Origin: a virus
Length of the DNA stretch: 32,000 nucleotides
IMG/VR virus record: IMGVR_UViG_3300045988_122038
Coordinates: 13,749 to 45,748 of that record
Strand: one strand, 5' to 3'
Shown: piece after piece, positions 1 through 32,000 of the stretch
Numbering within the stretch: position 1 is the stretch's first letter
Layout: every line of letters begins with the position of its first letter
Program-made: the position numbers and the translations under genes
Notes under the pieces: generated by a model
Databases searched by the model: none
Seen by the model: only the letters and a program-made list of their open reading frames with translations
Told to the model about the DNA's origin: nothing

Positions 1-114
1 AATTTGTGTGTCATATTGATTATCTTAGAAATTGACATTATCAAGCAAAATATCAGAGACTCAAAAGAAATGAGAGAAGTTGAAGAAATGGCAAAAAAGA
101 GGGATAAAAAATGA
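1..114 (+). CDS. 3' end of a hypothetical early protein (partial)
   Basis: Frame 1 is open from the window edge to TGA at 112-114, which overlaps the next start codon (ATGA). Confidence 0.4.
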   Translation, partial: NLCVILIILEIDIIKQNIRDSKEMREVEEMAKKRDKK

Positions 115-419
115 GTGGTGGAAGTTATTGTTATATGTTTAACCGAATTGAAGAAGAATATGTAGGTAGAATGTTTGATTCGCAATTAAATAGCATGATG
201 AAAGATTTAGTTGAAGTTCTACATGATTTAGAATGGTGGCAATCATGTGATTGTGATGAAAAACGTTATCGTGAAAAAGTTACTAAGTTCAAAAAGAAAT
301 GGTTCAAACAAACTAAGATCGATGTACAAAAGCAAATTGAATCAGAGTTTGAAAGAACAAAGAATGAGTTGCTAAAAGAATTTGATTATTTGAAGGATGA
401 TGAGAATGAGCATAACTGA
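111..419 (+). CDS. hypothetical early protein (102 aa)
   Basis: ORF track. A purine-rich stretch (agaggg) lies 7 nt upstream. ATGA-coupled to the upstream ORF. No recognisable domain. Confidence 0.6.
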   Translation: MSGGSYCYMFNRIEEEYVGRMFDSQLNSMMKDLVEVLHDLEWWQSCDCDEKRYREKVTKFKKKWFKQTKIDVQKQIESEFERTKNELLKEFDYLKDDENEHN

Positions 420-636
420 ATATGATATTCATGATGAATCAATTAAGAGTGGATGCATTCAATTGAAAGCTCATATTTACAGACATCCATACTCAAAGTA
501 TTTTTTTGAATCAATTGATAGTATGAATAAAATCATTGATTACATTGTTAAATTGGAACGCGAGAATCTAGGATTGAAAGAATATAAGAAAAACCAGGAA
601 AGAGCAAACGAAAGAAGATATCGTAGTGGTGAGTAG
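397..636 (+). CDS. hypothetical early protein (79 aa; start ambiguous among ATGs at 397, 400 and 406)
   Basis: ORF track. Overlaps the preceding gene; 'gaagga' lies just upstream. Confidence 0.5.
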   Translation: MMRMSITEYDIHDESIKSGCIQLKAHIYRHPYSKYFFESIDSMNKIIDYIVKLERENLGLKEYKKNQERANERRYRSGE

Positions 637-689
637 TCCTGGCATAGAGGTTCTGTTGTTGAAAAAATAAATAGATTGGAGAAAGTGGA

Positions 690-926
690 ATGGTTAATAT
701 GAAGGGATATCAACCAAAAGAAATTGATAGAAGCAAAATAAAAGTGCCTGAATATTTGAAAAAAAATAAAGAGCCTGAATATGAATACAAGGTAGCGTGG
801 GCTAATGAACGTAATAAAGCGTATATCGAATATTTATTGAATAATGGATGGAGCATTTTTAATGTACAAATTCCTTTGATTTATTTTAGAAAGGAAAAAA
901 AGGATGTTAAAGAAATACAGGATTAA
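690..926 (+). CDS. hypothetical early protein (78 aa)
   Basis: ORF track. 'ggagaaagtgg' lies upstream of ATG 690 (alternative ATG at 699). Confidence 0.55.
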   Translation: MVNMKGYQPKEIDRSKIKVPEYLKKNKEPEYEYKVAWANERNKAYIEYLLNNGWSIFNVQIPLIYFRKEKKDVKEIQD

Positions 927-1050
927 GTATATCAAAGACAATAATATTTGTGTGATGGAAGTTATGGAGGAATCAAAAAGCATGGCAATGTATAAGTTCT
1001 ATATGAAATTTCCATCATGCAGCATTGAGGAAATTGAAGAAATAGCATAG
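904..1050 (+). CDS. hypothetical small protein (48 aa), not in ORF track
   Basis: Hand translation MLKKYRIKYIKDNNICVMEVMEESKSMAMYKFYMKFPSCSIEEIEEIA. It fills the gap up to the SD of the next gene exactly. Confidence 0.4.
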   Translation: MLKKYRIKYIKDNNICVMEVMEESKSMAMYKFYMKFPSCSIEEIEEIA

Positions 1051-1058
1051 GAGAGAAG

Positions 1059-1526
1059 ATGAGTAAAACGGATTATGAAGAATATGTAGATGTTCAGGTG
1101 GATACATTAATTAAAAAACTTGAAATGTTCAAGATCTATGAAAGAAAGTTTAAATCGTTGGATGGAATCTTAAAGGATTTGGAGGTTCGCAAAAAAGAAT
1201 TTTCAGATCCAAAGTCACCATCATTTGAACAAAGACTAGATTCAAAGAAAAACAAGGACATTACAAATGATGTTCTTGTAAAGTTTATTTCAAAAGAAAA
1301 AACACTTGAAGATGATAAGAATCTAATCTTCGGAAAGATGAGAGAAATTGAAACAATTATTGACCTTATTCCGGATGATGATATTCGTTTATATATGAAA
1401 CGTCATTATATCAACGGAGAGTCATTTGAGAAGCTTTCAGGAGAAAAGTTCTGTAGCAGAATGAAAATGTATTACGCAATGAAAAAAGAGCTTAAAAAGC
1501 TCGTTATAGGGGATTTAAGTAAATAA
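1059..1526 (+). CDS. sigma-70 region-4-like HTH protein, candidate late-gene activator (RinA/ArpU/DUF1492-like by position)
   Basis: The C-terminal segment IPDDDIRLYMKRHYINGESFEKLSGEKFCSRMKMYYAMKKELKKL fits the region-4 HTH pattern. SD 'aggag' lies 6 nt upstream. Confidence 0.45.
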   Translation: MSKTDYEEYVDVQVDTLIKKLEMFKIYERKFKSLDGILKDLEVRKKEFSDPKSPSFEQRLDSKKNKDITNDVLVKFISKEKTLEDDKNLIFGKMREIETIIDLIPDDDIRLYMKRHYINGESFEKLSGEKFCSRMKMYYAMKKELKKLVIGDLSK

Positions 1527-1539
1527 GAGAGGACGAACA

Positions 1540-1827
1540 ATGCAGAAAGTAATCAGATCATACATTTTTGATGGGAAAAGTTTTGAAGAATTGCAAAAAG
1601 TGTTAGATGAAGGCTATGTTGTTGTTATGGCAAATAAGGTTGGAAAATGTGATGACGCTATTGAATACATCCTCGAAAAGAAAAACGAAGAAGTCTCGAT
1701 TGATGTTATTGTTAAAGGATTAAGAAAATTTGCAAAAAGCCTTTTTGGAAACGATGAACAAACAGAGTGGGTTAAGACAGGAATTTTACAAGCGGCAAAG
1801 CTCATCGAAGTAGGTCAAATAAGATGA
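1540..1827 (+). CDS. hypothetical early protein (95 aa)
   Basis: ORF track; 'agagagga' SD-like sequence upstream. Confidence 0.6.
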   Translation: MQKVIRSYIFDGKSFEELQKVLDEGYVVVMANKVGKCDDAIEYILEKKNEEVSIDVIVKGLRKFAKSLFGNDEQTEWVKTGILQAAKLIEVGQIR

Positions 1828-1894
1828 GATTAATTGCATAAATATGTGGTTGATTTTTTTACAAAGTTTTTATTTTATAAAAGTGTTACAAAGT

Positions 1895-1914
1895 AGCCTA
1901 TTTACTAGGCTTTT
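1895..1914 (+). terminator. weak intrinsic terminator-like hairpin after the first early operon
   Basis: AGCCTA (1895-1900) / TAGGCT (1906-1911), 5-nt loop, then TTT. This is also the first block of the 60-nt repeated element. Confidence 0.4.
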
Positions 1915-1955
1915 AAAAGGTTTGTAGTTAGTCTGATAATATATAGTTATCGGAC
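1896..1955 (+). repeat. copy 1 of a ~60-nt conserved non-coding element (partner at 6070-6130)
   Basis: Hand alignment. Block 1, GCCTATTTAnnAGGCTTTTAA, matches 19/21. Block 2, AGTCTnATAAnATATAGTTAnCnGAC, matches 22/26 with a 1-nt gap. Confidence 0.55.
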
Positions 1956-1971
1956 ATAGGAAGGAGTTCAG

Positions 1972-2136
1972 ATGATAAACAAAATTAAATGGTTTTTTAA
2001 AAGATTATTCTGTAAGCATGAATTTACTTGGTGTGTAAAGAATGAGATGTTTCATTCTCTCAGAGGTGAGACTCAGTATCTTGTGTGTTTGAAATGCGGG
2101 AAAGTGAAAGATACAAGATTTGTTGAATTTGAATAA
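1972..2136 (+). CDS. small zinc-ribbon-like protein (54 aa), not in ORF track
   Basis: AAGGAG at 1961-1966, 5 nt before the ATG. Translation MINKIKWFFKRLFCKHEFTWCVKNEMFHSLRGETQYLVCLKCGKVKDTRFVEFE carries CxH...C and CxxC pairs. Confidence 0.5.
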   Translation: MINKIKWFFKRLFCKHEFTWCVKNEMFHSLRGETQYLVCLKCGKVKDTRFVEFE

Positions 2137-2161
2137 ATGTGTGCTTTATAGGAGTGATATT

Positions 2162-2470
2162 GTGAGAAGGTTTTTAACGGAAGTGAAAAAGTTTTTTCTG
2201 ATTCATAATACAGAAAGTTTATTTGTACAATGGGAAGATTATTTTGTATGTGTTTATAAATCAGGTGAAACGCTTATAAGAGATGAACAAGGATTAAGAC
2301 TTCATAAGAAACATATTTGTGAATCACAATTCAAAAGTTTATATAGAAAGTTTTTAGATAATGAATTTGAATGCTTCAATTATGAAGATATAAAGAATAG
2401 ATGTAATAATTTTTGTCTAAATTCAGAAGAAGAATATAAAAAGTTTTTAAGAATATTTAGTGACTTGTAA
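2162..2470 (+). CDS. tandem paralogue 1 of a four-member family (unknown function)
   Basis: The in-frame GTG at 2162 is preceded by AGGAG (2150-2154). The track start at 2120 overlaps the zinc-ribbon ORF. The C-terminus ICESQFKSLYRKFLDNEFECFNYEDIKNRCNNF is near-identical to paralogue 2. Confidence 0.6.
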   Translation: MRRFLTEVKKFFLIHNTESLFVQWEDYFVCVYKSGETLIRDEQGLRLHKKHICESQFKSLYRKFLDNEFECFNYEDIKNRCNNFCLNSEEEYKKFLRIFSDL

Positions 2471-2490
2471 AAGTTTTAGGAGTAAAGGAA

Positions 2491-2916
2491 ATGAAAGACA
2501 AATTACCAAAGTTTTTAACAGAAAAACATATAAATAAAAAATATATAAATACAGGTGATGAACTTAATAAGCTGTTTATGAACAATAAAAAATATATAAA
2601 TATAGGTTATGAACTTAATAAACTGTTTATGATCAATAATACACAAAGTTTATTTGTACAATACGGAGATCGTGTTGAATGTGTTTATATGTCATATGAA
2701 AATGAAAAGTTTGAAAGGTGTCATTATGAAAGCAACGGTATACTCGTTATTAAGCATTATATTTGTGAATCGCAATTCAAAAGTTTATATAAAAAGTTTT
2801 TAGATAATGAAATTGATTGCTTAAACTATGAAGACGTAATGAATGGATGCAATAAGTTTTATCTAAATTCAGATGAAGATTATAAAAAGTTTATTAGAAT
2901 ATTGAATGATATGTAG
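2491..2916 (+). CDS. tandem paralogue 2 (141 aa) with an internal 17-aa duplication
   Basis: SD 'aggag' at 2479-2483. Shares LFVQ...CVY and ICESQFKSLYKKFLDNE...NYED...LNSDEDYKKF with paralogue 1. Confidence 0.65.
   Translation: MKDKLPKFLTEKHINKKYINTGDELNKLFMNNKKYINIGYELNKLFMINNTQSLFVQYGDRVECVYMSYENEKFERCHYESNGILVIKHYICESQFKSLYKKFLDNEIDCLNYEDVMNGCNKFYLNSDEDYKKFIRILNDM
2533..2634 (+). repeat. 2 x 51-bp in-frame tandem duplication (47/51 identical)
   Basis: AATAAAAAATATATAAATACAGGTGATGAACTTAATAAGCTGTTTATGAAC at 2533-2583 versus 2584-2634. Encodes NKKYINTGDELNKLFMN / NKKYINIGYELNKLFMI. Confidence 0.85.
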
Positions 2917-2938
2917 AAAGTTTTTTAGGAGTGATGAA

Positions 2939-3226
2939 ATGGATACAAATAAGTTTTCTTACAAAGAAGTTTTTGTGAAGTATGATAATGTACAAATTAG
3001 TGTTGTTTGTTCTAAGATGGTTGAAAAAGTTTTTGAATACAATGCGCATGATGATGAAGATGTGCCTGTGAATTATGTTTATTATGTGAAGAAAGAAAAG
3101 TTTTCTCAGTTGCTGGAAAAGTTTTTTGACGGTTCGATTCTATGCAAGCATGAAAAAGAATCTCAAAAGTTTTTTCCAACGTCTCAAGAACAATTAGAAA
3201 AAGTTTTTCTAATCCTGGATAAATAA
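2939..3226 (+). CDS. tandem paralogue 3 (divergent)
   Basis: ATG 2939 lies 7 nt after AGGAG (2927-2931). Shares the pattern FVKYDN.QISVVCS ... KEKFSQLLEKFFD ... KVFLILD with paralogue 4. Confidence 0.6.
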   Translation: MDTNKFSYKEVFVKYDNVQISVVCSKMVEKVFEYNAHDDEDVPVNYVYYVKKEKFSQLLEKFFDGSILCKHEKESQKFFPTSQEQLEKVFLILDK

Positions 3227-3244
3227 GCTTCTGGAGGTGTTGGA

Positions 3245-3565
3245 ATGTTTGAAAACAAGTTTTTATATACTGATATTCATATAAGTTATAAAGATACAAC
3301 AATAGTTGTTGTATGTTCAGATGATAAAGAAGTTATGTCTTTAGAAACAGATGGGTCTAAAAAATTATGGTATTACAGAGCCAATAAAGAAACGTTTAAT
3401 AGTTTGGTTGAAAAGTTATTGAATAGAGATATTGGAAATGGTCACAAAAAGGATTCAAAGTATTTTAAACTTTATTCAGGATCAAACTTAATGAAAGTGT
3501 TTAGTATTCTAAACTATATAGAATATAATACGATAAATGAGAAACTTCTTAAATTGAAAAAGTGA
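3245..3565 (+). CDS. tandem paralogue 4 (divergent)
   Basis: SD 'ggagg' upstream. Pattern ISYKDTTIVVVCS ... KETFNSLVEKLLN ... KVFSILN. Confidence 0.6.
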   Translation: MFENKFLYTDIHISYKDTTIVVVCSDDKEVMSLETDGSKKLWYYRANKETFNSLVEKLLNRDIGNGHKKDSKYFKLYSGSNLMKVFSILNYIEYNTINEKLLKLKK

Positions 3566-3600
3566 AAAACACGGTTTATAATATAGATGGTTAATTAATT

Positions 3601-3643
3601 AGGTTTGTTATTTGTGATATAGCACTAGTAACAAGCCTTTTTT
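3601..3643 (+). terminator. intrinsic terminator ending the rightward early block
   Basis: 10-bp stem AGGTTTGTTA / TAACAAGCCT (one G-U pair), 18-nt loop, followed by T5. Confidence 0.6.
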
Positions 3644-3703
3644 ATATTTAAACAAAAGAAACAAGAAAAACTTTTTGCAGCTGATCCAACTAAAAGAAGA
3701 CAT

Positions 3704-3727
3704 AAAAAAAGGACTTTTCGCAAGTCC
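3704..3727 (-). terminator. intrinsic terminator of the leftward operon (bidirectional hairpin)
   Basis: GGACTT / AAGTCC stem (3711-3716 / 3722-3727). On the - strand it is followed by T7 (the A-run at 3704-3710). It sits immediately after the stop codon at 3730-3732. Confidence 0.7.
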
Positions 3728-3729
3728 TT

Positions 3730-4299
3730 TTAAAATGGAAATTCAAACTCTTCAAGCATTTCTGTAGGTGCTGCTTTCTTCTTCTTTTTTGGTGCAGCTT
3801 TTTCAATGCTCATTTTTTCAACTTTTCCATCATTGTATATATAGCTTTCTTGTAATTTGTTTCTACTAAACAAGTCTATAGTTTTAGAAGTTGTGTTATA
3901 AGTTGCTAGCAAGCTTTTTGATCCAGGTTTACAGATCTTAAAAAGATCCTTGTTTAAAATATCAACATAGCATTTATAAATTTTGAAGAAATAACAGATA
4001 TCTTTTATTTCTTGTATATCTGGTATACATAACTCTTTTTTTGCTTCTGTATTGTAATATATTTGAATATCATAATTGAAAAGCTTGTCAAGATCATGAG
4101 CGACGAACAACCTTAAGTCATTTGTTTGAGCTGCTGCATACATGCATTTATTATGATCAAACTTAAAACCATGATCTTTTAAAACTTTTTCAGTTGAAGC
4201 GCTGGGAGTTCCTAACGCTTCAACATAAATGTGCGGTTTTTTCCGCTCATTTGTAACATAATAATTAAAATGGTTTCGTTCACGCTTCCACATTGTCAT
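3730..4299 (-). CDS. hypothetical protein (189 aa) with a Lys-rich linker and an acidic aromatic C-terminal tip ...EMLEEFEFPF
   Basis: SD AGGAGG inside the upstream gene (translational coupling). The C-terminus resembles SSB / T7 gp2.5-type acidic tails that end in Phe. Confidence 0.7.
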   Translation of the reverse strand: MTMWKRERNHFNYYVTNERKKPHIYVEALGTPSASTEKVLKDHGFKFDHNKCMYAAAQTNDLRLFVAHDLDKLFNYDIQIYYNTEAKKELCIPDIQEIKDICYFFKIYKCYVDILNKDLFKICKPGSKSLLATYNTTSKTIDLFSRNKLQESYIYNDGKVEKMSIEKAAPKKKKKAAPTEMLEEFEFPF

Positions 4300-4510
4300 T
4301 TTTAATACCTCCTAAAATATCCAAGGTATATAAAGTATTTGCAAGTAGCCAAAGTTCACGCGGTTCAAGCATCCAAGCAATGGTATCTAAACCATAGTTA
4401 AGATCATATAAACCGTTTAAATGTTTTGTAATTGTGTAAGGCTTGCAGCTAGATCCATTTAGTCGATCTAGTTTTTTTTCTGTAAACTCAATATATTCTT
4501 TATTATTCAT
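4280..4510 (-). CDS. hypothetical protein (76 aa)
   Basis: ATG at 4510 lies 8 nt after GGAGG. The track start at 4525 lacks an SD. Overlaps the downstream gene by 20 nt. Confidence 0.65.
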   Translation of the reverse strand: MNNKEYIEFTEKKLDRLNGSSCKPYTITKHLNGLYDLNYGLDTIAWMLEPRELWLLANTLYTLDILGGIKNDNVEA

Positions 4511-4512
4511 TT

Positions 4513-4785
4513 TTAAAACCTCCATTCATTATCTTTAAAAATAGTTCTAACAAGTGCATAAAGTTCGTTGCTTACTTGTTTAGAATCAACTAAAAGTTGA
4601 TCATAATAAACGCGTATAACTTTTTCACTTTCTATATATGCAAGATCATAAAAAAATGAATTAATATGATCCACTAAACATTCATATAAAAAGTCATATA
4701 CGACAAAATTACCAGAAATAAGATCATTCATATATGATCTAATTCTTGCATATTTATGCAATAATTTAATTTCAAAAAGTTCCAT
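4513..4785 (-). CDS. hypothetical protein (90 aa)
   Basis: SD AGGAGG 7 nt upstream of ATG 4785. Confidence 0.65.
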   Translation of the reverse strand: MELFEIKLLHKYARIRSYMNDLISGNFVVYDFLYECLVDHINSFFYDLAYIESEKVIRVYYDQLLVDSKQVSNELYALVRTIFKDNEWRF

Positions 4786-4802
4786 TGTTTAACCTCCTAC
4801 AA

Positions 4803-4925
4803 TTAATAAATAAGTGGTAGTAAAATATTTAAAAGGCCCAATATTATACCTATAATCAATGTAGATGTGCACGCTGCTAAATACAATTTTAAAAATGCAA
4901 GTATGAGCACCTTGACGGCGCTCAT
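4803..4925 (-). CDS. possible 40-aa hydrophobic membrane peptide, not in ORF track
   Basis: Translation MSAVKVLILAFLKLYLAACTSTLIIGIILGLLNILLPLIY. It fills the 160-nt gap between two operon genes, but there is no clear SD. Confidence 0.35.
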   Translation of the reverse strand: MSAVKVLILAFLKLYLAACTSTLIIGIILGLLNILLPLIY

Positions 4926-4945
4926 CTTGTCAAGATCTTTGCGTG

Positions 4946-5428
4946 TTAACATACTTTTTTACCTTTTGAAACAACTTTTTTAATTTCTCTAAAAATTAAA
5001 TGTGTGAGTTTTTCTTCCGCTTGGCGTTCCGTGAATTTACTTTTTTCGCTTTCGCTTTCTTCCAAAATTATCGCAAGATCTTCAACGGCGCTTCTATTGT
5101 AGTAGTAACAAGTATCTAGAACGCTTGGGAGTCCTTGACACCATTCAAAAAATAAATTCTCAATACTCATGTTTCTTTTGTCGTATTTAACTTTTTCATC
5201 ATAGAAACAATCATAAATAGCGTAAGCATATACGCTGAACATGTCGATTTGTCTTCCGTGTTTTGTATCTTCTTCAAACTTTTCAATATATGCGTATTTA
5301 TCGTAACCGGTAAAATCTACATTATCACATACATACTTTTTAATATTTTTTACAGCTTCTTTTGAATAAGTCTTTAACATTTTCTTTTTTAACCCGTCTA
5401 TGGTAGAATAGAAAAGCAATATATACAA
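4946..5428 (-). CDS. hypothetical protein (160 aa from TTG; 144 aa if from the internal ATG at 5380)
   Basis: AGGAGG (reverse complement of 5440-5445) lies 11 nt upstream of the TTG at 5428. A 9-bp hairpin (5391-5399 / 5428-5436) spans the start region. Confidence 0.6.
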   Translation of the reverse strand: MYILLFYSTIDGLKKKMLKTYSKEAVKNIKKYVCDNVDFTGYDKYAYIEKFEEDTKHGRQIDMFSVYAYAIYDCFYDEKVKYDKRNMSIENLFFEWCQGLPSVLDTCYYYNRSAVEDLAIILEESESEKSKFTERQAEEKLTHLIFREIKKVVSKGKKVC

Positions 5429-5516
5429 GACGGGTTTAACCTCCTGAATATTGTGTATATTTGCCGTTGTTGTGAACTCCTGGAAGCGGCCAAACTTGAA
5501 AGGGGTTCACGTTTTT

Positions 5517-5669
5517 TTATTTGTTTATATCCTTTTCAATTAGATCCAGGATATAAGCACTTTTTGATTCAACTTTATCAAGCTGGTTTAAGACTCTTTC
5601 ATTACTTAAAGGAACTAAAACCGTTACACGTTTATAATGACTTTTTTTATATTTGTTGTCATAAACCAT
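5517..5669 (-). CDS. ribbon-helix-helix (CopG/Arc-like) DNA-binding protein, 50 aa from ATG (59 aa if it starts at ATA 5696)
   Basis: Hand translation MVYDNKYKKSHYKRVTVLVPLSNERVLNQLDKVESKSAYILDLIEKDINK. The basic beta-strand YKRVTVLVP followed by two helices is typical of RHH proteins. The strong SD AAGGAGGG (reverse complement of 5703-5710) is correctly spaced only for the in-frame ATA at 5696. Confidence 0.55.
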   Translation of the reverse strand: MVYDNKYKKSHYKRVTVLVPLSNERVLNQLDKVESKSAYILDLIEKDINK

Positions 5670-5713
5670 CTTGTTTAGTTTTGCTTTTTCTTCTATGTTT
5701 ATCCCTCCTTTTC

Positions 5714-5742
5714 TTGACTATTTAAATAAACGGCGCTATAAT
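5714..5742 (+). promoter_or_regulatory. near-consensus sigma-A-type promoter firing rightward
   Basis: TTGACT (5714-5719), 17-nt spacer, TATAAT (5737-5742). Confidence 0.55.
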
Positions 5743-5785
5743 TTATTTGCTTATTTAGTGACGCTATTCATTGACTTTTATATCT

Positions 5786-5798
5786 ATGAGTAAGCGCC
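5786..5798 (+). repeat. direct repeat core ATGAGTAAGCGCC, copy 1 (similarity extends to ~38 nt)
   Basis: Identical 13-mer at 5922-5934. Followed by the hairpin TAGGCTT...AAGCCTA. Confidence 0.7.
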
Positions 5799-5921
5799 CT
5801 TTTTTTATGTCTAGGCTTATTTTAATGTGAAGCCTAAACAATAACTTATTTAATAAACTTATAAACTTATCCATATTATCAAGTCCAATCTATCAATTTA
5901 AAGTTGTCTTGGCTTGGCTTT

Positions 5922-5934
5922 ATGAGTAAGCGCC
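5922..5934 (+). repeat. direct repeat core ATGAGTAAGCGCC, copy 2
   Basis: 136 nt from copy 1. Followed by the hairpin GTGTAAGC-TTAACTT-GCTTACAC. Confidence 0.7.
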
Positions 5935-5971
5935 GTTTGTTTTGTGTAAGCTTAACTTGCTTACACTTAAT

Positions 5972-5999
5972 ATTATATACAGTTATAACCGTATGTCAA
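5972..5999 (-). promoter_or_regulatory. near-consensus sigma-A-type promoter firing leftward toward the RHH operon
   Basis: On the - strand: TTGACA (reverse complement of 5994-5999), 16-nt spacer, TATAAT (reverse complement of 5972-5977). Confidence 0.5.
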
Positions 6000-6069
6000 T
6001 AAAAAATAATAATATTTTTTTTGCTCATTTTTTCAAAAAGCTTTTTGTTTTTGAAACGTGCACGCAAGC

Positions 6070-6130
6070 GCCTATTTAAAAGGCTTTTAAGCGTGTTCGG
6101 TTCTAGTCTTATAACATATAGTTAACAGAC
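6070..6130 (+). repeat. copy 2 of the ~60-nt conserved non-coding element
   Basis: See copy 1 (1896-1955). Here it lies 20 nt upstream of the strong terminator at 6151. Confidence 0.55.
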
Positions 6131-6150
6131 TATAAAATATATACATGTAT

Positions 6151-6175
6151 GGACGTTGTGAACGTCCTTTTTTTT
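6151..6175 (+). terminator. strong intrinsic terminator
   Basis: GGACGTT (6151-6157) / AACGTCC (6161-6167), 3-nt loop, T8 (6168-6175). Confidence 0.75.
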
Positions 6176-6399
6176 ATGTGGTCTTGCACCAGATAAAGGA
6201 AGACAAGTAGCACGCTTGAACGCATGGGACGGGTGCATATTATCCAATGTATGTTGGAGCTGTTGGAGTTTGCTATATATAAGAACGCGTACGCACGTTC
6301 TATTAATAGAGCTATGGCCATGGTATGAAACAACGCTTTCAACAAGTCATGTTGAAACATCTTTCAACACAATAATAAATATGTGAATATCATATGACT

Positions 6400-6600
6400 G
6401 AAGCCGTTAACGGGGCGGTGTGGTGGTAGCTGCATAGGTTTGATTTTTAACCCTGAAAGCGCCCAGGGCTGGGATCAGATCAGCATAGACCCCCCTATCT
6501 TTCAAAAGTTTTTTGTGTTTTGGGGAACGGCGTGGGGAGTTTAAAAAAACCGGGTCATGAGTGCATGAGAGGGGGTAAAATCTGAATTTCTTCATTTTGT
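6400..6600. other. candidate cos-site / structured-RNA region (GC-rich core of the ORF-less gap)
   Basis: G and C runs (GGGGCGGTGTGGTGG at 6412, C6 at 6490-6495, GGGGAACGGCGTGGGGAG at 6522, G5 at 6571-6575) lie directly upstream of HNH-TerS-TerL. The cleavage position cannot be read from the sequence. Confidence 0.25.
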
Positions 6601-6611
6601 ACAGTGTACAA
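6597..6611. promoter_or_regulatory. perfect 7-1-7 palindrome TTGTACAgTGTACAA (operator/activator site), copy 1
   Basis: The 19-mer ATTTTGTACAGTGTACAAA (6594-6612) recurs exactly at 30291-30309. In both copies a TATTnT hexamer lies 13 nt downstream (here 6625-6630). Confidence 0.55.
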
Positions 6612-6705
6612 AGAAAAACCGTGATATTCTGTAGTCGTGAAGATTGGAAAACATCTTCTAGAACAAACAAGGTAGTTCTTGGATTGTTTCATTTTAGTGC
6701 CCGTT

Positions 6706-6740
6706 GAAAAAGACCTGTGGAAACATGGGTCTTTTTCATA
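6706..6740. terminator. bidirectional terminator-like hairpin upstream of the HNH gene
   Basis: AAAAAGACC ... GGTCTTTTT with a 12-nt loop. Confidence 0.35.
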
Positions 6741-6828
6741 TCACTGCATTCAAAGTATTTACTGTTAGTTTTTGTCGTCCTTTAAATCTGTTAACTGTAG
6801 TTATGGTCAAAACTTTGAATGTAGCGAT

Positions 6829-7215
6829 ATGAAAAAATATTATGGTTCAGAAGCAACAAAAACAGGTGCTAGAAATTATGCTAGAAAATTTTACTCAAGC
6901 AAGGCTTGGGAAAAGAAAAGCAAAGCGTATAGAAAGGCACATCCACTTTGTGAAAGATGTTTGAAAAAAGGTATCTATACCAGGTCGACTTGTGTGCATC
7001 ACAAAACACACATTGACCAGGACAACTATAGAGATGTACACATTCTATTTGGCGATTCCAATTTGGAAGCGTTGTGTGACTTATGTCATGCTGAAGAACA
7101 TTCAAAACGTAAACCATCTTTTGAATTTGATGAAAAAGGAATGCTTATAGGATGTGGAAGGGAGGATGATGAATGCAAAAAGGAGCATGGAAAAAAAGAA
7201 TCAATTCACAACTAG
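6829..7215 (+). CDS. phage-associated HNH endonuclease (packaging accessory)
   Basis: Motifs WEKKSKAYRKAHPLCERC, VHHKTHI, NLEALCDLCHAEEH. First ATG in frame; sits upstream of the terminase genes. Confidence 0.85.
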   Translation: MKKYYGSEATKTGARNYARKFYSSKAWEKKSKAYRKAHPLCERCLKKGIYTRSTCVHHKTHIDQDNYRDVHILFGDSNLEALCDLCHAEEHSKRKPSFEFDEKGMLIGCGREDDECKKEHGKKESIHN

Positions 7216-7547
7216 AGAATTTAGGCACATTTTCTCCTGAATATTCGGTTGCGGTTGATTCACTTGCAGATGCATTGGCCCAATATGATTCAACAATGAA
7301 GCAATGGAGAGATTCAAGTAAAGCAAATGGCTACAAATCACTACAGATGGTTGTTGAATATACCAATAAAGGCGGTGCAACGAATTTATCACGCTCACCA
7401 TACTACATTATTACCGTTCAATTACGTGATCAGATCATGAAGTACTGCAAAGAACTTGGCTTGTCACCTACTTCACTTTCAAAAACAACAGAAGTATCCG
7501 GAAAAAAAGGTGATGAATTGGATGAGTTCATGAGCAGATTTAAATGA
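7173..7547 (+). CDS. terS: terminase small subunit (P27-family-like)
   Basis: About 120 aa, immediately upstream of and ATGA-coupled to TerL. SD 'gggagga'. The N-terminal GTFSPEYSVAVDSLADA pattern is typical of this family. Confidence 0.7.
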   Translation: MQKGAWKKRINSQLENLGTFSPEYSVAVDSLADALAQYDSTMKQWRDSSKANGYKSLQMVVEYTNKGGATNLSRSPYYIITVQLRDQIMKYCKELGLSPTSLSKTTEVSGKKGDELDEFMSRFK

Positions 7548-9202
7548 AATATTTAGACATTTATAAAGAACGTATTAAATCGGGTGAAGATGTAGTCGGT
7601 AAGTGGATAAAGCTTAATCTTCAATATGTTGAAAGAGGTTTAGCAAATGGAGATTTCTTCTATGATGAGAAAAAAGCGGAAATGCATATAGCGTTTATTG
7701 AAACGTTTTGTCATCACGTAGAAGGAAAAACAACAAAAGTGAAGCTTGAGCCTTGGCAAAAATACTATATTGCGTGCATATTCGGACTTGTTGATAAGAA
7801 TGGAAAAAGGCAGTTTCGTGAAATACCTACGGTCATGGGCCGAAAACAAGGAAAATCATTTCTTTGTGCAGGTATTGAACTTGATGTTGGGTTTACATCT
7901 GATGAAGCAGGTATGCAGATATACAATATAGCGCCAAAGTTAAAACAAGCACAGATCATTTACAATGTTCTGTATCAAATGATGGAACACTCTAAAGCGT
8001 TGAGTCAAAGAGTGAAAAAACGTAGAACAGATATCTACATGAAACAGAACAACTGTAGATGGGAGCCAATTGCCTTTGCATCTAAGAAATCAGACGGATT
8101 TAACCCATATTTGACAATCTTTGATGAGTTTGCAGCCTGGGAAGGTGAAGCTGGTATGAAAATGTACAACGTTATGTTGTCGGCAGGTGGTGCAAGACCT
8201 GATCCACTTTATATTCCTGTAAGTACCGCAAACTATATTGATGAAGGATTATATGATGAATTATTTGTTCGTGGAACATCTGTTTTACTTGGTACGTCTG
8301 ATGAAAAACAAATGTTGCCTTTCTTTTATATGATTGATGATATTCAAAAATGGGATGATCCTATTGAATTAAGAAAAGCAATGCCAAACCTTGGAATATC
8401 GGTTTCTTATGAATATTTGCAGAATGAAATTTTAAAAGCACATAGCTCACCGACATATAAGGCGGAGTTTATAACAAAATATGCGAATATCAAACAGAAT
8501 TCAACGGAAGCGTTATTTAGTGCAGAAGATATCAACAAAGTTAAAGGTGAAGAACTTAGATTTGAAGATTTTGCACATACATATGCAGTTGGTGGAATCG
8601 ATTTGTCGCAAACAACCGATTTAACAGCCGCATCTGTTGTTATACGAATTCAAGAACAGGATTACATATTTACTCATTTTTGGCTTCCAACATTAAAAAT
8701 CAAGGAGCTAGAAGAAAGAGACAAAATACCGTATACAAGATTTATTCAATTGGGATATTTAAGTCCAAGTGGGGAAAACTTTGTACGGTATGAAGATGTT
8801 ACGGAATGGTTTGAAATGCTACGTAAGAAATACAAGATTTATTGCGTTGTCGTCGGATATGACCGCTATTCGGCACAGTATCTTGTGGATGATATGAAGA
8901 AATATGGATACAAGATGGATGATGTAATTCAGGGAACTAACCTTACACCGGTTATTAATGAATTTACGGGATATGTAAGAGATGGATTTGTTCATACAGG
9001 AACAAATGGATTATTACAAGCACATATGTCTAGTGTGGCATTAAAGAAAGTTGCGGAGGACAATCGTGTCCGCATGATTAAAACTGATCCAAGAAAACAT
9101 ATTGATGGATATGCATCTGTTATTGATGCATATACAGTAAGACAAAAATGGTGGGATACATTTAAATACCGCCTTGAAAACAAGAAAAGGAAGGTGAATT
9201 AG
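7544..9202 (+). CDS. terL: terminase large subunit
   Basis: 552 aa. Walker A-like VMGRKQGKS and Walker B-like LTIFDEFA, with a C-terminal nuclease region. Position is as expected. Confidence 0.95.
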   Translation: MKYLDIYKERIKSGEDVVGKWIKLNLQYVERGLANGDFFYDEKKAEMHIAFIETFCHHVEGKTTKVKLEPWQKYYIACIFGLVDKNGKRQFREIPTVMGRKQGKSFLCAGIELDVGFTSDEAGMQIYNIAPKLKQAQIIYNVLYQMMEHSKALSQRVKKRRTDIYMKQNNCRWEPIAFASKKSDGFNPYLTIFDEFAAWEGEAGMKMYNVMLSAGGARPDPLYIPVSTANYIDEGLYDELFVRGTSVLLGTSDEKQMLPFFYMIDDIQKWDDPIELRKAMPNLGISVSYEYLQNEILKAHSSPTYKAEFITKYANIKQNSTEALFSAEDINKVKGEELRFEDFAHTYAVGGIDLSQTTDLTAASVVIRIQEQDYIFTHFWLPTLKIKELEERDKIPYTRFIQLGYLSPSGENFVRYEDVTEWFEMLRKKYKIYCVVVGYDRYSAQYLVDDMKKYGYKMDDVIQGTNLTPVINEFTGYVRDGFVHTGTNGLLQAHMSSVALKKVAEDNRVRMIKTDPRKHIDGYASVIDAYTVRQKWWDTFKYRLENKKRKVN

Positions 9203-10476
9203 TGGCTAAAAGCAGAAGAAAAAGATTTGGTTTGCTAGGAAGTCTGTTAGGACTAAATAAGCCAGCACCTAAACAAAATCAATTACACTCTATGTTTGCA
9301 AGCTTAGGTGGATATTCACCAGTGTATTCATCATATGATGGTGGAATATATGAGATTGGACTTTGCAGAGCATGTATCAATCGAATTGCCACATCATGTG
9401 GAAAAGCTTCACCTGAACTGACAAACAAAGACTACAAAAGCAAGATATATAACTATTTGGTTAAGAAAAAGCCAAATCCTTATATGACAGCTAGTCAATT
9501 TTATAAAAGATTGGCAACTATCTATTTTACAGAAAACAATGCTTTCATTATTCCAATTGAAGATGAATATGGAATGGTAAAGGGATTATGGCCCGCAGTA
9601 CCAAGTCAGTGTCAGTTAAAAGAAATCAATGGTGTAGTTTATATTTATTTTAATTTCATCTATGGCGAAACAAAATTGATTGAATATAGCAAAGTAGGAC
9701 ATCTAAGGCAGATGCAGTATAAAAATGATTACTTTGGTGATACGAATGATGCATTTGATACAACAGCTAAATTGATGCTTGCTCAGGAAGAAGGAGCAAT
9801 CAATGCGATTAAGTCGAGCTCTATTGTTCGATTCTTGGCTAAAATTTCAACACCAATTGATGATGACGAGGATTACAAAGAACAACAAAACATGATCTTG
9901 AGAAATAATCTGAATAAGAATGAAACAGGTGTATTCCTTGTTGATAATCGATTTGATGAAGTAAAACCGATTGAAAGTAAACCACTATTAGTGGATGCCA
10001 AGCAGAAGCAGGCAATTGAAAATAGTGTATACAGCTATTTTGGAATTAGTGAAGCTATTTTACAAAATAAATATAAACCTGATGAATGGAATGCATTTTA
10101 TGAATCAATTATCGAACCATTCTTTATTGAAGTTGGAGAAGTGTTGAGTGGAATGTTATATTCCGTAAATCAGATTATGAATGGTAGTGAAATCATTCTT
10201 ACAAGTGATCGTTTACAGTATGATTCAACACAGACAAAATTAAATGTTGCGACTCAAATGTTCGATAGAGGAATGATTGATACGAATGGGGCATTAAACA
10301 TCATGAACAAAGCGCCTTTACCAGATGATGAAGGTAAGAAACGTTTTATTCGAGGTGAATACATCCAGGTAACTAAATCAAATCAAGGAGGAATTGGTTA
10401 CAATGGAGAAACCGAACCACAGCAAAATCCAAATGCGCTCGATCCCGTTCCAAATGAACCCGGTGACGGAAAATAA
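9202..10476 (+). CDS. portal protein (HK97-type)
   Basis: 424 aa, GTG start overlapping the TerL stop. Position and size fit. Confidence 0.85.
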   Translation: MAKSRRKRFGLLGSLLGLNKPAPKQNQLHSMFASLGGYSPVYSSYDGGIYEIGLCRACINRIATSCGKASPELTNKDYKSKIYNYLVKKKPNPYMTASQFYKRLATIYFTENNAFIIPIEDEYGMVKGLWPAVPSQCQLKEINGVVYIYFNFIYGETKLIEYSKVGHLRQMQYKNDYFGDTNDAFDTTAKLMLAQEEGAINAIKSSSIVRFLAKISTPIDDDEDYKEQQNMILRNNLNKNETGVFLVDNRFDEVKPIESKPLLVDAKQKQAIENSVYSYFGISEAILQNKYKPDEWNAFYESIIEPFFIEVGEVLSGMLYSVNQIMNGSEIILTSDRLQYDSTQTKLNVATQMFDRGMIDTNGALNIMNKAPLPDDEGKKRFIRGEYIQVTKSNQGGIGYNGETEPQQNPNALDPVPNEPGDGK

Positions 10477-11014
10477 ACGGATTGATACTCAGTACTATGT
10501 TGAAGGATATGCTACAACATTTGAACCTTACGTTCTTTATCGAGATTACGAAGGTAATGATGTATATGAGTTGATTGAGCGTTCAAGTTTGGATAACGCT
10601 GATATGAGTGATATCATCTTCCAATTTGATCATGGAGGAATGGTATATGCACGTACAAGCAATGGTTCATTGATTGTTGAAGTAGATGAACACGGATTGT
10701 TTGTTGCAGCAGACTTGGGAAGAACAGAAGCTGCAAAACGTTTGTACGACAGTATTCAGGCAGGAATGGTTACTCAGATGTCATGGCGATACATGGTGGA
10801 TGAGGAATCATATGATAGATCTAAAAAGATGTGGACAACACGTAAAGTATCAAAAATTTATGATGTTTCGGCAGTGTCGATTCCTGCAAATGATCAAACA
10901 TCTATTGAAGCAAGGGCAAAGTCTTTAATGGATGAAGACCGGGTTAAAAAAGAAAATGAAAAGAAACGAGAAAGACTGAGTTTGTTGTTGCAGATTAAGG
11001 AGGCTATTAATTAA
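10403..11014 (+). CDS. prohead maturation protease (HK97 / S78-like)
   Basis: The ATG at 10403 lies 11 nt after AAGGAGG. The N-terminal YYVEGYATTFEPY pattern is typical. Lies between the portal and capsid genes. Confidence 0.8.
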   Translation: MEKPNHSKIQMRSIPFQMNPVTENKRIDTQYYVEGYATTFEPYVLYRDYEGNDVYELIERSSLDNADMSDIIFQFDHGGMVYARTSNGSLIVEVDEHGLFVAADLGRTEAAKRLYDSIQAGMVTQMSWRYMVDEESYDRSKKMWTTRKVSKIYDVSAVSIPANDQTSIEARAKSLMDEDRVKKENEKKRERLSLLLQIKEAIN

Positions 11015-12330
11015 TGTTTACAGAGCAACAACTAGCAGCATTCAATGCAATGAATCACGAACAGATTCAAAAAAGATTTAAAGAAATTCAAGATGAGGTC
11101 AACAAAAACGATCCTAATACAAACTTGGAAATGTTACAGGCGGAATTTGATATCTTGCAAAAACGTGACAAAGAGTTACAAGGCAAGGTAGCACAACGTA
11201 AAGCGTTCTTAGATACTATGGCAAAATCTATTGTAGATGAAGAAGGTGCTTTTGTTACACAACAGGAACAAGCTCGTAGCAAAGCACATCCATCAATGCC
11301 TACAAACTTGTCAGAACGTAAAAAAGGAATGGAAGACGATATGGAGTATCGTAGTGCATTCATGGAATTCGTTCAAAAAGGAAAACAGTCAGAAATCTTA
11401 AGACAACGTAGTGCAGAAGCTGGTGTAGCAGCTGATCTAGGTATTTTAATTCCTGAAACAATTGTTCAGAAAGTAATGACTGAATTAAGTAAATCACGTG
11501 GTTACTTATATAATGCAGTATTACATACAAATTTCCGTGGCGGTGTTAAATATCCTATCGGTTCATTTAAAGCTACTTTTAAACGTATTACAGAAACAAC
11601 AGTGTCTGATCGACAAAAAGCCGGTTCTGTTACAGAATTTGTACAATTTGGATATTTGATTGGTGAAATTCGTTTAGCACGTACATTACTACAAACTGTA
11701 TTGACTGTAAATGCATTTGAAACTGAATTAGCAAAAGTTATTGTAGAAGCTTATTTGGAAGCTATGGATCGTGAAATTTTAACAGGTGACTCTACAAATA
11801 ATGAATGTGAAGGTATTTTAACAGAAGCTAATAAAGTATCAGGTAGTCGTATTAAAGCCGATCATATTATTGAATTTACGGAAGCAGAAATGAAAGATTG
11901 GAAATCATGGCAAACAAAATTGTTCGCAAAGATTCCTTTATCAATGCGTAAATTAAAACCAGAGTTTGTAATGACTCCTGCTACATATGAAGCAAACATT
12001 AAAACGTTGGCCGACGATAATAATCGTCCTGTTTATGCAGAAACATATAATCCTATTGATGGTGCAGAACGTGCAACATTCAAAGCTAGAACAGTTAATT
12101 TCGTTGAAAATGATACATTCAAAGATTTTGATGAAGCAAAAAACGGTGAATATTTCGGAATGTATTGGGTTGGAAAAGAAGCCTATGCGATCAACTCAAA
12201 TATGCAGTTTGGTGTGAAGAAGTACTGGGATTATGAAAAAAATGAGGAAGTAACTCAAGCATTGGTTATCAATGATGGTAAAGTATTAGATCCTCAATAC
12301 ATCTTCTTGTTAAAAAAAAAAGTAGCTTAA
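11014..12330 (+). CDS. major capsid protein (HK97 fold) with an N-terminal coiled-coil delta/scaffold region
   Basis: 438 aa, ATGA-type coupling to the protease gene. N-terminal ~110 aa are coiled-coil-like. Confidence 0.9.
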   Translation: MFTEQQLAAFNAMNHEQIQKRFKEIQDEVNKNDPNTNLEMLQAEFDILQKRDKELQGKVAQRKAFLDTMAKSIVDEEGAFVTQQEQARSKAHPSMPTNLSERKKGMEDDMEYRSAFMEFVQKGKQSEILRQRSAEAGVAADLGILIPETIVQKVMTELSKSRGYLYNAVLHTNFRGGVKYPIGSFKATFKRITETTVSDRQKAGSVTEFVQFGYLIGEIRLARTLLQTVLTVNAFETELAKVIVEAYLEAMDREILTGDSTNNECEGILTEANKVSGSRIKADHIIEFTEAEMKDWKSWQTKLFAKIPLSMRKLKPEFVMTPATYEANIKTLADDNNRPVYAETYNPIDGAERATFKARTVNFVENDTFKDFDEAKNGEYFGMYWVGKEAYAINSNMQFGVKKYWDYEKNEEVTQALVINDGKVLDPQYIFLLKKKVA

Positions 12331-12476
12331 GCAATGGAGATGTTACAAAAGATGAAAGTCAAACAGGAACACAATCATTAAATGATGAAGAACCTGTTGG
12401 AACTGATGATGAACCTATTTTATTAGATGATGAGCCTAAGAAAACTACTCGAAAAAGCAGTGCGAAGAAAGCTTAG
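12321..12476 (+). other. 51-codon open -1 frame contiguous with the capsid gene (putative frameshift extension)
   Basis: A10 run at 12312-12321 directly before the capsid stop. The -1 frame reads SSLSNGDVTKDESQTGTQSLNDEEPVGTDDEPILLDDEPKKTTRKSSAKKA and fills the whole 156-nt gap to the next gene. Confidence 0.4.
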
Positions 12477-12486
12477 GTGATAGATA

Positions 12487-12789
12487 ATGGCGTTCAATAT
12501 TTCTGAAAGCCTTCTAGAACGTGTTAGAACTGCTGCTACAAGAGCTAAATCACATGCTTATGATGATGAAATCAAAACGTATATCAATGCATGTTTATAC
12601 GATTTGGATAGATTAAATATCTTATTTGATGAAGATGATTTAGAAGATGAAATTGTAGTAGCGGTAATAGCATATGTAATGTCAAAATTTGGTACAACGG
12701 ATGCTTCAAATAAAGAATCAATGGCTAAAACATATGAGGATTTACGTCAGATTCTTATGACAGATAAATCTCATAAGAAGGTGAAATAG
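12487..12789 (+). CDS. head-tail connector (gp6-like), position-based
   Basis: 100 aa, first gene after the capsid gene. SD 'aggtga'. Confidence 0.55.
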   Translation: MAFNISESLLERVRTAATRAKSHAYDDEIKTYINACLYDLDRLNILFDEDDLEDEIVVAVIAYVMSKFGTTDASNKESMAKTYEDLRQILMTDKSHKKVK

Positions 12790-12790
12790 T

Positions 12791-13126
12791 ATGGCATATG
12801 AATATACTCGTGAGAATAATCTTTACTACGATGTGGCATATCTGATTGAAAAAGAAAGATATGTGGATGCAGATGGTGTGGAACGTGTTAATGAAACTGA
12901 GAAGGAAGTATTTTGCCGTGTCGGTGGAATTTATTCAAAAGAATTTAATGAAGCCTACCAGGCAGGCATACAGTTAGCGTATAAGCTTGTTATTCCTACT
13001 ATTGATTACAATGATGAAACGACAGTGAAATACAACGACAAAAAGTATGCGGTTTATCGTACATTCCCATCCGGAGATACGATTGAACTATATGTTCAAC
13101 AGGATGCTGGAGAATGGAAACAGTAA
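12791..13126 (+). CDS. head closure / head-tail joining protein, position-based
   Basis: 111 aa, tightly coupled to the upstream gene. Confidence 0.5.
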   Translation: MAYEYTRENNLYYDVAYLIEKERYVDADGVERVNETEKEVFCRVGGIYSKEFNEAYQAGIQLAYKLVIPTIDYNDETTVKYNDKKYAVYRTFPSGDTIELYVQQDAGEWKQ

Positions 13127-13452
13127 GACAACAGATTGTAGCTAAATTCACTGAACTTTTAGGTGAAGGACAATTTGTATATGGCAGTTTCAAATCAAAA
13201 CCCCATACCCCCTATGGGAATTATGCATTGGATTATACAAATAATTACTTTGCAGACAATAGAACGTATTGTAAGATTGGAACTTACATATATAGATTAG
13301 TGACTGATCAAAAAGATTTTGAATTAGAAGCTAAAATCGAAGACATATTTGATGAACTAGAAATACCATACCAAACCATCACAGATGAAGATATAAACAC
13401 TCAAAAAGTACACTGTACAGAATGGACGGTGACATTAGTTGGCCACCAATGA
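13114..13452 (+). CDS. neck / tail-completion protein, position-based
   Basis: 112 aa, overlaps the upstream gene by 13 nt. Confidence 0.4.
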   Translation: METVRQQIVAKFTELLGEGQFVYGSFKSKPHTPYGNYALDYTNNYFADNRTYCKIGTYIYRLVTDQKDFELEAKIEDIFDELEIPYQTITDEDINTQKVHCTEWTVTLVGHQ

Positions 13453-13849
13453 TGTATATTGCGATATGTCACAACTTGGGCCTGAAATCAGAAAGATGAT
13501 TCAAGAATATAAAGAGCATTCTTTGGCGCAGATTGACAGAGCAGTAGAAGAAACTACAAAAGATTCTAAAGACATTGTTAAAGCTAAGGCCAATGTAGAC
13601 CATAGAAACACGCGCAGAAAGGGAAAATATAAAAGGTCTATAACATATAAGATAGAACGTGAATTAGCTCATACACGCGGTGTTATTTATGCGAGTGGCC
13701 ATGAATACTCATTAACTCATTTATTAGAAAACGGACATAATTTATGGAATTCTCCTAGACGTACACGTGCATTTAAGCACTGGAAAGATGGAGAAACAAA
13801 CGCAATCAAGGAACTGCCAAGTTTAATCGAAAAATATTTGAAAGGATAA
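13439..13849 (+). CDS. HK97 gp10-like tail component
   Basis: TTG start 6 nt after GGTGA. Size and position fit, and the segment VEETTKDSKDIVKAKANVD...GKYKRSITYK fits the family pattern. Confidence 0.5.
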   Translation: MATNDVYCDMSQLGPEIRKMIQEYKEHSLAQIDRAVEETTKDSKDIVKAKANVDHRNTRRKGKYKRSITYKIERELAHTRGVIYASGHEYSLTHLLENGHNLWNSPRRTRAFKHWKDGETNAIKELPSLIEKYLKG

Positions 13850-13854
13850 AAACT

Positions 13855-14499
13855 ATGGCAGAAAAAAACAAAGTACGATTCGGTCTAAAAAATGTACATG
13901 TATGTTCTATTACAGAAAGTGCAGGATCAATTACATATGGTACGCCTACTGCATGGAAAGGTGCTAAATCATTAACACTAGATCCAGAAGGAGATACAAA
14001 TACATATTATGCAGATAACACTGCGTATTTCACAACGAATACAAACAATGGATATTCAGGAAGTTTGGAAATGTCTGAAATTCCTGAAGAAATTGAAAAA
14101 ATGATTTTCAATACAGTGACAACAGAAGAAGGTAACTTAGCAGAAGATGCAAACGTATTGCCTAATAATGTTGCGCTTATGTTCCAATTTGAAGGTGATG
14201 TAAGTGCTACTAAACATATCTTCTATAAGGTTGTATTTGCACGACCAAATGTAGAAGGTGAAACAAAAGAAGAAAGCACTGATCCTACTACTACATCGAT
14301 GGATATTACAGCAGTTCCTGTTGAGAAAGATGATCATCAATGGGTAAAGGCAAAATGTCGTAAAGGTGATACAAATTATGAGAGTTTCTTTACAACTGCT
14401 CCAACATTACCTACTCCAAAAGCTGGTGAAATGAGCCAGGAAGAAAGTACACCGGTAGATGTACAAAGTGATGATGGAAAGGAAGTGAGCACATTATAA
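13855..14499 (+). CDS. major tail (tube) protein, phi13-like
   Basis: N-terminus NKVRFGLKNVHVCSITE. Position is before the chaperone and tape-measure genes. Confidence 0.75.
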   Translation: MAEKNKVRFGLKNVHVCSITESAGSITYGTPTAWKGAKSLTLDPEGDTNTYYADNTAYFTTNTNNGYSGSLEMSEIPEEIEKMIFNTVTTEEGNLAEDANVLPNNVALMFQFEGDVSATKHIFYKVVFARPNVEGETKEESTDPTTTSMDITAVPVEKDDHQWVKAKCRKGDTNYESFFTTAPTLPTPKAGEMSQEESTPVDVQSDDGKEVSTL

Positions 14500-14517
14500 G
14501 AGGGGCAACCCCCTCTT
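14498..14517 (+). terminator. GC-rich hairpin immediately after the major tail gene (attenuator/stabiliser candidate)
   Basis: AAGAGGGG / CCCCTCTT stem with a 4-nt loop and only a short T tract. Confidence 0.4.
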
Positions 14518-14528
14518 TGTGAGGTTAT

Positions 14529-14960
14529 ATGGAACAGACGTTAAGTATTGATGGTAAAAAATATAATTTATTGTATAAAGGCAAAACGGCTAGCATTTAT
14601 AGAGATTGTTTCAACAGAGATTTGTTAGTGGATATTCAGGAAGTGCAAATCAAATTTGGTGAAGCTATCGAAAAAAATGTTCGTGAAGGAAATCCTGATC
14701 GAGATCCTTATTTCACTTTATTACAAGCAAACGGATCTTTATTTTTTGAAAGATTAGTTTGGGTATGTATCAAGACGTATGACACATATCATGGAAAAGA
14801 AACAAAAGCGTTCCAAGATTTTGTTGATGAAATTGAAGATTATCAAACCTATGTAATGAGCGGAGTTGTTATTCTAGAACAAATTATCAATGCAAATAAA
14901 GCAACGGTACAAGATGAATCCGATGAAGTGGTTTCAGATGATAAAAAAAAAGAAGCGTAA
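14529..14960 (+). CDS. tail assembly chaperone (gpG-like)
   Basis: Position is between the major tail and tape-measure genes. Ends in the A9 slippery run. Confidence 0.75.
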   Translation: MEQTLSIDGKKYNLLYKGKTASIYRDCFNRDLLVDIQEVQIKFGEAIEKNVREGNPDRDPYFTLLQANGSLFFERLVWVCIKTYDTYHGKETKAFQDFVDEIEDYQTYVMSGVVILEQIINANKATVQDESDEVVSDDKKKEA

Positions 14961-15145
14961 GCTACACTGATTTAGTATTAGGTGGATTAAATTTAGGATT
15001 AAAAATAGATGAAATAGAGGATATGGGCATAGGAAGATTGTTTGATTTGATTATTGCACGTGGAAATATGCAGTCCAAAGTAAATAATTCAAAAAACAAA
15101 ATTCGTATTCGTAAAGCAGTCCAAAGCGACTTTGACAGATTTTAG
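14529..15145 (+). CDS. tail assembly chaperone -1 frameshift fusion (gpGT-like)
   Basis: Slippery A AAA AAA at 14945-14951. The -1 frame from 14951 stays open for 64 codons (RSVSYTDLVLGGLNLGLKIDEIEDMGIGRLFDLIIARG...DFDRF) to TAG at 15143-15145, just before the tape-measure SD. Confidence 0.65.
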
Positions 15146-15157
15146 GAGGTACTAAAA

Positions 15158-18100
15158 TTGTCAGGTTACAGTCAAGTAAGAGGTATCTCCGTAAAAATTG
15201 ATGGAGATACTACAGGCTTTCAAAAAGCAATTAATAAAATAAAATCCGAAACAGCAGGATTAGATAAAACAATGTCAAAACTGAAGTCTTCTATGAAATT
15301 CAACGAAGGAGATTTTCAGTCCTTTGCGACATATCAGAACTTGTTACAAGATAAAATCAAAAGCACAACTAAGCAATTGGAAGTCTATAACAAGAAACTG
15401 ATGAATTATCCAAAGACACAGAAGCAGTGGGCCGATGCGGTTTCTTCTGCTACTAAGTCTGTTGATAATTACACTCATACGTTTAATTCTTTGAATAAAG
15501 AATATACAAACAACAACAAGCAGATCAACGCATGGAAAGAAGCAATTGCGAACGGTACGCGTTCGGCAGAACAAGGCGAAAATGCTATTCAAAGGTTAGC
15601 TTCACGAAATGTCACTTTAAAAGAAGCAATGGATGATTGTAATTCAGGCATTGCCGAACAAAAAAAGGTATTGGTTGATTTAGGTAGTACATACGAAGAT
15701 TCTCAACGCACATATCTTGGTTTAAAAGCAGGTGCTTTAGGCCTTAAGAATGAATTGGCAGGTATGTCAAAATCATTTATTTCAACGAATGAAACTTTGT
15801 TGAGACTGTATGATACGTTAGGAAAAGTAAGCTCAAAATCAGAACAGTTTGCAAACACTGTAAAACCATTGTCTATGTTATCTTTTGCGGGTATTGCAGC
15901 CGCCACTAAGACGGCTATTGAGTTTGAGGATGCATGGACTGGTGTTACAAAAACAGTAAATGCAACACCTCAACAGTTTGAAAAAATCAATGCTGGATTA
16001 AAAGATCTTGCTCAAAATACATCGAGTACATATCAAGATATTGCACATTATGCAGAACTTGCAGGACAAATGGGTATCCCTACAGATGCTATTGTTGGAT
16101 TTACTAAAACTATTACAGAATTGGGGGATACTACAAATCTTGTTGGTGAAGAAGCAGCACAAAGTATTGCCAAATTCTCAAATGTAATGGTTTCGCAGTC
16201 TAAAAAGACGAATACATATTATTCTCGTTTAGGTTCTACAATCGTAGATTTGGGAAATAAATTCTCTACAACTGAAGCAGATATTATGAATATGGCTACT
16301 AGATTAGGTGTTGCAGGTAAGATGGTAGGCTTTAACTCTAATGAAGTATTAGGGTTATCAACTGCATTATCTTCATTAGGTATTGAAGCCGCTGCTGGTG
16401 GTAGTTCTGTATCTAAAATGTTGAAGACAATTGATCTATCTGTTTCTACGGGAGATAAGAAACTACAAAAGTTTGCAGAAGTATCCGGCATGACTTCTCA
16501 ACAATTCCAAAAAGCTTGGGGAGAAGATGCAGCGGGAACATTCTTAAAGTTTGTTCAAGGTATCGGAAAATCGGCGGATGTTACAAAAACATTGGATGAA
16601 TTAGGCATTAAGGAAGTACGACAAGCACAGTCAATGGGTGCTTTGGCGCAAAGTTCGGATGTATTGGCTAGTGCATTAAATGTTTCTAAAAATGCATGGA
16701 ATGACAATACGGCCATGGCAAACGAAGCAGAAAAGCGTTATGCGACATTGAAATCTCAATTATCTCAAACATGGGAAGCAATTAAACAAGCTGGTAATGA
16801 ATTAGGTCAGGCATTTACACCTACTTTAACGGATCTATTAAAGATAGTAAAAAAGGCAGCTAATGCATTCTCTAATTTAGATGATGGAACGCAACAGACG
16901 ATTGCAAAGATGTTATTGTTGACGGCAGCCGCTTATCCAACTGCAAAAGGTGTAAGTAAAGTAGCTGGTGCAACGCAAAGTGCTGTTGGATTCTTTACTA
17001 AAGCACATCCAAAATTACAAAAGGTAGCAGATGGATTTGGAGTTGTTGCAAAAGAAGGAGAAGTAGCAAGTACTTCTATCGTTTCGTTAGGAAAAGGTTT
17101 TGTGTTAACTCATCCAGCAATCACGGCTGTTACAGTTGCACTTGGTGCTTTTGCAGGTGCTGTTGTTTGGGCCGATAAAAAACGCAAGGAAGCGATGGAA
17201 ACTGCAAATAAAGAGCTTGCATATAAAGATACAGATTATGCAGTTACATTAAAAGTTATTGATGGTTATGAGAAGTATGCAAAGTCAATGTCTAAAACTA
17301 AGACAAGTATGGGTGAAATTGTAACTCAATATATGCAAAACAACAAAACCGCAAGTCATTTGATGAAAACAATTGAAGATCTTAACGCAAAAGAATCTTT
17401 AAATGCTACGCAAAAGGCTATGCTTGCAGAAGCGGTTATGGAGTTAAATCAACTTTATCCTGATTTGGGAGTAGAAATTGATGAGAATACTGGAAAACTG
17501 AATCTTAATAAAGATGCACATTATGAAAGTATTGATGCAATCAAAGAAAGAATCACTCAGATTCAAGAAGAAGCAAAACAAGAAGCGTTGGCAAGTATCG
17601 TAAAGAAAAATGCCACTGCTCGATTGAAAGCGGAATTAAAGAATGCAGAACTAACAGAAAGCATAAAGAGCACAACAGAAGCATTTAAAAAATTAAATGC
17701 AGAGTATATTGCCGGTCATATATCAATGCAAGATTACATGAATCAATCAAGTGCATTGAAAGAAACTGTATCTACATTATGTACTGATTTAGCAGACTCA
17801 TATACAAAACTACATGAAACACAAACTCAGTCTATATTGCAGTCGAATTATTTGGAAACACAGTCGTTTGAACAGATGGGAACAAACATGAAGATTAAAT
17901 TGACTGACATTGCAGCACAGGCAGCTCAAGCAGGTATTCGCATTCCTATTGGTATTCAAGAAGGTATTACAAATGGAACTGCAAATGCGGTAGAAGCAGC
18001 TAACTATATGGCTAGTTTGATGAATTTTCAACAACTTGTAGATCAAGCCGGTATGATCGGTGGTTCTATTCCTATGAGTGTAGCCAATAGTATTCTTGCA

Positions 18101-18931
18101 AATTGTGGAAGTATCACAGAAGCAACCAATGCCATGAACAATTTAATTACATTGGCACAGGCAGTTCAAACTGCTGGTATTGAAGGACAACAAATTCCTG
18201 CTGATGTAGCTGAAAAAGTTGCTAGTGGACAAATGTCTGTTGGAGATGCGGTAACTAAAATGATGCAAGACACAGATCCGAAAATGAAAGAAGCCGGTGA
18301 AAAGATGAAAAAACAAGCTGACAAATCAATCACTGGTATTGCGGATGCATTTGCGAATGACGGAACTACATCAGCTGCTGTTGGAAGTATGGGCGGAAAG
18401 ATGGAAAAATCACTGCAACCTCACTTAGACGGTATGGTTACAAGCTCTGCTAAAGCTTATTCAGATATTAAATCAAATATTGATAAAGCTCAAAGTTATG
18501 CAGACAGTCATCCTATCACGGTTACACATACAACTATAAAAAAGACAAGAGTTGTTGAAGGTGATGACAATAAAAAATATTTCCCACAATCTTTGTTTAA
18601 TGCGGATAAACCTGTAGTTGACACGGATATAATGCCAATGGATGCGGATAAGATTGCTACATATTCAGATATCAGTCCATATGCATCTGTTGCGAATGCT
18701 ACAACAGCTATTATGGGTGGAACTACATCACGAAGCTATGGAAGCGTTGGTAATATAAATTTGAGTGCAATCACAAATAGATTGGATCAAATGATTAATG
18801 CGATTGGAAATTGTGATCTAACAATCAATCTACAACCTATGCAATTGGATGGAAATGTTGTTACAGATACTGTACAAGAAATTATATCAATTCGAGATAT
18901 GTTGAAATCATGGGGAAATGGAGGTTCATAG
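15158..18931 (+). CDS. tail tape measure protein (1257 aa)
   Basis: TTG start after AGGAGG. Large helical protein with a hydrophobic central segment and a TP901-type core pattern (ELGDTTNLVGEEAAQSIAKFSNVM). Confidence 0.95.
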   Translation: MSGYSQVRGISVKIDGDTTGFQKAINKIKSETAGLDKTMSKLKSSMKFNEGDFQSFATYQNLLQDKIKSTTKQLEVYNKKLMNYPKTQKQWADAVSSATKSVDNYTHTFNSLNKEYTNNNKQINAWKEAIANGTRSAEQGENAIQRLASRNVTLKEAMDDCNSGIAEQKKVLVDLGSTYEDSQRTYLGLKAGALGLKNELAGMSKSFISTNETLLRLYDTLGKVSSKSEQFANTVKPLSMLSFAGIAAATKTAIEFEDAWTGVTKTVNATPQQFEKINAGLKDLAQNTSSTYQDIAHYAELAGQMGIPTDAIVGFTKTITELGDTTNLVGEEAAQSIAKFSNVMVSQSKKTNTYYSRLGSTIVDLGNKFSTTEADIMNMATRLGVAGKMVGFNSNEVLGLSTALSSLGIEAAAGGSSVSKMLKTIDLSVSTGDKKLQKFAEVSGMTSQQFQKAWGEDAAGTFLKFVQGIGKSADVTKTLDELGIKEVRQAQSMGALAQSSDVLASALNVSKNAWNDNTAMANEAEKRYATLKSQLSQTWEAIKQAGNELGQAFTPTLTDLLKIVKKAANAFSNLDDGTQQTIAKMLLLTAAAYPTAKGVSKVAGATQSAVGFFTKAHPKLQKVADGFGVVAKEGEVASTSIVSLGKGFVLTHPAITAVTVALGAFAGAVVWADKKRKEAMETANKELAYKDTDYAVTLKVIDGYEKYAKSMSKTKTSMGEIVTQYMQNNKTASHLMKTIEDLNAKESLNATQKAMLAEAVMELNQLYPDLGVEIDENTGKLNLNKDAHYESIDAIKERITQIQEEAKQEALASIVKKNATARLKAELKNAELTESIKSTTEAFKKLNAEYIAGHISMQDYMNQSSALKETVSTLCTDLADSYTKLHETQTQSILQSNYLETQSFEQMGTNMKIKLTDIAAQAAQAGIRIPIGIQEGITNGTANAVEAANYMASLMNFQQLVDQAGMIGGSIPMSVANSILANCGSITEATNAMNNLITLAQAVQTAGIEGQQIPADVAEKVASGQMSVGDAVTKMMQDTDPKMKEAGEKMKKQADKSITGIADAFANDGTTSAAVGSMGGKMEKSLQPHLDGMVTSSAKAYSDIKSNIDKAQSYADSHPITVTHTTIKKTRVVEGDDNKKYFPQSLFNADKPVVDTDIMPMDADKIATYSDISPYASVANATTAIMGGTTSRSYGSVGNINLSAITNRLDQMINAIGNCDLTINLQPMQLDGNVVTDTVQEIISIRDMLKSWGNGGS

Positions 18932-18932
18932 A

Positions 18933-19715
18933 ATGTATCATTTTAGATTTACACCTGAGAATAAACTGCGTTATACGCAAAATATTATGTATTTATTAAA
19001 GGTAAGTGAGCGTCCTGTTATTCCTATGGCAGAGGAAATTGTAGAAACATCTACACTTGGTGACGGTACTACATCGTATCGTCATACAGGTGTATATCAA
19101 GATCGCAAAATTCCTATCAAATGCAACTTTGTTTTAAATAGCAAGAAAGAATATCTAGATCGTATCTATAAAATCCAACAATATTTTAATGGAAATAAAG
19201 GAATATTGGAGTTAACTAGTGATGATAGAGAACATTATTGGAAGGTAAAAAATGTAACATTTGATATGGATTCTAGAGATTTTGGACGAGGAAGTGAATT
19301 TACAATCACATTTATTTGTGAACCTTACAGATACGTAAATAAGTATTCAAGACCTTACGATATTGTAAGTGGTAAAAAGGTAGAACTTGCGAATTATTAT
19401 GAAACAGCATATCCAATCTATCGTCTATATAACACTTCCATGAACGCAAGAAACATTACGATTAATTGTAACGGAAATAATTTTACAATCACAAATCCTT
19501 TCAATGGTACATCGGATATTTCGTATATTGAAATCAATACAGAGAATTCTTATATGAAAACATACTATAAAAATGGAACGTATAAATATGACACATTGAA
19601 AACAAGTGGATCTTTTGACGGACTTAAATTTAATTATGGTTCAAATAATGTATTGATCACAACAGATATTGGTGCTATTCGTGCAGAAATTATACGTAAT
19701 TATAGGGAGAAATAA
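18933..19715 (+). CDS. distal tail protein (Dit)
   Basis: The ATG at 18933 lies 7 nt after GGAGG and 1 nt after the tape-measure stop. Position fits. Confidence 0.7.
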   Translation: MYHFRFTPENKLRYTQNIMYLLKVSERPVIPMAEEIVETSTLGDGTTSYRHTGVYQDRKIPIKCNFVLNSKKEYLDRIYKIQQYFNGNKGILELTSDDREHYWKVKNVTFDMDSRDFGRGSEFTITFICEPYRYVNKYSRPYDIVSGKKVELANYYETAYPIYRLYNTSMNARNITINCNGNNFTITNPFNGTSDISYIEINTENSYMKTYYKNGTYKYDTLKTSGSFDGLKFNYGSNNVLITTDIGAIRAEIIRNYREK

Positions 19716-19717
19716 AG

Positions 19718-21298
19718 ATGATTCATTTATTCTTTTCTAGAAAAAAAACAACATATGCACAAATGAAAGAACGTAATGGAGATGTGATTTTAAAACATTG
19801 TATAAGTGCTAAGGCAGTATTTGAAAGAAATTCTATTTGGTGCGTAGAAATAGAATTCCCAAAAAGTGATTTGATGGGTATGGAAATCAGTGATGAATCC
19901 GTGTTTAAAGTGGATATAAATTTTGAAGAACCTCAGTTATATAGAATTGCGTATCCAAAATACAACAAGCAAAGCGATACATATACATGCTATGCAACAC
20001 ATGTGTTCTTTGATTCCCAAAAAGAAGTGTTTGTGTTTGATGATCGTACTATGAGTGGTACATGGCAAGATGCAGTGAATACCGCAAATGATATTATCAC
20101 AAATTCACGGCCCAATTATCCTTATAAAATTTATGGACATGGGGAATATGCAAATTATGAAAATGTTAATGCAGAAGATGGAAAAATCGTTTATTTCCGA
20201 AATATTCAGAATAGTGGGTATTGTTTGGATGTTCCAAACGCAAGTGAAGATGCATCTATACAATTGCAGATGTATCAAAGAAACAGAACGTCTGCACAGA
20301 CTTTCATGTTGAAAAAAGTAGGGTCAAACGAATATGGAGACATATACGGAATTTTATCATTGTGTTCATGTAGATGGTTGAAATTGGATTCAGGAAAGGT
20401 TGTGTTAGGAAGTCTTTCCGAAAGTCCATCAGGTAATTCTGAGAAATGGTGGTTTATAAACAATGGATCTAGTTATGATATTGCGCCATATGAAAACGTA
20501 GGTTATAGCATTTATCCTAGTTCAACAAGCATTGGAAATGGAAATAAAGTTATCGTTGCAGATAAAAGTGTAGGAAATGCTTGTAAATGGATGATTGAAG
20601 ATGTGGATTCCACACAAACGGCATATTGGGTTCGATATAATCTGATTCAATGTATGTTTGGAACAGAAGAAAATTCTATGATGAACAGATGGCCTGAATG
20701 TGAAAGTGATAGATTTGTTGCGATGTTCAACAATTATGATTGCTACTTTGGAAATCCAGATTATTATGCTTCCAATTTAAAGCCAAATGATTTCTTTATA
20801 AGTAATAAAGAAATGTCAGAATATACTCAGAAAAAATCAATGGAAAATGTAGTTACAGGAATCATACCTAAAGCGTACAATGGACGCATTTTGCCAAATC
20901 ACGAGATTATCAAGGCTAGTAATTGGGATACAAATGAAATTCACAGAATTGATGTGAAAGAATATTCCAATATCAAATTGATTGCGGATGATTCACAAGC
21001 AAAGAAAACAACATTGGGCGTATTTACAAATGAAGCGAATTTTAGGAACTATCTTAGAATACAAGCTAAAAAATCTTTGGAGAAAGAACTGCAAGAACCA
21101 AAAACAGAAACTTCTATTAAATTTGAAGAACTATTTTCATCTAATGTGCCTGATGCACAGATGTTAAAGTTAAATGATTCGATTTATGTAGAAACTGAGT
21201 TTGGAAAACGAGAACGGTTTTATTTAAATAAATTAACCTATAACTTGATTACGGAACATCCTGAAGATTTAGATCTTGTATTAGAAAGTGAGGTATAA
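19718..21298 (+). CDS. tail-associated (Tal / prophage-tail endopeptidase-like) protein with an inserted ricin-type beta-trefoil lectin domain
   Basis: Position is after Dit. Residues ~155-295 (nt 20180-20602) show three subrepeats ending AQTFML / EKWWF / CKWMIE, and YCLDV...IQLQMY. Confidence 0.65.
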   Translation: MIHLFFSRKKTTYAQMKERNGDVILKHCISAKAVFERNSIWCVEIEFPKSDLMGMEISDESVFKVDINFEEPQLYRIAYPKYNKQSDTYTCYATHVFFDSQKEVFVFDDRTMSGTWQDAVNTANDIITNSRPNYPYKIYGHGEYANYENVNAEDGKIVYFRNIQNSGYCLDVPNASEDASIQLQMYQRNRTSAQTFMLKKVGSNEYGDIYGILSLCSCRWLKLDSGKVVLGSLSESPSGNSEKWWFINNGSSYDIAPYENVGYSIYPSSTSIGNGNKVIVADKSVGNACKWMIEDVDSTQTAYWVRYNLIQCMFGTEENSMMNRWPECESDRFVAMFNNYDCYFGNPDYYASNLKPNDFFISNKEMSEYTQKKSMENVVTGIIPKAYNGRILPNHEIIKASNWDTNEIHRIDVKEYSNIKLIADDSQAKKTTLGVFTNEANFRNYLRIQAKKSLEKELQEPKTETSIKFEELFSSNVPDAQMLKLNDSIYVETEFGKRERFYLNKLTYNLITEHPEDLDLVLESEV

Positions 21299-21299
21299 C

Positions 21300-21896
21300 A
21301 TGGCGATTGTATATAGTCATTTAACTGTAAGTCTTACAAAAGAAAATTCTGATTTAATGTTGGAAATGCTTCAAGGAGATACAGGACGAGGACTTATTGT
21401 ATTTGTGAGTGATGATGTGATTGTAGATGAACCGTCAGAAACTGACTCATCATTAACGGCTACGCTGTGGATTGAAAAACCAAGTGGATTAAATGTAAGT
21501 GTGGATGCGACTAGTGTATCACGATTTGAAAACTCGAATGCTTATGAAATTACATTTTCTGACACAGAAACGTTTGCAAATATTCTAGCAGAAGCAGGTA
21601 TTGTAAGTGCTGAAATCGTATTGAGTTCAGATAATACATTTGTAACTTCATTCACATTTAAAATTAAAGTTGTAAAGAATTTTGCGTTAGATAGTGGTAT
21701 TGATTCAACAGAAAATTTTAAAAATCTGTTAGATGCGATTGCAAAGGCACAAACAACTATTAAAACATTGGAAGGATATCAAAAACAATTTGATGATCGA
21801 TTAAAGCTTACTGTAAATGTACGTAGTGGAACTACAGATCCTACTGTACAAGATGGTGATAAAGCTGGGGATATCTATATCAAATACGAGGAATAG
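21300..21896 (+). CDS. baseplate upper protein-like (BppU N-domain-like)
   Basis: ATG 21300 follows 'gtgaggt'. Motif MLQGDTGRGLIVFVSDD. Confidence 0.45.
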   Translation: MAIVYSHLTVSLTKENSDLMLEMLQGDTGRGLIVFVSDDVIVDEPSETDSSLTATLWIEKPSGLNVSVDATSVSRFENSNAYEITFSDTETFANILAEAGIVSAEIVLSSDNTFVTSFTFKIKVVKNFALDSGIDSTENFKNLLDAIAKAQTTIKTLEGYQKQFDDRLKLTVNVRSGTTDPTVQDGDKAGDIYIKYEE

Positions 21897-21899
21897 TGT

Positions 21900-22937
21900 A
21901 TGACTATTTTAGCAACGTTAACCTATAATCCGTATTTAATGCTTACGTTTGAATCTTACAACGAGAGATACGAAGGTTCGTATCCTAATTTAAGATTTAA
22001 AGCGGATGTAAGGTTTAAGTACACCGGAAACTTCAAAATCCAAGCAAACAATGTTGTTACTCTTGGAGGACTTTCTAAAACTATTTCAAGGTGGGATTTA
22101 AATTATATTCAGGATTCAGGATGGTATTATCTAGGACAGATTAATGAACCTATGTACTGCAATAGACAACGTTATTTTGAATGGGATGCGAGTTGTCAAG
22201 GATGGCCTAATTTATCAGGAAAAGCAAGATTGACTACACCATTAATTGATTTACCATCATATGATGCATGGATATCAGGTGTTGGAAACAATGACATTTC
22301 AATTTTTGGAAAGTTGAAAACCAATCCATATAACTTATATACATTACGTTTATATTCTAATAAGGATGAACAATTTGTAAGTAATAATTTAAATGGAAAT
22401 TATTCTTTTACTGGCCTTACTCAGAAAACACAATATGAATTTCATGTAGAACCTTATATGGCAGACTGTAGCGGAAATAGATTGTCACAAACGGTATTAA
22501 GGGCCACTACATTGGAAAACTACGCTTCTGTATATGTAACTTATGTAGATTTTGAAATTATCAAAGGTAGTGGAAATACAGATGATGTGAAATTCACTGT
22601 ACATACATCGGATGATGGACATGTTAAATCAGTAACATACAAAGATGGCTCAAGCCAAAACACAGTGAATTCTAGAGAATTTACGCTATCTTCTATTCCA
22701 AAAAATACAGAAAAAACGATTCAAGTACTTGTTACAGATTCGTTAGACAGAACATCTTCATGGGTGAACGTTAAATTCAATACAACGTTTACACATATGG
22801 AAGTGTGGAGGTTTGATGGAACAAGATGGAAACGTGGCTATTCATTAGCAGTTACACAGAATAGAAGTAATTATCAGTTATGTAGATTATTTGTTTTTGA
22901 TGGATTGGAATGGAAAAAGGCAATTCTATATAAGTAG
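21900..22937 (+). CDS. baseplate / tail structural protein with an FN3-like segment
   Basis: The segment NGNYSFTGLTQKTQYEFHVEPY resembles an FN3 signature. Position fits. Confidence 0.4.
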   Translation: MTILATLTYNPYLMLTFESYNERYEGSYPNLRFKADVRFKYTGNFKIQANNVVTLGGLSKTISRWDLNYIQDSGWYYLGQINEPMYCNRQRYFEWDASCQGWPNLSGKARLTTPLIDLPSYDAWISGVGNNDISIFGKLKTNPYNLYTLRLYSNKDEQFVSNNLNGNYSFTGLTQKTQYEFHVEPYMADCSGNRLSQTVLRATTLENYASVYVTYVDFEIIKGSGNTDDVKFTVHTSDDGHVKSVTYKDGSSQNTVNSREFTLSSIPKNTEKTIQVLVTDSLDRTSSWVNVKFNTTFTHMEVWRFDGTRWKRGYSLAVTQNRSNYQLCRLFVFDGLEWKKAILYK

Positions 22938-22952
22938 AAGGGAGGAGCATAC

Positions 22953-23246
22953 ATGGAGATAAAAAGAGATCATATCTTTATTCGTCAAGGTGATACTATC
23001 ATTTCTGAAATATCTTTTAATTTCAAAAGTGGAAACACATTTATACCTGGAGAAAAAGATCAATGTTTATTTGTTATTATGAAAAATTTTAAAATGGTTA
23101 AATGTGTTGAAATTAAAGATGATTTAAAAATCAGGTGTCCTACAGATGATTTAGAAGTTGGAACTTATTCTTGGGCTATTCGAGTAATGGCAAATGGTAT
23201 TCATGATACACCGTTATCTGGTACATTGATAGTAAGAGGAGGGTAG
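22953..23246 (+). CDS. small structural protein (97 aa, Ig-like / BppU-N-like)
   Basis: SD GGGAGGAG. Motif IRQGDTIISEISF. Confidence 0.45.
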   Translation: MEIKRDHIFIRQGDTIISEISFNFKSGNTFIPGEKDQCLFVIMKNFKMVKCVEIKDDLKIRCPTDDLEVGTYSWAIRVMANGIHDTPLSGTLIVRGG

Positions 23247-23248
23247 AA

Positions 23249-24157
23249 ATGGCTAAATTAAATGCAACTTTAAGTTTTGACTTAGATACATATGCAGGTG
23301 TAGATAATGAAACGCTTGTCATTGATGCACGTACTCGTGAGATTTATATTCCTGATCCTGAAAACGTATTTGGTGTTCAATACGATAAAGATTCTAAATA
23401 TATTCGGTTTAGGGTTATCAATACAGTTTCAGAAATATTTAAAATGGAAGATGCTTTAATACGAGTTAATTATCGAGATTCAAAAAACATTATCGGGTCA
23501 AGTATAACCACAGATAAAGTCACTTACTATGATACATGTGAATTTGCCTGGATTGTACCTAATAACGCATTAAAAAATAAAGGAGATCTTTATTTTGTGG
23601 TTAGTGCGGTTATTGTAGATGACGATGGAATTATTCAAAAAAGATGGGCTACTACACTATCAAGAGTTGTTACTCCTGAAAGTATATATTCAAAATCTGC
23701 TTCATTAGATCAAAATGAACGAGATGAGATTGCAATGCTGCTTTTATTAGTGTCCGAAAAGTGCAATCAAGCAGTGGAGGATATAAGAGAAGCACGTGAT
23801 ACATGTGTAACAACGATTACAAATATCAAAGATTCAGGGATTAAAGAATTAAATGATTTGATTTCCAAGTATGGCATACGTTTTGAGGATTTAAGTGTTC
23901 TGAAATCTAGAGTAGATCAATTATTCGATTCAGGAAACTTGCCTGATGCCAATACTGAAATAACGGATATTCGTATAGGATATGACGGAACAATTTATTC
24001 AACAGCTGGAAATGCGATAAGAATACAGATTTCTAATATTATGGAAATGATATTAGATAACCATTTTTATACACCTTTATTAATTGATATAGATTCTGAA
24101 CTGATAGATGAAGAAAATAACATATTGCAAGCAGATTGGCGATATAAAGTTGAATAG
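23249..24157 (+). CDS. baseplate/fibre protein (302 aa)
   Basis: GVQYDKDSKYIRFRV is a BppU-N-like motif. The C-terminal NHFYTPL...ELIDE..NILQADWRYKVE is shared with the ORF at 25415. Confidence 0.5.
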   Translation: MAKLNATLSFDLDTYAGVDNETLVIDARTREIYIPDPENVFGVQYDKDSKYIRFRVINTVSEIFKMEDALIRVNYRDSKNIIGSSITTDKVTYYDTCEFAWIVPNNALKNKGDLYFVVSAVIVDDDGIIQKRWATTLSRVVTPESIYSKSASLDQNERDEIAMLLLLVSEKCNQAVEDIREARDTCVTTITNIKDSGIKELNDLISKYGIRFEDLSVLKSRVDQLFDSGNLPDANTEITDIRIGYDGTIYSTAGNAIRIQISNIMEMILDNHFYTPLLIDIDSELIDEENNILQADWRYKVE

Positions 24158-24165
24158 GTGAGATT

Positions 24166-24465
24166 ATGAGACAAGGAACAACACCGACAATTGTTATAAA
24201 TGTTAACAATATAGATTTAAGTGAATTAAAAAGTGTTTACATTACATTTGAGCAAGATGGACATCTTTTAAGAAAAGATATGTCTCAAATTGAAATTGAA
24301 GATGATGAAATTAGAATCACATTAACACAAGAAGAAACACTTAAATTCAAGAAAGGGATAGTTAACGTACAATTAAGAGCTATAACAGAAGATGGATTAG
24401 CGATAGCAAGCTCAATAGCTACAACTACAGTACATAGAATCCTTGATAAGGAAGTGATTACATGA
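24166..24465 (+). CDS. small structural protein (99 aa)
   Basis: ORF track. ATGA-coupled to the next gene. Confidence 0.5.
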   Translation: MRQGTTPTIVINVNNIDLSELKSVYITFEQDGHLLRKDMSQIEIEDDEIRITLTQEETLKFKKGIVNVQLRAITEDGLAIASSIATTTVHRILDKEVIT

Positions 24466-24791
24466 TTTTAATGAATCAAGTTACGTTGGATGTTCAGGAT
24501 GACTCAGAGCAGATTGATATAGAAGTAGATGGAAATAGTGATGATTTGAATTTAGAAGTCAAGGAACAATATGGAGGAGGTACATCCGATTACAACAAGC
24601 TAAAGAACAAGCCGAAATTAAATGGTAGCGAAATCATTGGAGAGGTTGAAGAAATAGACCCAACAGTTCCAACGTGGGCGAAAACGGAAACAAGACCGGT
24701 ATATACTCCGGAAGAGGTTGGAGCTATGGCAGAAGGTTCTGTAACATCTGTATCAACAATCGAACTAGATGAATTATGGAATAGTCTATAG
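24462..24791 (+). CDS. tail-fibre-associated protein (DYNKLKNKP motif)
   Basis: The DYNKLKNKPKLNG motif is common in Gram-positive phage fibre proteins. Confidence 0.5.
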   Translation: MILMNQVTLDVQDDSEQIDIEVDGNSDDLNLEVKEQYGGGTSDYNKLKNKPKLNGSEIIGEVEEIDPTVPTWAKTETRPVYTPEEVGAMAEGSVTSVSTIELDELWNSL

Positions 24792-24802
24792 GAGGAAAAA
24801 TA

Positions 24803-25411
24803 ATGGCTATTGAATATTTAGATAAGAGTGGATTGACGCTCTTAATCAGTAAAATTAAATCGGCGTTAGGTGGGAAAGTTGATGTTGTAAGTGGTAAAGG
24901 CTTATCAACAAATGACTACACAAGCGCAGAAAAGCAAAAGTTAAGTGGTATCGCAAGCGGTGCTCAAGCGAATGTGATTGAGTCTGTAAAGGTAAATGGT
25001 ACGAAATTAACGCCAAGCTCAAAAGCCGTGGATGTTACAGTGCCGACAAAGACATCACAACTTACAAACGATAGTGGGTATCAGACAAAAGCAAATGTAG
25101 ACTCAATCGTTATAGGCAAAGGATATCAAACGCAATCACAAGTACAATCGTTGATTAATTCGGCAGTAGGTAATATTACATCTATTAGATATGAAAAGGT
25201 AACGAGCTTACCTACTACAGGTTCAAATGGTGTGATTTATTTGGTTGCTCATTCACATGGAACACAAGATATTTATGATGAGTATATTTGGCTTTCAGAG
25301 ACAAAGACATATGAAAAGATTGGTAATACAGACATTGATTTATCGGCGTATGTTAAGAGTTCAGAATTAACTGCGATTACTACAAATGATTTAAATACAA
25401 TGTGGGGTTAG
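24803..25411 (+). CDS. tail fibre protein
   Basis: N-terminus YLDKSGLTLLISKIK, plus the motif GKGLSTNDYTSAEKQKLSGI. Confidence 0.6.
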   Translation: MAIEYLDKSGLTLLISKIKSALGGKVDVVSGKGLSTNDYTSAEKQKLSGIASGAQANVIESVKVNGTKLTPSSKAVDVTVPTKTSQLTNDSGYQTKANVDSIVIGKGYQTQSQVQSLINSAVGNITSIRYEKVTSLPTTGSNGVIYLVAHSHGTQDIYDEYIWLSETKTYEKIGNTDIDLSAYVKSSELTAITTNDLNTMWG

Positions 25412-25414
25412 CAT

Positions 25415-25660
25415 ATGGCTTTCGTATTTAAAGACAAAGCTTCTATACAGTGGCTTGTCTCGAAAATAAAGTCTGTAACTACATCACATAATGCTTTGAA
25501 TCAAATGGTTATGAATAACCACTTTACCACCAATTTGAACGCAACAAGTGTTCAAGAATTAGTTGATGAAAAAGGAAACACAATCTTAGCCGATTGGTCT
25601 TATGAAGTAGCAAGTGGGGAAGTCGGCACGGATTGGACATATAAAGTCAAGGAGGAATAA
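25415..25660 (+). CDS. small fibre-module protein (81 aa), mosaic of neighbouring gene ends
   Basis: The N-terminus resembles the N-terminus of the 24803 protein. The C-terminus resembles the C-terminus of the 23249 protein. Confidence 0.5.
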   Translation: MAFVFKDKASIQWLVSKIKSVTTSHNALNQMVMNNHFTTNLNATSVQELVDEKGNTILADWSYEVASGEVGTDWTYKVKEE

Positions 25661-25661
25661 C

Positions 25662-26576
25662 ATGGCAGGAAAACAAGTCACAGAATTAGACGTGTTACCT
25701 AGTTTTACAGATAATAGTTTATTGCCTGTGCATAATGGCGCAGGACTAAAAAAAGGTTTATTATCGCAACTAGCAAATTATTTAGGAAATAAATTCAGTA
25801 ATCCGAATCTATTGATTAATCCGGATTTTAAAATCAATCAAAGAGGGAAAAGCACATACACTGCTGAAAGTGTAATTTATACAGTAGACAGATGGAAAGC
25901 TTGGCACATTACAGCTAACATAGATGAAAACGGATATATTAATATTGCAAATAATGCCTATCAAGATGAAGGAATACTTAGGCAACAATTAGAGAGCGCA
26001 ATTGATGGGCCTTCTACATTATCGTGCTATGTAGAATCAGTAAGTGGAACGGTAAAAATGGAAGAACCCCATAGTAATTCAAAAATAATATTGAAACAAG
26101 GATTAAACATTCTTCATGTAGATGGTAATGCAGATTCATTTAAAATCACACTTGTTCGAGGCAGTAATGTGACTTTAAAGTGGGCTAAATTAGAACAAGG
26201 AAAAGTCGCAACGGCATTTATTGCTCCTAATATGGCAGAAGAGATAACTAAGTGTAAGCGTTATTTTCAAGTATTAAATGTATTTGAAGGGTTTGTTGGT
26301 TCAGTATCATATTGGAATTTATATACGAAATTTTATGTCGGTGCTATGCGTACAACATCACCAACAATTACCGCTAATGTATCATCCGCAACAATTAATT
26401 TAAGTGGAGATAACACGGACAGAAAATTACAACTAGGCAATAGCATTACACCGACAATGTATTTAAACGAATTAATAATCACGCACAAGTCTGCAACAAA
26501 TTTTGGATATAGCGCATTTACTGCTTGTATATTTAGAAGTGCTATCATTTATAATGTAGACGCAGAAATTTATTAG
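25662..26576 (+). CDS. receptor-binding / tail fibre protein (304 aa)
   Basis: The ATG at 25662 lies 6 nt after AAGGAGG. The N-terminus QVTELDVLPSFTDNSLLPVHNG is typical of fibre proteins. Confidence 0.6.
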   Translation: MAGKQVTELDVLPSFTDNSLLPVHNGAGLKKGLLSQLANYLGNKFSNPNLLINPDFKINQRGKSTYTAESVIYTVDRWKAWHITANIDENGYINIANNAYQDEGILRQQLESAIDGPSTLSCYVESVSGTVKMEEPHSNSKIILKQGLNILHVDGNADSFKITLVRGSNVTLKWAKLEQGKVATAFIAPNMAEEITKCKRYFQVLNVFEGFVGSVSYWNLYTKFYVGAMRTTSPTITANVSSATINLSGDNTDRKLQLGNSITPTMYLNELIITHKSATNFGYSAFTACIFRSAIIYNVDAEIY

Positions 26577-26585
26577 GAGGAAGCT

Positions 26586-26933
26586 ATGGAGAACGAATAT
26601 AAAGTATACGTATCCTTACAAGATGGATACATCACATCTATTAATTCAGAAATCTTTTTATCGCAAGAAGAAATCCAAACAATGACAGAAATTGACCAAG
26701 GTCAAGGTGACAAATACGCACATGCACAAAGCCAATATCTAGAAAAAGAATTAGTTGATGAGCACGGAAGATATAACTACAAATTTGTAGAAGGTAAAGT
26801 GGTTGAGGTTGCAGAAGGAGATAAACCAACAATCGAAGAACCAAAAGCAGTACCGACTGAGCAAGATAAGATTAATGCACAATTAATGCTACAGATTGCG
26901 CAGTTAAAAGCTCAAGTGAATGGGGTGAAGTAG
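26586..26933 (+). CDS. hypothetical protein in the XkdW position
   Basis: SD AGGAGG. Lies directly upstream of the XkdX-like ORF. Confidence 0.5.
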   Translation: MENEYKVYVSLQDGYITSINSEIFLSQEEIQTMTEIDQGQGDKYAHAQSQYLEKELVDEHGRYNYKFVEGKVVEVAEGDKPTIEEPKAVPTEQDKINAQLMLQIAQLKAQVNGVK

Positions 26934-26934
26934 T

Positions 26935-27057
26935 ATGAGTTATGAATTAATTAAATCGTATTATGAATTAGGCTTATTTACAAAGAGTGATTTAGAAATG
27001 TTTGCTTCTATTGGTTGGATTAGTGTAGAACAAATTGATTCTATTATTAATAAATAG
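26935..27057 (+). CDS. XkdX-like small phage protein (40 aa), not in ORF track
   Basis: Translation MSYELIKSYYELGLFTKSDLEMFASIGWISVEQIDSIINK fits the XkdX family pattern. Confidence 0.6.
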   Translation: MSYELIKSYYELGLFTKSDLEMFASIGWISVEQIDSIINK

Positions 27058-27068
27058 GTGATGTTTCT

Positions 27069-27362
27069 ATGAGTGGTGAATATCTTAGTGTTATTATTTC
27101 TGCATGCATGCTTGTAATTGCATTTATTACGTATAATCGTGGCACACGCAAGATGGATGGAGAGCAAATATCCAATATGGCATTTTTGAAGAATGAATTA
27201 GAACATATTAAATCTGATTTAAGTGATATTAAAAATTCGATTTCAGAAATAAAAAAAGGAAGCAATTCAATGGAAGTGGAGCTTTCAGAACTAAAACAAC
27301 AAATAAAAACTTTGTTTAATCGTGTAGAAGCGTTGGAGGAACGCAATAAAAATGGATATTAA
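27069..27362 (+). CDS. membrane-anchored coiled-coil protein (N-terminal TM)
   Basis: TM segment LSVIISACMLVIAFITY followed by a heptad-like region. Confidence 0.6.
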   Translation: MSGEYLSVIISACMLVIAFITYNRGTRKMDGEQISNMAFLKNELEHIKSDLSDIKNSISEIKKGSNSMEVELSELKQQIKTLFNRVEALEERNKNGY

Positions 27363-27585
27363 AGATGCAAACAAGAAACTTCAAAATGTAGAAGAAAAAG
27401 TAGATAACATTTATGGTTTTTGTTCAAAATTAATTGATCGAAACTATAAAACAAGTAGAACGATTATTACAGTATTGGTTTTAGTGATTATTGTTCTTTA
27501 TTCTACTATTGTTTGTCGTGGTTATTGGAAAGATGATCATGTGAATAATTGTTCTTGCGAAGCTAATTCAAACCAACGAATTTAA
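27352..27585 (+). CDS. XhlA-like membrane protein (N-terminal coiled coil, C-terminal TM)
   Basis: TM segment IITVLVLVIIVLYSTIV. Lies between the fibre and lysis modules. Confidence 0.5.
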   Translation: MDIKDANKKLQNVEEKVDNIYGFCSKLIDRNYKTSRTIITVLVLVIIVLYSTIVCRGYWKDDHVNNCSCEANSNQRI

Positions 27586-27593
27586 TTAAGGCG

Positions 27594-27827
27594 GTGGTTT
27601 ATATTAACAAAGCTAACAGATTAAAAGAAATACGTCCTAATGATGCATTAATACTTATCAAATCTGTTGGATTAAGAAAGAAATATGAACAGGTTTTGAT
27701 TATGAGATACGTGTATGATATGTCATGCACGGAAATTGCAGATGCATTATGTGTGGAAGTACAAACCATAAGGAACAGAGTATGCAAAGCAAGAAAAATG
27801 TTCGATAAATATGTGAGCAATCTATAA
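27594..27827 (+). CDS. 77-aa sigma-70 region-4-only HTH protein
   Basis: The segment YEQVLIMRYVYDMSCTEIADALCVEVQTIRNRVCKARKMFDKYV fits the region 4.2 pattern. GTG start after 'aaggcggtg'. Confidence 0.6.
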   Translation: MVYINKANRLKEIRPNDALILIKSVGLRKKYEQVLIMRYVYDMSCTEIADALCVEVQTIRNRVCKARKMFDKYVSNL

Positions 27828-27846
27828 TGGTTGCTCATTTTATTTT
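27814..27846 (+). terminator. intrinsic terminator ending the long structural operon
   Basis: TGAGCAA / TTGCTCA stem, 10-nt loop containing the stop codon, then TTTTATTTT. Confidence 0.65.
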
Positions 27847-27925
27847 GGGTATTTTATGAGTATTATTCGAGTATTAAATTATTTATTACGTAAACATATA
27901 ATTAAATCGTAAAGAGGTGGTTGAA

Positions 27926-28366
27926 ATGTATAACAATTATAATCCAGCACAAGCACGAATTGACAGTTTGATGCAGCAAAGACAAATGATAGATCAACAA
28001 ATTCAGCAAGTACAACAGTATGCAAATATTCCACCTATCAACATTAATAATCAGATTACACCACAACAACAAGGCAATTTTGATTTTAATGGAAAATGGG
28101 TGAACGATGAGCAGGAAGCTAGAAACTTTGCGAATGCAAATTTACCAACGATTTTATTTGATAACAATAAATCTATTTTTTATATGAAATCTTTAGATGG
28201 AACATTTAAAAAGTTCAAATTTGAAGAAATTACGGAAGATAATTCTAACAGTATAGAAAATCGTGTAAATGGAATCGAAAAGAAATTAGATGATTTGATA
28301 TGTGCATTAAGCAAACCACCAAAACAAGCTAATGAGCAACAAAAGAAAGGAGCACAAACAAAATGA
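27926..28366 (+). CDS. Gln/Asn-rich protein (146 aa)
   Basis: The ATG at 27926 lies 8 nt after 'agaggtgg'. N-terminus QQRQMIDQQIQQVQQ...TPQQQ. Confidence 0.6.
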   Translation: MYNNYNPAQARIDSLMQQRQMIDQQIQQVQQYANIPPININNQITPQQQGNFDFNGKWVNDEQEARNFANANLPTILFDNNKSIFYMKSLDGTFKKFKFEEITEDNSNSIENRVNGIEKKLDDLICALSKPPKQANEQQKKGAQTK

Positions 28367-28605
28367 ATCCTTTAAAAAGTATTATGGGTAATATGAATCC
28401 AATGAATATGATGAATATGGGAAATCCCCAACAAATGTTAATGAATATGTTGTCGCAGAAAAATCCACAAGCATTTCAACAATTTCAAATGCTTATGAAC
28501 AGTGGTCAAAATCCACAAATGATTTTAAATCAGATGATGGGTAATTTAAATCCACAACAAAAGCAACAACTGCAACAAATGGCAAAACAGTTTGGAATCA
28601 GGTAA
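28363..28605 (+). CDS. Met/Asn/Gln/Pro-rich low-complexity protein (80 aa)
   Basis: ATGA-coupled to the upstream gene. Recurrent NPQ/MN motifs. Confidence 0.6.
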   Translation: MNPLKSIMGNMNPMNMMNMGNPQQMLMNMLSQKNPQAFQQFQMLMNSGQNPQMILNQMMGNLNPQQKQQLQQMAKQFGIR

Positions 28606-28646
28606 CAACGGCTAAACCGTTATTATAGAAAGAAAGGAGAACATAT

Positions 28647-29279
28647 ATGATGGAAAATGGAATGGGAATTCAACCAACTTACAACTTAGCTGAAAGAGAT
28701 GACGGCTTTGGAAACGGCGGAGGTTGGTGGATTTGGATCTTGCTAATCTTCGTATTATTTGGATATGGAGGATATGGAGGATATGGCAACGGAAACCTAG
28801 CAAATGATTCTTTATTAAATGAAGAATTCATTAAACGAGATATTTTTAACACAAACACAAATGTATCTCAAACAGGTTGCCAAACTCAACGAGACGTACT
28901 AGAAAGTCGCTATACTAATCAGTTAGGACTTCAAAACTTGCAAGCTCAGCAACAAGAATGTTGCTGCAACACTCAACGAGCAATTGACAATGTAAATGCT
29001 CAAAGTTTCAAAAATACTTGTGACATTACAACAGCAATTCATTCAGAAGGTGAAGCAACACGTGCGTTGATCAATGCAAACACTATGCAAGAATTACGTG
29101 ATCGTTTAGCTGATCGTGATCGTGATTTATTAACGGCTAATTTCCAATTAAGCCAACAGGCACAATCTGCAAACATCATTAGTACTTTGCAACCAACACC
29201 AAAACCAGCTTACATTACATGTTCACCATATTACGCTTATAACAACGGATGTGGATGTAATGGCTACAACAACTTATAA
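28647..29279 (+). CDS. membrane protein: Gly/Tyr-flanked TM (YjcZ-like), Gln-rich coiled coil, Cys-rich C-terminus
   Basis: SD AAAGGAG. Segments GNGGGWWIWILLIFVLFGYGGYGGYG, ECCCN and CSPYYAYNNGCGCNGYNNL. Confidence 0.65.
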   Translation: MMENGMGIQPTYNLAERDDGFGNGGGWWIWILLIFVLFGYGGYGGYGNGNLANDSLLNEEFIKRDIFNTNTNVSQTGCQTQRDVLESRYTNQLGLQNLQAQQQECCCNTQRAIDNVNAQSFKNTCDITTAIHSEGEATRALINANTMQELRDRLADRDRDLLTANFQLSQQAQSANIISTLQPTPKPAYITCSPYYAYNNGCGCNGYNNL

Positions 29280-29320
29280 TCTAGCACATGTGTGATTAGG
29301 CAATTGCCTTTGGATTTAAT

Positions 29321-29348
29321 GGGATAGTCGAAAGGCTATCCCTATTTT
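29321..29348 (+). terminator. hairpin with a GAAA tetraloop and a short T tract
   Basis: GGGATAGTC-GAAA-GGCTATCCC followed by TATTTTA. Confidence 0.45.
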
Positions 29349-29366
29349 AATAGGAGGATAAAAGAA

Positions 29367-29786
29367 ATGATTAATAGTATTGCTACGGCTGTTCAGACAG
29401 TCGATAATTCAAATAATGTATTATTTCCAACGGACAGAGTAAGGACGAAATCTTGTCAATGTGCATGTAAAGGTTGGCTTGCTCATGATCTAGGAAGTGG
29501 ATTGTTTACACTAACAAAGCCAGGTATCTATGAAGTAACTTATACTGCGGATATTACGAGTGCAGCGGCAGGACAAGCTTCTTTAGTGCTTGAACTAAAC
29601 GGAGAAGCAATTGGTGGAACACAATCTATTTATACTGTTGCAACTGCAAGTGCGTATGGAAATGTAAGCGGAGACACTCTAATTCAAGTTCCATGCGGTG
29701 CATCTTATACAATTGCATTAGCAAATAACAGTGGTTTAGACTTAACAGTCCAAAACGCAAACATCGTTATTAAGAAGATTGCGTAG
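29367..29786 (+). CDS. BclA C-terminal-domain-like (C1q/TNF-like jelly-roll) protein, 139 aa, no collagen region
   Basis: The pattern FTLTKPGIYEVTYTADITSAAAGQASLVLELNGEAIGGT ... ANIVIKKIA parallels my recollection of the B. anthracis BclA C-terminal domain (FVISETGFYKITV...IQVNGVPVPGT...IIIEKVA). Confidence 0.55.
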   Translation: MINSIATAVQTVDNSNNVLFPTDRVRTKSCQCACKGWLAHDLGSGLFTLTKPGIYEVTYTADITSAAAGQASLVLELNGEAIGGTQSIYTVATASAYGNVSGDTLIQVPCGASYTIALANNSGLDLTVQNANIVIKKIA

Positions 29787-29795
29787 GTGAAAAAT

Positions 29796-30269
29796 ATGCA
29801 TAAAGCAATGGAAGTTAATGAGAAGATAATGCATGAGTCAGTAAACATGTTAGAGAAATATGGATATGCAGAATCTTATTTCCATGCATTATCTCAAGCT
29901 TTAGATAATATCAAAGACATTGAAACTATAGAAGCAATGAGAAATAAATATCAAATTGAGATAGGAAAAGATGGAGCTTCAACTGTAGCTCGATTAAAAG
30001 AAGATAATGGTGGATATAATATTCATGATCCAGAAACAGAAGATATTGTTTATAAGCTTGCAGAACATTTGAAAAAATATAAAGCGTTCAAAGAAGAATA
30101 TACGCGTACAAAAGGTGATATGGATTTAGAAAAGTATCATCGTGAATTAGATAAGACTATGAAATGTATGCAACAAATCGTAACTATGATTCATGAATGC
30201 GTTGATTCAGATGAGGAAAAAACAATGATTAAGACACATATTCGAGACATGTTTAATATGTATCAATAA
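29796..30269 (+). CDS. hypothetical helical protein (157 aa)
   Basis: The ATG at 29796 lies 8 nt after AGGTG. The track start is a GTG at 29787. Confidence 0.6.
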   Translation: MHKAMEVNEKIMHESVNMLEKYGYAESYFHALSQALDNIKDIETIEAMRNKYQIEIGKDGASTVARLKEDNGGYNIHDPETEDIVYKLAEHLKKYKAFKEEYTRTKGDMDLEKYHRELDKTMKCMQQIVTMIHECVDSDEEKTMIKTHIRDMFNMYQ

Positions 30270-30295
30270 GGCCGTTAAATACGGTCTTTTATTTT
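30270..30295 (+). terminator. intrinsic terminator after the cassette
   Basis: GGCCGT / ACGGTC stem (one G-U pair), 5-nt loop, then TTTTATTTT. Confidence 0.55.
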
Positions 30296-30308
30296 GTACA
30301 GTGTACAA
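30294..30308. promoter_or_regulatory. perfect palindrome TTGTACAgTGTACAA, copy 2, upstream of the holin gene
   Basis: Exact 19-mer shared with 6594-6612. TATTAT at 30322-30327 has the same 13-nt spacing. Confidence 0.55.
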
Positions 30309-30348
30309 ACGATTTAAATACTATTATTAGGATAGGAGGTATTTGTAA

Positions 30349-30570
30349 ATGAAAAAATATAGTAAAGAATGGTGGATTCAATATGGCTATTATGCAAGTA
30401 TCAGAGCATTAAAGACGATTGCTCAAACTGCTGTTGGTGTTATTGGAGCATCTGCATTATTGGAAGCCGTTGATTGGCGAGTTGTAATTTCGTCAGCGTT
30501 TTTGTCAGGCATCGTCTCGTTGCTGACTAGTATTGGCGGATTACCTGAAATTAGTGTACCGGAGGAATAA
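30349..30570 (+). CDS. holin (two-TM, LL-H / phi-LC3-like)
   Basis: 73 aa. Segments RALKTIAQTAVGVIGA and SAFLSGIVSLLTSIGGLPE. SD AGGAGG. Upstream of the amidase gene. Confidence 0.8.
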   Translation: MKKYSKEWWIQYGYYASIRALKTIAQTAVGVIGASALLEAVDWRVVISSAFLSGIVSLLTSIGGLPEISVPEE

Positions 30571-30572
30571 TA

Positions 30573-30686
30573 ATGAATGATGAAGAAAAAGTAGTAGATT
30601 ATGAGAATCTATCAGAAGAAGCAAAAGAAGAATTAAGCAATGGCAAGGAAGAAGGTGTAGATGAAGAATGTCATATTCCGGATTAG
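30573..30686 (+). CDS. possible 37-aa acidic peptide between holin and endolysin, not in ORF track
   Basis: SD GGAGGA 6 nt upstream. Translation MNDEEKVVDYENLSEEAKEELSNGKEEGVDEECHIPD. Overlaps the endolysin start by 19 nt. Confidence 0.4.
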   Translation: MNDEEKVVDYENLSEEAKEELSNGKEEGVDEECHIPD

Positions 30687-31744
30687 CAACATATTGTAAC
30701 AGAACATCACAACATTATGATGGTCGTTTTGGATATAAGGTTTGTAAAATCACTCCACACTACATGGCTGCGGCATGGAGTGGTAAACAATGTGCAGATT
30801 ATTTTGCACGAAATACTCGTCAAGCATCTTCCAATTATTGTATTGGAATTAATGGAGACATTGCATGCAGTGTTGATGAAGAAAATGCTGCATGGACAAG
30901 TTCAAATTGGTTGAATGATTCTCAATCAATTACAATTGAATGTGGAAACATTAATAACGCAACTGGAGAAATGACGCAAGCTACTTGGGATAGCTTGGTG
31001 AATCTATGTGTTGATATTTGTAAACGATATGGATTTAGATTGAACTATACAGGAAATTCTAGCGGATCATTGACTATGCACAAAATGTTTGCGGCTACAT
31101 CATGCCCTGGAGCATGGTTGGAAGCACGTATGCCACAATTGGCTAATGAAGTAAATGCAAAGTTAGATGGAAAGGTTGAAACACCAAAACCTACAACTCC
31201 AAGTGGAGAAAAATATTCAGTTAATTTACCTATCTGTACAAACACATTGAGTGTGAATTGCTACGGAACTTCTACAGTTAAAAAAGGTGATTGGTCAGGT
31301 GTCATTGGTAGAGTAATTAAAGGAACAAAATATCCATATCGTGTTGATCGTAATGGAGTAGCGATTGGATGGACTAATGATGCTGGTATTGATACAGACC
31401 CTCATGTGCCAGTTGGCGCCACACAGTCTAGCGCAGAAGCTATCGACCAAATTTTGCATGAAGGTAGCTATGTTACATCTGTACATATGAAAATTGGTAA
31501 TCAAGGCTTGAAAAAGATTGGTGATGATTTATGCTGCTACTTGTCTAAATTAGGCGGTTGGTTTCCTATTCGTATGGTAGATAAAGTACCAAATTCAGAT
31601 GGATATAATGACAATGTACTGCATACCACAAATGCAGTAGTCTACGTATCTAGAATCAGAGTCGATGCAGTGAATGTTCAAAAGAATATTGTCAAGATTG
31701 GTGGTGTTTGGGTTGATCCAACACCGTTAACAGAAATTGAATAA
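30668..31744 (+). CDS. endolysin: N-acetylmuramoyl-L-alanine amidase (Amidase_2/PGRP-type) plus C-terminal wall-binding region
   Basis: Segments CKITPHYMAA, ASSNYCIGINGDI, ENAAWTSSNWLNDSQSITIECGN and SCPG. Last phage gene. Confidence 0.9.
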   Translation: MSYSGLATYCNRTSQHYDGRFGYKVCKITPHYMAAAWSGKQCADYFARNTRQASSNYCIGINGDIACSVDEENAAWTSSNWLNDSQSITIECGNINNATGEMTQATWDSLVNLCVDICKRYGFRLNYTGNSSGSLTMHKMFAATSCPGAWLEARMPQLANEVNAKLDGKVETPKPTTPSGEKYSVNLPICTNTLSVNCYGTSTVKKGDWSGVIGRVIKGTKYPYRVDRNGVAIGWTNDAGIDTDPHVPVGATQSSAEAIDQILHEGSYVTSVHMKIGNQGLKKIGDDLCCYLSKLGGWFPIRMVDKVPNSDGYNDNVLHTTNAVVYVSRIRVDAVNVQKNIVKIGGVWVDPTPLTEIE

Positions 31745-31765
31745 AATAAAAAAGCAAAAAAATGT

Positions 31766-31794
31766 TTGACATAATATGGTTTATACTGTATTAT
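31766..31794 (+). promoter_or_regulatory. sigma-A-type promoter candidate upstream of the tRNA
   Basis: TTGACA (31766-31771), 17-nt spacer, TATTAT (31789-31794). Confidence 0.4.
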
Positions 31795-31946
31795 CTTTCT
31801 TGCGTGAAGCAGTGAGGTACATTTTGGGGTACAAAACAACAAAGTGCTATCAAAACACGTAGATAATGTTGTAAATAACATCAAATATCAATTGATATGA
31901 GGTATTTATATAATCCCCTCATCTGCTCCATTTAAAATTAAATATT

Positions 31947-32000
31947 GGTCCAGTGGTGTAGTGGTTAACATGCCTCCCTGTCACGGAGGAGATCGTGGGT
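31947..32000 (+). tRNA. tRNA-Asp (anticodon GTC), 5' part; truncated by the window end
   Basis: GGTCCAG-TG-GTGT-AGTGGTTA-ACAT-G-CCTCC-CTGTCAC-GGAGG-AGATC-GTGGG-T folds as acceptor, D arm, anticodon arm and the start of the T arm. Close to the Bacillus tRNA-Asp sequence as I remember it. Confidence 0.9.

Follow-up and report, generated by a model that had tools for sequence, protein, structure and literature searches.

A strand-specific AAAGTTT(T) word in a phage accessory gene array is probably a cis-acting nucleotide signal

The word AAAGTTT(T), clustered on one strand of an array of four small phage genes, is a cis-acting nucleotide signal and no mere side effect of the encoded proteins, as judged from how it is spelled and how it is conserved among related phages. 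Positions below refer to the window, the whole 32-kb stretch of viral DNA that was analysed. The array comprises the following features:

2162..2470, + strand: gene A1, GTG start, 102 aa, A1/A2 family; AAAGTTTT at 2188, 2347 and 2440
2188..3207, + strand: cluster of 12 exact AAAGTTTT, within the whole array at 2162-3565
2470..2477, + strand: spacer copy, from the A1 stop codon to the A2 Shine-Dalgarno sequence (taAAAGTTTTAGGAG)
2491..2916, + strand: gene A2, 141 aa, A1 paralogue; AAAGTTTT at 2508 and 2793
2917..2924, + strand: spacer copy, from the A2 stop codon to the A3 Shine-Dalgarno sequence (tagAAAGTTTTttAGGAG)
2939..3226, + strand: gene A3, 95 aa; AAAGTTTT at 3026, 3097, 3118, 3166 and 3200
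3245..3565, + strand: gene A4, 106 aa, distant A3 paralogue (33% identity); single AAGTTT at 3257

Our recount agreed with the first-pass annotation that 12 exact copies of AAAGTTTT, all on the + strand, lie within 2188-3207 (at 2188, 2347, 2440, 2470, 2508, 2793, 2917, 3026, 3097, 3118, 3166 and 3200). AAGTTTT, previously counted 16 times in this interval, occurs there 15 times, the sixteenth copy sitting at 3257. The earlier number of three + strand copies outside the array stands, with positions corrected to 1577, 1863 and 6505 (the first two had been placed near 1574 and 1864), and five copies are found on the - strand of the window, at 3667, 4181, 6809, 8775 and 27306. Both strands of the whole window together hold 20 copies, against 5.8 +/- 2.7 in dinucleotide shuffles. 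The core of the word is a hexamer or heptamer: 22 AAGTTT fall in the array (2162-3565), 20 of them inside the four genes, against 34 in the whole 32 kb, and the corresponding numbers for AAAGTTT are 18 and 26. The array consensus around the word reads aAAAAGTTTTTw. Exact octamers number 12 in the array, against 14 for all 24 one-mismatch variants pooled, while the 25-kb late region holds none against 27, and this ratio of exact to variant copies shows that the motif is sharply defined. The + strand of that late region is without any AAAGTTTT, and the reverse complement is nearly absent from the array, both in the window and in relatives. The array copies are direct repeats, oriented like the copy at 1863, and the distances between neighbours are irregular (13, 21, 26 and so on up to 137 bp), with no helical phasing or period found among them. 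The array is the most A+T-rich part of the window (22-28% G+C), and it shows no GC-skew inflection except at the change of coding strand. No common element, as an array of promoters would have, was seen 3' of the copies.

The word is coded in three ways: as K-F (AAG TTT), as K-V-F (AAA GTT TTT) and as x-S-L/F (xxA AGT TTx). In addition to its exact octamers, A1 carries AAAGTTTA at 2214 and 2334, both read x-S-L, and A2 has other AAGTTT at 2646, 2707, 2781, 2854 and 2887. In A3, the copies at 3026 and 3200 are read K-V-F and those at 3097, 3118 and 3166 K-F, and further AAGTTT lie at 2951 and 2967. A4 retains the K-F, K-V-F and K-L-L peptides, its sites other than 3257 being spelled AAAGTTAT and AAAGTGTT. 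Eight octamers had been described as encoding K-F-[FL] through AAG TTT; the frame A-AAG-TTT-T is correct, and the peptide does not hold for all of them, the copy at 3097 being K-F-S. Likewise, the two copies described as non-coding and 5' of a Shine-Dalgarno sequence do lie in the spacers, save that the copy at 2470 shares the last base of the TAA stop codon. The spacer copy at 2917 keeps its AAGTTT core in 26 of 34 alignable relatives and is less conserved than the coding copies.

The spelling of the word is selected beyond what the proteins require. When the four genes were resampled synonymously with the codon usage of the window, 4.4 +/- 1.9 AAGTTT were expected against the 20 observed, none of 5000 resamplings reached 20, and AAGTTT was the most enriched of all hexamers under this control for protein and codon usage. 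By frame, 13 copies were observed against 2.5 expected in frame 0 and 4 against 0.57 in frame 2; the 3 copies in frame 1, against 1.2, are not significant alone. Lys-Phe is written AAG-TTT at all 13 of its occurrences in the array, against 6 of 29 elsewhere, while array lysines outside K-F pairs (33 AAA, 12 AAG) have the same AAA share as elsewhere. The cluster is retained in about 50 related Solobacterium-type phages. Scoring a synonymous site as variable when a variant was present in at least three sequences (the A1/A2 family alignment contains 53 unique sequences), we found variants at 0 of 25 two-fold sites inside the word and at 29 of 94 outside it (Fisher 3.5e-4). Third-position synonymous diversity is 0.006-0.01 inside the word and 0.11-0.12 outside, in genes whose dS is 0.21-0.27 and whose dN/dS reaches 0.52 in A1/A2 and 0.22 in A3, against 0.04-0.08 in U0, HNH and TerS. 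The pairwise comparison with the relative whose activator is 75% identical points in the same direction, with differences at 2 of 23 motif sites and 23 of 108 others, and is not significant alone (P 0.13). An unrelated family of 195-aa proteins encoded in the same region is enriched too (3.5 AAGTTT against 0.9), mostly in frames 1 and 2, where the word is read mostly as K-V-F and K-S-F. Taken together, these results bear out the earlier proposal of selection at the nucleotide level. The explanation that had been set against it, peptide motif plus codon usage, predicts 4.4 copies and not 20, and the related arrays of about 50 phages keep the word. Since the spelling is selected where the protein needs none, the word is probably a binding or processing signal.

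The array proteins themselves gave few clues. Their families have no relatives beyond this phage lineage: word-indexed searches returned only relatives at or above 53-62% identity, a profile search of 1.84 billion representatives gave 9 matches (the family itself and one spurious repeat protein), a metagenome scan recovered the same family only, and a near-identity DNA search of the array against a phage collection had no match. No significant family was assigned to them in Pfam, PHROG or PADLOC, and the AlphaFold model of A3 (pLDDT 85.5) has no fold match in PDB or BFVD. Weak HMM matches of A4 to Cas6 (E 0.05 and 0.0046) had no backing from the fold search and were discounted. The literature held nothing relevant on the octamer or heptamer as a DNA or RNA signal. 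A scan of viral contigs for triple octamers returned at least 120 stretches; among the matches listed, the non-family clusters checked for spacing are regular tandem repeats, unlike the dispersed array. A tandem-repeat or CRISPR-like array was likewise rejected here, as the copies are dispersed in unique coding sequence and unit spacing is not constant.

Upstream and downstream of the array lie a candidate reader, two regulatory blocks and the remaining + strand copies:

1059..1526, + strand: U0, LtrB-type (DUF1492) late-transcription activator and candidate reader; Pfam PF07374, phrog_36
1577..1584, + strand: copy in gene U1 (1540-1827), third frame, AA AGT TTT, K-S-F
1855..1955, + strand: repeat-hairpin-promoter block; AAAGT boxes at 1863, 1880 and 1890
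1863..1870, + strand: box 1, the copy heading the regulatory block before the array; AAAGTTTTTATTT in every aligned relative promoter copy
6020..6130, + strand: P2, paralogous block, 75% identical, upstream of the HNH and terminase genes
6505..6512, + strand: isolated copy in a conserved G+C-rich non-coding stretch

U0 matches PF07374 marginally (22.7 bits, cutoff 21.5) and the phrog_36 'transcriptional regulator' family with an E-value of 1.7e-5, has no match in an annotated phage collection, and itself contains two AAAGTTT (1145 and 1280). We found a homologue of it in 51 related loci, almost always on a contig with an A-family match as well, and in relatives it is positioned downstream of early and replication genes. 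The U0 family is 93-100% identical, bar the one 75% relative, which has the same motif and in which activator, block and array are still together. The array is an accessory operon just 3' of this late activator gene. DUF1492 corresponds to LtrB, and Ltr proteins recognise direct repeats of 7 nt, two to four in number and just distal to their own gene, with a terminator and then the regulated promoter after them (PMC3753634). The order of parts in 1855-1955 is that of Ltr-dependent late promoters (PMC3753634): the AAAGT boxes are followed by a hairpin, AGCCTA-TTTAC-TAGGCT, with a T run (1895-1914), and by a promoter with -35 TTTAAA (1912-1917) and -10 GATAAT (1935-1940). The repeated unit is 5 nt only (AAAGT), with no clean heptamer, and up to three other genes lie between U0 and the block. 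This motif-bearing block precedes the accessory array, which stops before a convergent gene block. In the paralogous P2, AAAAAGCTTTTT takes the place of the motif, boxes 2 and 3 differ from AAAGT, and a palindrome, CAAAAAGCTTTTTG, stands at 6034-6047 where the first block has AAAGTTTTT; an intrinsic terminator lies 3' of it (6151-6175). Comparing the array promoter with the region just before HNH gave merely scattered short matches. The isolated copy at 6505 is of doubtful membership because its AAA part is GGA or GGG in some relatives; our guess is that the stretch around it is the cos region. We also considered that the motif tracks transcription of the convergent minus-strand genes, an idea that was dropped since most of the reverse-complement peak there is due to a 185-aa gene on the + strand, in which three antisense copies are weakly conserved.

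Among the candidates listed in the first-pass annotation, a binding array for a DNA- or RNA-binding protein is the favoured one, while the data speak neither for nor against a nuclease or modification target or decoy. Tentatively, we propose that the word is the recognition heptamer of the phage's own LtrB/DUF1492 activator and that the cluster is a group of DNA sites for it. One copy, at 1863, would head the repeat-hairpin-promoter block as in an Ltr operator, and about 20 copies in the same orientation, written into the codons and spacers of fast-evolving downstream genes, would supply extra sites at high density. These may act as an antenna that concentrates the activator at the array promoter or as a sink that buffers free activator, as datA does for DnaA; either would set the level or timing of activator-dependent transcription. 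Several observations weigh against this proposal. P2 is without the motif, so that the Ltr box could be a different element should P2 prove to be the real late promoter, and, unlike an Ltr-dependent promoter, the motif-bearing block serves the accessory array and not terS and the late operon. The 5-nt repeat unit of that block, the marginal DUF1492 match of U0 and the weaker conservation of the 2917 spacer copy count against it too. The co-occurrence of U0 and the motif has no discriminating power because the two never vary independently in the data. The strand bias of 20 to 0 has no obvious reason if the reader binds double-stranded DNA.

That bias would be the natural outcome if the word were read in RNA, and a signal in the operon mRNA, AAAGUUUU, recognised by an RNA-binding protein or endoribonuclease, is a possibility nearly as likely as the DNA-site reading, though still an uncertain one. 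The copies may set the half-life or translation of the array transcripts, or a phage nuclease could shut the operon off in the manner of T4 RegB, which cuts at GGAG; cleavage behind the lone G of an A/U-rich sequence would also suit the preferences of RNase Y. In agreement with an mRNA signal, all copies are on the transcribed sense strand, two of them directly 5' of a Shine-Dalgarno sequence, and unrelated genes of the same region are enriched as well. Sense AAGTTT is depleted in late genes (7 against 14.4, P 0.011) and antisense AAGTTT is not (11 against 13.0), a depletion that is not specific because AAATTT is depleted there too (22 against 31.6). In RNA the word is self-complementary on the sense strand only (six A-U and two G-U pairs), and when 1945-3660 is folded by partition function, motif bases, 7% of the sequence, direct 47% of their pairing mass to one another; motif-motif pairing follows from the sequence and is therefore no independent evidence, and flanking bases that extend the helix change without compensation. 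An mRNA signal also has no known reader, no nuclease candidate adjoining the array having been found in Pfam, PHROG and PADLOC searches, and the lower conservation of the 2917 spacer copy than of the coding copies speaks against it. Rather improbable, in our estimate, is an account with no reader at all, in which coding alone produces the word: a single paralogous superfamily would have Lys-Phe as a structural peptide motif, every copy would go back to one AAG-TTT unit, and an effect of codon pairs or of translation, or the avoidance of AAATTT, would maintain the spelling. Of the 20 copies in coding sequence, 13 are K-F; these K and F residues rank with the best conserved, also when A3 is compared with A4; several copies are duplicates within paralogous repeats (D1 and D3); and the K-V-F and K-L-L of A4 are spelled without the word. 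No hexamer of the array is more depleted than AAATTT (0 against 7.6), so that in frame 0 selection for AAGTTT is inseparable from selection against AAATTT. Such a by-product does not, however, account for the copies in frame 2, significant alone, or for those in frame 1, the spacers and the promoter block, nor for the unrelated 195-aa family with its K-V-F and K-S-F readings. Moreover, array lysines outside K-F use AAA as often as elsewhere, late genes, presumed to be the most highly expressed, favour AAA-TTY for K-F, and synonymous sites are frozen despite a dS of about 0.25. No better placed is the idea that the array is a decoy or timer in coding DNA, offering about 20 words to the late activator or to a host nuclease.

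The remaining alternatives concern DNA transactions. The array is highly mosaic among relatives, with fusions of A1/A2 to A3 and to an N-terminal domain, which could suggest that the word is a microhomology that aids shuffling and supplies the crossover points of mosaic, fused and hybrid genes. In one relative (L088), an A3-A4 hybrid gene has its crossover within an 18-nt shared GTTAAGAAAGAAAAGTTT with the motif at its end. Yet this junction, the only one examined, falls within a longer shared run, as expected of ordinary homologous recombination. The internal tandem duplication of A2 (51 nt, 2533-2634) has no motif at its borders, eight bases are well below the homology usually needed for efficient recombination, and evolvability is not selected strongly enough to keep synonymous sites frozen; we regard this role as unlikely. 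Still less likely is a role close to a genome end, as a barrier of the Chi type or as a nuclease decoy. With cos at about 6.2-6.7 kb, packaged DNA would have its right end 3-4.5 kb away from the array, whose uniform + orientation is the one that an AddAB-type nuclease entering from that end would read. The copies at 6505 (+) and 6809 (-) flank the guessed cos, each in the orientation that an incoming nuclease would read, and recur as a pair about 305 nt apart in many relatives. Anti-restriction genes (ArdA) are found in relatives between the array and that end. Against this, cos is placed only by guess, the word is missing from the + strand of the late region (25 kb), the 6809 copy is accounted for by a local hairpin, and the Chi sequences known to us are G-rich and spread genome-wide. 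We consider least plausible of all the earlier suggestion that the cluster serves as origin iterons or as a partition centromere, in favour of which stand its dense direct repeats and its place where the window is richest in A+T. The unit is just 7-8 bp, and spacing of 13 to 137 bp without phasing is irregular and therefore not that of an iteron or centromere array. A Pfam and PHROG scan of the region shows no adjacent rep, par or initiator gene, and the DnaA-like and replication genes of a relative are several kb further upstream. The window end carries a partial tRNA and a relative (L268) has a gene for a phage integrase, both of which suggest an element that looks like an integrated prophage and not a plasmid.

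Nucleotide signals inside coding sequence are hard to prove, and the evidence is unusually clear-cut here: in genes for fast-evolving proteins (dN/dS up to 0.5) the word is frozen at synonymous sites across about 50 phages, and it occurs in three frames and in spacers. Were an Ltr-type activator the reader, this would be the first intragenic site cluster for that regulator family, which controls packaging and lysis in many Gram-positive phages, and would provide a handle on late-gene timing. Should the word be read in RNA, it would be a sequence-specific signal for mRNA fate, of a kind that we do not know from phages of this Firmicute lineage of mouth and gut. As a decoy, the gene cluster would double as a titration locus that could set the time of late-gene firing, and in a lysogen it could sequester the activator of a related phage coming in, amounting to superinfection exclusion by DNA titration.

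Comparison with known systems places the array close to several of them and identical to none. Iterons are typically 17-22 bp, regularly spaced and beside an initiator gene; the array shares with them direct repeats, sometimes within a gene, in A+T-rich DNA, and differs in having no 17-22 bp unit, regular spacing or adjoining initiator gene. Like Chi, whose action depends on orientation to a DNA end, the word is a strand-specific octamer, but it forms one local A/T-rich cluster and is missing from the + strand of the late genes. The targets of MazF (UACAU, enriched in S. aureus sraP) and of T4 RegB (GGAG in early mRNAs) resemble it as sense-strand words over-represented in defined transcripts, partly beside ribosome-binding sites, that give these mRNAs a common fate; the present word is longer and has no nuclease candidate, and to our knowledge synonymous-site conservation has never been shown for RegB or MazF targets. 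Clusters of DnaA boxes, such as E. coli datA and those of B. subtilis, titrate DnaA. As proposed here, they are local groups of short regulator words away from the main site, in which number probably counts over exact position; unlike the array, they are mostly intergenic, contain both orientations and act on replication initiation, and we know of no link between them and phage late transcription, nor of any described intragenic array of Ltr sites. Ltr activators (RinA, ArpU, LtrA, LtrB, which is DUF1492, and LtrC) belong to Gram-positive siphoviruses, and their operators fit 2-4 repeats into about 59 non-coding nt immediately before terS (PMC3753634). By contrast, about 20 copies lie here in coding sequence 3' of the promoter, the operon is an accessory array and not terS, and the block nearer terS has a different box. 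Ltr operators are short 7-nt direct repeats in one orientation with a terminator and promoter after them, an arrangement that the block at 1855-1955 seems to follow with its 5-nt repeats, the motif here being the first box.

A recount agrees with the first-pass annotation that all 12 exact copies of AAAGTTTT between 2188 and 3207 lie on the + strand. Across the whole window, the octamer occurs 15 times on the + strand and 5 times on the - strand, against 5.8 copies on both strands in shuffled sequences. Its core, AAGTTT, is found 22 times in 2162-3565 and 34 times across the window (18 and 26, respectively, for AAAGTTT), and the logo of the word reads aAAAAGTTTTTw. The word is sharply defined, with 12 exact octamers in the array against 14 for all single-mismatch variants pooled; the corresponding figures for the 25-kb late region are 0 and 27. 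The interval holds 15 AAGTTTT heptamers rather than the 16 annotated, and the copies described as encoding K-F-F/L do so except for one, which encodes K-F-S. The cluster is contained in four small genes:

2162-2470, + strand, A1
2491-2916, + strand, A2
2939-3226, + strand, A3
3245-3565, + strand, A4

The proposal that the K-F peptide and codon usage explain the excess fails. With protein sequences fixed and synonymous codons drawn from the window's usage, 4.4 +/- 1.9 AAGTTT are expected against the 20 observed, a count reached in none of 5000 draws; with the array's own codon usage, only 7.2 are expected. Split by frame, the counts are 13 seen for 2.5 expected (AAG TTT), 3 for 1.2 (xAA GTT Txx, not significant by itself) and 4 for 0.57 (xxA AGT TTx). 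Lys-Phe is spelled AAG-TTT in 13/13 cases in the array and in 6/29 outside it, while the remaining lysines of the array use AAA as often as elsewhere. Under the same synonymous-codon control, AAGTTT tops the enrichment among all hexamers in the array genes and AAATTT is the most depleted in the four genes of 2162-3565 (0 for 7.6 expected from the proteins), so that, in frame 0, selection for AAGTTT is not separable from selection against AAATTT. The out-of-frame and spacer copies, together with the copy in the promoter block described below, speak for positive selection of AAGTTT. The late genes, too, have fewer copies of the palindrome AAATTT than expected (22 for 31.6). In relatives, an unrelated family of 195-aa membrane-like genes in the same region carries 3.5 copies for 0.9 expected, chiefly as K-V-F and K-S-F, and gene families outside the island show no excess, with counts at or below expectation. 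A mere by-product of coding is given a smaller weight.

Conservation provides a second, independent line of support for selection at the nucleotide level. Every relative carries 10-14 array octamers on the same strand, and over 50 loci the mean density of AAGTTT is 16-25 copies per kb within the array, where its reverse complement is near zero, and 0.3-0.5 farther off. Codon alignments (53 A1/A2 and 48 A3 sequences) give a third-position synonymous diversity of 0.006-0.01 within the word, compared with 0.11-0.12 outside it (permutation test including A4, P 0.0002). Two-fold sites at which at least three sequences have a synonymous alternative number 0/25 inside the word and 29/94 outside (Fisher 3.5e-4; P 0.006 when limited to K and F codons). 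In a relative whose activator is just 75% identical, the array persists as a single fused gene of 229 aa with 12 AAGTTT, in which K-F is AAG-TTT in 8/8 cases; the pairwise test against it goes in the same direction and is not significant by itself. Two points call for caution: the spacer copy 5' of A3 is kept in only 26/34 relatives, and copies per gene range from 5 to 8. Copy number seems to weigh more than individual sites.

A1 and A2 form a single family; A3 is a distant paralogue of A4, and a common fold for all four is possible. Searches found neither homologues outside this phage lineage nor a family or fold match. A4 gave weak Cas6 matches (Pfam PF01881, E 0.05; PADLOC Cas6, E 0.0046, residues 30-76), which are probably due to chance, since no Cas6 emerged when the model of the homologous A3 was used in a fold search. 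The genes are mosaic, relatives showing fusions, hybrids and one frameshifted variant: an A3-A4 hybrid (L088 8001-8312) with its junction within an 18-nt shared stretch ending in the word, an A1/A2-A3 fusion of 229 aa (L268 11443-12132), and an A3 frameshifted by one base after YYVKK, where the word reads K-S-F (L091 807-1064), as read on 10 contigs that encode this protein. A2 contains a 51-nt tandem duplication (2533-2634, 92% identical, repeating KKYINxGxELNKLFMxN); relatives carry the unit once, about one and a half times, or twice. The array proteins evolve fast: with dS equal (0.21-0.27), dN/dS reaches 0.52 in A1/A2 and 0.22 in A3, compared with 0.04-0.08 in the activator U0, HNH and the small terminase. 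The near-palindromic word leaves the antisense of A3 (3012-3302, - strand) open for 96 codons, with recurring EK[TL]F peptides; the synonymous variation seen in the rest of A3 speaks against a true overlapping gene. In relatives, the adjoining minus-strand block carries an ArdA anti-restriction gene (L091 3247-3750, L092 3276-3779, L268 14514-15020), where the window has a different gene (4946-5428, phrog_11100). The region resembles an accessory or anti-defence island.

The window is a portion of a temperate siphovirus or prophage, its late genes opening with:

6829-7215, HNH endonuclease gene
7173-7547, small terminase gene
7544-9202, large terminase gene

The long + strand ORFs that follow presumably encode structural and lysis proteins. 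No sequenced phage has a large terminase more than 47-48% identical to this one, and no near match to the array DNA was found in the phage collection. Solobacterium, or a closely related bacterium, is the most likely host, since among ~50 distinct related IMG/VR contigs one comes from a Solobacterium genome bin and others come from human gut metagenomes. A partial tRNA (31947-32000; Rfam, 35.5 bits), directly after a 358-codon ORF (30668-31744), is interrupted by the window end, hence the absence of an ARAGORN call, and may mark the attachment site.

Directly upstream of HNH, 6200-6700 is non-coding, highly conserved and 41-43% G+C, with C and G runs; an Rfam scan gave no family at threshold, and we guess that the cos site is here. 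Through a 31-nt inverted repeat, the HNH leader folds into a long hairpin (6732-6836; -44.5 kcal/mol, z -5.6 against shuffles) that includes the - strand AAAGTTTT at 6809 and hides ATG 6829, the start codon, along with the bases preceding it; the predicted fold may exert translational control on the first late gene. Terminator-like units, TATGAGTAAGCGCCCTTTTTTT and variants, lie at 5785-5806, 5921-5942 and 6158-6174. The non-coding 5.7-6.2 kb region that contains them also has promoter-like sites on both strands and may produce short RNAs.

What does the cluster do? A tandem repeat is ruled out; in a triple-octamer scan of viruses, the non-family matches whose spacing was checked proved to be regular tandem repeats. 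The suggested iteron or centromere is unlikely, given the short unit, the irregular spacing with no phasing and the absence of rep or par genes nearby; an origin and recombination microhomology likewise receive smaller weight. So does a Chi-like barrier: the word is oriented as such a role would require given the guessed position of cos, but the late genes have none on their + strand. A signal acting in mRNA is a tentative candidate. Every copy lies in sense mRNA, two adjoin Shine-Dalgarno sequences, AAAGUUUU self-pairs through G-U wobbles in sense RNA only, and copies pair with one another in predicted folds. No covariation and no candidate reader were found. The late genes are depleted of the sense and not the antisense word, but AAATTT is depleted as well.

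Sites for an Ltr-type activator are a slightly stronger, still tentative, candidate. DUF1492 proteins constitute the LtrB family of the Ltr superfamily, whose proteins recognise two to four 7-nt direct repeats right behind their own gene, followed by the activator gene's terminator and the activated promoter (PMC3753634). The relevant features are:

1059-1526, U0, DUF1492 protein
1863, 1880 and 1890, AAAGT boxes (block 1855-1955)
1895-1914, hairpin with T run (same block)
1912-1940, -35/-10 (same block)
6034-6047, perfect 14-bp palindrome CAAAAAGCTTTTTG, nearly invariant in relatives
5999-5972, - strand, sigma-70-type promoter (TTGACA-16-TATAAT) for the minus-strand block

The conserved block 1855-1955 resembles the Ltr arrangement in its order of boxes, hairpin and promoter, with only the 5-nt AAAGT repeated, and its promoter serves the array operon. 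Its best conserved box, box 1, reads AAAGTTTTT, which is the array's word in the same orientation. A second copy (6020-6130), 75% identical over about 125 nt, lies some 700 nt 5' of the HNH-terminase operon; the first precedes the accessory array. The core TAGTCTnATAAnATATAGTTAnCnGAC is near-identical in both and conserved among relatives, and the duplication is a real finding. In place of the word, the second block reads AAAAAGCTTTTT, a nearly invariant palindrome; the 14-bp palindrome, flanked by this block's promoter and the minus-strand consensus promoter, looks in sequence like an operator common to two divergent promoters, and a terminator follows. Because the duplicated block carries a different box, the simple equation of the word with an Ltr box is weakened. 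The array would be a cis-regulatory site cluster in an unusual form, intragenic and embedded in codons.

Follow-up and report, generated by a model that had tools for sequence, protein, structure and literature searches.

A putative early counter-defence and host-takeover cassette reading inward from the right cos end of a temperate siphovirus

Background

In phage T7 the class I early region, with gene 0.3 (Ocr), and in phage T5 the pre-early (first-step-transfer) region place anti-restriction and host-takeover genes at the end of the DNA that enters the cell first. These genes have strong promoters that host RNA polymerase reads without being modified, and their transcription runs from the end into the genome. 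In acr-aca operons, Aca, in an account attributed to Stanley et al. 2019, is said to be a small repressor of the strong acr promoter. Anti-defence genes have been found grouped in mobile genetic elements beside a conserved aca gene (PMC7648647) and clustered in the DNA that enters first, where they are expressed early; Ocr has been cited as a precedent for early anti-restriction (PMC11541004). The leading regions of plasmids contain islands with ardA, psiB, and ssb (PMC11541004), an ArdA is encoded by Tn916 (ORF18, PDB 2W82; PMC2731889), and P2-like and P4-like elements carry variable cargo near cos (PMC9122126).

The locus considered here lies in a window of 32,000 nt (positions 13,749 to 45,748 of IMG/VR record IMGVR_UViG_3300045988_122038), from a temperate HNH/cos siphovirus that probably infects Solobacterium or one of its relatives in the Erysipelotrichaceae. 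A first-pass annotation had singled out a reverse-strand operon of small genes as a candidate defence, exclusion, or host-takeover system. Comparison with the loci of 57 relatives (58 loci with flanks for some core-gene counts) leads us to favour, at somewhat better than even confidence, an early counter-defence and host-takeover unit that is terminal in the virion DNA and reads inward from the right cos end. Since relatives carry the anti-restriction gene ardA in the first slot of this operon, an early counter-defence role is considered most likely, rather than that of a bacterial defence system.

Results

Layout of the cassette

The cassette consists of seven small minus-strand genes situated ~0.5 kb from one physical end of the DNA (Table 1). 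The counter-oriented ORFs described previously are present, with corrections to their coordinates, and a conserved 36-aa ORF is added here as the seventh gene. With its own promoter (5999-5972) and its own terminator (3731-3707), and with early genes on one side and the packaging module on the other, the unit is indeed a self-contained accessory operon. GC skew is negative across ~3.5-6 kb only. Every cassette gene has a dN/dS of 0.11-0.43 across relatives; this purifying selection indicates genuine genes, as opposed to ORFs that arose by chance.

The stop/start overlaps and the AGGAGG sequences upstream of p90, p76, and p189, on which the proposal of a stoichiometric complex had relied, are found at the gene junctions: p144 and TM49 overlap in ATGTTAA, the p90 stop (4513-4515) lies 2 nt ahead of the p76 ATG at 4510 (the p76 ORF itself extends to 4525, 81 aa), and the p76 and p189 genes overlap by 20 nt. 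Two gene models are changed. The ORF said to encode a 160-aa protein does reach a TTG at 5428, but a length of 144 aa is preferred, and the possible hydrophobic peptide is present with a length of 49 aa, not 40 aa.

As had been stated, the operon proteins belong to no recognisable family: Pfam, PHROGs, PADLOC, and NCBIfam gave no significant match. No defence, toxin, or enzymatic domain was found anywhere in the cassette (Pfam, PADLOC, NCBIfam), no nuclease, ATPase, NTase, or TIR domain (Pfam, NCBIfam), and no toxin family (Pfam, NCBIfam, PADLOC). The recommended defence scan of six window proteins (PADLOC) returned no match, and for the variable genes of relatives PADLOC-DB searches yielded nothing beyond generic HTH and low-complexity matches. 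In a Megablast search of phage genomes, 3500-6200 had no match. At the right end of the window, a 358-aa protein considered as a possible integrase proved to be an Amidase_2 endolysin.

Table 1. Coordinates of the cassette and of the adjoining cos region in the window
Feature	Position	Strand	Description
25-nt motif	3570..3594	-	TTAACCATCTATATTATAAACCGTG
Intrinsic terminator of cassette	3707..3731	-	10-bp stem, then T run
p189, core protein	3730..4299	-	189 aa; dN/dS 0.11
p76, acidic core protein	4280..4510	-	76 aa; in 57 loci, dN/dS 0.16
p90, acidic	4513..4785	-	90 aa; in 34/57 loci, dN/dS 0.18
TM49, membrane peptide	4803..4952	-	49 aa; first core gene, start overlaps p144 stop
p144, variable first slot	4946..5380	-	144 aa; ORF up to TTG 5428 (160 aa)
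Small basic putative DNA-binding protein ("RHH")	5517..5696	-	50 aa (ATG 5669) or 59 aa (5696)
Basic small ORF, leader	5764..5874	-	36 aa; conserved in 12 loci
22-nt direct repeats	5785-5806, 5921-5942		in and ahead of 36-aa ORF
Hairpin, 8-bp stem	5944..5966	-	GUGUAAGC...GCUUACAC, ~+1 to +22 of predicted mRNA
Cassette promoter	5972..5999	-	TTGACA-16-TATAAT, 12/12 sigma-70 consensus, upstream A/T tract
Palindrome, candidate operator	5977..5994	.	ATACGGTTATAACTGTAT, within promoter spacer
Conserved non-coding right-terminal region	6015..6527	.	between cassette promoter and cos end
cos cleavage site	6528..6538	.	11 nt CGGCGTGGGGA, absent at both ends of complete relative

Promoter, candidate operator, and leader

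Both hexamers of the cassette promoter are invariant in 22 relatives, and an 11/12 promoter is present in most other loci. The spacer between them varies in sequence among relatives and always keeps its dyad symmetry (ACAT-N10-ATGT), also in loci that have no RHH-like gene. Control of the cassette by the main CI repressor was considered and rejected: the palindrome has no second copy in ~42 kb of prophage (the window plus ~10 kb upstream), and the CI-type operators are different. Since the cassette operator is not a CI operator, the cassette may be transcribed in lysogens too.

The hairpin at the start of the predicted mRNA has an invariant stem and a variable loop in relatives; the plus-strand scan scores a terminator-like site there. 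The leader ORF lies at +95 to +102 and shows conservative substitutions among its 12 loci. Between the SD and the ATG of p144 lies a conserved inverted repeat, CCCGTCT...AGACGGG, with one possible compensatory change; a bridging hairpin of this repeat was rejected, as it was not favoured in folding (z = -0.92). The 25-nt motif is found in other relatives immediately upstream of the RHH-like gene, and in three loci (L021, L063, and L065) the cassette lies between two copies in direct orientation. Rfam searches at gathering and relaxed thresholds revealed no non-coding RNA.

For the small putative DNA-binding protein, the start at 5696 is plausible because relatives have an N-terminal extension of equal length. 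None of its 71 homologues has a Pfam domain, its dN/dS is 0.43, and neither the single protein nor a 6-sequence profile gave any hit in Pfam, NCBIfam, or PDB, even at E<=10. RHH regulators (CopG/Arc/MetJ) combine an N-terminal beta-strand with two helices in ~45 residues and bind repeats at their own promoters; the pattern of the putative DNA-binding protein, KRVTVLVP...SKSAYILDLIEKD, resembles that of CopG, KRLTITL...SKSAMI. The gene is present in only 13/57 loci; others have an opposite-strand HTH gene instead.

The cos site and the ends of the virion DNA

In a complete relative neither end has the 11 nt of 6528-6538, which implies that the cohesive overhang is a 3' one; the virion DNA then has 6539 as the first base of its left end and 6527 as the last base of its right end. 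Three independent contigs (L093, L101, and L111) start exactly at the equivalent of 6539, two of them directly after an Illumina adapter, and the left end is followed by the HNH, TerS, and TerL genes (Pfam, PHROGs). For the right end, the position comes from just one contig terminus with an adapter tag: L048, which is the opposite end of the 44.7-kb contig of L101, consists of the adapter and then the reverse complement of sequence ending at the equivalent of 6527. With a cos site at this position, the cassette is the outermost transcription unit on the virion DNA, and ~530 bp separate its promoter from the right end. The first-pass annotation had overlooked that the cassette borders on the cos end.

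The non-coding region between the promoter and the right end is 85-93% identical in 47-49 relatives, with the boundary between conserved and variable sequence at ~6013. It contains a plus-strand terminator-like hairpin (6151-6167, terminator scan) and has no match in Rfam at gathering or relaxed thresholds. If packaging has the direction that we assume, with lambda and HK97 as models, then the cassette end would be the first to enter the cell, following last-in-first-out packaging as in lambda. In vitro work on lambda has challenged the rule by which ejection begins with the end packaged last (PMC10287942).

ArdA and other alleles in the first slot

Between the cos region and the early genes, both of which are conserved, gene content varies among related phages. 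The DNA upstream of the first slot is the same in relatives and stands ahead of unrelated genes; at least six unrelated alleles occupy the slot, and three further genes are optional downstream. A bona fide ArdA (Pfam E 1.8e-36; Tn916 ORF18, 2W82, E 2.6e-19) fills the slot in 21 loci, and c27 or c33, which are very acidic and unrelated, fill it in another 21; the p144 family is found there in 7 loci and a shorter member of that family in 3 (hhalign probability 99.2). All of these have an identical junction with TM49. In relatives ArdA, c27, and c33 have 40-42 Asp+Glu versus 9-15 basic residues, in the case of c27 and c33 within ~160 aa. The idea that c27, c33, and c31 are remote ArdA homologues was discarded, as hhalign found no relation to ArdA or to each other; PDB sequence and profile searches with c27 and c33 gave no match.

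ArdA, an anti-defence protein, is the sole product of known function ever found in the cassette. A gene of known anti-defence type is present in 21 relatives and not in the window, where no protein matches the ArdA profile (PF07275) and where the p144 family, p189, p76, and p90 score an hhalign probability of <=0.4 against the ArdA alignment of relatives.

The p144 family

p144 belongs to a widespread, uncharacterised family with 453 representatives or clusters at E<=1e-3; among the best 150 of these 453, nearly all align from residue 17 of the 160-aa ORF. Its AF2 model (pLDDT 94) is all-alpha and finds no match in PDB, whether by Foldseek or by sequence/profile; a viral structure library returned uncharacterised phage proteins only, and tblastn against phage and plasmid collections returned no match. 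Longer members (up to 358 aa) have no Pfam domain and fall in clusters that lack informative names. Between p144 and ArdA there is no homology (hhalign probability 0.4), and with 26 Asp+Glu versus 24 Lys+Arg and a pI of 5.8 p144 does not have the charge of an acidic DNA mimic. At 46/53 distinct loci of other viral lineages, the p144-family gene comes first or second among the ORFs that follow a strand switch, and at 21/53 the opposite strand has a large terminase gene 0.8-3 kb upstream. The position of the family, facing away from terminase genes, is conserved across phages.

The conserved core

Downstream of the swappable slot lies a fixed core, TM49-p90-p76-p189. TM49 is intact in 55/58 loci (dN/dS 0.43) and has a Kyte-Doolittle hydropathy >1.6 over residues 10-49. 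No family or PDB match was found for p90, and none for p76 in Pfam or PDB searches. p189 is predicted to consist of two beta-rich domains and a disordered Lys-rich linker, which lead to a C-terminal ...(E/D)F(E)FPF that, together with Lys171 and Lys172, is invariant in 59 sequences; its AF2 model has a pLDDT of 75, falling to <50 in tail residues 166-187. SSB ends in a C-terminal tip DDD(I/L)PF, which the tip of p189 resembles, and a disordered linker followed by an acidic tip ending in Pro-Phe is an SSB-type feature. No OB-fold SSB domain (PF00436) was detected in p189 by Pfam, PHROG, Foldseek, or PDB searches, and no PDB entry matched it significantly by fold (Foldseek) or sequence, the PC4/Sub1 probability being <=0.14.

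The 129 homologues of p189 are close ones only (>=57% identity). The first-pass annotation had suggested looking for the gene set at variable positions in other prophages, and had named conservation solely as a syntenic core as evidence against its reading; a check for p189 found no such variable positions. In 58/58 flanked loci p189 occupies the same syntenic position of one phage lineage, a result that goes against that reading as far as the core genes are concerned.

Discussion

Comparison with described systems

Like the early regions of T7 and T5, the cassette is near a DNA end, has a strong host-type promoter, and reads inward. It differs from them in belonging to a temperate cos siphovirus, in running against all other genes, in a polarity of entry that we infer, and in encoding proteins unrelated to Ocr and to the T5 pre-early proteins. 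The leading-region islands of plasmids likewise have small variable genes near a DNA end, ArdA as a recurrent member, and many uncharacterised families for which an anti-defence role is inferred from position; they encode an SSB-type protein, and the cassette encodes p189 with its SSB-like tail (PMC11541004). Unlike the leading regions, the DNA that enters is double-stranded here, the promoter is an ordinary sigma-70 promoter and not a single-strand (Frpo) promoter, and the cassette has no psiB, methyltransferase, or true SSB.

With acr-aca operons the cassette shares a very strong promoter with an inverted-repeat operator, a gene for a small DNA-binding protein, and swappable effectors, the palindrome being a candidate operator here; aca usually trails, whereas the cassette regulator heads the operon or is divergent. 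p144 occupies the slot that a homologue of Tn916 ArdA (PMC2731889) fills in 21 relatives, with the same downstream junction, but it is non-homologous, not acidic, predicted to be all-alpha, and has no PDB match. The cos hotspots of P2-like and P4-like elements resemble this locus in having variable cargo between conserved phage genes near cos (PMC9122126); they contain recognisable prophage-expressed anti-phage systems, while this locus has no detectable defence gene and, in relatives, an anti-restriction gene.

Proposed role of the cassette and alternatives

We propose that, upon entry of the DNA into a naive cell, the consensus promoter near its end would be fired by the host RNA polymerase. 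The slot-1 protein would then disarm a host barrier, this protein being ArdA in many relatives, another very acidic protein in some, and p144 in the window. Next would come the conserved core, the membrane peptide TM49 followed by p90, p76, and p189, of which the SSB-like C-terminal tip may engage host DNA-repair or recombination enzymes. Finally, a small DNA-binding protein (the RHH-like protein or, in relatives, the opposite-strand HTH protein) may shut the unit down through the palindromic spacer operator, by the logic of acr-aca operons. The anti-defence role of the window proteins is argued here from position and allelic exchange rather than from homology. Among the options previously listed, host takeover fits best, and the defence, toxin-antitoxin, and abortive-infection readings found no support.

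The leading idea of the first-pass annotation would make the cassette a moron, expressed from the prophage, that shields the lysogen by superinfection exclusion, by abortive infection, or by some other defence against phages. Incoming phage DNA would then be stopped by TM49 and the proteins encoded with it, at a level of expression that the small regulator would hold constant. The counter orientation, the own host-type promoter and terminator, and the small membrane protein are all compatible with a moron, a promoter with no CI-type operator need not be repressed in lysogens, and the cos-adjacent variable loci of P2-/P4-like elements are known defence hotspots (PMC9122126). We nevertheless regard this explanation as unlikely, given that neither the window nor the variable genes of relatives match PADLOC or toxin domains, that no nuclease, ATPase, NTase, or TIR domain was found, that ArdA, the only known slot gene, disables host restriction and would be of no help to a lysogen, and that a core fixed and syntenic in one phage lineage does not behave as a mobile module. 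That fixity bears also on another explanation, by which only slot 1 is accessory and the p90-p76-p189 core serves the ordinary DNA metabolism of this lineage, for instance as a non-canonical SSB or recombination-mediator complex in replication or end joining. A core that does not vary could just as well have some ordinary phage function specific to the lineage; p189 is under strong purifying selection (dN/dS 0.11), is laid out like an SSB, and in its model residues 1-57 have an order of elements (three strands, helix, two strands) that would be compatible with an OB-like fold. This explanation is given still less weight, because the searches in Pfam, PHROGs, and NCBIfam found no SSB or OB match, those with Foldseek and PDB found nothing significant for p189, the cassette lies apart from the replication genes and in the opposite direction, and several relatives have different in-frame internal deletions in p189, which argue against an essential replication protein.

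A role in the lysis-lysogeny decision, as an anti-repressor or secondary immunity region in which a regulator (RHH-like or HTH) together with the palindromic operator would form a second switch, appears very improbable. Immunity regions likewise vary in operator sequence and keep its dyad symmetry, and alternative regulators (RHH-like or divergent HTH) do occur at the same place, but a standard CI-like repressor, a divergent early promoter, and a tyrosine recombinase are found ~15 kb away with different operators, no cassette protein resembles an anti-repressor (Pfam, PHROGs), and ArdA in slot 1 would have no role in such a switch.

Within the preferred reading of an early counter-defence and host-takeover cassette, a bolder and rather doubtful version can be put forward. 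p144 might be the founder of a widespread, structurally novel family of first-expressed proteins that replaces ArdA as an inhibitor of restriction or of DNA-sensing defence, and TM49-p90-p76-p189 might be a new host-takeover device, the p189 tip capturing or diverting SSB-client repair and recombination enzymes of the host at the entering end.

Conclusions

If the proposed role is true, then the temperate cos phages that infect Gram-positive bacteria of the mouth and gut would arrange their counter-defence as T7 and conjugative plasmids do, with swappable small inhibitors at the DNA end behind a burst promoter. By virtue of its position, the locus would then offer new proteins for anti-restriction and anti-defence, including p144, c27, c33, and the core proteins, and such proteins would be relevant to phage host range, to the design of phage therapy, and to the delivery of DNA into restrictive bacteria.

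Organization and control signals of the cassette

An ORF scan of the window places a run of minus-strand ORFs at 3730-5874, and all other credible genes lie on the plus strand; negative GC skew is confined to ~3.5-6 kb. Together with the cassette's own promoter and terminator (table) and its tight gene junctions, this confirms the counter-oriented operon proposed by the first-pass annotation. ATGTTAA serves both to end p144 and to start the 49-aa membrane peptide, the p76 ATG follows the end of p90 after 2 nt, the p76 and p189 genes have 20 nt in common, and AGGAGG is present in front of p90, p76, and p189. The ORFs listed by that annotation are present. However, its "160-aa" protein starts with the ATG at 5380 and contains 144 aa (p144), since nearly all of the best 150 of 453 family representatives align from residue 17 and relatives retain the DNA upstream of p144 before unrelated genes; a conserved 36-aa ORF is added to the list. 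Comparison with relatives yields dN/dS values of 0.11 (p189), 0.16 (p76/81), 0.18 (p90), 0.20 (p144), and 0.43 (49-aa peptide and RHH-like gene, each), which indicate purifying selection on every cassette gene.

Features of the cassette and its surroundings (window coordinates unless a related contig is named)
Feature	Position	Strand	Remark
Cassette promoter	5999-5972	-	perfect TTGACA-16-TATAAT (consensus scan)
Cassette terminator	3731-3707	-	10-bp stem (consensus scan)
36-aa small ORF	5764-5874	-	cassette leader; basic, conserved
22-nt direct repeats	5785-5806, 5921-5942		overlap and precede 36-aa ORF
Inverted repeat	5392-5444	-	CCCGTCT...AGACGGG
25-nt motif	3570-3594		TTAACCAT[C/T]TATATTATAAACCGTG
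Promoter-like site	3554-3582	+	11 of 12; directed into cassette
Hairpin	6151-6167	+	GGACGTTGTGAACGTCC then T8
C1q-like protein gene	29367-29786		139 aa
tRNA gene, 5' part	31947-32000		Rfam 35.5 bits
Lysogeny switch	L215 (~10 kb upstream of window) 21-600, 1284-2183		CI-like HTH repressor, repeated AATGTATTAT operators
185-191-aa optional gene	L011 6456-7031		post-p189
Acidic 156-aa optional gene	L011 7099-7569		post-p189
104-aa optional gene	L050 4601-4915		post-p189

In other leader types, two other small-ORF families replace the 36-aa ORF. The p144 ATG is separated from a strong AGGAGG by a conserved inverted repeat, whose DNA is also retained before unrelated first-slot genes. This repeat might bring the Shine-Dalgarno sequence near the start codon, but its folding energy is not distinctive (z = -0.92). 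A 25-nt motif is found 3' of the cassette in the window, and other relatives have it 5' of their RHH-like gene. In L021 (2535 and 4717), L063, and L065, three related loci, two copies bracket the entire cassette as a direct repeat. The motif, which on the plus strand contains a promoter-like site, may serve as a recombination joint or as a promoter/operator.

Upstream control regions take two forms among relatives. One has the perfect promoter and a 550-610-nt leader with the RHH-like gene or small ORFs only; the other has an 11-of-12 promoter 315-340 nt upstream and an opposite-strand HTH gene. In the first form both hexamers are invariant among phages. The 16-nt spacer varies in sequence by phage, but its dyad symmetry (ACAT-N10-ATGT) is constant, so that it looks like a repressor operator with diverging specificity.

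Physical ends of the phage DNA

The ~780 bp from the cassette promoter to the HNH gene are non-coding. In 47-49 relatives they are 85-93% conserved, and conserved sequence gives way sharply to variable sequence at ~6013. The equivalent of 6539 (GTT[T/C]AAAAAAAC) is the exact start of three independent viral contigs (L093, L101, L111), two of which carry an Illumina adapter immediately before it. One of these two contigs (L101, 44.7 kb) also carries adapter at its far end (L048), where it adjoins sequence that, reverse-complemented, ends at 6527. Such termini are evidently physical DNA ends caught by adapter ligation. The 11 nt CGGCGTGGGGA (6528-6538) are absent from both ends; end-repair acts on a 3' overhang in just this way, and their loss implies an 11-nt 3' overhang. 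Among Firmicutes phages, 3' cohesive ends are known for Clostridium perfringens phiS63 (PMC3442830). Given the mapped ends, the virion chromosome runs from 6539 (HNH, terminase...) around to 6527, and the cassette is its last transcription unit, with an inward-reading promoter ~530 bp from the right end.

Between this promoter and cos, the conserved non-coding stretch also contains a strong, terminator-like plus-strand hairpin, which would halt any rightward read-through ahead of both the DNA end and the late-gene region. For this phage group, contigs in the public IMG/VR collection keep adapter at their termini (loci considered: L048, L093, L101, L111), so these records are contaminated with adapter sequence.

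Prophage setting

The phage element is a prophage within a 131-kb bacterial contig. The region ~10 kb upstream of the window encodes a CI-like repressor and has a divergent early operon for a tyrosine recombinase, a DnaA-like protein, and a dUTPase; the recombinase gene is inside this rightward operon and does not adjoin the repressor. In the relative L214, the early region codes for a Dam methylase and also shows a faint restriction-alleviation match (Lar-like). After the cassette come genes for an HNH endonuclease, TerS and TerL (small and large terminase subunits), portal, and structural proteins, with an Amidase_2 endolysin close to the right edge. Directly after the endolysin, the window edge clips a tRNA gene, which may be an attachment-site tRNA or a phage tRNA. 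Between the tail and lysis genes, the window encodes a protein that matches the BclA C-terminal (C1q-like) domain (E 2.4e-10). The sole genome-collection match is a Solobacterium metagenome-assembled genome, and phage genome searches found no close relative among isolated phages.

A fixed core behind an exchangeable first gene

Clustering the ORFs of 57 loci reveals a fixed core, consisting of the 49-aa membrane peptide (55 loci), p90 (34), p76/81 (57), and p189 (58), with a variable first slot ahead of it. In 21 loci this slot holds a bona fide ArdA (Pfam E 1.8e-36; Tn916 ORF18 structure 2W82, E 2.6e-19). Two unrelated proteins with ArdA-like acidity fill it in 12 and 9 loci, respectively. 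The p144 family accounts for 7 loci and a shorter member of that family for 3 more (hhalign probability 99.2), and others have rarer alternatives. Most relatives have optional genes after the core: one for a 185-191-aa protein (MGYIGNKMSVRAYEAYESGEKPL...SWHHTGSYFNET) in 31 loci, one for a protein of 104 aa in 12, and one for an acidic protein of 156 aa in 9. They have no family match, and the window contains none of the three.

The first-pass annotation recognized no family for the four larger proteins, and for all cassette proteins Pfam, PHROGs, PADLOC, and NCBIfam give no meaningful match. The p144 family is large and uncharacterized (453 representatives at 50% clustering, E<=1e-3). The AlphaFold model of p144 is confident (pLDDT 94) and all-alpha, and neither fold nor profile searches of the PDB found a match; structural resemblance is limited to uncharacterized phage proteins, such as one of Bacillus phage PBC2. 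Placement of the family at the head of a unit facing away from packaging genes is conserved far beyond this phage group: among 53 distinct loci of other viral lineages, 46 have a member as the first or second ORF following a strand switch, and in 21 a large terminase gene lies on the opposite strand, 0.8-3 kb upstream. The small, acidic p76 and p90 have no detectable relatives beyond the lineage in searches that included the PDB. For the first-gene protein, the RHH identity comes from a CopG-like sequence pattern only and is putative; profile searches, including over 71 homologues, lend it no support.

A proposed early counter-defence and host-takeover unit

The most economical reading, held with confidence slightly better than even, is that the cassette is an early counter-defence and host-takeover unit at the DNA end. 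The right end would enter first, because a last-in-first-out rule is assumed; this rule has been challenged in vitro for lambda (PMC10287942). On DNA entry, the consensus host promoter would fire the cassette, whose expression would be immediate-early. A small DNA-binding protein, presumably the RHH-like repressor, would then turn it off at the palindromic operator, and the first slot would be swapped between phages to suit the barriers met. What the analysis demonstrates is the anatomy of the cassette, the physical DNA end next to it, the exchange with ArdA, purifying selection, and the conserved position; the functions of all cassette proteins in the window are inferred. The same logic is followed by T7 gene 0.3 and the T5 pre-early region, by plasmid leading-region islands (PMC11541004), and by acr-aca operons (PMC7648647).

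A defence or exclusion moron expressed from the prophage is an unlikely alternative, as the defence, toxin-antitoxin, or abortive-infection role first suggested for the cassette found no support: PADLOC on the window proteins and defence models on the variable genes of relatives matched nothing. Nor was p189 found at variable positions; it occupies the same one in 58 of 58 loci. The host-takeover option is favoured. A still more doubtful reading takes the core to be an ordinary DNA-metabolism module specific to the lineage, with an SSB-like protein. Homologues of p189 are close ones only (129 proteins, at least 57% identity), and its C-terminus is a disordered Lys-rich linker followed by an invariant ...(E/D)F(E)FPF, a layout that recalls the bacterial SSB tail, DDD[I/L]PF. 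Its model (pLDDT 75, moderate) shows two beta-rich domains, and a fold search returned no significant neighbour. With its SSB-like tip, p189 is an intriguing component of the cassette. In related phages (proteins P0107-P0118), p189 has at least 8 distinct in-frame internal deletions, and the N-terminus and C-terminal KKKK...FPF tail are always kept. A secondary immunity switch, which the operator-like spacer might evoke, is highly improbable. The promoter palindrome has no second copy in ~42 kb of prophage (window plus ~10 kb upstream) and is distinct from the repeated AATGTATTAT of the CI switch.

Read as an early counter-defence and host-takeover unit, the cassette would provide a position-defined source of candidate anti-restriction proteins, especially the p144 family.

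Follow-up and report, generated by a model that had tools for sequence, protein, structure and literature searches.

We analyzed a 32,000-nucleotide stretch of viral DNA (the window) and found, at the start of a leftward operon, two promoters that face each other across a short, highly variable segment. The locus is proposed to be the control head of a leftward accessory operon driven by the host RNA polymerase. The reading that we favor with moderate confidence, drawn from the sequence and its comparison among related phages, is that of an early-burst operon in which autorepression is combined with a convergent antisense brake, as in P22 Arc/sar or pIP501 CopR/RNAIII. The two promoters are as follows.

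5972 to 5999, minus strand: promoter P(-), with -35 TTGACA at 5999-5994, a 16-nt spacer and -10 TATAAT at 5977-5972; 12 of 12 consensus positions
5714 to 5742, plus strand: promoter P(+), with -35 TTGACT, a 17-nt spacer and -10 TATAAT; 11 of 12 consensus positions

Both had been named in a first-pass annotation of this DNA, and a promoter scan returned them as the top two promoter sites between 4500 and 7500. The predicted starts, at about 5749 on the plus strand and about 5965-5966 on the minus strand, face each other at a distance of 216 nt in a layout kept in 24 loci, which agrees with the earlier claim that the promoters fire toward each other and that their transcripts would overlap. By sequence, the locus has the facing promoters of the convergent-promoter antisense class, with transcripts predicted to overlap. 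Both hexamer pairs and their spacing were kept in all 24 module-bearing loci, with the spacers and the inter-promoter DNA differing. The P(-) hexamers were unchanged, with L038 (TTGGCA) as the sole exception and with a variable spacer, and P(+) consisted of TTGACT, TTGAAA or TTGAAT, 17 nt and TATAAT in 24 of 24. The module is present in 23 of 52 informative sister phages and missing from the other 29. It occurs in four versions, between which the inter-promoter DNA can hardly be aligned; across these sequence-divergent versions the distance from -35 to -35 is 286-295 bp. An AT-rich tract lies upstream of P(-). Every locus was collinear, which ruled out an invertible segment between 14-nt inverted repeats. 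Rfam searches at gathering and permissive thresholds gave nothing relevant, and positions 5400-6900 were without a blastn match among GenBank phages.

The leftward operon encodes a small RHH-like repressor, whose predicted operator lies between the two hexamers of P(-).

5517 to 5709, minus strand: gene of the RHH-like repressor, 59 aa, with SD AGGAGGG at 5709-5703, start ATA at 5696-5694 and stop at 5519-5517
5978 to 5993, within the P(-) spacer: near-palindrome TACAGTTATAACCGTA (I14), the predicted operator of the repressor

As had been observed before, this minus-strand SD and the -35 of P(+) are 4 nt apart. Comparison of the alleles points to a non-AUG start, AUA or AUU: in most of them no ATG precedes the beta-strand, the sole Met is near the C-terminus, and an ATT start follows the SD. 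The reading frame was preserved by a 6-nt indel. The AF2 monomer (pLDDT 76.5) showed residues 21-31 as extended and helices at 33-41 and 45-58. Alignment to CopG by hhalign was weak (E = 0.03, 47% identity over 30 columns). No match to the repressor was found in Pfam (all RHH families including Arc), PHROGs or PDB sequences (E up to 10), and foldseek with the monomer model also gave no match.

The operator was assigned by comparison. Four classes of RHH beta-strand corresponded to four classes of palindromic P(-) spacer, without exception, in 24 of 24 loci. The class KRVTVLVP was found with spacers that have a common GTTATAAC core, RKYE[IF]R[VI] with TATRCATGYATATGYT (in L039, the 3′ end reads TGTA), KRYIVQIR with TATAGTYATATATGTT, and KRYIFQVR with TTACACATATAATGTT. 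Leader types reassort between operator and repressor, leaving the class match unaffected; L038 has the KRYIVQIR class together with a window-type leader, and L007 and L012 have a common protein class and differing leaders. The comparison points to two traits of RHH repressors, namely a short symmetric operator at their own promoter and specificity set by the beta-strand. Since most loci come from one metagenome, the operator-repressor match may partly reflect linkage. We place the predicted repressor site at the palindrome 5978-5993 and not at the AAGCGCC repeats, which were rejected as RHH sites because they do not follow the RHH allele. The proposal that the RHH protein acts at the direct repeats fell for the same reason; neither these repeats nor the helix arms described below track the allele, whereas the palindrome does.

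The leftward RNA had been described as carrying a non-coding leader of about 270 nt. This was incorrect, as the leader holds a conserved small gene, surrounded by structured RNA.

5944 to 5966, minus strand: stem-loop (GUGUAAGC/GCUUACAC) at the extreme 5′ end of the leftward RNA; a weak terminator-like hairpin on the plus strand
5764 to 5874, minus strand (5874-5764): sORF36, a small gene of 36 aa (MDKFISLLNKLLFRLHIKISLDIKKGRLLIDIKVNE)
5808 to 5840: hairpin within sORF36 (inverted repeat I19)
5929 to 5942, minus strand: 5′ arm of a long-range helix in the leftward RNA, overlapping copy 2 (5921-5942) of the direct repeat
5724 to 5737, minus strand: 3′ arm of this helix, inside the P(+) spacer (I6), with U-rich sequence next to it in the leftward RNA

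An ORF of 36-40 aa was found at the equivalent position in 24 of 24 loci. Judged by its substitutions, sORF36 is under purifying selection: the window and L050 differ by 10 synonymous changes and 1 non-synonymous change, the variable sites per codon position number 6/3/13, and pN/pS values were 0.011/0.50 and 0.16/0.74. Peptides of this type are Lys/Ile-rich, charged and amphipathic, and have no hydrophobic membrane-spanning segment. No homology is apparent between the window-type and L012-type peptides, and sORF36 had no match in PHROG or Pfam. Its stop lies 68 nt ahead of the next start codon.

At 5944-5966, 22 distinct sequences have the same stem and differ in the sequence and length of the loop; the plus-strand form of this hairpin was listed by the terminator scanner with a poor T tail. 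At 5808-5840, a GG>AA change is offset by CC>TT in L050 and L060, and L055 has another hairpin there; the evidence is ambiguous since the paired changes, read as codons of sORF36, likewise prove synonymous or conservative. The helix joining 5929-5942 with 5724-5737 occurs in three covarying versions, with 9 of 12 pairs changed on both sides. Duplex energies were -16 to -23 kcal/mol for arms of the same locus compared to -5 to -15 kcal/mol for arms combined across types, and where one side alone has changed, the minus-strand pair becomes G.U (AGCGUCGU, AGCGCUGU). When RNAalifold was run with an alignment of the whole leader, most of this helix was missed because MAFFT had set the arms out of register; thus, the arms were tested separately.

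The leader also contains the direct repeats noted earlier, which are RNA elements. Exact copies of their core TATGAGTAAGCGCC occur at 5785 and 5921, with no other site within 2 mismatches (expected count 0.08; 0 of 100 shuffles reach 2). Two exact cores, each followed by a hairpin (5808-5840 and 5944-5966), were thus confirmed, but the repeat measures 22 nt (91% identity, D3) and not about 38 nt. It was found only in the window-type version and is no general feature of the module. Copy 1 (5785-5806) makes up the terminator's 3′ half in the predicted antisense RNA. The reported recurrence of AAGCGCC/GGCGCT was upheld in part, with 6 AAGCGCC in the window (including 6066) versus 0.85 expected and the inverted GGCGCT at 5733-5738, but the copy at 6066 is variable among relatives and not above chance. 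The recurrence of TTATGAGTA at 27854 was discounted, because two or more matches also arose in 18 of 100 shuffles.

We then consider the rightward RNA, for which two possible ends exist on the plus strand.

5749 to 5806, plus strand: predicted antisense RNA of about 57 nt, with a hairpin at about 5760-5798 and T7 at 5800-5806; includes copy 1 (5785-5806) of the direct repeat
6151 to 6175, plus strand: strong intrinsic terminator, stem 6151-6167 followed by T8, in DNA common to all sister phages

The earlier view was of an RNA of about 430 nt that has no SD-preceded ORF and ends at 6151-6175. Its lack of coding capacity was borne out: between 5749 and 6175 the plus strand has no ATG-started ORF of at least 25 aa, only three TTG-started ORFs of 32-45 aa, ahead of which no GGAGG-type SD was seen by eye. 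The terminator at 6151-6175 is present and strong, but as the end of a 430-nt RNA it was not sustained. Folds gave a hairpin and T-run 50-58 nt past the P(+) start in all four versions, and the 6151 terminator occurs in all loci, also those without P(+), with one-sided stem changes that retain pairing as U.G. The sequence indicates that the rightward RNA is probably short, about 57 nt, and it would then be the short non-coding RNA with its own terminator that is typical of the convergent antisense class. Folding of the first 65 nt gave -9.9 kcal/mol for the window, -21.3 for L012, -22.6 for L018 and -12.1 for L055, and the T-rich run after the hairpin is T7, T8 or TTTTTATTT, depending on the version. 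For L018, the terminator scanner independently called the post-P(+) hairpin (2931-2963 plus T7). The window-type stem is weak (bulged) and was missed by the scanner, so read-through to 5966 or 6175 may occur; the 6151-6175 terminator would block such read-through ahead of the probable cos region and the packaging genes. The predicted RNA 5749-5806 is complementary to sORF36 codons 23-36 plus the stop, that is, the last 14 codons. Its end lies 40 nt from the repressor SD and it overlaps no ribosome-binding site, which counts against our model. Among possible trans targets within the window, its own locus alone stands out.

Downstream of the repressor, the leftward operon continues into its cargo.

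3730 to 5380, minus strand: cargo genes of 144 aa (ATG at 5380), a 49-aa membrane peptide, and 90, 81 and 189 aa

No known Pfam domain was found in the cargo proteins. The 144-aa protein had no PADLOC match, no Pfam domain among its 405 homologues, and no fold match by AF2 and foldseek against PDB and BFVD; distant homologues of its gene occur in other contexts, without the module. The first cargo gene varies between sister phages, with at least five unrelated ones behind the head, and ArdA (PF07275, E = 1.3e-34) occupies the same slot in sister phages, in a different cassette. Positions 6015-7000 are kept at 85-95% identity in the 29 of 52 sister phages without the P(+) cassette. The source, an uncultivated phage of the gut or mouth, is a probable cos-type siphophage, with a probable genome end between P(+) and the late genes. 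A DUF1492 protein, sigma-region-4-like, is encoded at 1059-1526, and the only host leads were a Solobacterium MAG and a Waltera genome.

From these features, we propose that P(-) would fire when the DNA enters the cell. The resulting leftward RNA would carry, in order, the terminal stem-loop, the 36-aa gene, the repressor with its poor AUA/AUU start, and the interchangeable cargo. A slowly accumulating repressor would bind the palindrome in the P(-) spacer and close the operon; expression would be a pulse because the repressor builds up slowly and P(-) is then shut off. P(+), 216 nt downstream, would fire against P(-) and yield a transcript of about 57 nt, stopped by its own terminator, with full complementarity to the last part of the 36-aa gene. 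As long as P(-) is active, polymerases crossing P(+) would suppress it; once P(-) is repressed, P(+) would be released, and its antisense RNA could pair with leftover operon RNA. Since this pairing would trigger cleavage or block expression, shut-off would be sharp, lasting and tight, and the short RNA probably adds a second brake beside the repressor. The switch-type reading of the first-pass annotation is retained insofar as a convergent, antisense-type layout is joined to an RHH operon in four versions, as judged from sequence, but its 430-nt RNA, non-coding leader and RHH binding at the repeats are given up. As a bolder version, which we regard as a long shot, P(-), the operator, the 5′ stem-loop, sORF36, the antisense RNA, the long-range helix and the AUU-started repressor may together be a portable "regulatory head" that phages reuse to time interchangeable anti-defence cargo; the antisense RNA and the 190-nt-spanning helix would form an RNA switch between a short small-protein RNA and the full operon RNA, and the small protein would be a functional partner, an effector or a toxin-like brake.

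The strongest rival, although an unlikely one, is antisense-controlled attenuation in the style of pIP501 or pT181. The helix with its U-rich tail, or a second GGCGCU copy pairing with the same 3′ arm, would terminate transcription upstream of the repressor, and the antisense RNA would select between sORF36-only and full RNA. U-rich sequence does follow the GC-rich 3′ arm in all three helix versions (GUUUGUUUAAAU, UUUCACUUUUUC, UUUUAUCAAU), two 5′ copies vie for one 3′ arm in the window and L012 types, and in the window type the 5′ arm region also agrees with the 3′ half of the antisense RNA in 20 of 22 positions. A precedent is the attenuation that RNAIII induces within a leader of 329 nt (PMC4981023). 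However, a helix that encloses about 190 nt departs from the canonical intrinsic terminator, and the second-site complementarity is missing in the other three versions. The scanner found no compact terminator on the minus strand. Substantial read-through would be needed in any case, since no second promoter serves the repressor and cargo.

Two further readings appear improbable to a similar degree. The first is a pair resembling type I toxin-antitoxin systems, with sORF36 as a harmful peptide and the convergent short RNA as its antitoxin. The cis-antisense overlap of such systems is predicted here, as the convergent transcripts would overlap at the 3′ end of the small ORF (the last 14 codons) and the antisense RNA would end at an intrinsic terminator; the purifying selection on sORF36 also fits. 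The same arrangement of a convergent small ORF and antisense RNA is known from txpA/RatA and bsrG/SR4 of Bacillus prophages. In contrast to hydrophobic toxins, the Lys/Ile-rich, amphipathic peptides have no hydrophobic membrane segment; moreover, the window and L012 types are not visibly homologous, sORF36 lacks PHROG and Pfam matches, and it is the first cistron of a long operon with no separate toxin mRNA. The second is that P(+) does not work and that its hexamers are kept as the complement of the structured leftward RNA, from the helix 3′ arm to the SD, which would act alone. The P(+) spacer is indeed constrained by the RNA helix of the opposite strand, and the -35 is only 4 nt from the SD. 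Nevertheless, four versions with differing flanks keep TATAAT together with a TTGA-type -35, the spacing being exactly 17 nt, and every version has its own distinct hairpin and T-run at the right distance, which would be useless to the leftward RNA. The earlier alternative of a lambda pR′-tR′-style late promoter for the packaging genes, with a terminator awaiting antitermination, is very improbable: P(+) is directed at the HNH and terminase genes, with up to three terminator-like hairpins between, but it sits in a swappable cassette absent from the 29 of 52 sister phages that share the same late region, the probable genome end separates it from the late genes, and the DUF1492 protein is the more usual candidate for a late regulator.

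Autorepression with a convergent antisense brake, our preferred reading, has its closest counterpart in phage P22. Liao et al. and Wu et al. are said to have described in 1987 a sar RNA of 68-69 nt and a P22 operator inside the promoter. Like immI of P22 (Pant-arc-ant), the present locus has a strong promoter with an internal operator and, as its first regulatory gene, a small RHH(-like) autorepressor that would limit an early burst; like sar, a short antisense RNA would arise from a convergent promoter inside the operon and end at its own terminator. The P22 ant moron, which carries arc, mnt and sar, sits in a hypervariable accessory slot (PMC2629481), as does this module. Unlike in P22, no sequence relation to Arc was detected (no Arc/Mnt homology in Pfam or PDB), no second repressor was seen, and the antisense RNA would lie over the 3′ end of a small upstream gene instead of the ribosome-binding site of an effector. 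The repressor start is AUA/AUU, the host is a low-GC Gram-positive, and the cargo is interchangeable, with ArdA in the other cassette of the same slot in sisters.

Among Gram-positive systems, pIP501 encodes CopR and has convergent pII/pIII, antisense RNAIII and a 329-nt leader (PMC4981023). It resembles this locus in its convergent sense and antisense promoters, in the distance of about 300 nt from the sense promoter to the SD of the regulated gene, and in a small repressor of the sense promoter that also lifts interference on the antisense promoter (PMC4981023). It differs in that the CopR gene belongs to a separate unit further upstream, CopR binds ahead of the -35, RNAIII has a length of 136 nt and acts by attenuation (only putative here), the target is a replication initiator, and the leader has no coding gene. 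In pMV158, the RHH protein CopG (about 45 aa) is likewise the first operon gene and represses its own promoter, and a terminated antisense RNAII of about 50 nt lies on the opposite strand; unlike here, the target of RNAII is the translation start of rep, the operator of CopG overlaps the -35, and there is neither a small upstream gene nor a convergent promoter upstream of the repressor gene. The pCF10 prgQ/prgX system has convergent promoters about 220 nt apart and combines interference with antisense RNA, and its long operon has a small peptide gene at the 5′ end. These traits resemble our model, but in pCF10 it is the antisense transcript that encodes the repressor, which is responsive to peptide pheromones. 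R1 CopA/tap/repA is similar in having a small leader ORF ahead of the regulated gene, through which its antisense RNA acts; that RNA blocks the leader-ORF start and works by translational coupling, in contrast to the present ORF with its stop well before the next start.

Phages need anti-restriction and counter-defence genes in a short burst right after entry, and the timing of this burst is poorly known in temperate phages of Gram-positive gut and oral bacteria. The locus presents a compact, four-layered design. Its promoter would be self-repressing, with an operator and a repressor that have diversified together into at least four specificities; the weak start codon could introduce a delay; and to these are added a predicted convergent antisense RNA and a structured RNA domain around a conserved micro-gene. 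The four operator-repressor pairs could be used as orthogonal engineering parts. Because at least five unrelated first cargo genes follow the head and it alternates with ArdA cassettes, the head marks a hotspot where new counter-defence genes might turn up.

The scanner (a promoter and terminator scan of the sequence) exactly recovered both promoters of the first-pass annotation, which are the best sites of the region, together with the terminator at 6151. The features considered here are as follows.

111-3565, +: rightward genes
3730 to ~5700, -: leftward gene block, with a 1.1-kb ORF-poor gap to its right
5472-5518, +: strong terminator GTGAACTCC...GGGGTTCAC then T7, directly past the stop of the leftward RHH-like gene
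5709-5703, -: strong Shine-Dalgarno (SD) sequence AGGAGGG of the putative repressor gene, which is next after the small ORF
5714-5742, +: rightward promoter P(+), predicted start ~5749
5737-5724, -: 3' arm of the long-range helix, inside the P(+) spacer
~5760-5798, +: hairpin of the putative P(+) terminator, with T7 at 5800-5806
5785-5806: repeat copy 1, 3' half of the antisense terminator
5874-5764, -: small ORF
5921-5942: repeat copy 2, 5' arm of the long-range helix of the leftward RNA
5972-5999, -: leftward promoter P(-)
6829-7215: HNH endonuclease, then small terminase, large terminase and portal

With the HNH protein as query, IMG/VR yielded 63 related loci, most of them from a single metagenome, and a genome scan gave one Solobacterium MAG and one Waltera genome. 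The face-to-face promoter pair was found in 23 of the 52 loci with sufficient upstream DNA; these and one more partial locus formed the analyzed set of 24. The inter-promoter DNA occurs in four barely alignable versions, A1 (the window type), A2 (L012), A3 (L018) and A4 (L055). All four have P(-) as TTGACA-16-TATAAT and P(+) as TTGA(C/A)(T/A)-17-TATAAT, with 286-295 bp from one -35 to the other. At the sequence level, such constant hexamers with changing spacers are the signature of working promoters for both P(-) and P(+).

Next after the small ORF lies the putative repressor gene, where the codon ATA (5696-5694, -) stands 6 nt past the SD and 7 nt from its GGAGG core; ATT was observed at this position in 21 of 24 relatives. 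AUA/AUU appears to be the only SD-supported start. Its use is argued for because in most alleles the stretch before the beta-strand contains no ATG and the sole Met lies close to the C-terminus, and because a 6-nt indel upstream of the window repressor's internal ATG preserves the frame. More distant homologues use ATG; an apparently conserved non-AUG start is unusual. In the AF2 model two helices come after an extended segment, similarity to CopG was weak, and HMM and fold searches with the repressor gave zero matches; a ribbon-helix-helix fold is consistent with these results but not proven.

The strongest result on the repressor is comparative. The putative beta-strand and the 16-nt P(-) spacer each fall into four classes, which correspond with 0 exceptions in 24 loci, and every spacer class is a palindrome centered between the -35 and -10. 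Since these classes match while the intervening leaders (A1-A4, between the repressor gene and the promoter) reassort freely, we read the repressor as acting by autorepression at P(-). The AAGCGCC repeats, previously suggested as its site, do not track repressor class; the copy at 6066 varies among relatives and was a weak remark, and the recurrence of a 9-mer at 27854 is within chance.

Each of the four versions has its own hairpin and T-run beginning ~10-15 nt past the predicted P(+) start, so the antisense RNA made from P(+) is probably ~57 nt rather than the ~430 nt first proposed. Folding its first 65 nt gave -9.9 (window), -21.3 (L012), -22.6 (L018) and -12.1 (L055) kcal/mol. The scanner independently called the L018 terminator (14 pairs, then T7) and made no terminator call at the window hairpin, which is weaker and bulged. 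Read-through from P(+) would run first into the 5944-5966 hairpin, whose T tail is poor, and after that into the strong terminator at 6151. The latter is a general insulator and not a part made for the P(+) RNA, because all sister phages share the DNA around it and, in ArdA-type phages, it comes after the small HTH gene's own terminator.

The leader of the leftward RNA had been taken as non-coding; a conserved small gene was found there instead. One ATG-started minus-strand ORF of 36-40 aa occupies the same position in 24/24 loci, except that the L034 copy is frameshifted at an A-run and reads 35 aa. There is evidence for selection as a protein: the window and L050 differ at 11 nt, 10 of them synonymous (pS 0.50, pN 0.011), the window and L055 give pS 0.74 and pN 0.16, and codon positions 1, 2 and 3 hold 6, 3 and 13 variable sites. 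Constraint is lower on the A2 and A3 ORFs (pN/pS ~0.6-0.7); these have better SD sequences, and their peptides do not look homologous to that of A1. The peptides are Lys/Ile-rich and amphipathic, and no membrane segment was found in them. The predicted antisense RNA spans the stop codon and the 14 codons before it. Changes of GG>AA with CC>TT in the hairpin 5808-5840 look compensatory, but in this ORF they are synonymous or Arg>Lys too and so are no clean case of RNA covariation.

The 14-nt repeat core of the first-pass annotation is exact twice, beyond chance expectation, and the direct repeat was found in A1 only. The long-range helix occurs in three versions that are incompatible with one another (ACGGCGCU / AGCGCCGU; GCGGUGCU / AGCACCGC; GACACGG / CCGUGUC), with duplex energies of -16 to -23 kcal/mol within loci versus -5 to -15 across types. 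When the arms were placed in register, both sides had changed in 9 of 12 helix pairs and 95% of cells paired, compared to 36-50% in slid controls. Both arms are present in the leftward transcript only, where two variants changed on one side still pair as G.U; the window has one outer C.A mismatch that would fit the other strand better. The helix closes a ~190-nt domain containing the small gene, and U-rich sequence comes next.

Attenuation, a type I toxin-antitoxin-like pair, a non-functional P(+) and a late promoter were considered as alternatives; the preferred model is a pulse generator. The consensus promoter P(-) would be active upon entry, the slowly translated autorepressor would shut it, and P(+), released from interference, would make the short antisense RNA, which would remove or silence leftover operon RNA. 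The transcripts, binding and effect are what we infer from the DNA. The same logic has been demonstrated for pIP501 CopR/RNAIII (PMC4981023) and is found in the P22 arc-ant-sar moron (PMC2629481), which, like the present locus, lies in a hypervariable slot. Unlike these, the present locus has a non-AUG repressor start and a covarying long-range RNA helix, its antisense RNA targets the 3' end of a small gene upstream, and the regulated transcript itself encodes the repressor, downstream of that target; homology does not place the locus in either family.

The window belongs to a low-GC siphophage genome. Six related contigs end at 6503-6543 within a GC-rich patch (GC up to 0.475 at ~6400-6560, ~300 nt before the HNH-terminase genes), which makes this the probable cohesive end of the genome. 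A 31-nt repeat, inverted at 6732-6762 and 6806-6836 with 43 nt between the copies (87% complementary), encloses the start codon of the HNH gene (6829) and may control HNH translation or be a piece of the packaging site. One of the rightward early genes encodes a DUF1492 protein (sigma-70 region 4-like, 1059-1526), a candidate late-transcription activator. The 358-aa protein at 30668-32000 is an amidase-type endolysin, not an integrase, and no integrase was seen within the window; a tRNA gene begins at 31947 and continues past the edge.

Window 6015-7000 is common to all relatives, the DNA to its left to some only, and recombination joints recur at 4952, 5371, 5564, 5933 and 6013. The 5472-5518 terminator, in the wrong orientation for the leftward operon, lies in the 5371-5564 block common to A1 and A2 cassettes. 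The first gene past the repressor varies; at least five unrelated genes follow one control head as first cargo: a 144-aa protein in the window (family of 405 members, no fold match) and, in other phages, acidic proteins of 160-184 aa or 156 aa, a 75-aa plus 234-aa pair, or a 219-aa protein. For the 144-aa gene the start is ATG 5380 (-) rather than TTG 5428; a 9-bp hairpin (5391-5399 / 5428-5436) separates this ATG from the sole good SD (AGGAGG, 5445-5440), and the gene may have a split ribosome-binding site joined by folding (5378-5445, -). In phages lacking the module, this slot is taken by ArdA (PF07275, E = 1.3e-34) together with a small HTH gene of divergent orientation; such cassettes occur in 18 of 52 loci and further types in 11. 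Window 4953-6013, with its counterparts in L001-L063, is a hotspot of cassette exchange. The window's own genes give no sign of function in this respect, but because ArdA occupies the slot in module-less phages, an early counter-defence role of the leftward operon is plausible.

Follow-up and report, generated by a model that had tools for sequence, protein, structure and literature searches.

A repeated palindromic 19-mer as the probable mark of a phage late promoter present twice, before the packaging and the lysis genes

The DNA discussed here, called the window, is the whole stretch of 32,000 nt that was analyzed, corresponding to positions 13,749–45,748 of the virus record IMGVR_UViG_3300045988_122038. 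The genes for an HNH endonuclease (6829–7215, + strand, true start ATG 6829), TerS (7173–7547, +) and TerL (7544–9202, +) are the first of a structural late operon that extends to ~27827. A holin (30349–30570, +; Pfam Phage_r1t_holin) and an endolysin, an N-acetylmuramoyl-L-alanine amidase (30668–31744, +), form the lysis genes further downstream. Upstream of both groups lies the same stretch of 19 nt, ATTTTGTACAGTGTACAAA, found in two exact + strand copies in the window, at 6594–6612 and 30291–30309. This repeat had been described in an initial annotation of the sequence. We reproduce both of its coordinates, and the gene distances given there hold as well: the ATG of the HNH gene lies 217 nt and that of the holin 39 nt after the respective 19-mer.

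The 19-mer contains a dyad, located at 6596–6612 (center G6604) in the terminase-side copy and at 30293–30309 (center G30301) in the holin-side copy. It had been reported as a 7-1-7 palindrome of 15 bp; the perfect symmetry stands, while its length has to be corrected to 8-1-8, or 17 bp (TTTGTACA-G-TGTACAAA). The dyad can also be parsed as two tandem 7-nt repeats, TGTACAG followed by TGTACAA, a description that is equally valid. As had been argued, such a repeat is unlikely to arise by chance, with 0.03 exact 19-mer matches expected in the window. It is one of three exact 19-mer repeats, the remaining two of which belong to a pair of paralogous genes in tandem at 2.1–2.9 kb, and its two sites account for two of the three perfect 8-1-8 palindromes in the window, where about one would be expected.

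Both copies are followed by a hexamer that resembles a −10 element, TATTCT at 6625–6630 on the terminase side and TATTAT at 30322–30327 on the holin side. The hexamer comes 12 nt past the 19-mer, equivalent to 13 nt past the 15-bp core, and starts 21 nt from the dyad center; the spacing noted before is the same in both copies. With TATNNT found at 0.8% of the window positions, equal spacing would arise by chance with a probability of about 1%. The two copies have unrelated spacers between their dyad and their hexamer (gaaaaaccgtga vs cgatttaaatac), so a simple segmental duplication does not account for the repeat.

The terminase-side copy is situated close to the physical ends of the genome. 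These were mapped via Illumina adapter sequence fused at contig ends: a contig ending in ...TTGGGGAA before the adapter corresponds to window position 6527, and one in which the adapter precedes GTTTAAAAAAA to position 6539, leaving an 11-nt gap, CGGCGTGGGGA (6528–6538), as the cos cleavage region. Two further contigs, L239 and L034, have the same start base as the mapped cos end, and the cos block is conserved across lineages. The dyad follows 57 nt from the cos ends (6527/6539). Within the clade of the window the block 6576–6690 is nearly invariant, whereas 6380–6575 is highly variable. The 19-mer itself hardly varies across 39 unique sequences of the clade that were retrieved independently of the motif. 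Conservation within the clade is not decisive alone, since the clade shows little diversity overall and the exact motif was a selection criterion of the first scan.

Downstream of the terminase-side palindrome there is an extended −10, TGaTATTCT (6622–6630, +), with TGATATnnTGTA conserved in five lineages. The inferred transcription start is a G at 6637 (+), seven nt past the −10 and directly followed by a hairpin, which places the palindrome at about −41 to −25. No TTGACA-like hexamer is present 16–18 nt upstream of this −10, and a sigma-70 scan calls no promoter there. Two other readings of the dyad were rejected. A divergent promoter can be dismissed, as the minus strand of both copies has no −10-like hexamer at the mirror position, and so can a CI operator, as the dyad is missing from the immunity (cI/cro) region of relatives; it was not found in their remaining early region either.

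Six relatives of the terminase side (L193, L195, L197, L238, L239 and L207) were retrieved via HNH homologs, again independently of the motif, and share 64–70% nucleotide identity with the window or with one another. The resulting seven lineages all keep TATnnT and the 5' hairpin; six have the TG extension, which L239 lacks, and six have a G at the inferred +1, replaced by A in L207. The element centered exactly 21 nt before the hexamer differs among these relatives, with versions such as TTTGGACA-G-TGTACGAA, GCCCA-A-TGGGC, TCGCA-A-TGCGA and TTTGGAAA-T-TTTTCACA; in L195 it reads GCCCAATGGGC and in L239 TCGCAATGCGA. Dyad symmetry at the fixed center is in excess with the window left out (Fisher p = 5.6e-5). 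This excess at a common center is a feature of six of the seven lineages, the symmetry being weak in L197 and missing from L207. The symmetry is imperfect in L193, as it is in the holin-side relative L211, and the perfect palindrome may be clade-specific.

These comparisons bear on two alternatives. The first takes the repeat as a non-functional remnant of recombination or duplication, in line with the mosaic nature of phage genomes, in which short shared sequences can mark module junctions. We find this reading the hardest to believe: only the dyad and the hexamer are common to both copies, with spacers and flanks unrelated, their geometry is kept in lineages that are ~30% diverged, and the near-invariant block directly adjoins a hypervariable region. 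The second sees the terminase-side dyad as a packaging signal, a cosB-like binding site for TerS, with the holin copy being incidental. The cosB site of lambda occupies an equivalent position, and the dyad does lie on the terminase side of the cos cleavage site, ~60–75 bp from it. However, a hand count gives ~65 nt from the left cos end to the dyad center in the window and a value larger by roughly 30 nt in L193, so that the distance from cos varies between lineages while that from dyad to −10 is fixed. TerS is similar across lineages with unrelated elements, and a second copy with an equally spaced −10 is found before the holin in three lineages, in the window at a distance of 23.7 kb. A packaging signal is thus very improbable.

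The surroundings of the holin-side copy are of a different kind. The structural operon is closed by an intrinsic terminator (27813–27838, +) with a 10-bp stem and a T-run, conserved in the relatives L209 and L211. It is followed by an accessory, ‘moron’-like cassette (27858–30269, +), which includes a gene for a BclA_C-domain protein (29367–29786) and has the same layout in L209 and L211. The cassette has its own sigmaA-like promoter (TTAAAT at 27874–27879, 17 nt, TATAAT at 27897–27902), at which GAGTATTA occurs twice (27858–27865 and 27869–27876). Directly upstream of the holin-side copy lies a further intrinsic terminator (30268–30288, +), present in 51 of 51 clade sequences, in L209 and, with a different sequence, in L211–213. 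Altogether there are three strong terminators in 26.5–30.4 kb, and no terminator signal above chance in 6.8–26.7 kb. In a JGI relative the holin follows the tail genes, without a terminator and without a second promoter copy. The second promoter would then be needed because a terminator-bounded accessory cassette precedes the holin. The terminator before the holin copy, the cassette and the terminator within the terminase-side leader discussed below had gone unmentioned in the initial annotation.

The holin-side element is well preserved: its 15-bp core is altered in just two singletons among 51 flank-anchored relatives, L209 carries the exact 19-mer, and L211–213 carry ATTTTGGACAGTGTACAAT. 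The hexamer TATTAT (30322–30327, +) has the variants TATCAT, TACTAT and TAGTAT, which differ at positions 3 and 4 while T1, A2, A5 and T6 are kept. Over all sites, only positions 3–5 vary and T1, A2 and T6 are constant, the pattern that a real −10 should show. The complete layout (element, 12 nt, TAnnAT, 6 nt, AGGAGG) is repeated in L209 and in L211–213, the latter having a spacer unrelated to that of the window. It had been cautioned that transcription at the holin copy would begin almost on the Shine-Dalgarno sequence (SD). This is real, as the inferred start, A30334 (+), is the first base of the SD AGGAGG (30334–30339); yet the distance of 6 nt from −10 to AGGAGG does not differ between the window, L209 and L211, an indication that the very short leader is deliberate.

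Looking for the dyad in related phages, as the initial annotation had proposed, hence reveals the terminase-side geometry in seven lineages and the holin-side copy in two further ones. The geometry is what relatives share; the terminase-side dyad sequence differs between lineages, making the element lineage-specific. Outside the clade of the window, terminase-side and holin-side elements were compared from separate genomes. The L195-type palindrome has terminase-side copies in three IMG/VR contigs. Scanning IMG/VR and JGI metagenomes for the G-variant element gave chance-level matches only, as did a scan of the L239-type palindrome for second copies. Among 25 species genomes with distant holin homologs the dyad was seen only in a Solobacterium MAG, the others having no intergenic region before the holin. 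Megablast with either region found no match among GenBank phages, and the best TerL match has 48% identity.

We consider it probable, at roughly 65%, that the 19-mer points to one phage late promoter present in two copies, consisting of a palindromic operator and a −10, and activated by a dimer of a DUF1492 protein. The operator would be the 17-bp palindrome that lies 21 nt upstream of the −10, at about −33 from the inferred start and in place of a −35. The −10 would be of the host sigmaA type, TG-extended at the terminase copy. A phage-encoded activator, most likely the DUF1492/LtrB-family protein encoded at 1059–1526, would bind the operator as a dimer and recruit or stabilize RNA polymerase at promoters without a usable −35. 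Copy 1, ~60 nt inside the left cos end, would drive HNH-TerS-TerL and the structural genes, with a transcript leader in which a 5' hairpin is followed by an intrinsic terminator and by a stem over the HNH start codon. This transcription would stop at the terminator 27813–27838, the self-promoted accessory cassette (27.9–30.3 kb) would follow, and at copy 2 activator-dependent transcription would begin anew, serving holin and endolysin through a leader of ~15 nt. The earlier idea that one regulator-binding dyad over the −35 ties packaging to lysis gains support from the comparison of sequences across lineages.

Promoters of this general build are known from other phages. In Mu (C/Mor) and P2/P4 (Ogr/Delta) several late promoters per genome combine a dyad-symmetric activator site with a −10 and no functional −35. 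The C/Mor dimer site overlaps the −35 region; the sites are centered at ~−43.5 for Mu and ~−55 for P2. The window site at ~−33 differs from these, there is no relationship between the protein families, and Mu and P2 have Gram-negative hosts. Middle promoters of T4 also resemble the proposed arrangement, in that the MotA box replaces the −35 at about −30 and is joined to a −10 that is strong or extended. This box lacks symmetry, however, and middle activation requires AsiA, which remodels sigma region 4; no MotA or AsiA homologs were seen in the window.

The leader of the terminase-side transcript deserves separate attention. Its 5'-terminal hairpin, GAAGAU...AUCUUC (6639–6658, +), is found at +1/+2 in seven lineages, and folding of the individual sequences shows compensatory changes at stem positions 2, 3, 4, 7 and 8 with zero broken pairs. 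Next comes an intrinsic-terminator-like hairpin (6707–6736, +), AAAAA-GACCUGUG-GAAA-CAUGGGUC-UUUUU, with an equivalent hairpin and U-run in five of the five lineages folded, ending at about +85 to +105. A long-range stem (6737–6832, +) pairs 6737–6756 with 6811–6832 and encloses the HNH start codon (6829); equivalents of different sequence exist in L195, L197 and L207 but not in L193. An Rfam search of the leader gave nothing meaningful at gathering or E-value thresholds. A conserved strong terminator between copy 1 and HNH speaks against a simple activator model, which gives no account of it.

Such a terminator directs attention to lambda, whose pR'-tR' arrangement likewise has a late promoter, an intrinsic terminator within ~100–200 nt and a very long operon starting near cos. 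The factor bound to the dyad could be Q-like, loading on RNA polymerase at a basal extended −10 and making it read through the leader terminator instead of activating initiation. The strong terminator ~70–100 nt past the inferred start in all five lineages folded would fit, the TG-extended −10 of the terminase side could allow activator-independent basal initiation, and the 77-aa protein encoded at 27594–27827 has weak, sub-threshold matches to Phage_antitermQ (PF06530; 20.8 bits against a cut-off of 26; phrog_79 E = 1.4e-5). Nonetheless, sigma-70 region 4 matches this protein better, and the window has no Q-family protein above threshold. No −10-like pause element occurs in the first 25 transcribed nt, the TAnnnT motif being absent from +1 to +25 of the window and L193 leaders, and the holin-side copy has neither a TG extension nor the terminator that lambda has past its late promoter and that is here confined to the terminase copy. 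In three lineages the second promoter comes right after an internal terminator, which indicates that late transcription complexes stop at terminators and argues against processive antitermination. A Q-like mechanism is accordingly rated as unlikely.

A tentative extension of the preferred reading, to which we attach a low probability, would accommodate the terminator differently. The leader, with its +1 hairpin, its terminator at ~+70 to +100 and the stem at the HNH start, might be an undescribed cis-regulatory RNA module of cos/HNH phages, and the DUF1492 dimer at the palindrome that replaces the −35 might act as a surrogate for sigma region 4 that also licenses readthrough of the terminator. 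This two-key lock, if true, would gate the genes that cut cos DNA by initiation plus antitermination, and the lysis copy would require the first key only.

Which protein could recognize the dyad? Two candidates encoded in the window had been named. The one at 1059–1526 (+), of 155 aa, can be assigned to the LtrB family by Pfam and PHROG: it matches PF07374 (DUF1492) over residues 65–144 with 22.7 bits (E = 1.1e-4), a small margin over the cut-off of 21.5, and PHROG 36 ‘transcriptional regulator’, and a close homolog is also PF07374 in precomputed data. Its N-terminal ~100 aa are coiled-coil-like, which fits a dimer, and its C-terminal part is a helix-turn-helix. Matches of the N-terminal part to PDB sequence profiles were of the coiled-coil type only and amount to noise; the AlphaFold2 model is of low confidence (pLDDT 66), and Foldseek of this model against the PDB found no match with E < 1. 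The gene lies on the early side, 5.3 kb upstream of HNH/terS, from which it is separated by ~12 ORFs, including a minus-strand cluster, and by the cos site; tblastn of the protein against GenBank phages returned no match. L195, L197 and L207 have full-length homologs at an unchanged genome position that have diverged strongly, especially in the C-terminal helix, and in P0005, where the regulator is 75% identical, both this helix and the 19-mer are unchanged. The C-terminal helix and the promoter element thus diverge in step across lineages, and judging from this pattern the DUF1492/LtrB-family protein is likely to be the dyad binder.

The second candidate, the 77-aa protein (27594–27827, +; Pfam Sigma70_r4_2, 35.9 bits), has to be disfavored. 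Its gene is the last of the structural operon, that is a late gene, and so cannot trigger the operon that starts at copy 1. Its homolog in the JGI phage is 61% identical and has nearly the same helix-turn-helix, yet the terminase-side element of that phage, which has no holin promoter, is unrelated; the helix-turn-helix does not track the element. That the dyad is bound after all by this protein, by an early phage protein without annotation or by a regulator of the host is a doubtful proposition, but it has some points in its favor: −35-type elements are targets of sigma region 4 and TTGTACA resembles TTGACA, most early ORFs are without annotation, and the assignment of DUF1492 to the dyad is indirect. 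A conserved host factor fits poorly with an element that is lineage-specific among closely related phage backbones, and the ORFs scanned contain no further DNA-binding domain.

The preferred activator model finds its closest parallel in the Ltr systems. A member of the DUF1492/LtrB family has been shown experimentally to activate its cognate terS promoter (PMC3753634), RinA, LtrC and ArpU were specific for their own sites in cross-reactivity tests (PMC3753634), and LtrB is correlated with phages of the cos/HNH type (PMC5601072). The window likewise combines a DUF1492 protein, a cos/HNH phage and a probable promoter upstream of the terminase genes that has a −10 but no usable −35, and in both cases a small helix-turn-helix activator from the end of the early region would switch on the genes for packaging, morphogenesis and lysis. 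There are differences, too. Known Ltr sites comprise 3–4 direct repeats of 7 nt or 18 bp at −107 to −42, right on the distal side of the ltr gene (PMC3753634, PMC13123087), whereas the window has a single 17-bp palindrome, placed over the −35 and at a distance of 5.3 kb from the gene, and no repeats directly after position 1526. Known systems use a single late promoter for the whole late cluster, lysis included (PMC3753634, PMC13123087), a layout that the JGI relative fits, while the window has a second promoter copy for the lysis cassette. The terminator, finally, is upstream of the promoter in known systems and inside the leader in the window. Compared with these systems, the apparently new elements are the palindrome overlapping the −35, the use of two promoters and the conserved terminator-containing leader before HNH.

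Late activators of the Ltr superfamily set the timing of DNA packaging and lysis in phages with Gram-positive hosts, and this timing also governs when DNA of the host or of islands is transduced. In the Ltr literature cited here we did not find an operator sequence described for the LtrB (DUF1492) branch; the one proposed would be a lineage-specific palindrome with an inner CA-N-TG, centered 21 nt before the −10. The leader before HNH and terminase, with its conserved terminator, would add a further regulatory layer. Genome architecture appears to adapt as well: an accessory cassette splits lysis from the structural operon, and the duplicated promoter would keep lysis under the same regulator. 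Pairs of regulator and operator from several lineages could be used in specificity studies or as orthogonal switches.

The initial annotation had one exact 19-nt sequence standing before both the packaging and the lysis genes, and this holds: ATTTTGTACAGTGTACAAA occurs at 6594-6612 (copy 1, the terminase-side site) and at 30291-30309 (copy 2, the holin-side site), where chance predicts 0.03 matches. The window has three exact 19-mer repeats in all, and the two besides this one come from tandem paralogous genes at 2.1-2.9 kb. The palindrome described earlier is indeed perfect, and longer than the 15 bp assigned to it: the dyad TTTGTACA-G-TGTACAAA is an 8-1-8 palindrome of 17 bp. At both copies its centre lies 21 nt before the start of a TATnnT hexamer, as the claim of identical spacing had it; because TATNNT covers 0.8% of window positions, equal spacing would arise by chance in about 1% of cases. 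The 12-nt spacers between dyad and hexamer are unrelated, so the two copies have only dyad and hexamer in common. The neighboring genes (HNH, TerS, TerL, r1t-type holin and amidase endolysin) were also called correctly. Over the whole window, TTGTACA heptamers are enriched (18 observed versus 8.3 expected), and the tandem paralogous ORFs at 2120-2470 and 2491-2916 have exact 17-19-mers in common; this pair (2120-2916) holds two of the three further TTGTACAA palindromes.

The window is part of a low-GC cos-type siphovirus prophage, whose nearest genomic relative lies within a Solobacterium MAG. No near relative was found among GenBank phages, while IMG/VR contains about 50 close ones. Some 200 nt past the endolysin, a partial tRNA gene (Rfam; 31947-32000) is cut by the window end, where relatives assembled as phage genomes have an integrase instead; the window therefore represents an integrated prophage with attR at the tRNA gene. 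Illumina adapter fused to phage DNA at reproducible contig ends places the physical genome ends at 6527 and 6539. Such ends are also found in public contigs of related phages (L051, L071, L034, L186, L239), and the L239 contig, from an independent lineage, has the same cos end as its first base. The mapped ends imply that cos has an overhang region of 11 nt, CGGCGTGGGGA, 57 nt ahead of the copy-1 dyad; the gap between the ends suggests that a 3' overhang was lost in end repair. Different lineages conserve the block around cos, GGGGAACGGCG(T/A)GGGGAGTTTAAA. Between cos and promoter, 6558-6573 is hypervariable (CATGAGTGCATGAG, CATGCGCGTACGAG, CATGGGTGTGTGAC and others) within an otherwise conserved stretch; phages differing here have regulators that are 93-97% identical, and the segment could be a terminase-specificity (cosB-like) region. 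A minus-strand ORF cluster (3730-5428) separates the early genes from cos. Its equivalent in relatives includes the anti-restriction protein ArdA, and the window ORFs of the cluster have no Pfam or PHROG match.

How well is the arrangement at copy 1 conserved? All 105 of 105 exact 18-mer matches are confined to terminase-side and holin-side contexts. Among 39 unique clade sequences, retrieved via the regulator protein and thus independently of the motif, 6576-6690 is nearly invariant and adjoins the hypervariable 6380-6575. Six further lineages (L193, L195, L197, L207, L238 and L239) were reached via HNH homologs of 62-75% identity; they show 64-70% nucleotide identity to the window and to one another over alignable regions, and in all of them, as in the window, a minus-strand cluster is followed by a long gap with the cos block and then by HNH-TerS-TerL. 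When the seven sequences are aligned on the hexamer, TATnnT is present in 7/7, with TG one base upstream in 6/7, and six nucleotides follow before the inferred +1, a G in 6/7. An RNA hairpin starts from +1 or +2 in all seven, with compensatory changes at stem positions 2, 3, 4, 7 and 8 and zero broken pairs.

The element whose centre is exactly 21 nt before the hexamer differs by lineage. Symmetry is 8 of 8 in the window, 6 of 8 in L193 (TTTGGACA-G-TGTACGAA), L238 (TTTGGAAA-T-TTTTCACA) and L239 (TCGCA-A-TGCGA, inner 5 perfect), 5 of 8 in L195 (GCCCA-A-TGGGC, inner 5 perfect), 4 of 8 in L197 (GTCGCA-A-TCGGAC) and 1 of 8 in L207, which has no element. Perfect sites have an inner CA-N-TG in common. 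With the background of each locus as its own reference, the seven lineages together show significant symmetry at this fixed centre (Fisher's combined p 1.6e-7), as do the six other than the window (5.6e-5).

Both sites were viewed in one genome within the window clade, where the 15-bp core is altered in just two singletons among 51 flank-anchored holin-side sequences. The same order of terminator, element, 12 nt, TAnnAT, 6 nt and AGGAGG is found in two phages of greater divergence. The first, L209, retains the exact 19-mer with the hexamer TACTAT, and its regulator is 75% identical to that of the window, with an identical C-terminal helix. The other, L211-213, has ATTTTGGACAGTGTACAAT with TAGTAT, an unrelated spacer and a different terminator sequence; its holin is 78% identical to the window's and its tape-measure gene shows about 68% nucleotide identity to L193. 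Holin-side hexamers vary at positions 3 and 4 only, which fits a true -10. Two side observations concern relatives. In the tail-fibre region of L209 (1212-2255, ENA contig NODE_377) an RVT_1 reverse-transcriptase gene beside a DUF6273 protein looks like a diversity-generating retroelement, and no reverse transcriptase was detected among the window ORFs scanned. The Phg_2220_C replication gene of L138 (4730-4800) and L140 (2860-2930) contains three tandem 24-bp iterons, CTGTCCAATGTACAAAAGACAAAT, which probably mark an origin; that they include TGTACAA, like a half-site of the late operator, is probably coincidence.

Downstream of copy 1, the leader (6637-6832) combines the +1 hairpin, a terminator and a long stem, a design that recurs where leader sequences cannot be aligned. 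An intrinsic-terminator-like hairpin and U-run, ending at about +85 to +105 before HNH, is present in every lineage folded (five; window 6707-6736). In four of these five, sequence just past the U-run pairs with the HNH start codon, enclosed in the window by 6737-6756 with 6811-6832; HNH truly starts at ATG 6829 and has no obvious Shine-Dalgarno. Under a simple activator model this terminator and stem are not needed, and Q-like antitermination in the copy-1 leader is possible. Three points weaken that reading: the second promoter directly follows an internal terminator, no pause element is present, and no Q-family protein scores above threshold.

The comparison across phages supports the earlier proposal that one dyad-binding regulator would control packaging and lysis. 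Two candidates had been put forward, and the 155-aa protein at 1059-1526 is the likelier one. It matches DUF1492, the LtrB family, which correlates with cos/HNH phages (PMC5601072); a DUF1492 regulator activated its cognate terS promoter in reporter fusions, and in cross-reactivity tests RinA, LtrC and ArpU each acted solely on their own (PMC3753634). Its N-terminal ~100 residues are coiled-coil-like, which fits a dimer. L195, L197 and L207 encode full-length homologs in the equivalent position, with only 13-23% identity to it; as the elements of these lineages differ, so do the C-terminal helices of their homologs. The second, a 77-aa sigma-region-4-like protein (27594-27827), is a poor candidate, since its gene closes the operon that copy 1 would drive and its helix-turn-helix is almost unchanged in the homolog of the JGI relative (L206/L207; 61% identity), though the element there is unrelated. 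A CI operator was rejected, since relatives lack the dyad in their immunity and early regions.

Judged from sequence comparison, the system would function as an Ltr-type late switch. Its promoter logic is similar to that of the Mu C/Mor, P2 Ogr and T4 MotA promoters. Described Ltr systems have three to four upstream direct repeats, a regulator gene adjoining the site, one promoter, and a terminator upstream of it (PMC3753634, PMC13123087), whereas the window has one palindrome over the -35, a regulator gene 5.3 kb away, two promoters, and a terminator inside the leader.

Why are there two copies? Across the structural region (6.8-26.7 kb), terminator signals do not exceed chance, while 26.5-30.4 kb contains three strong ones on the + strand: 27813-27838, just past the last structural-operon gene, 29321-29342 and 30268-30288. 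After the first lies a sigmaA-like promoter (TTAAAT, 17 nt, TATAAT; 27858-27902 including repeats), whose -35 is overlapped by two 8-nt direct repeats, GAGTATTA, 11 nt apart. Repeats and promoter come straight after the sigma-region-4-like gene and its terminator, a layout conserved in L209 and L211, and the 77-aa protein may act here, with the repeats as its operator. The sigmaA-like promoter heads a terminator-bounded accessory cassette between tail and lysis genes (27917-30269), moron-like in appearance, whose products include coiled-coil proteins and a BclA_C-domain protein (29367-29786). The holin of the JGI relative directly follows the tail genes, preceded by neither terminator nor promoter copy, and the equivalent cassette genes come after it. 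With its terminators and own promoter, the cassette thus cuts the lysis genes off from the structural operon, and a second late promoter would bring lysis back under late control.
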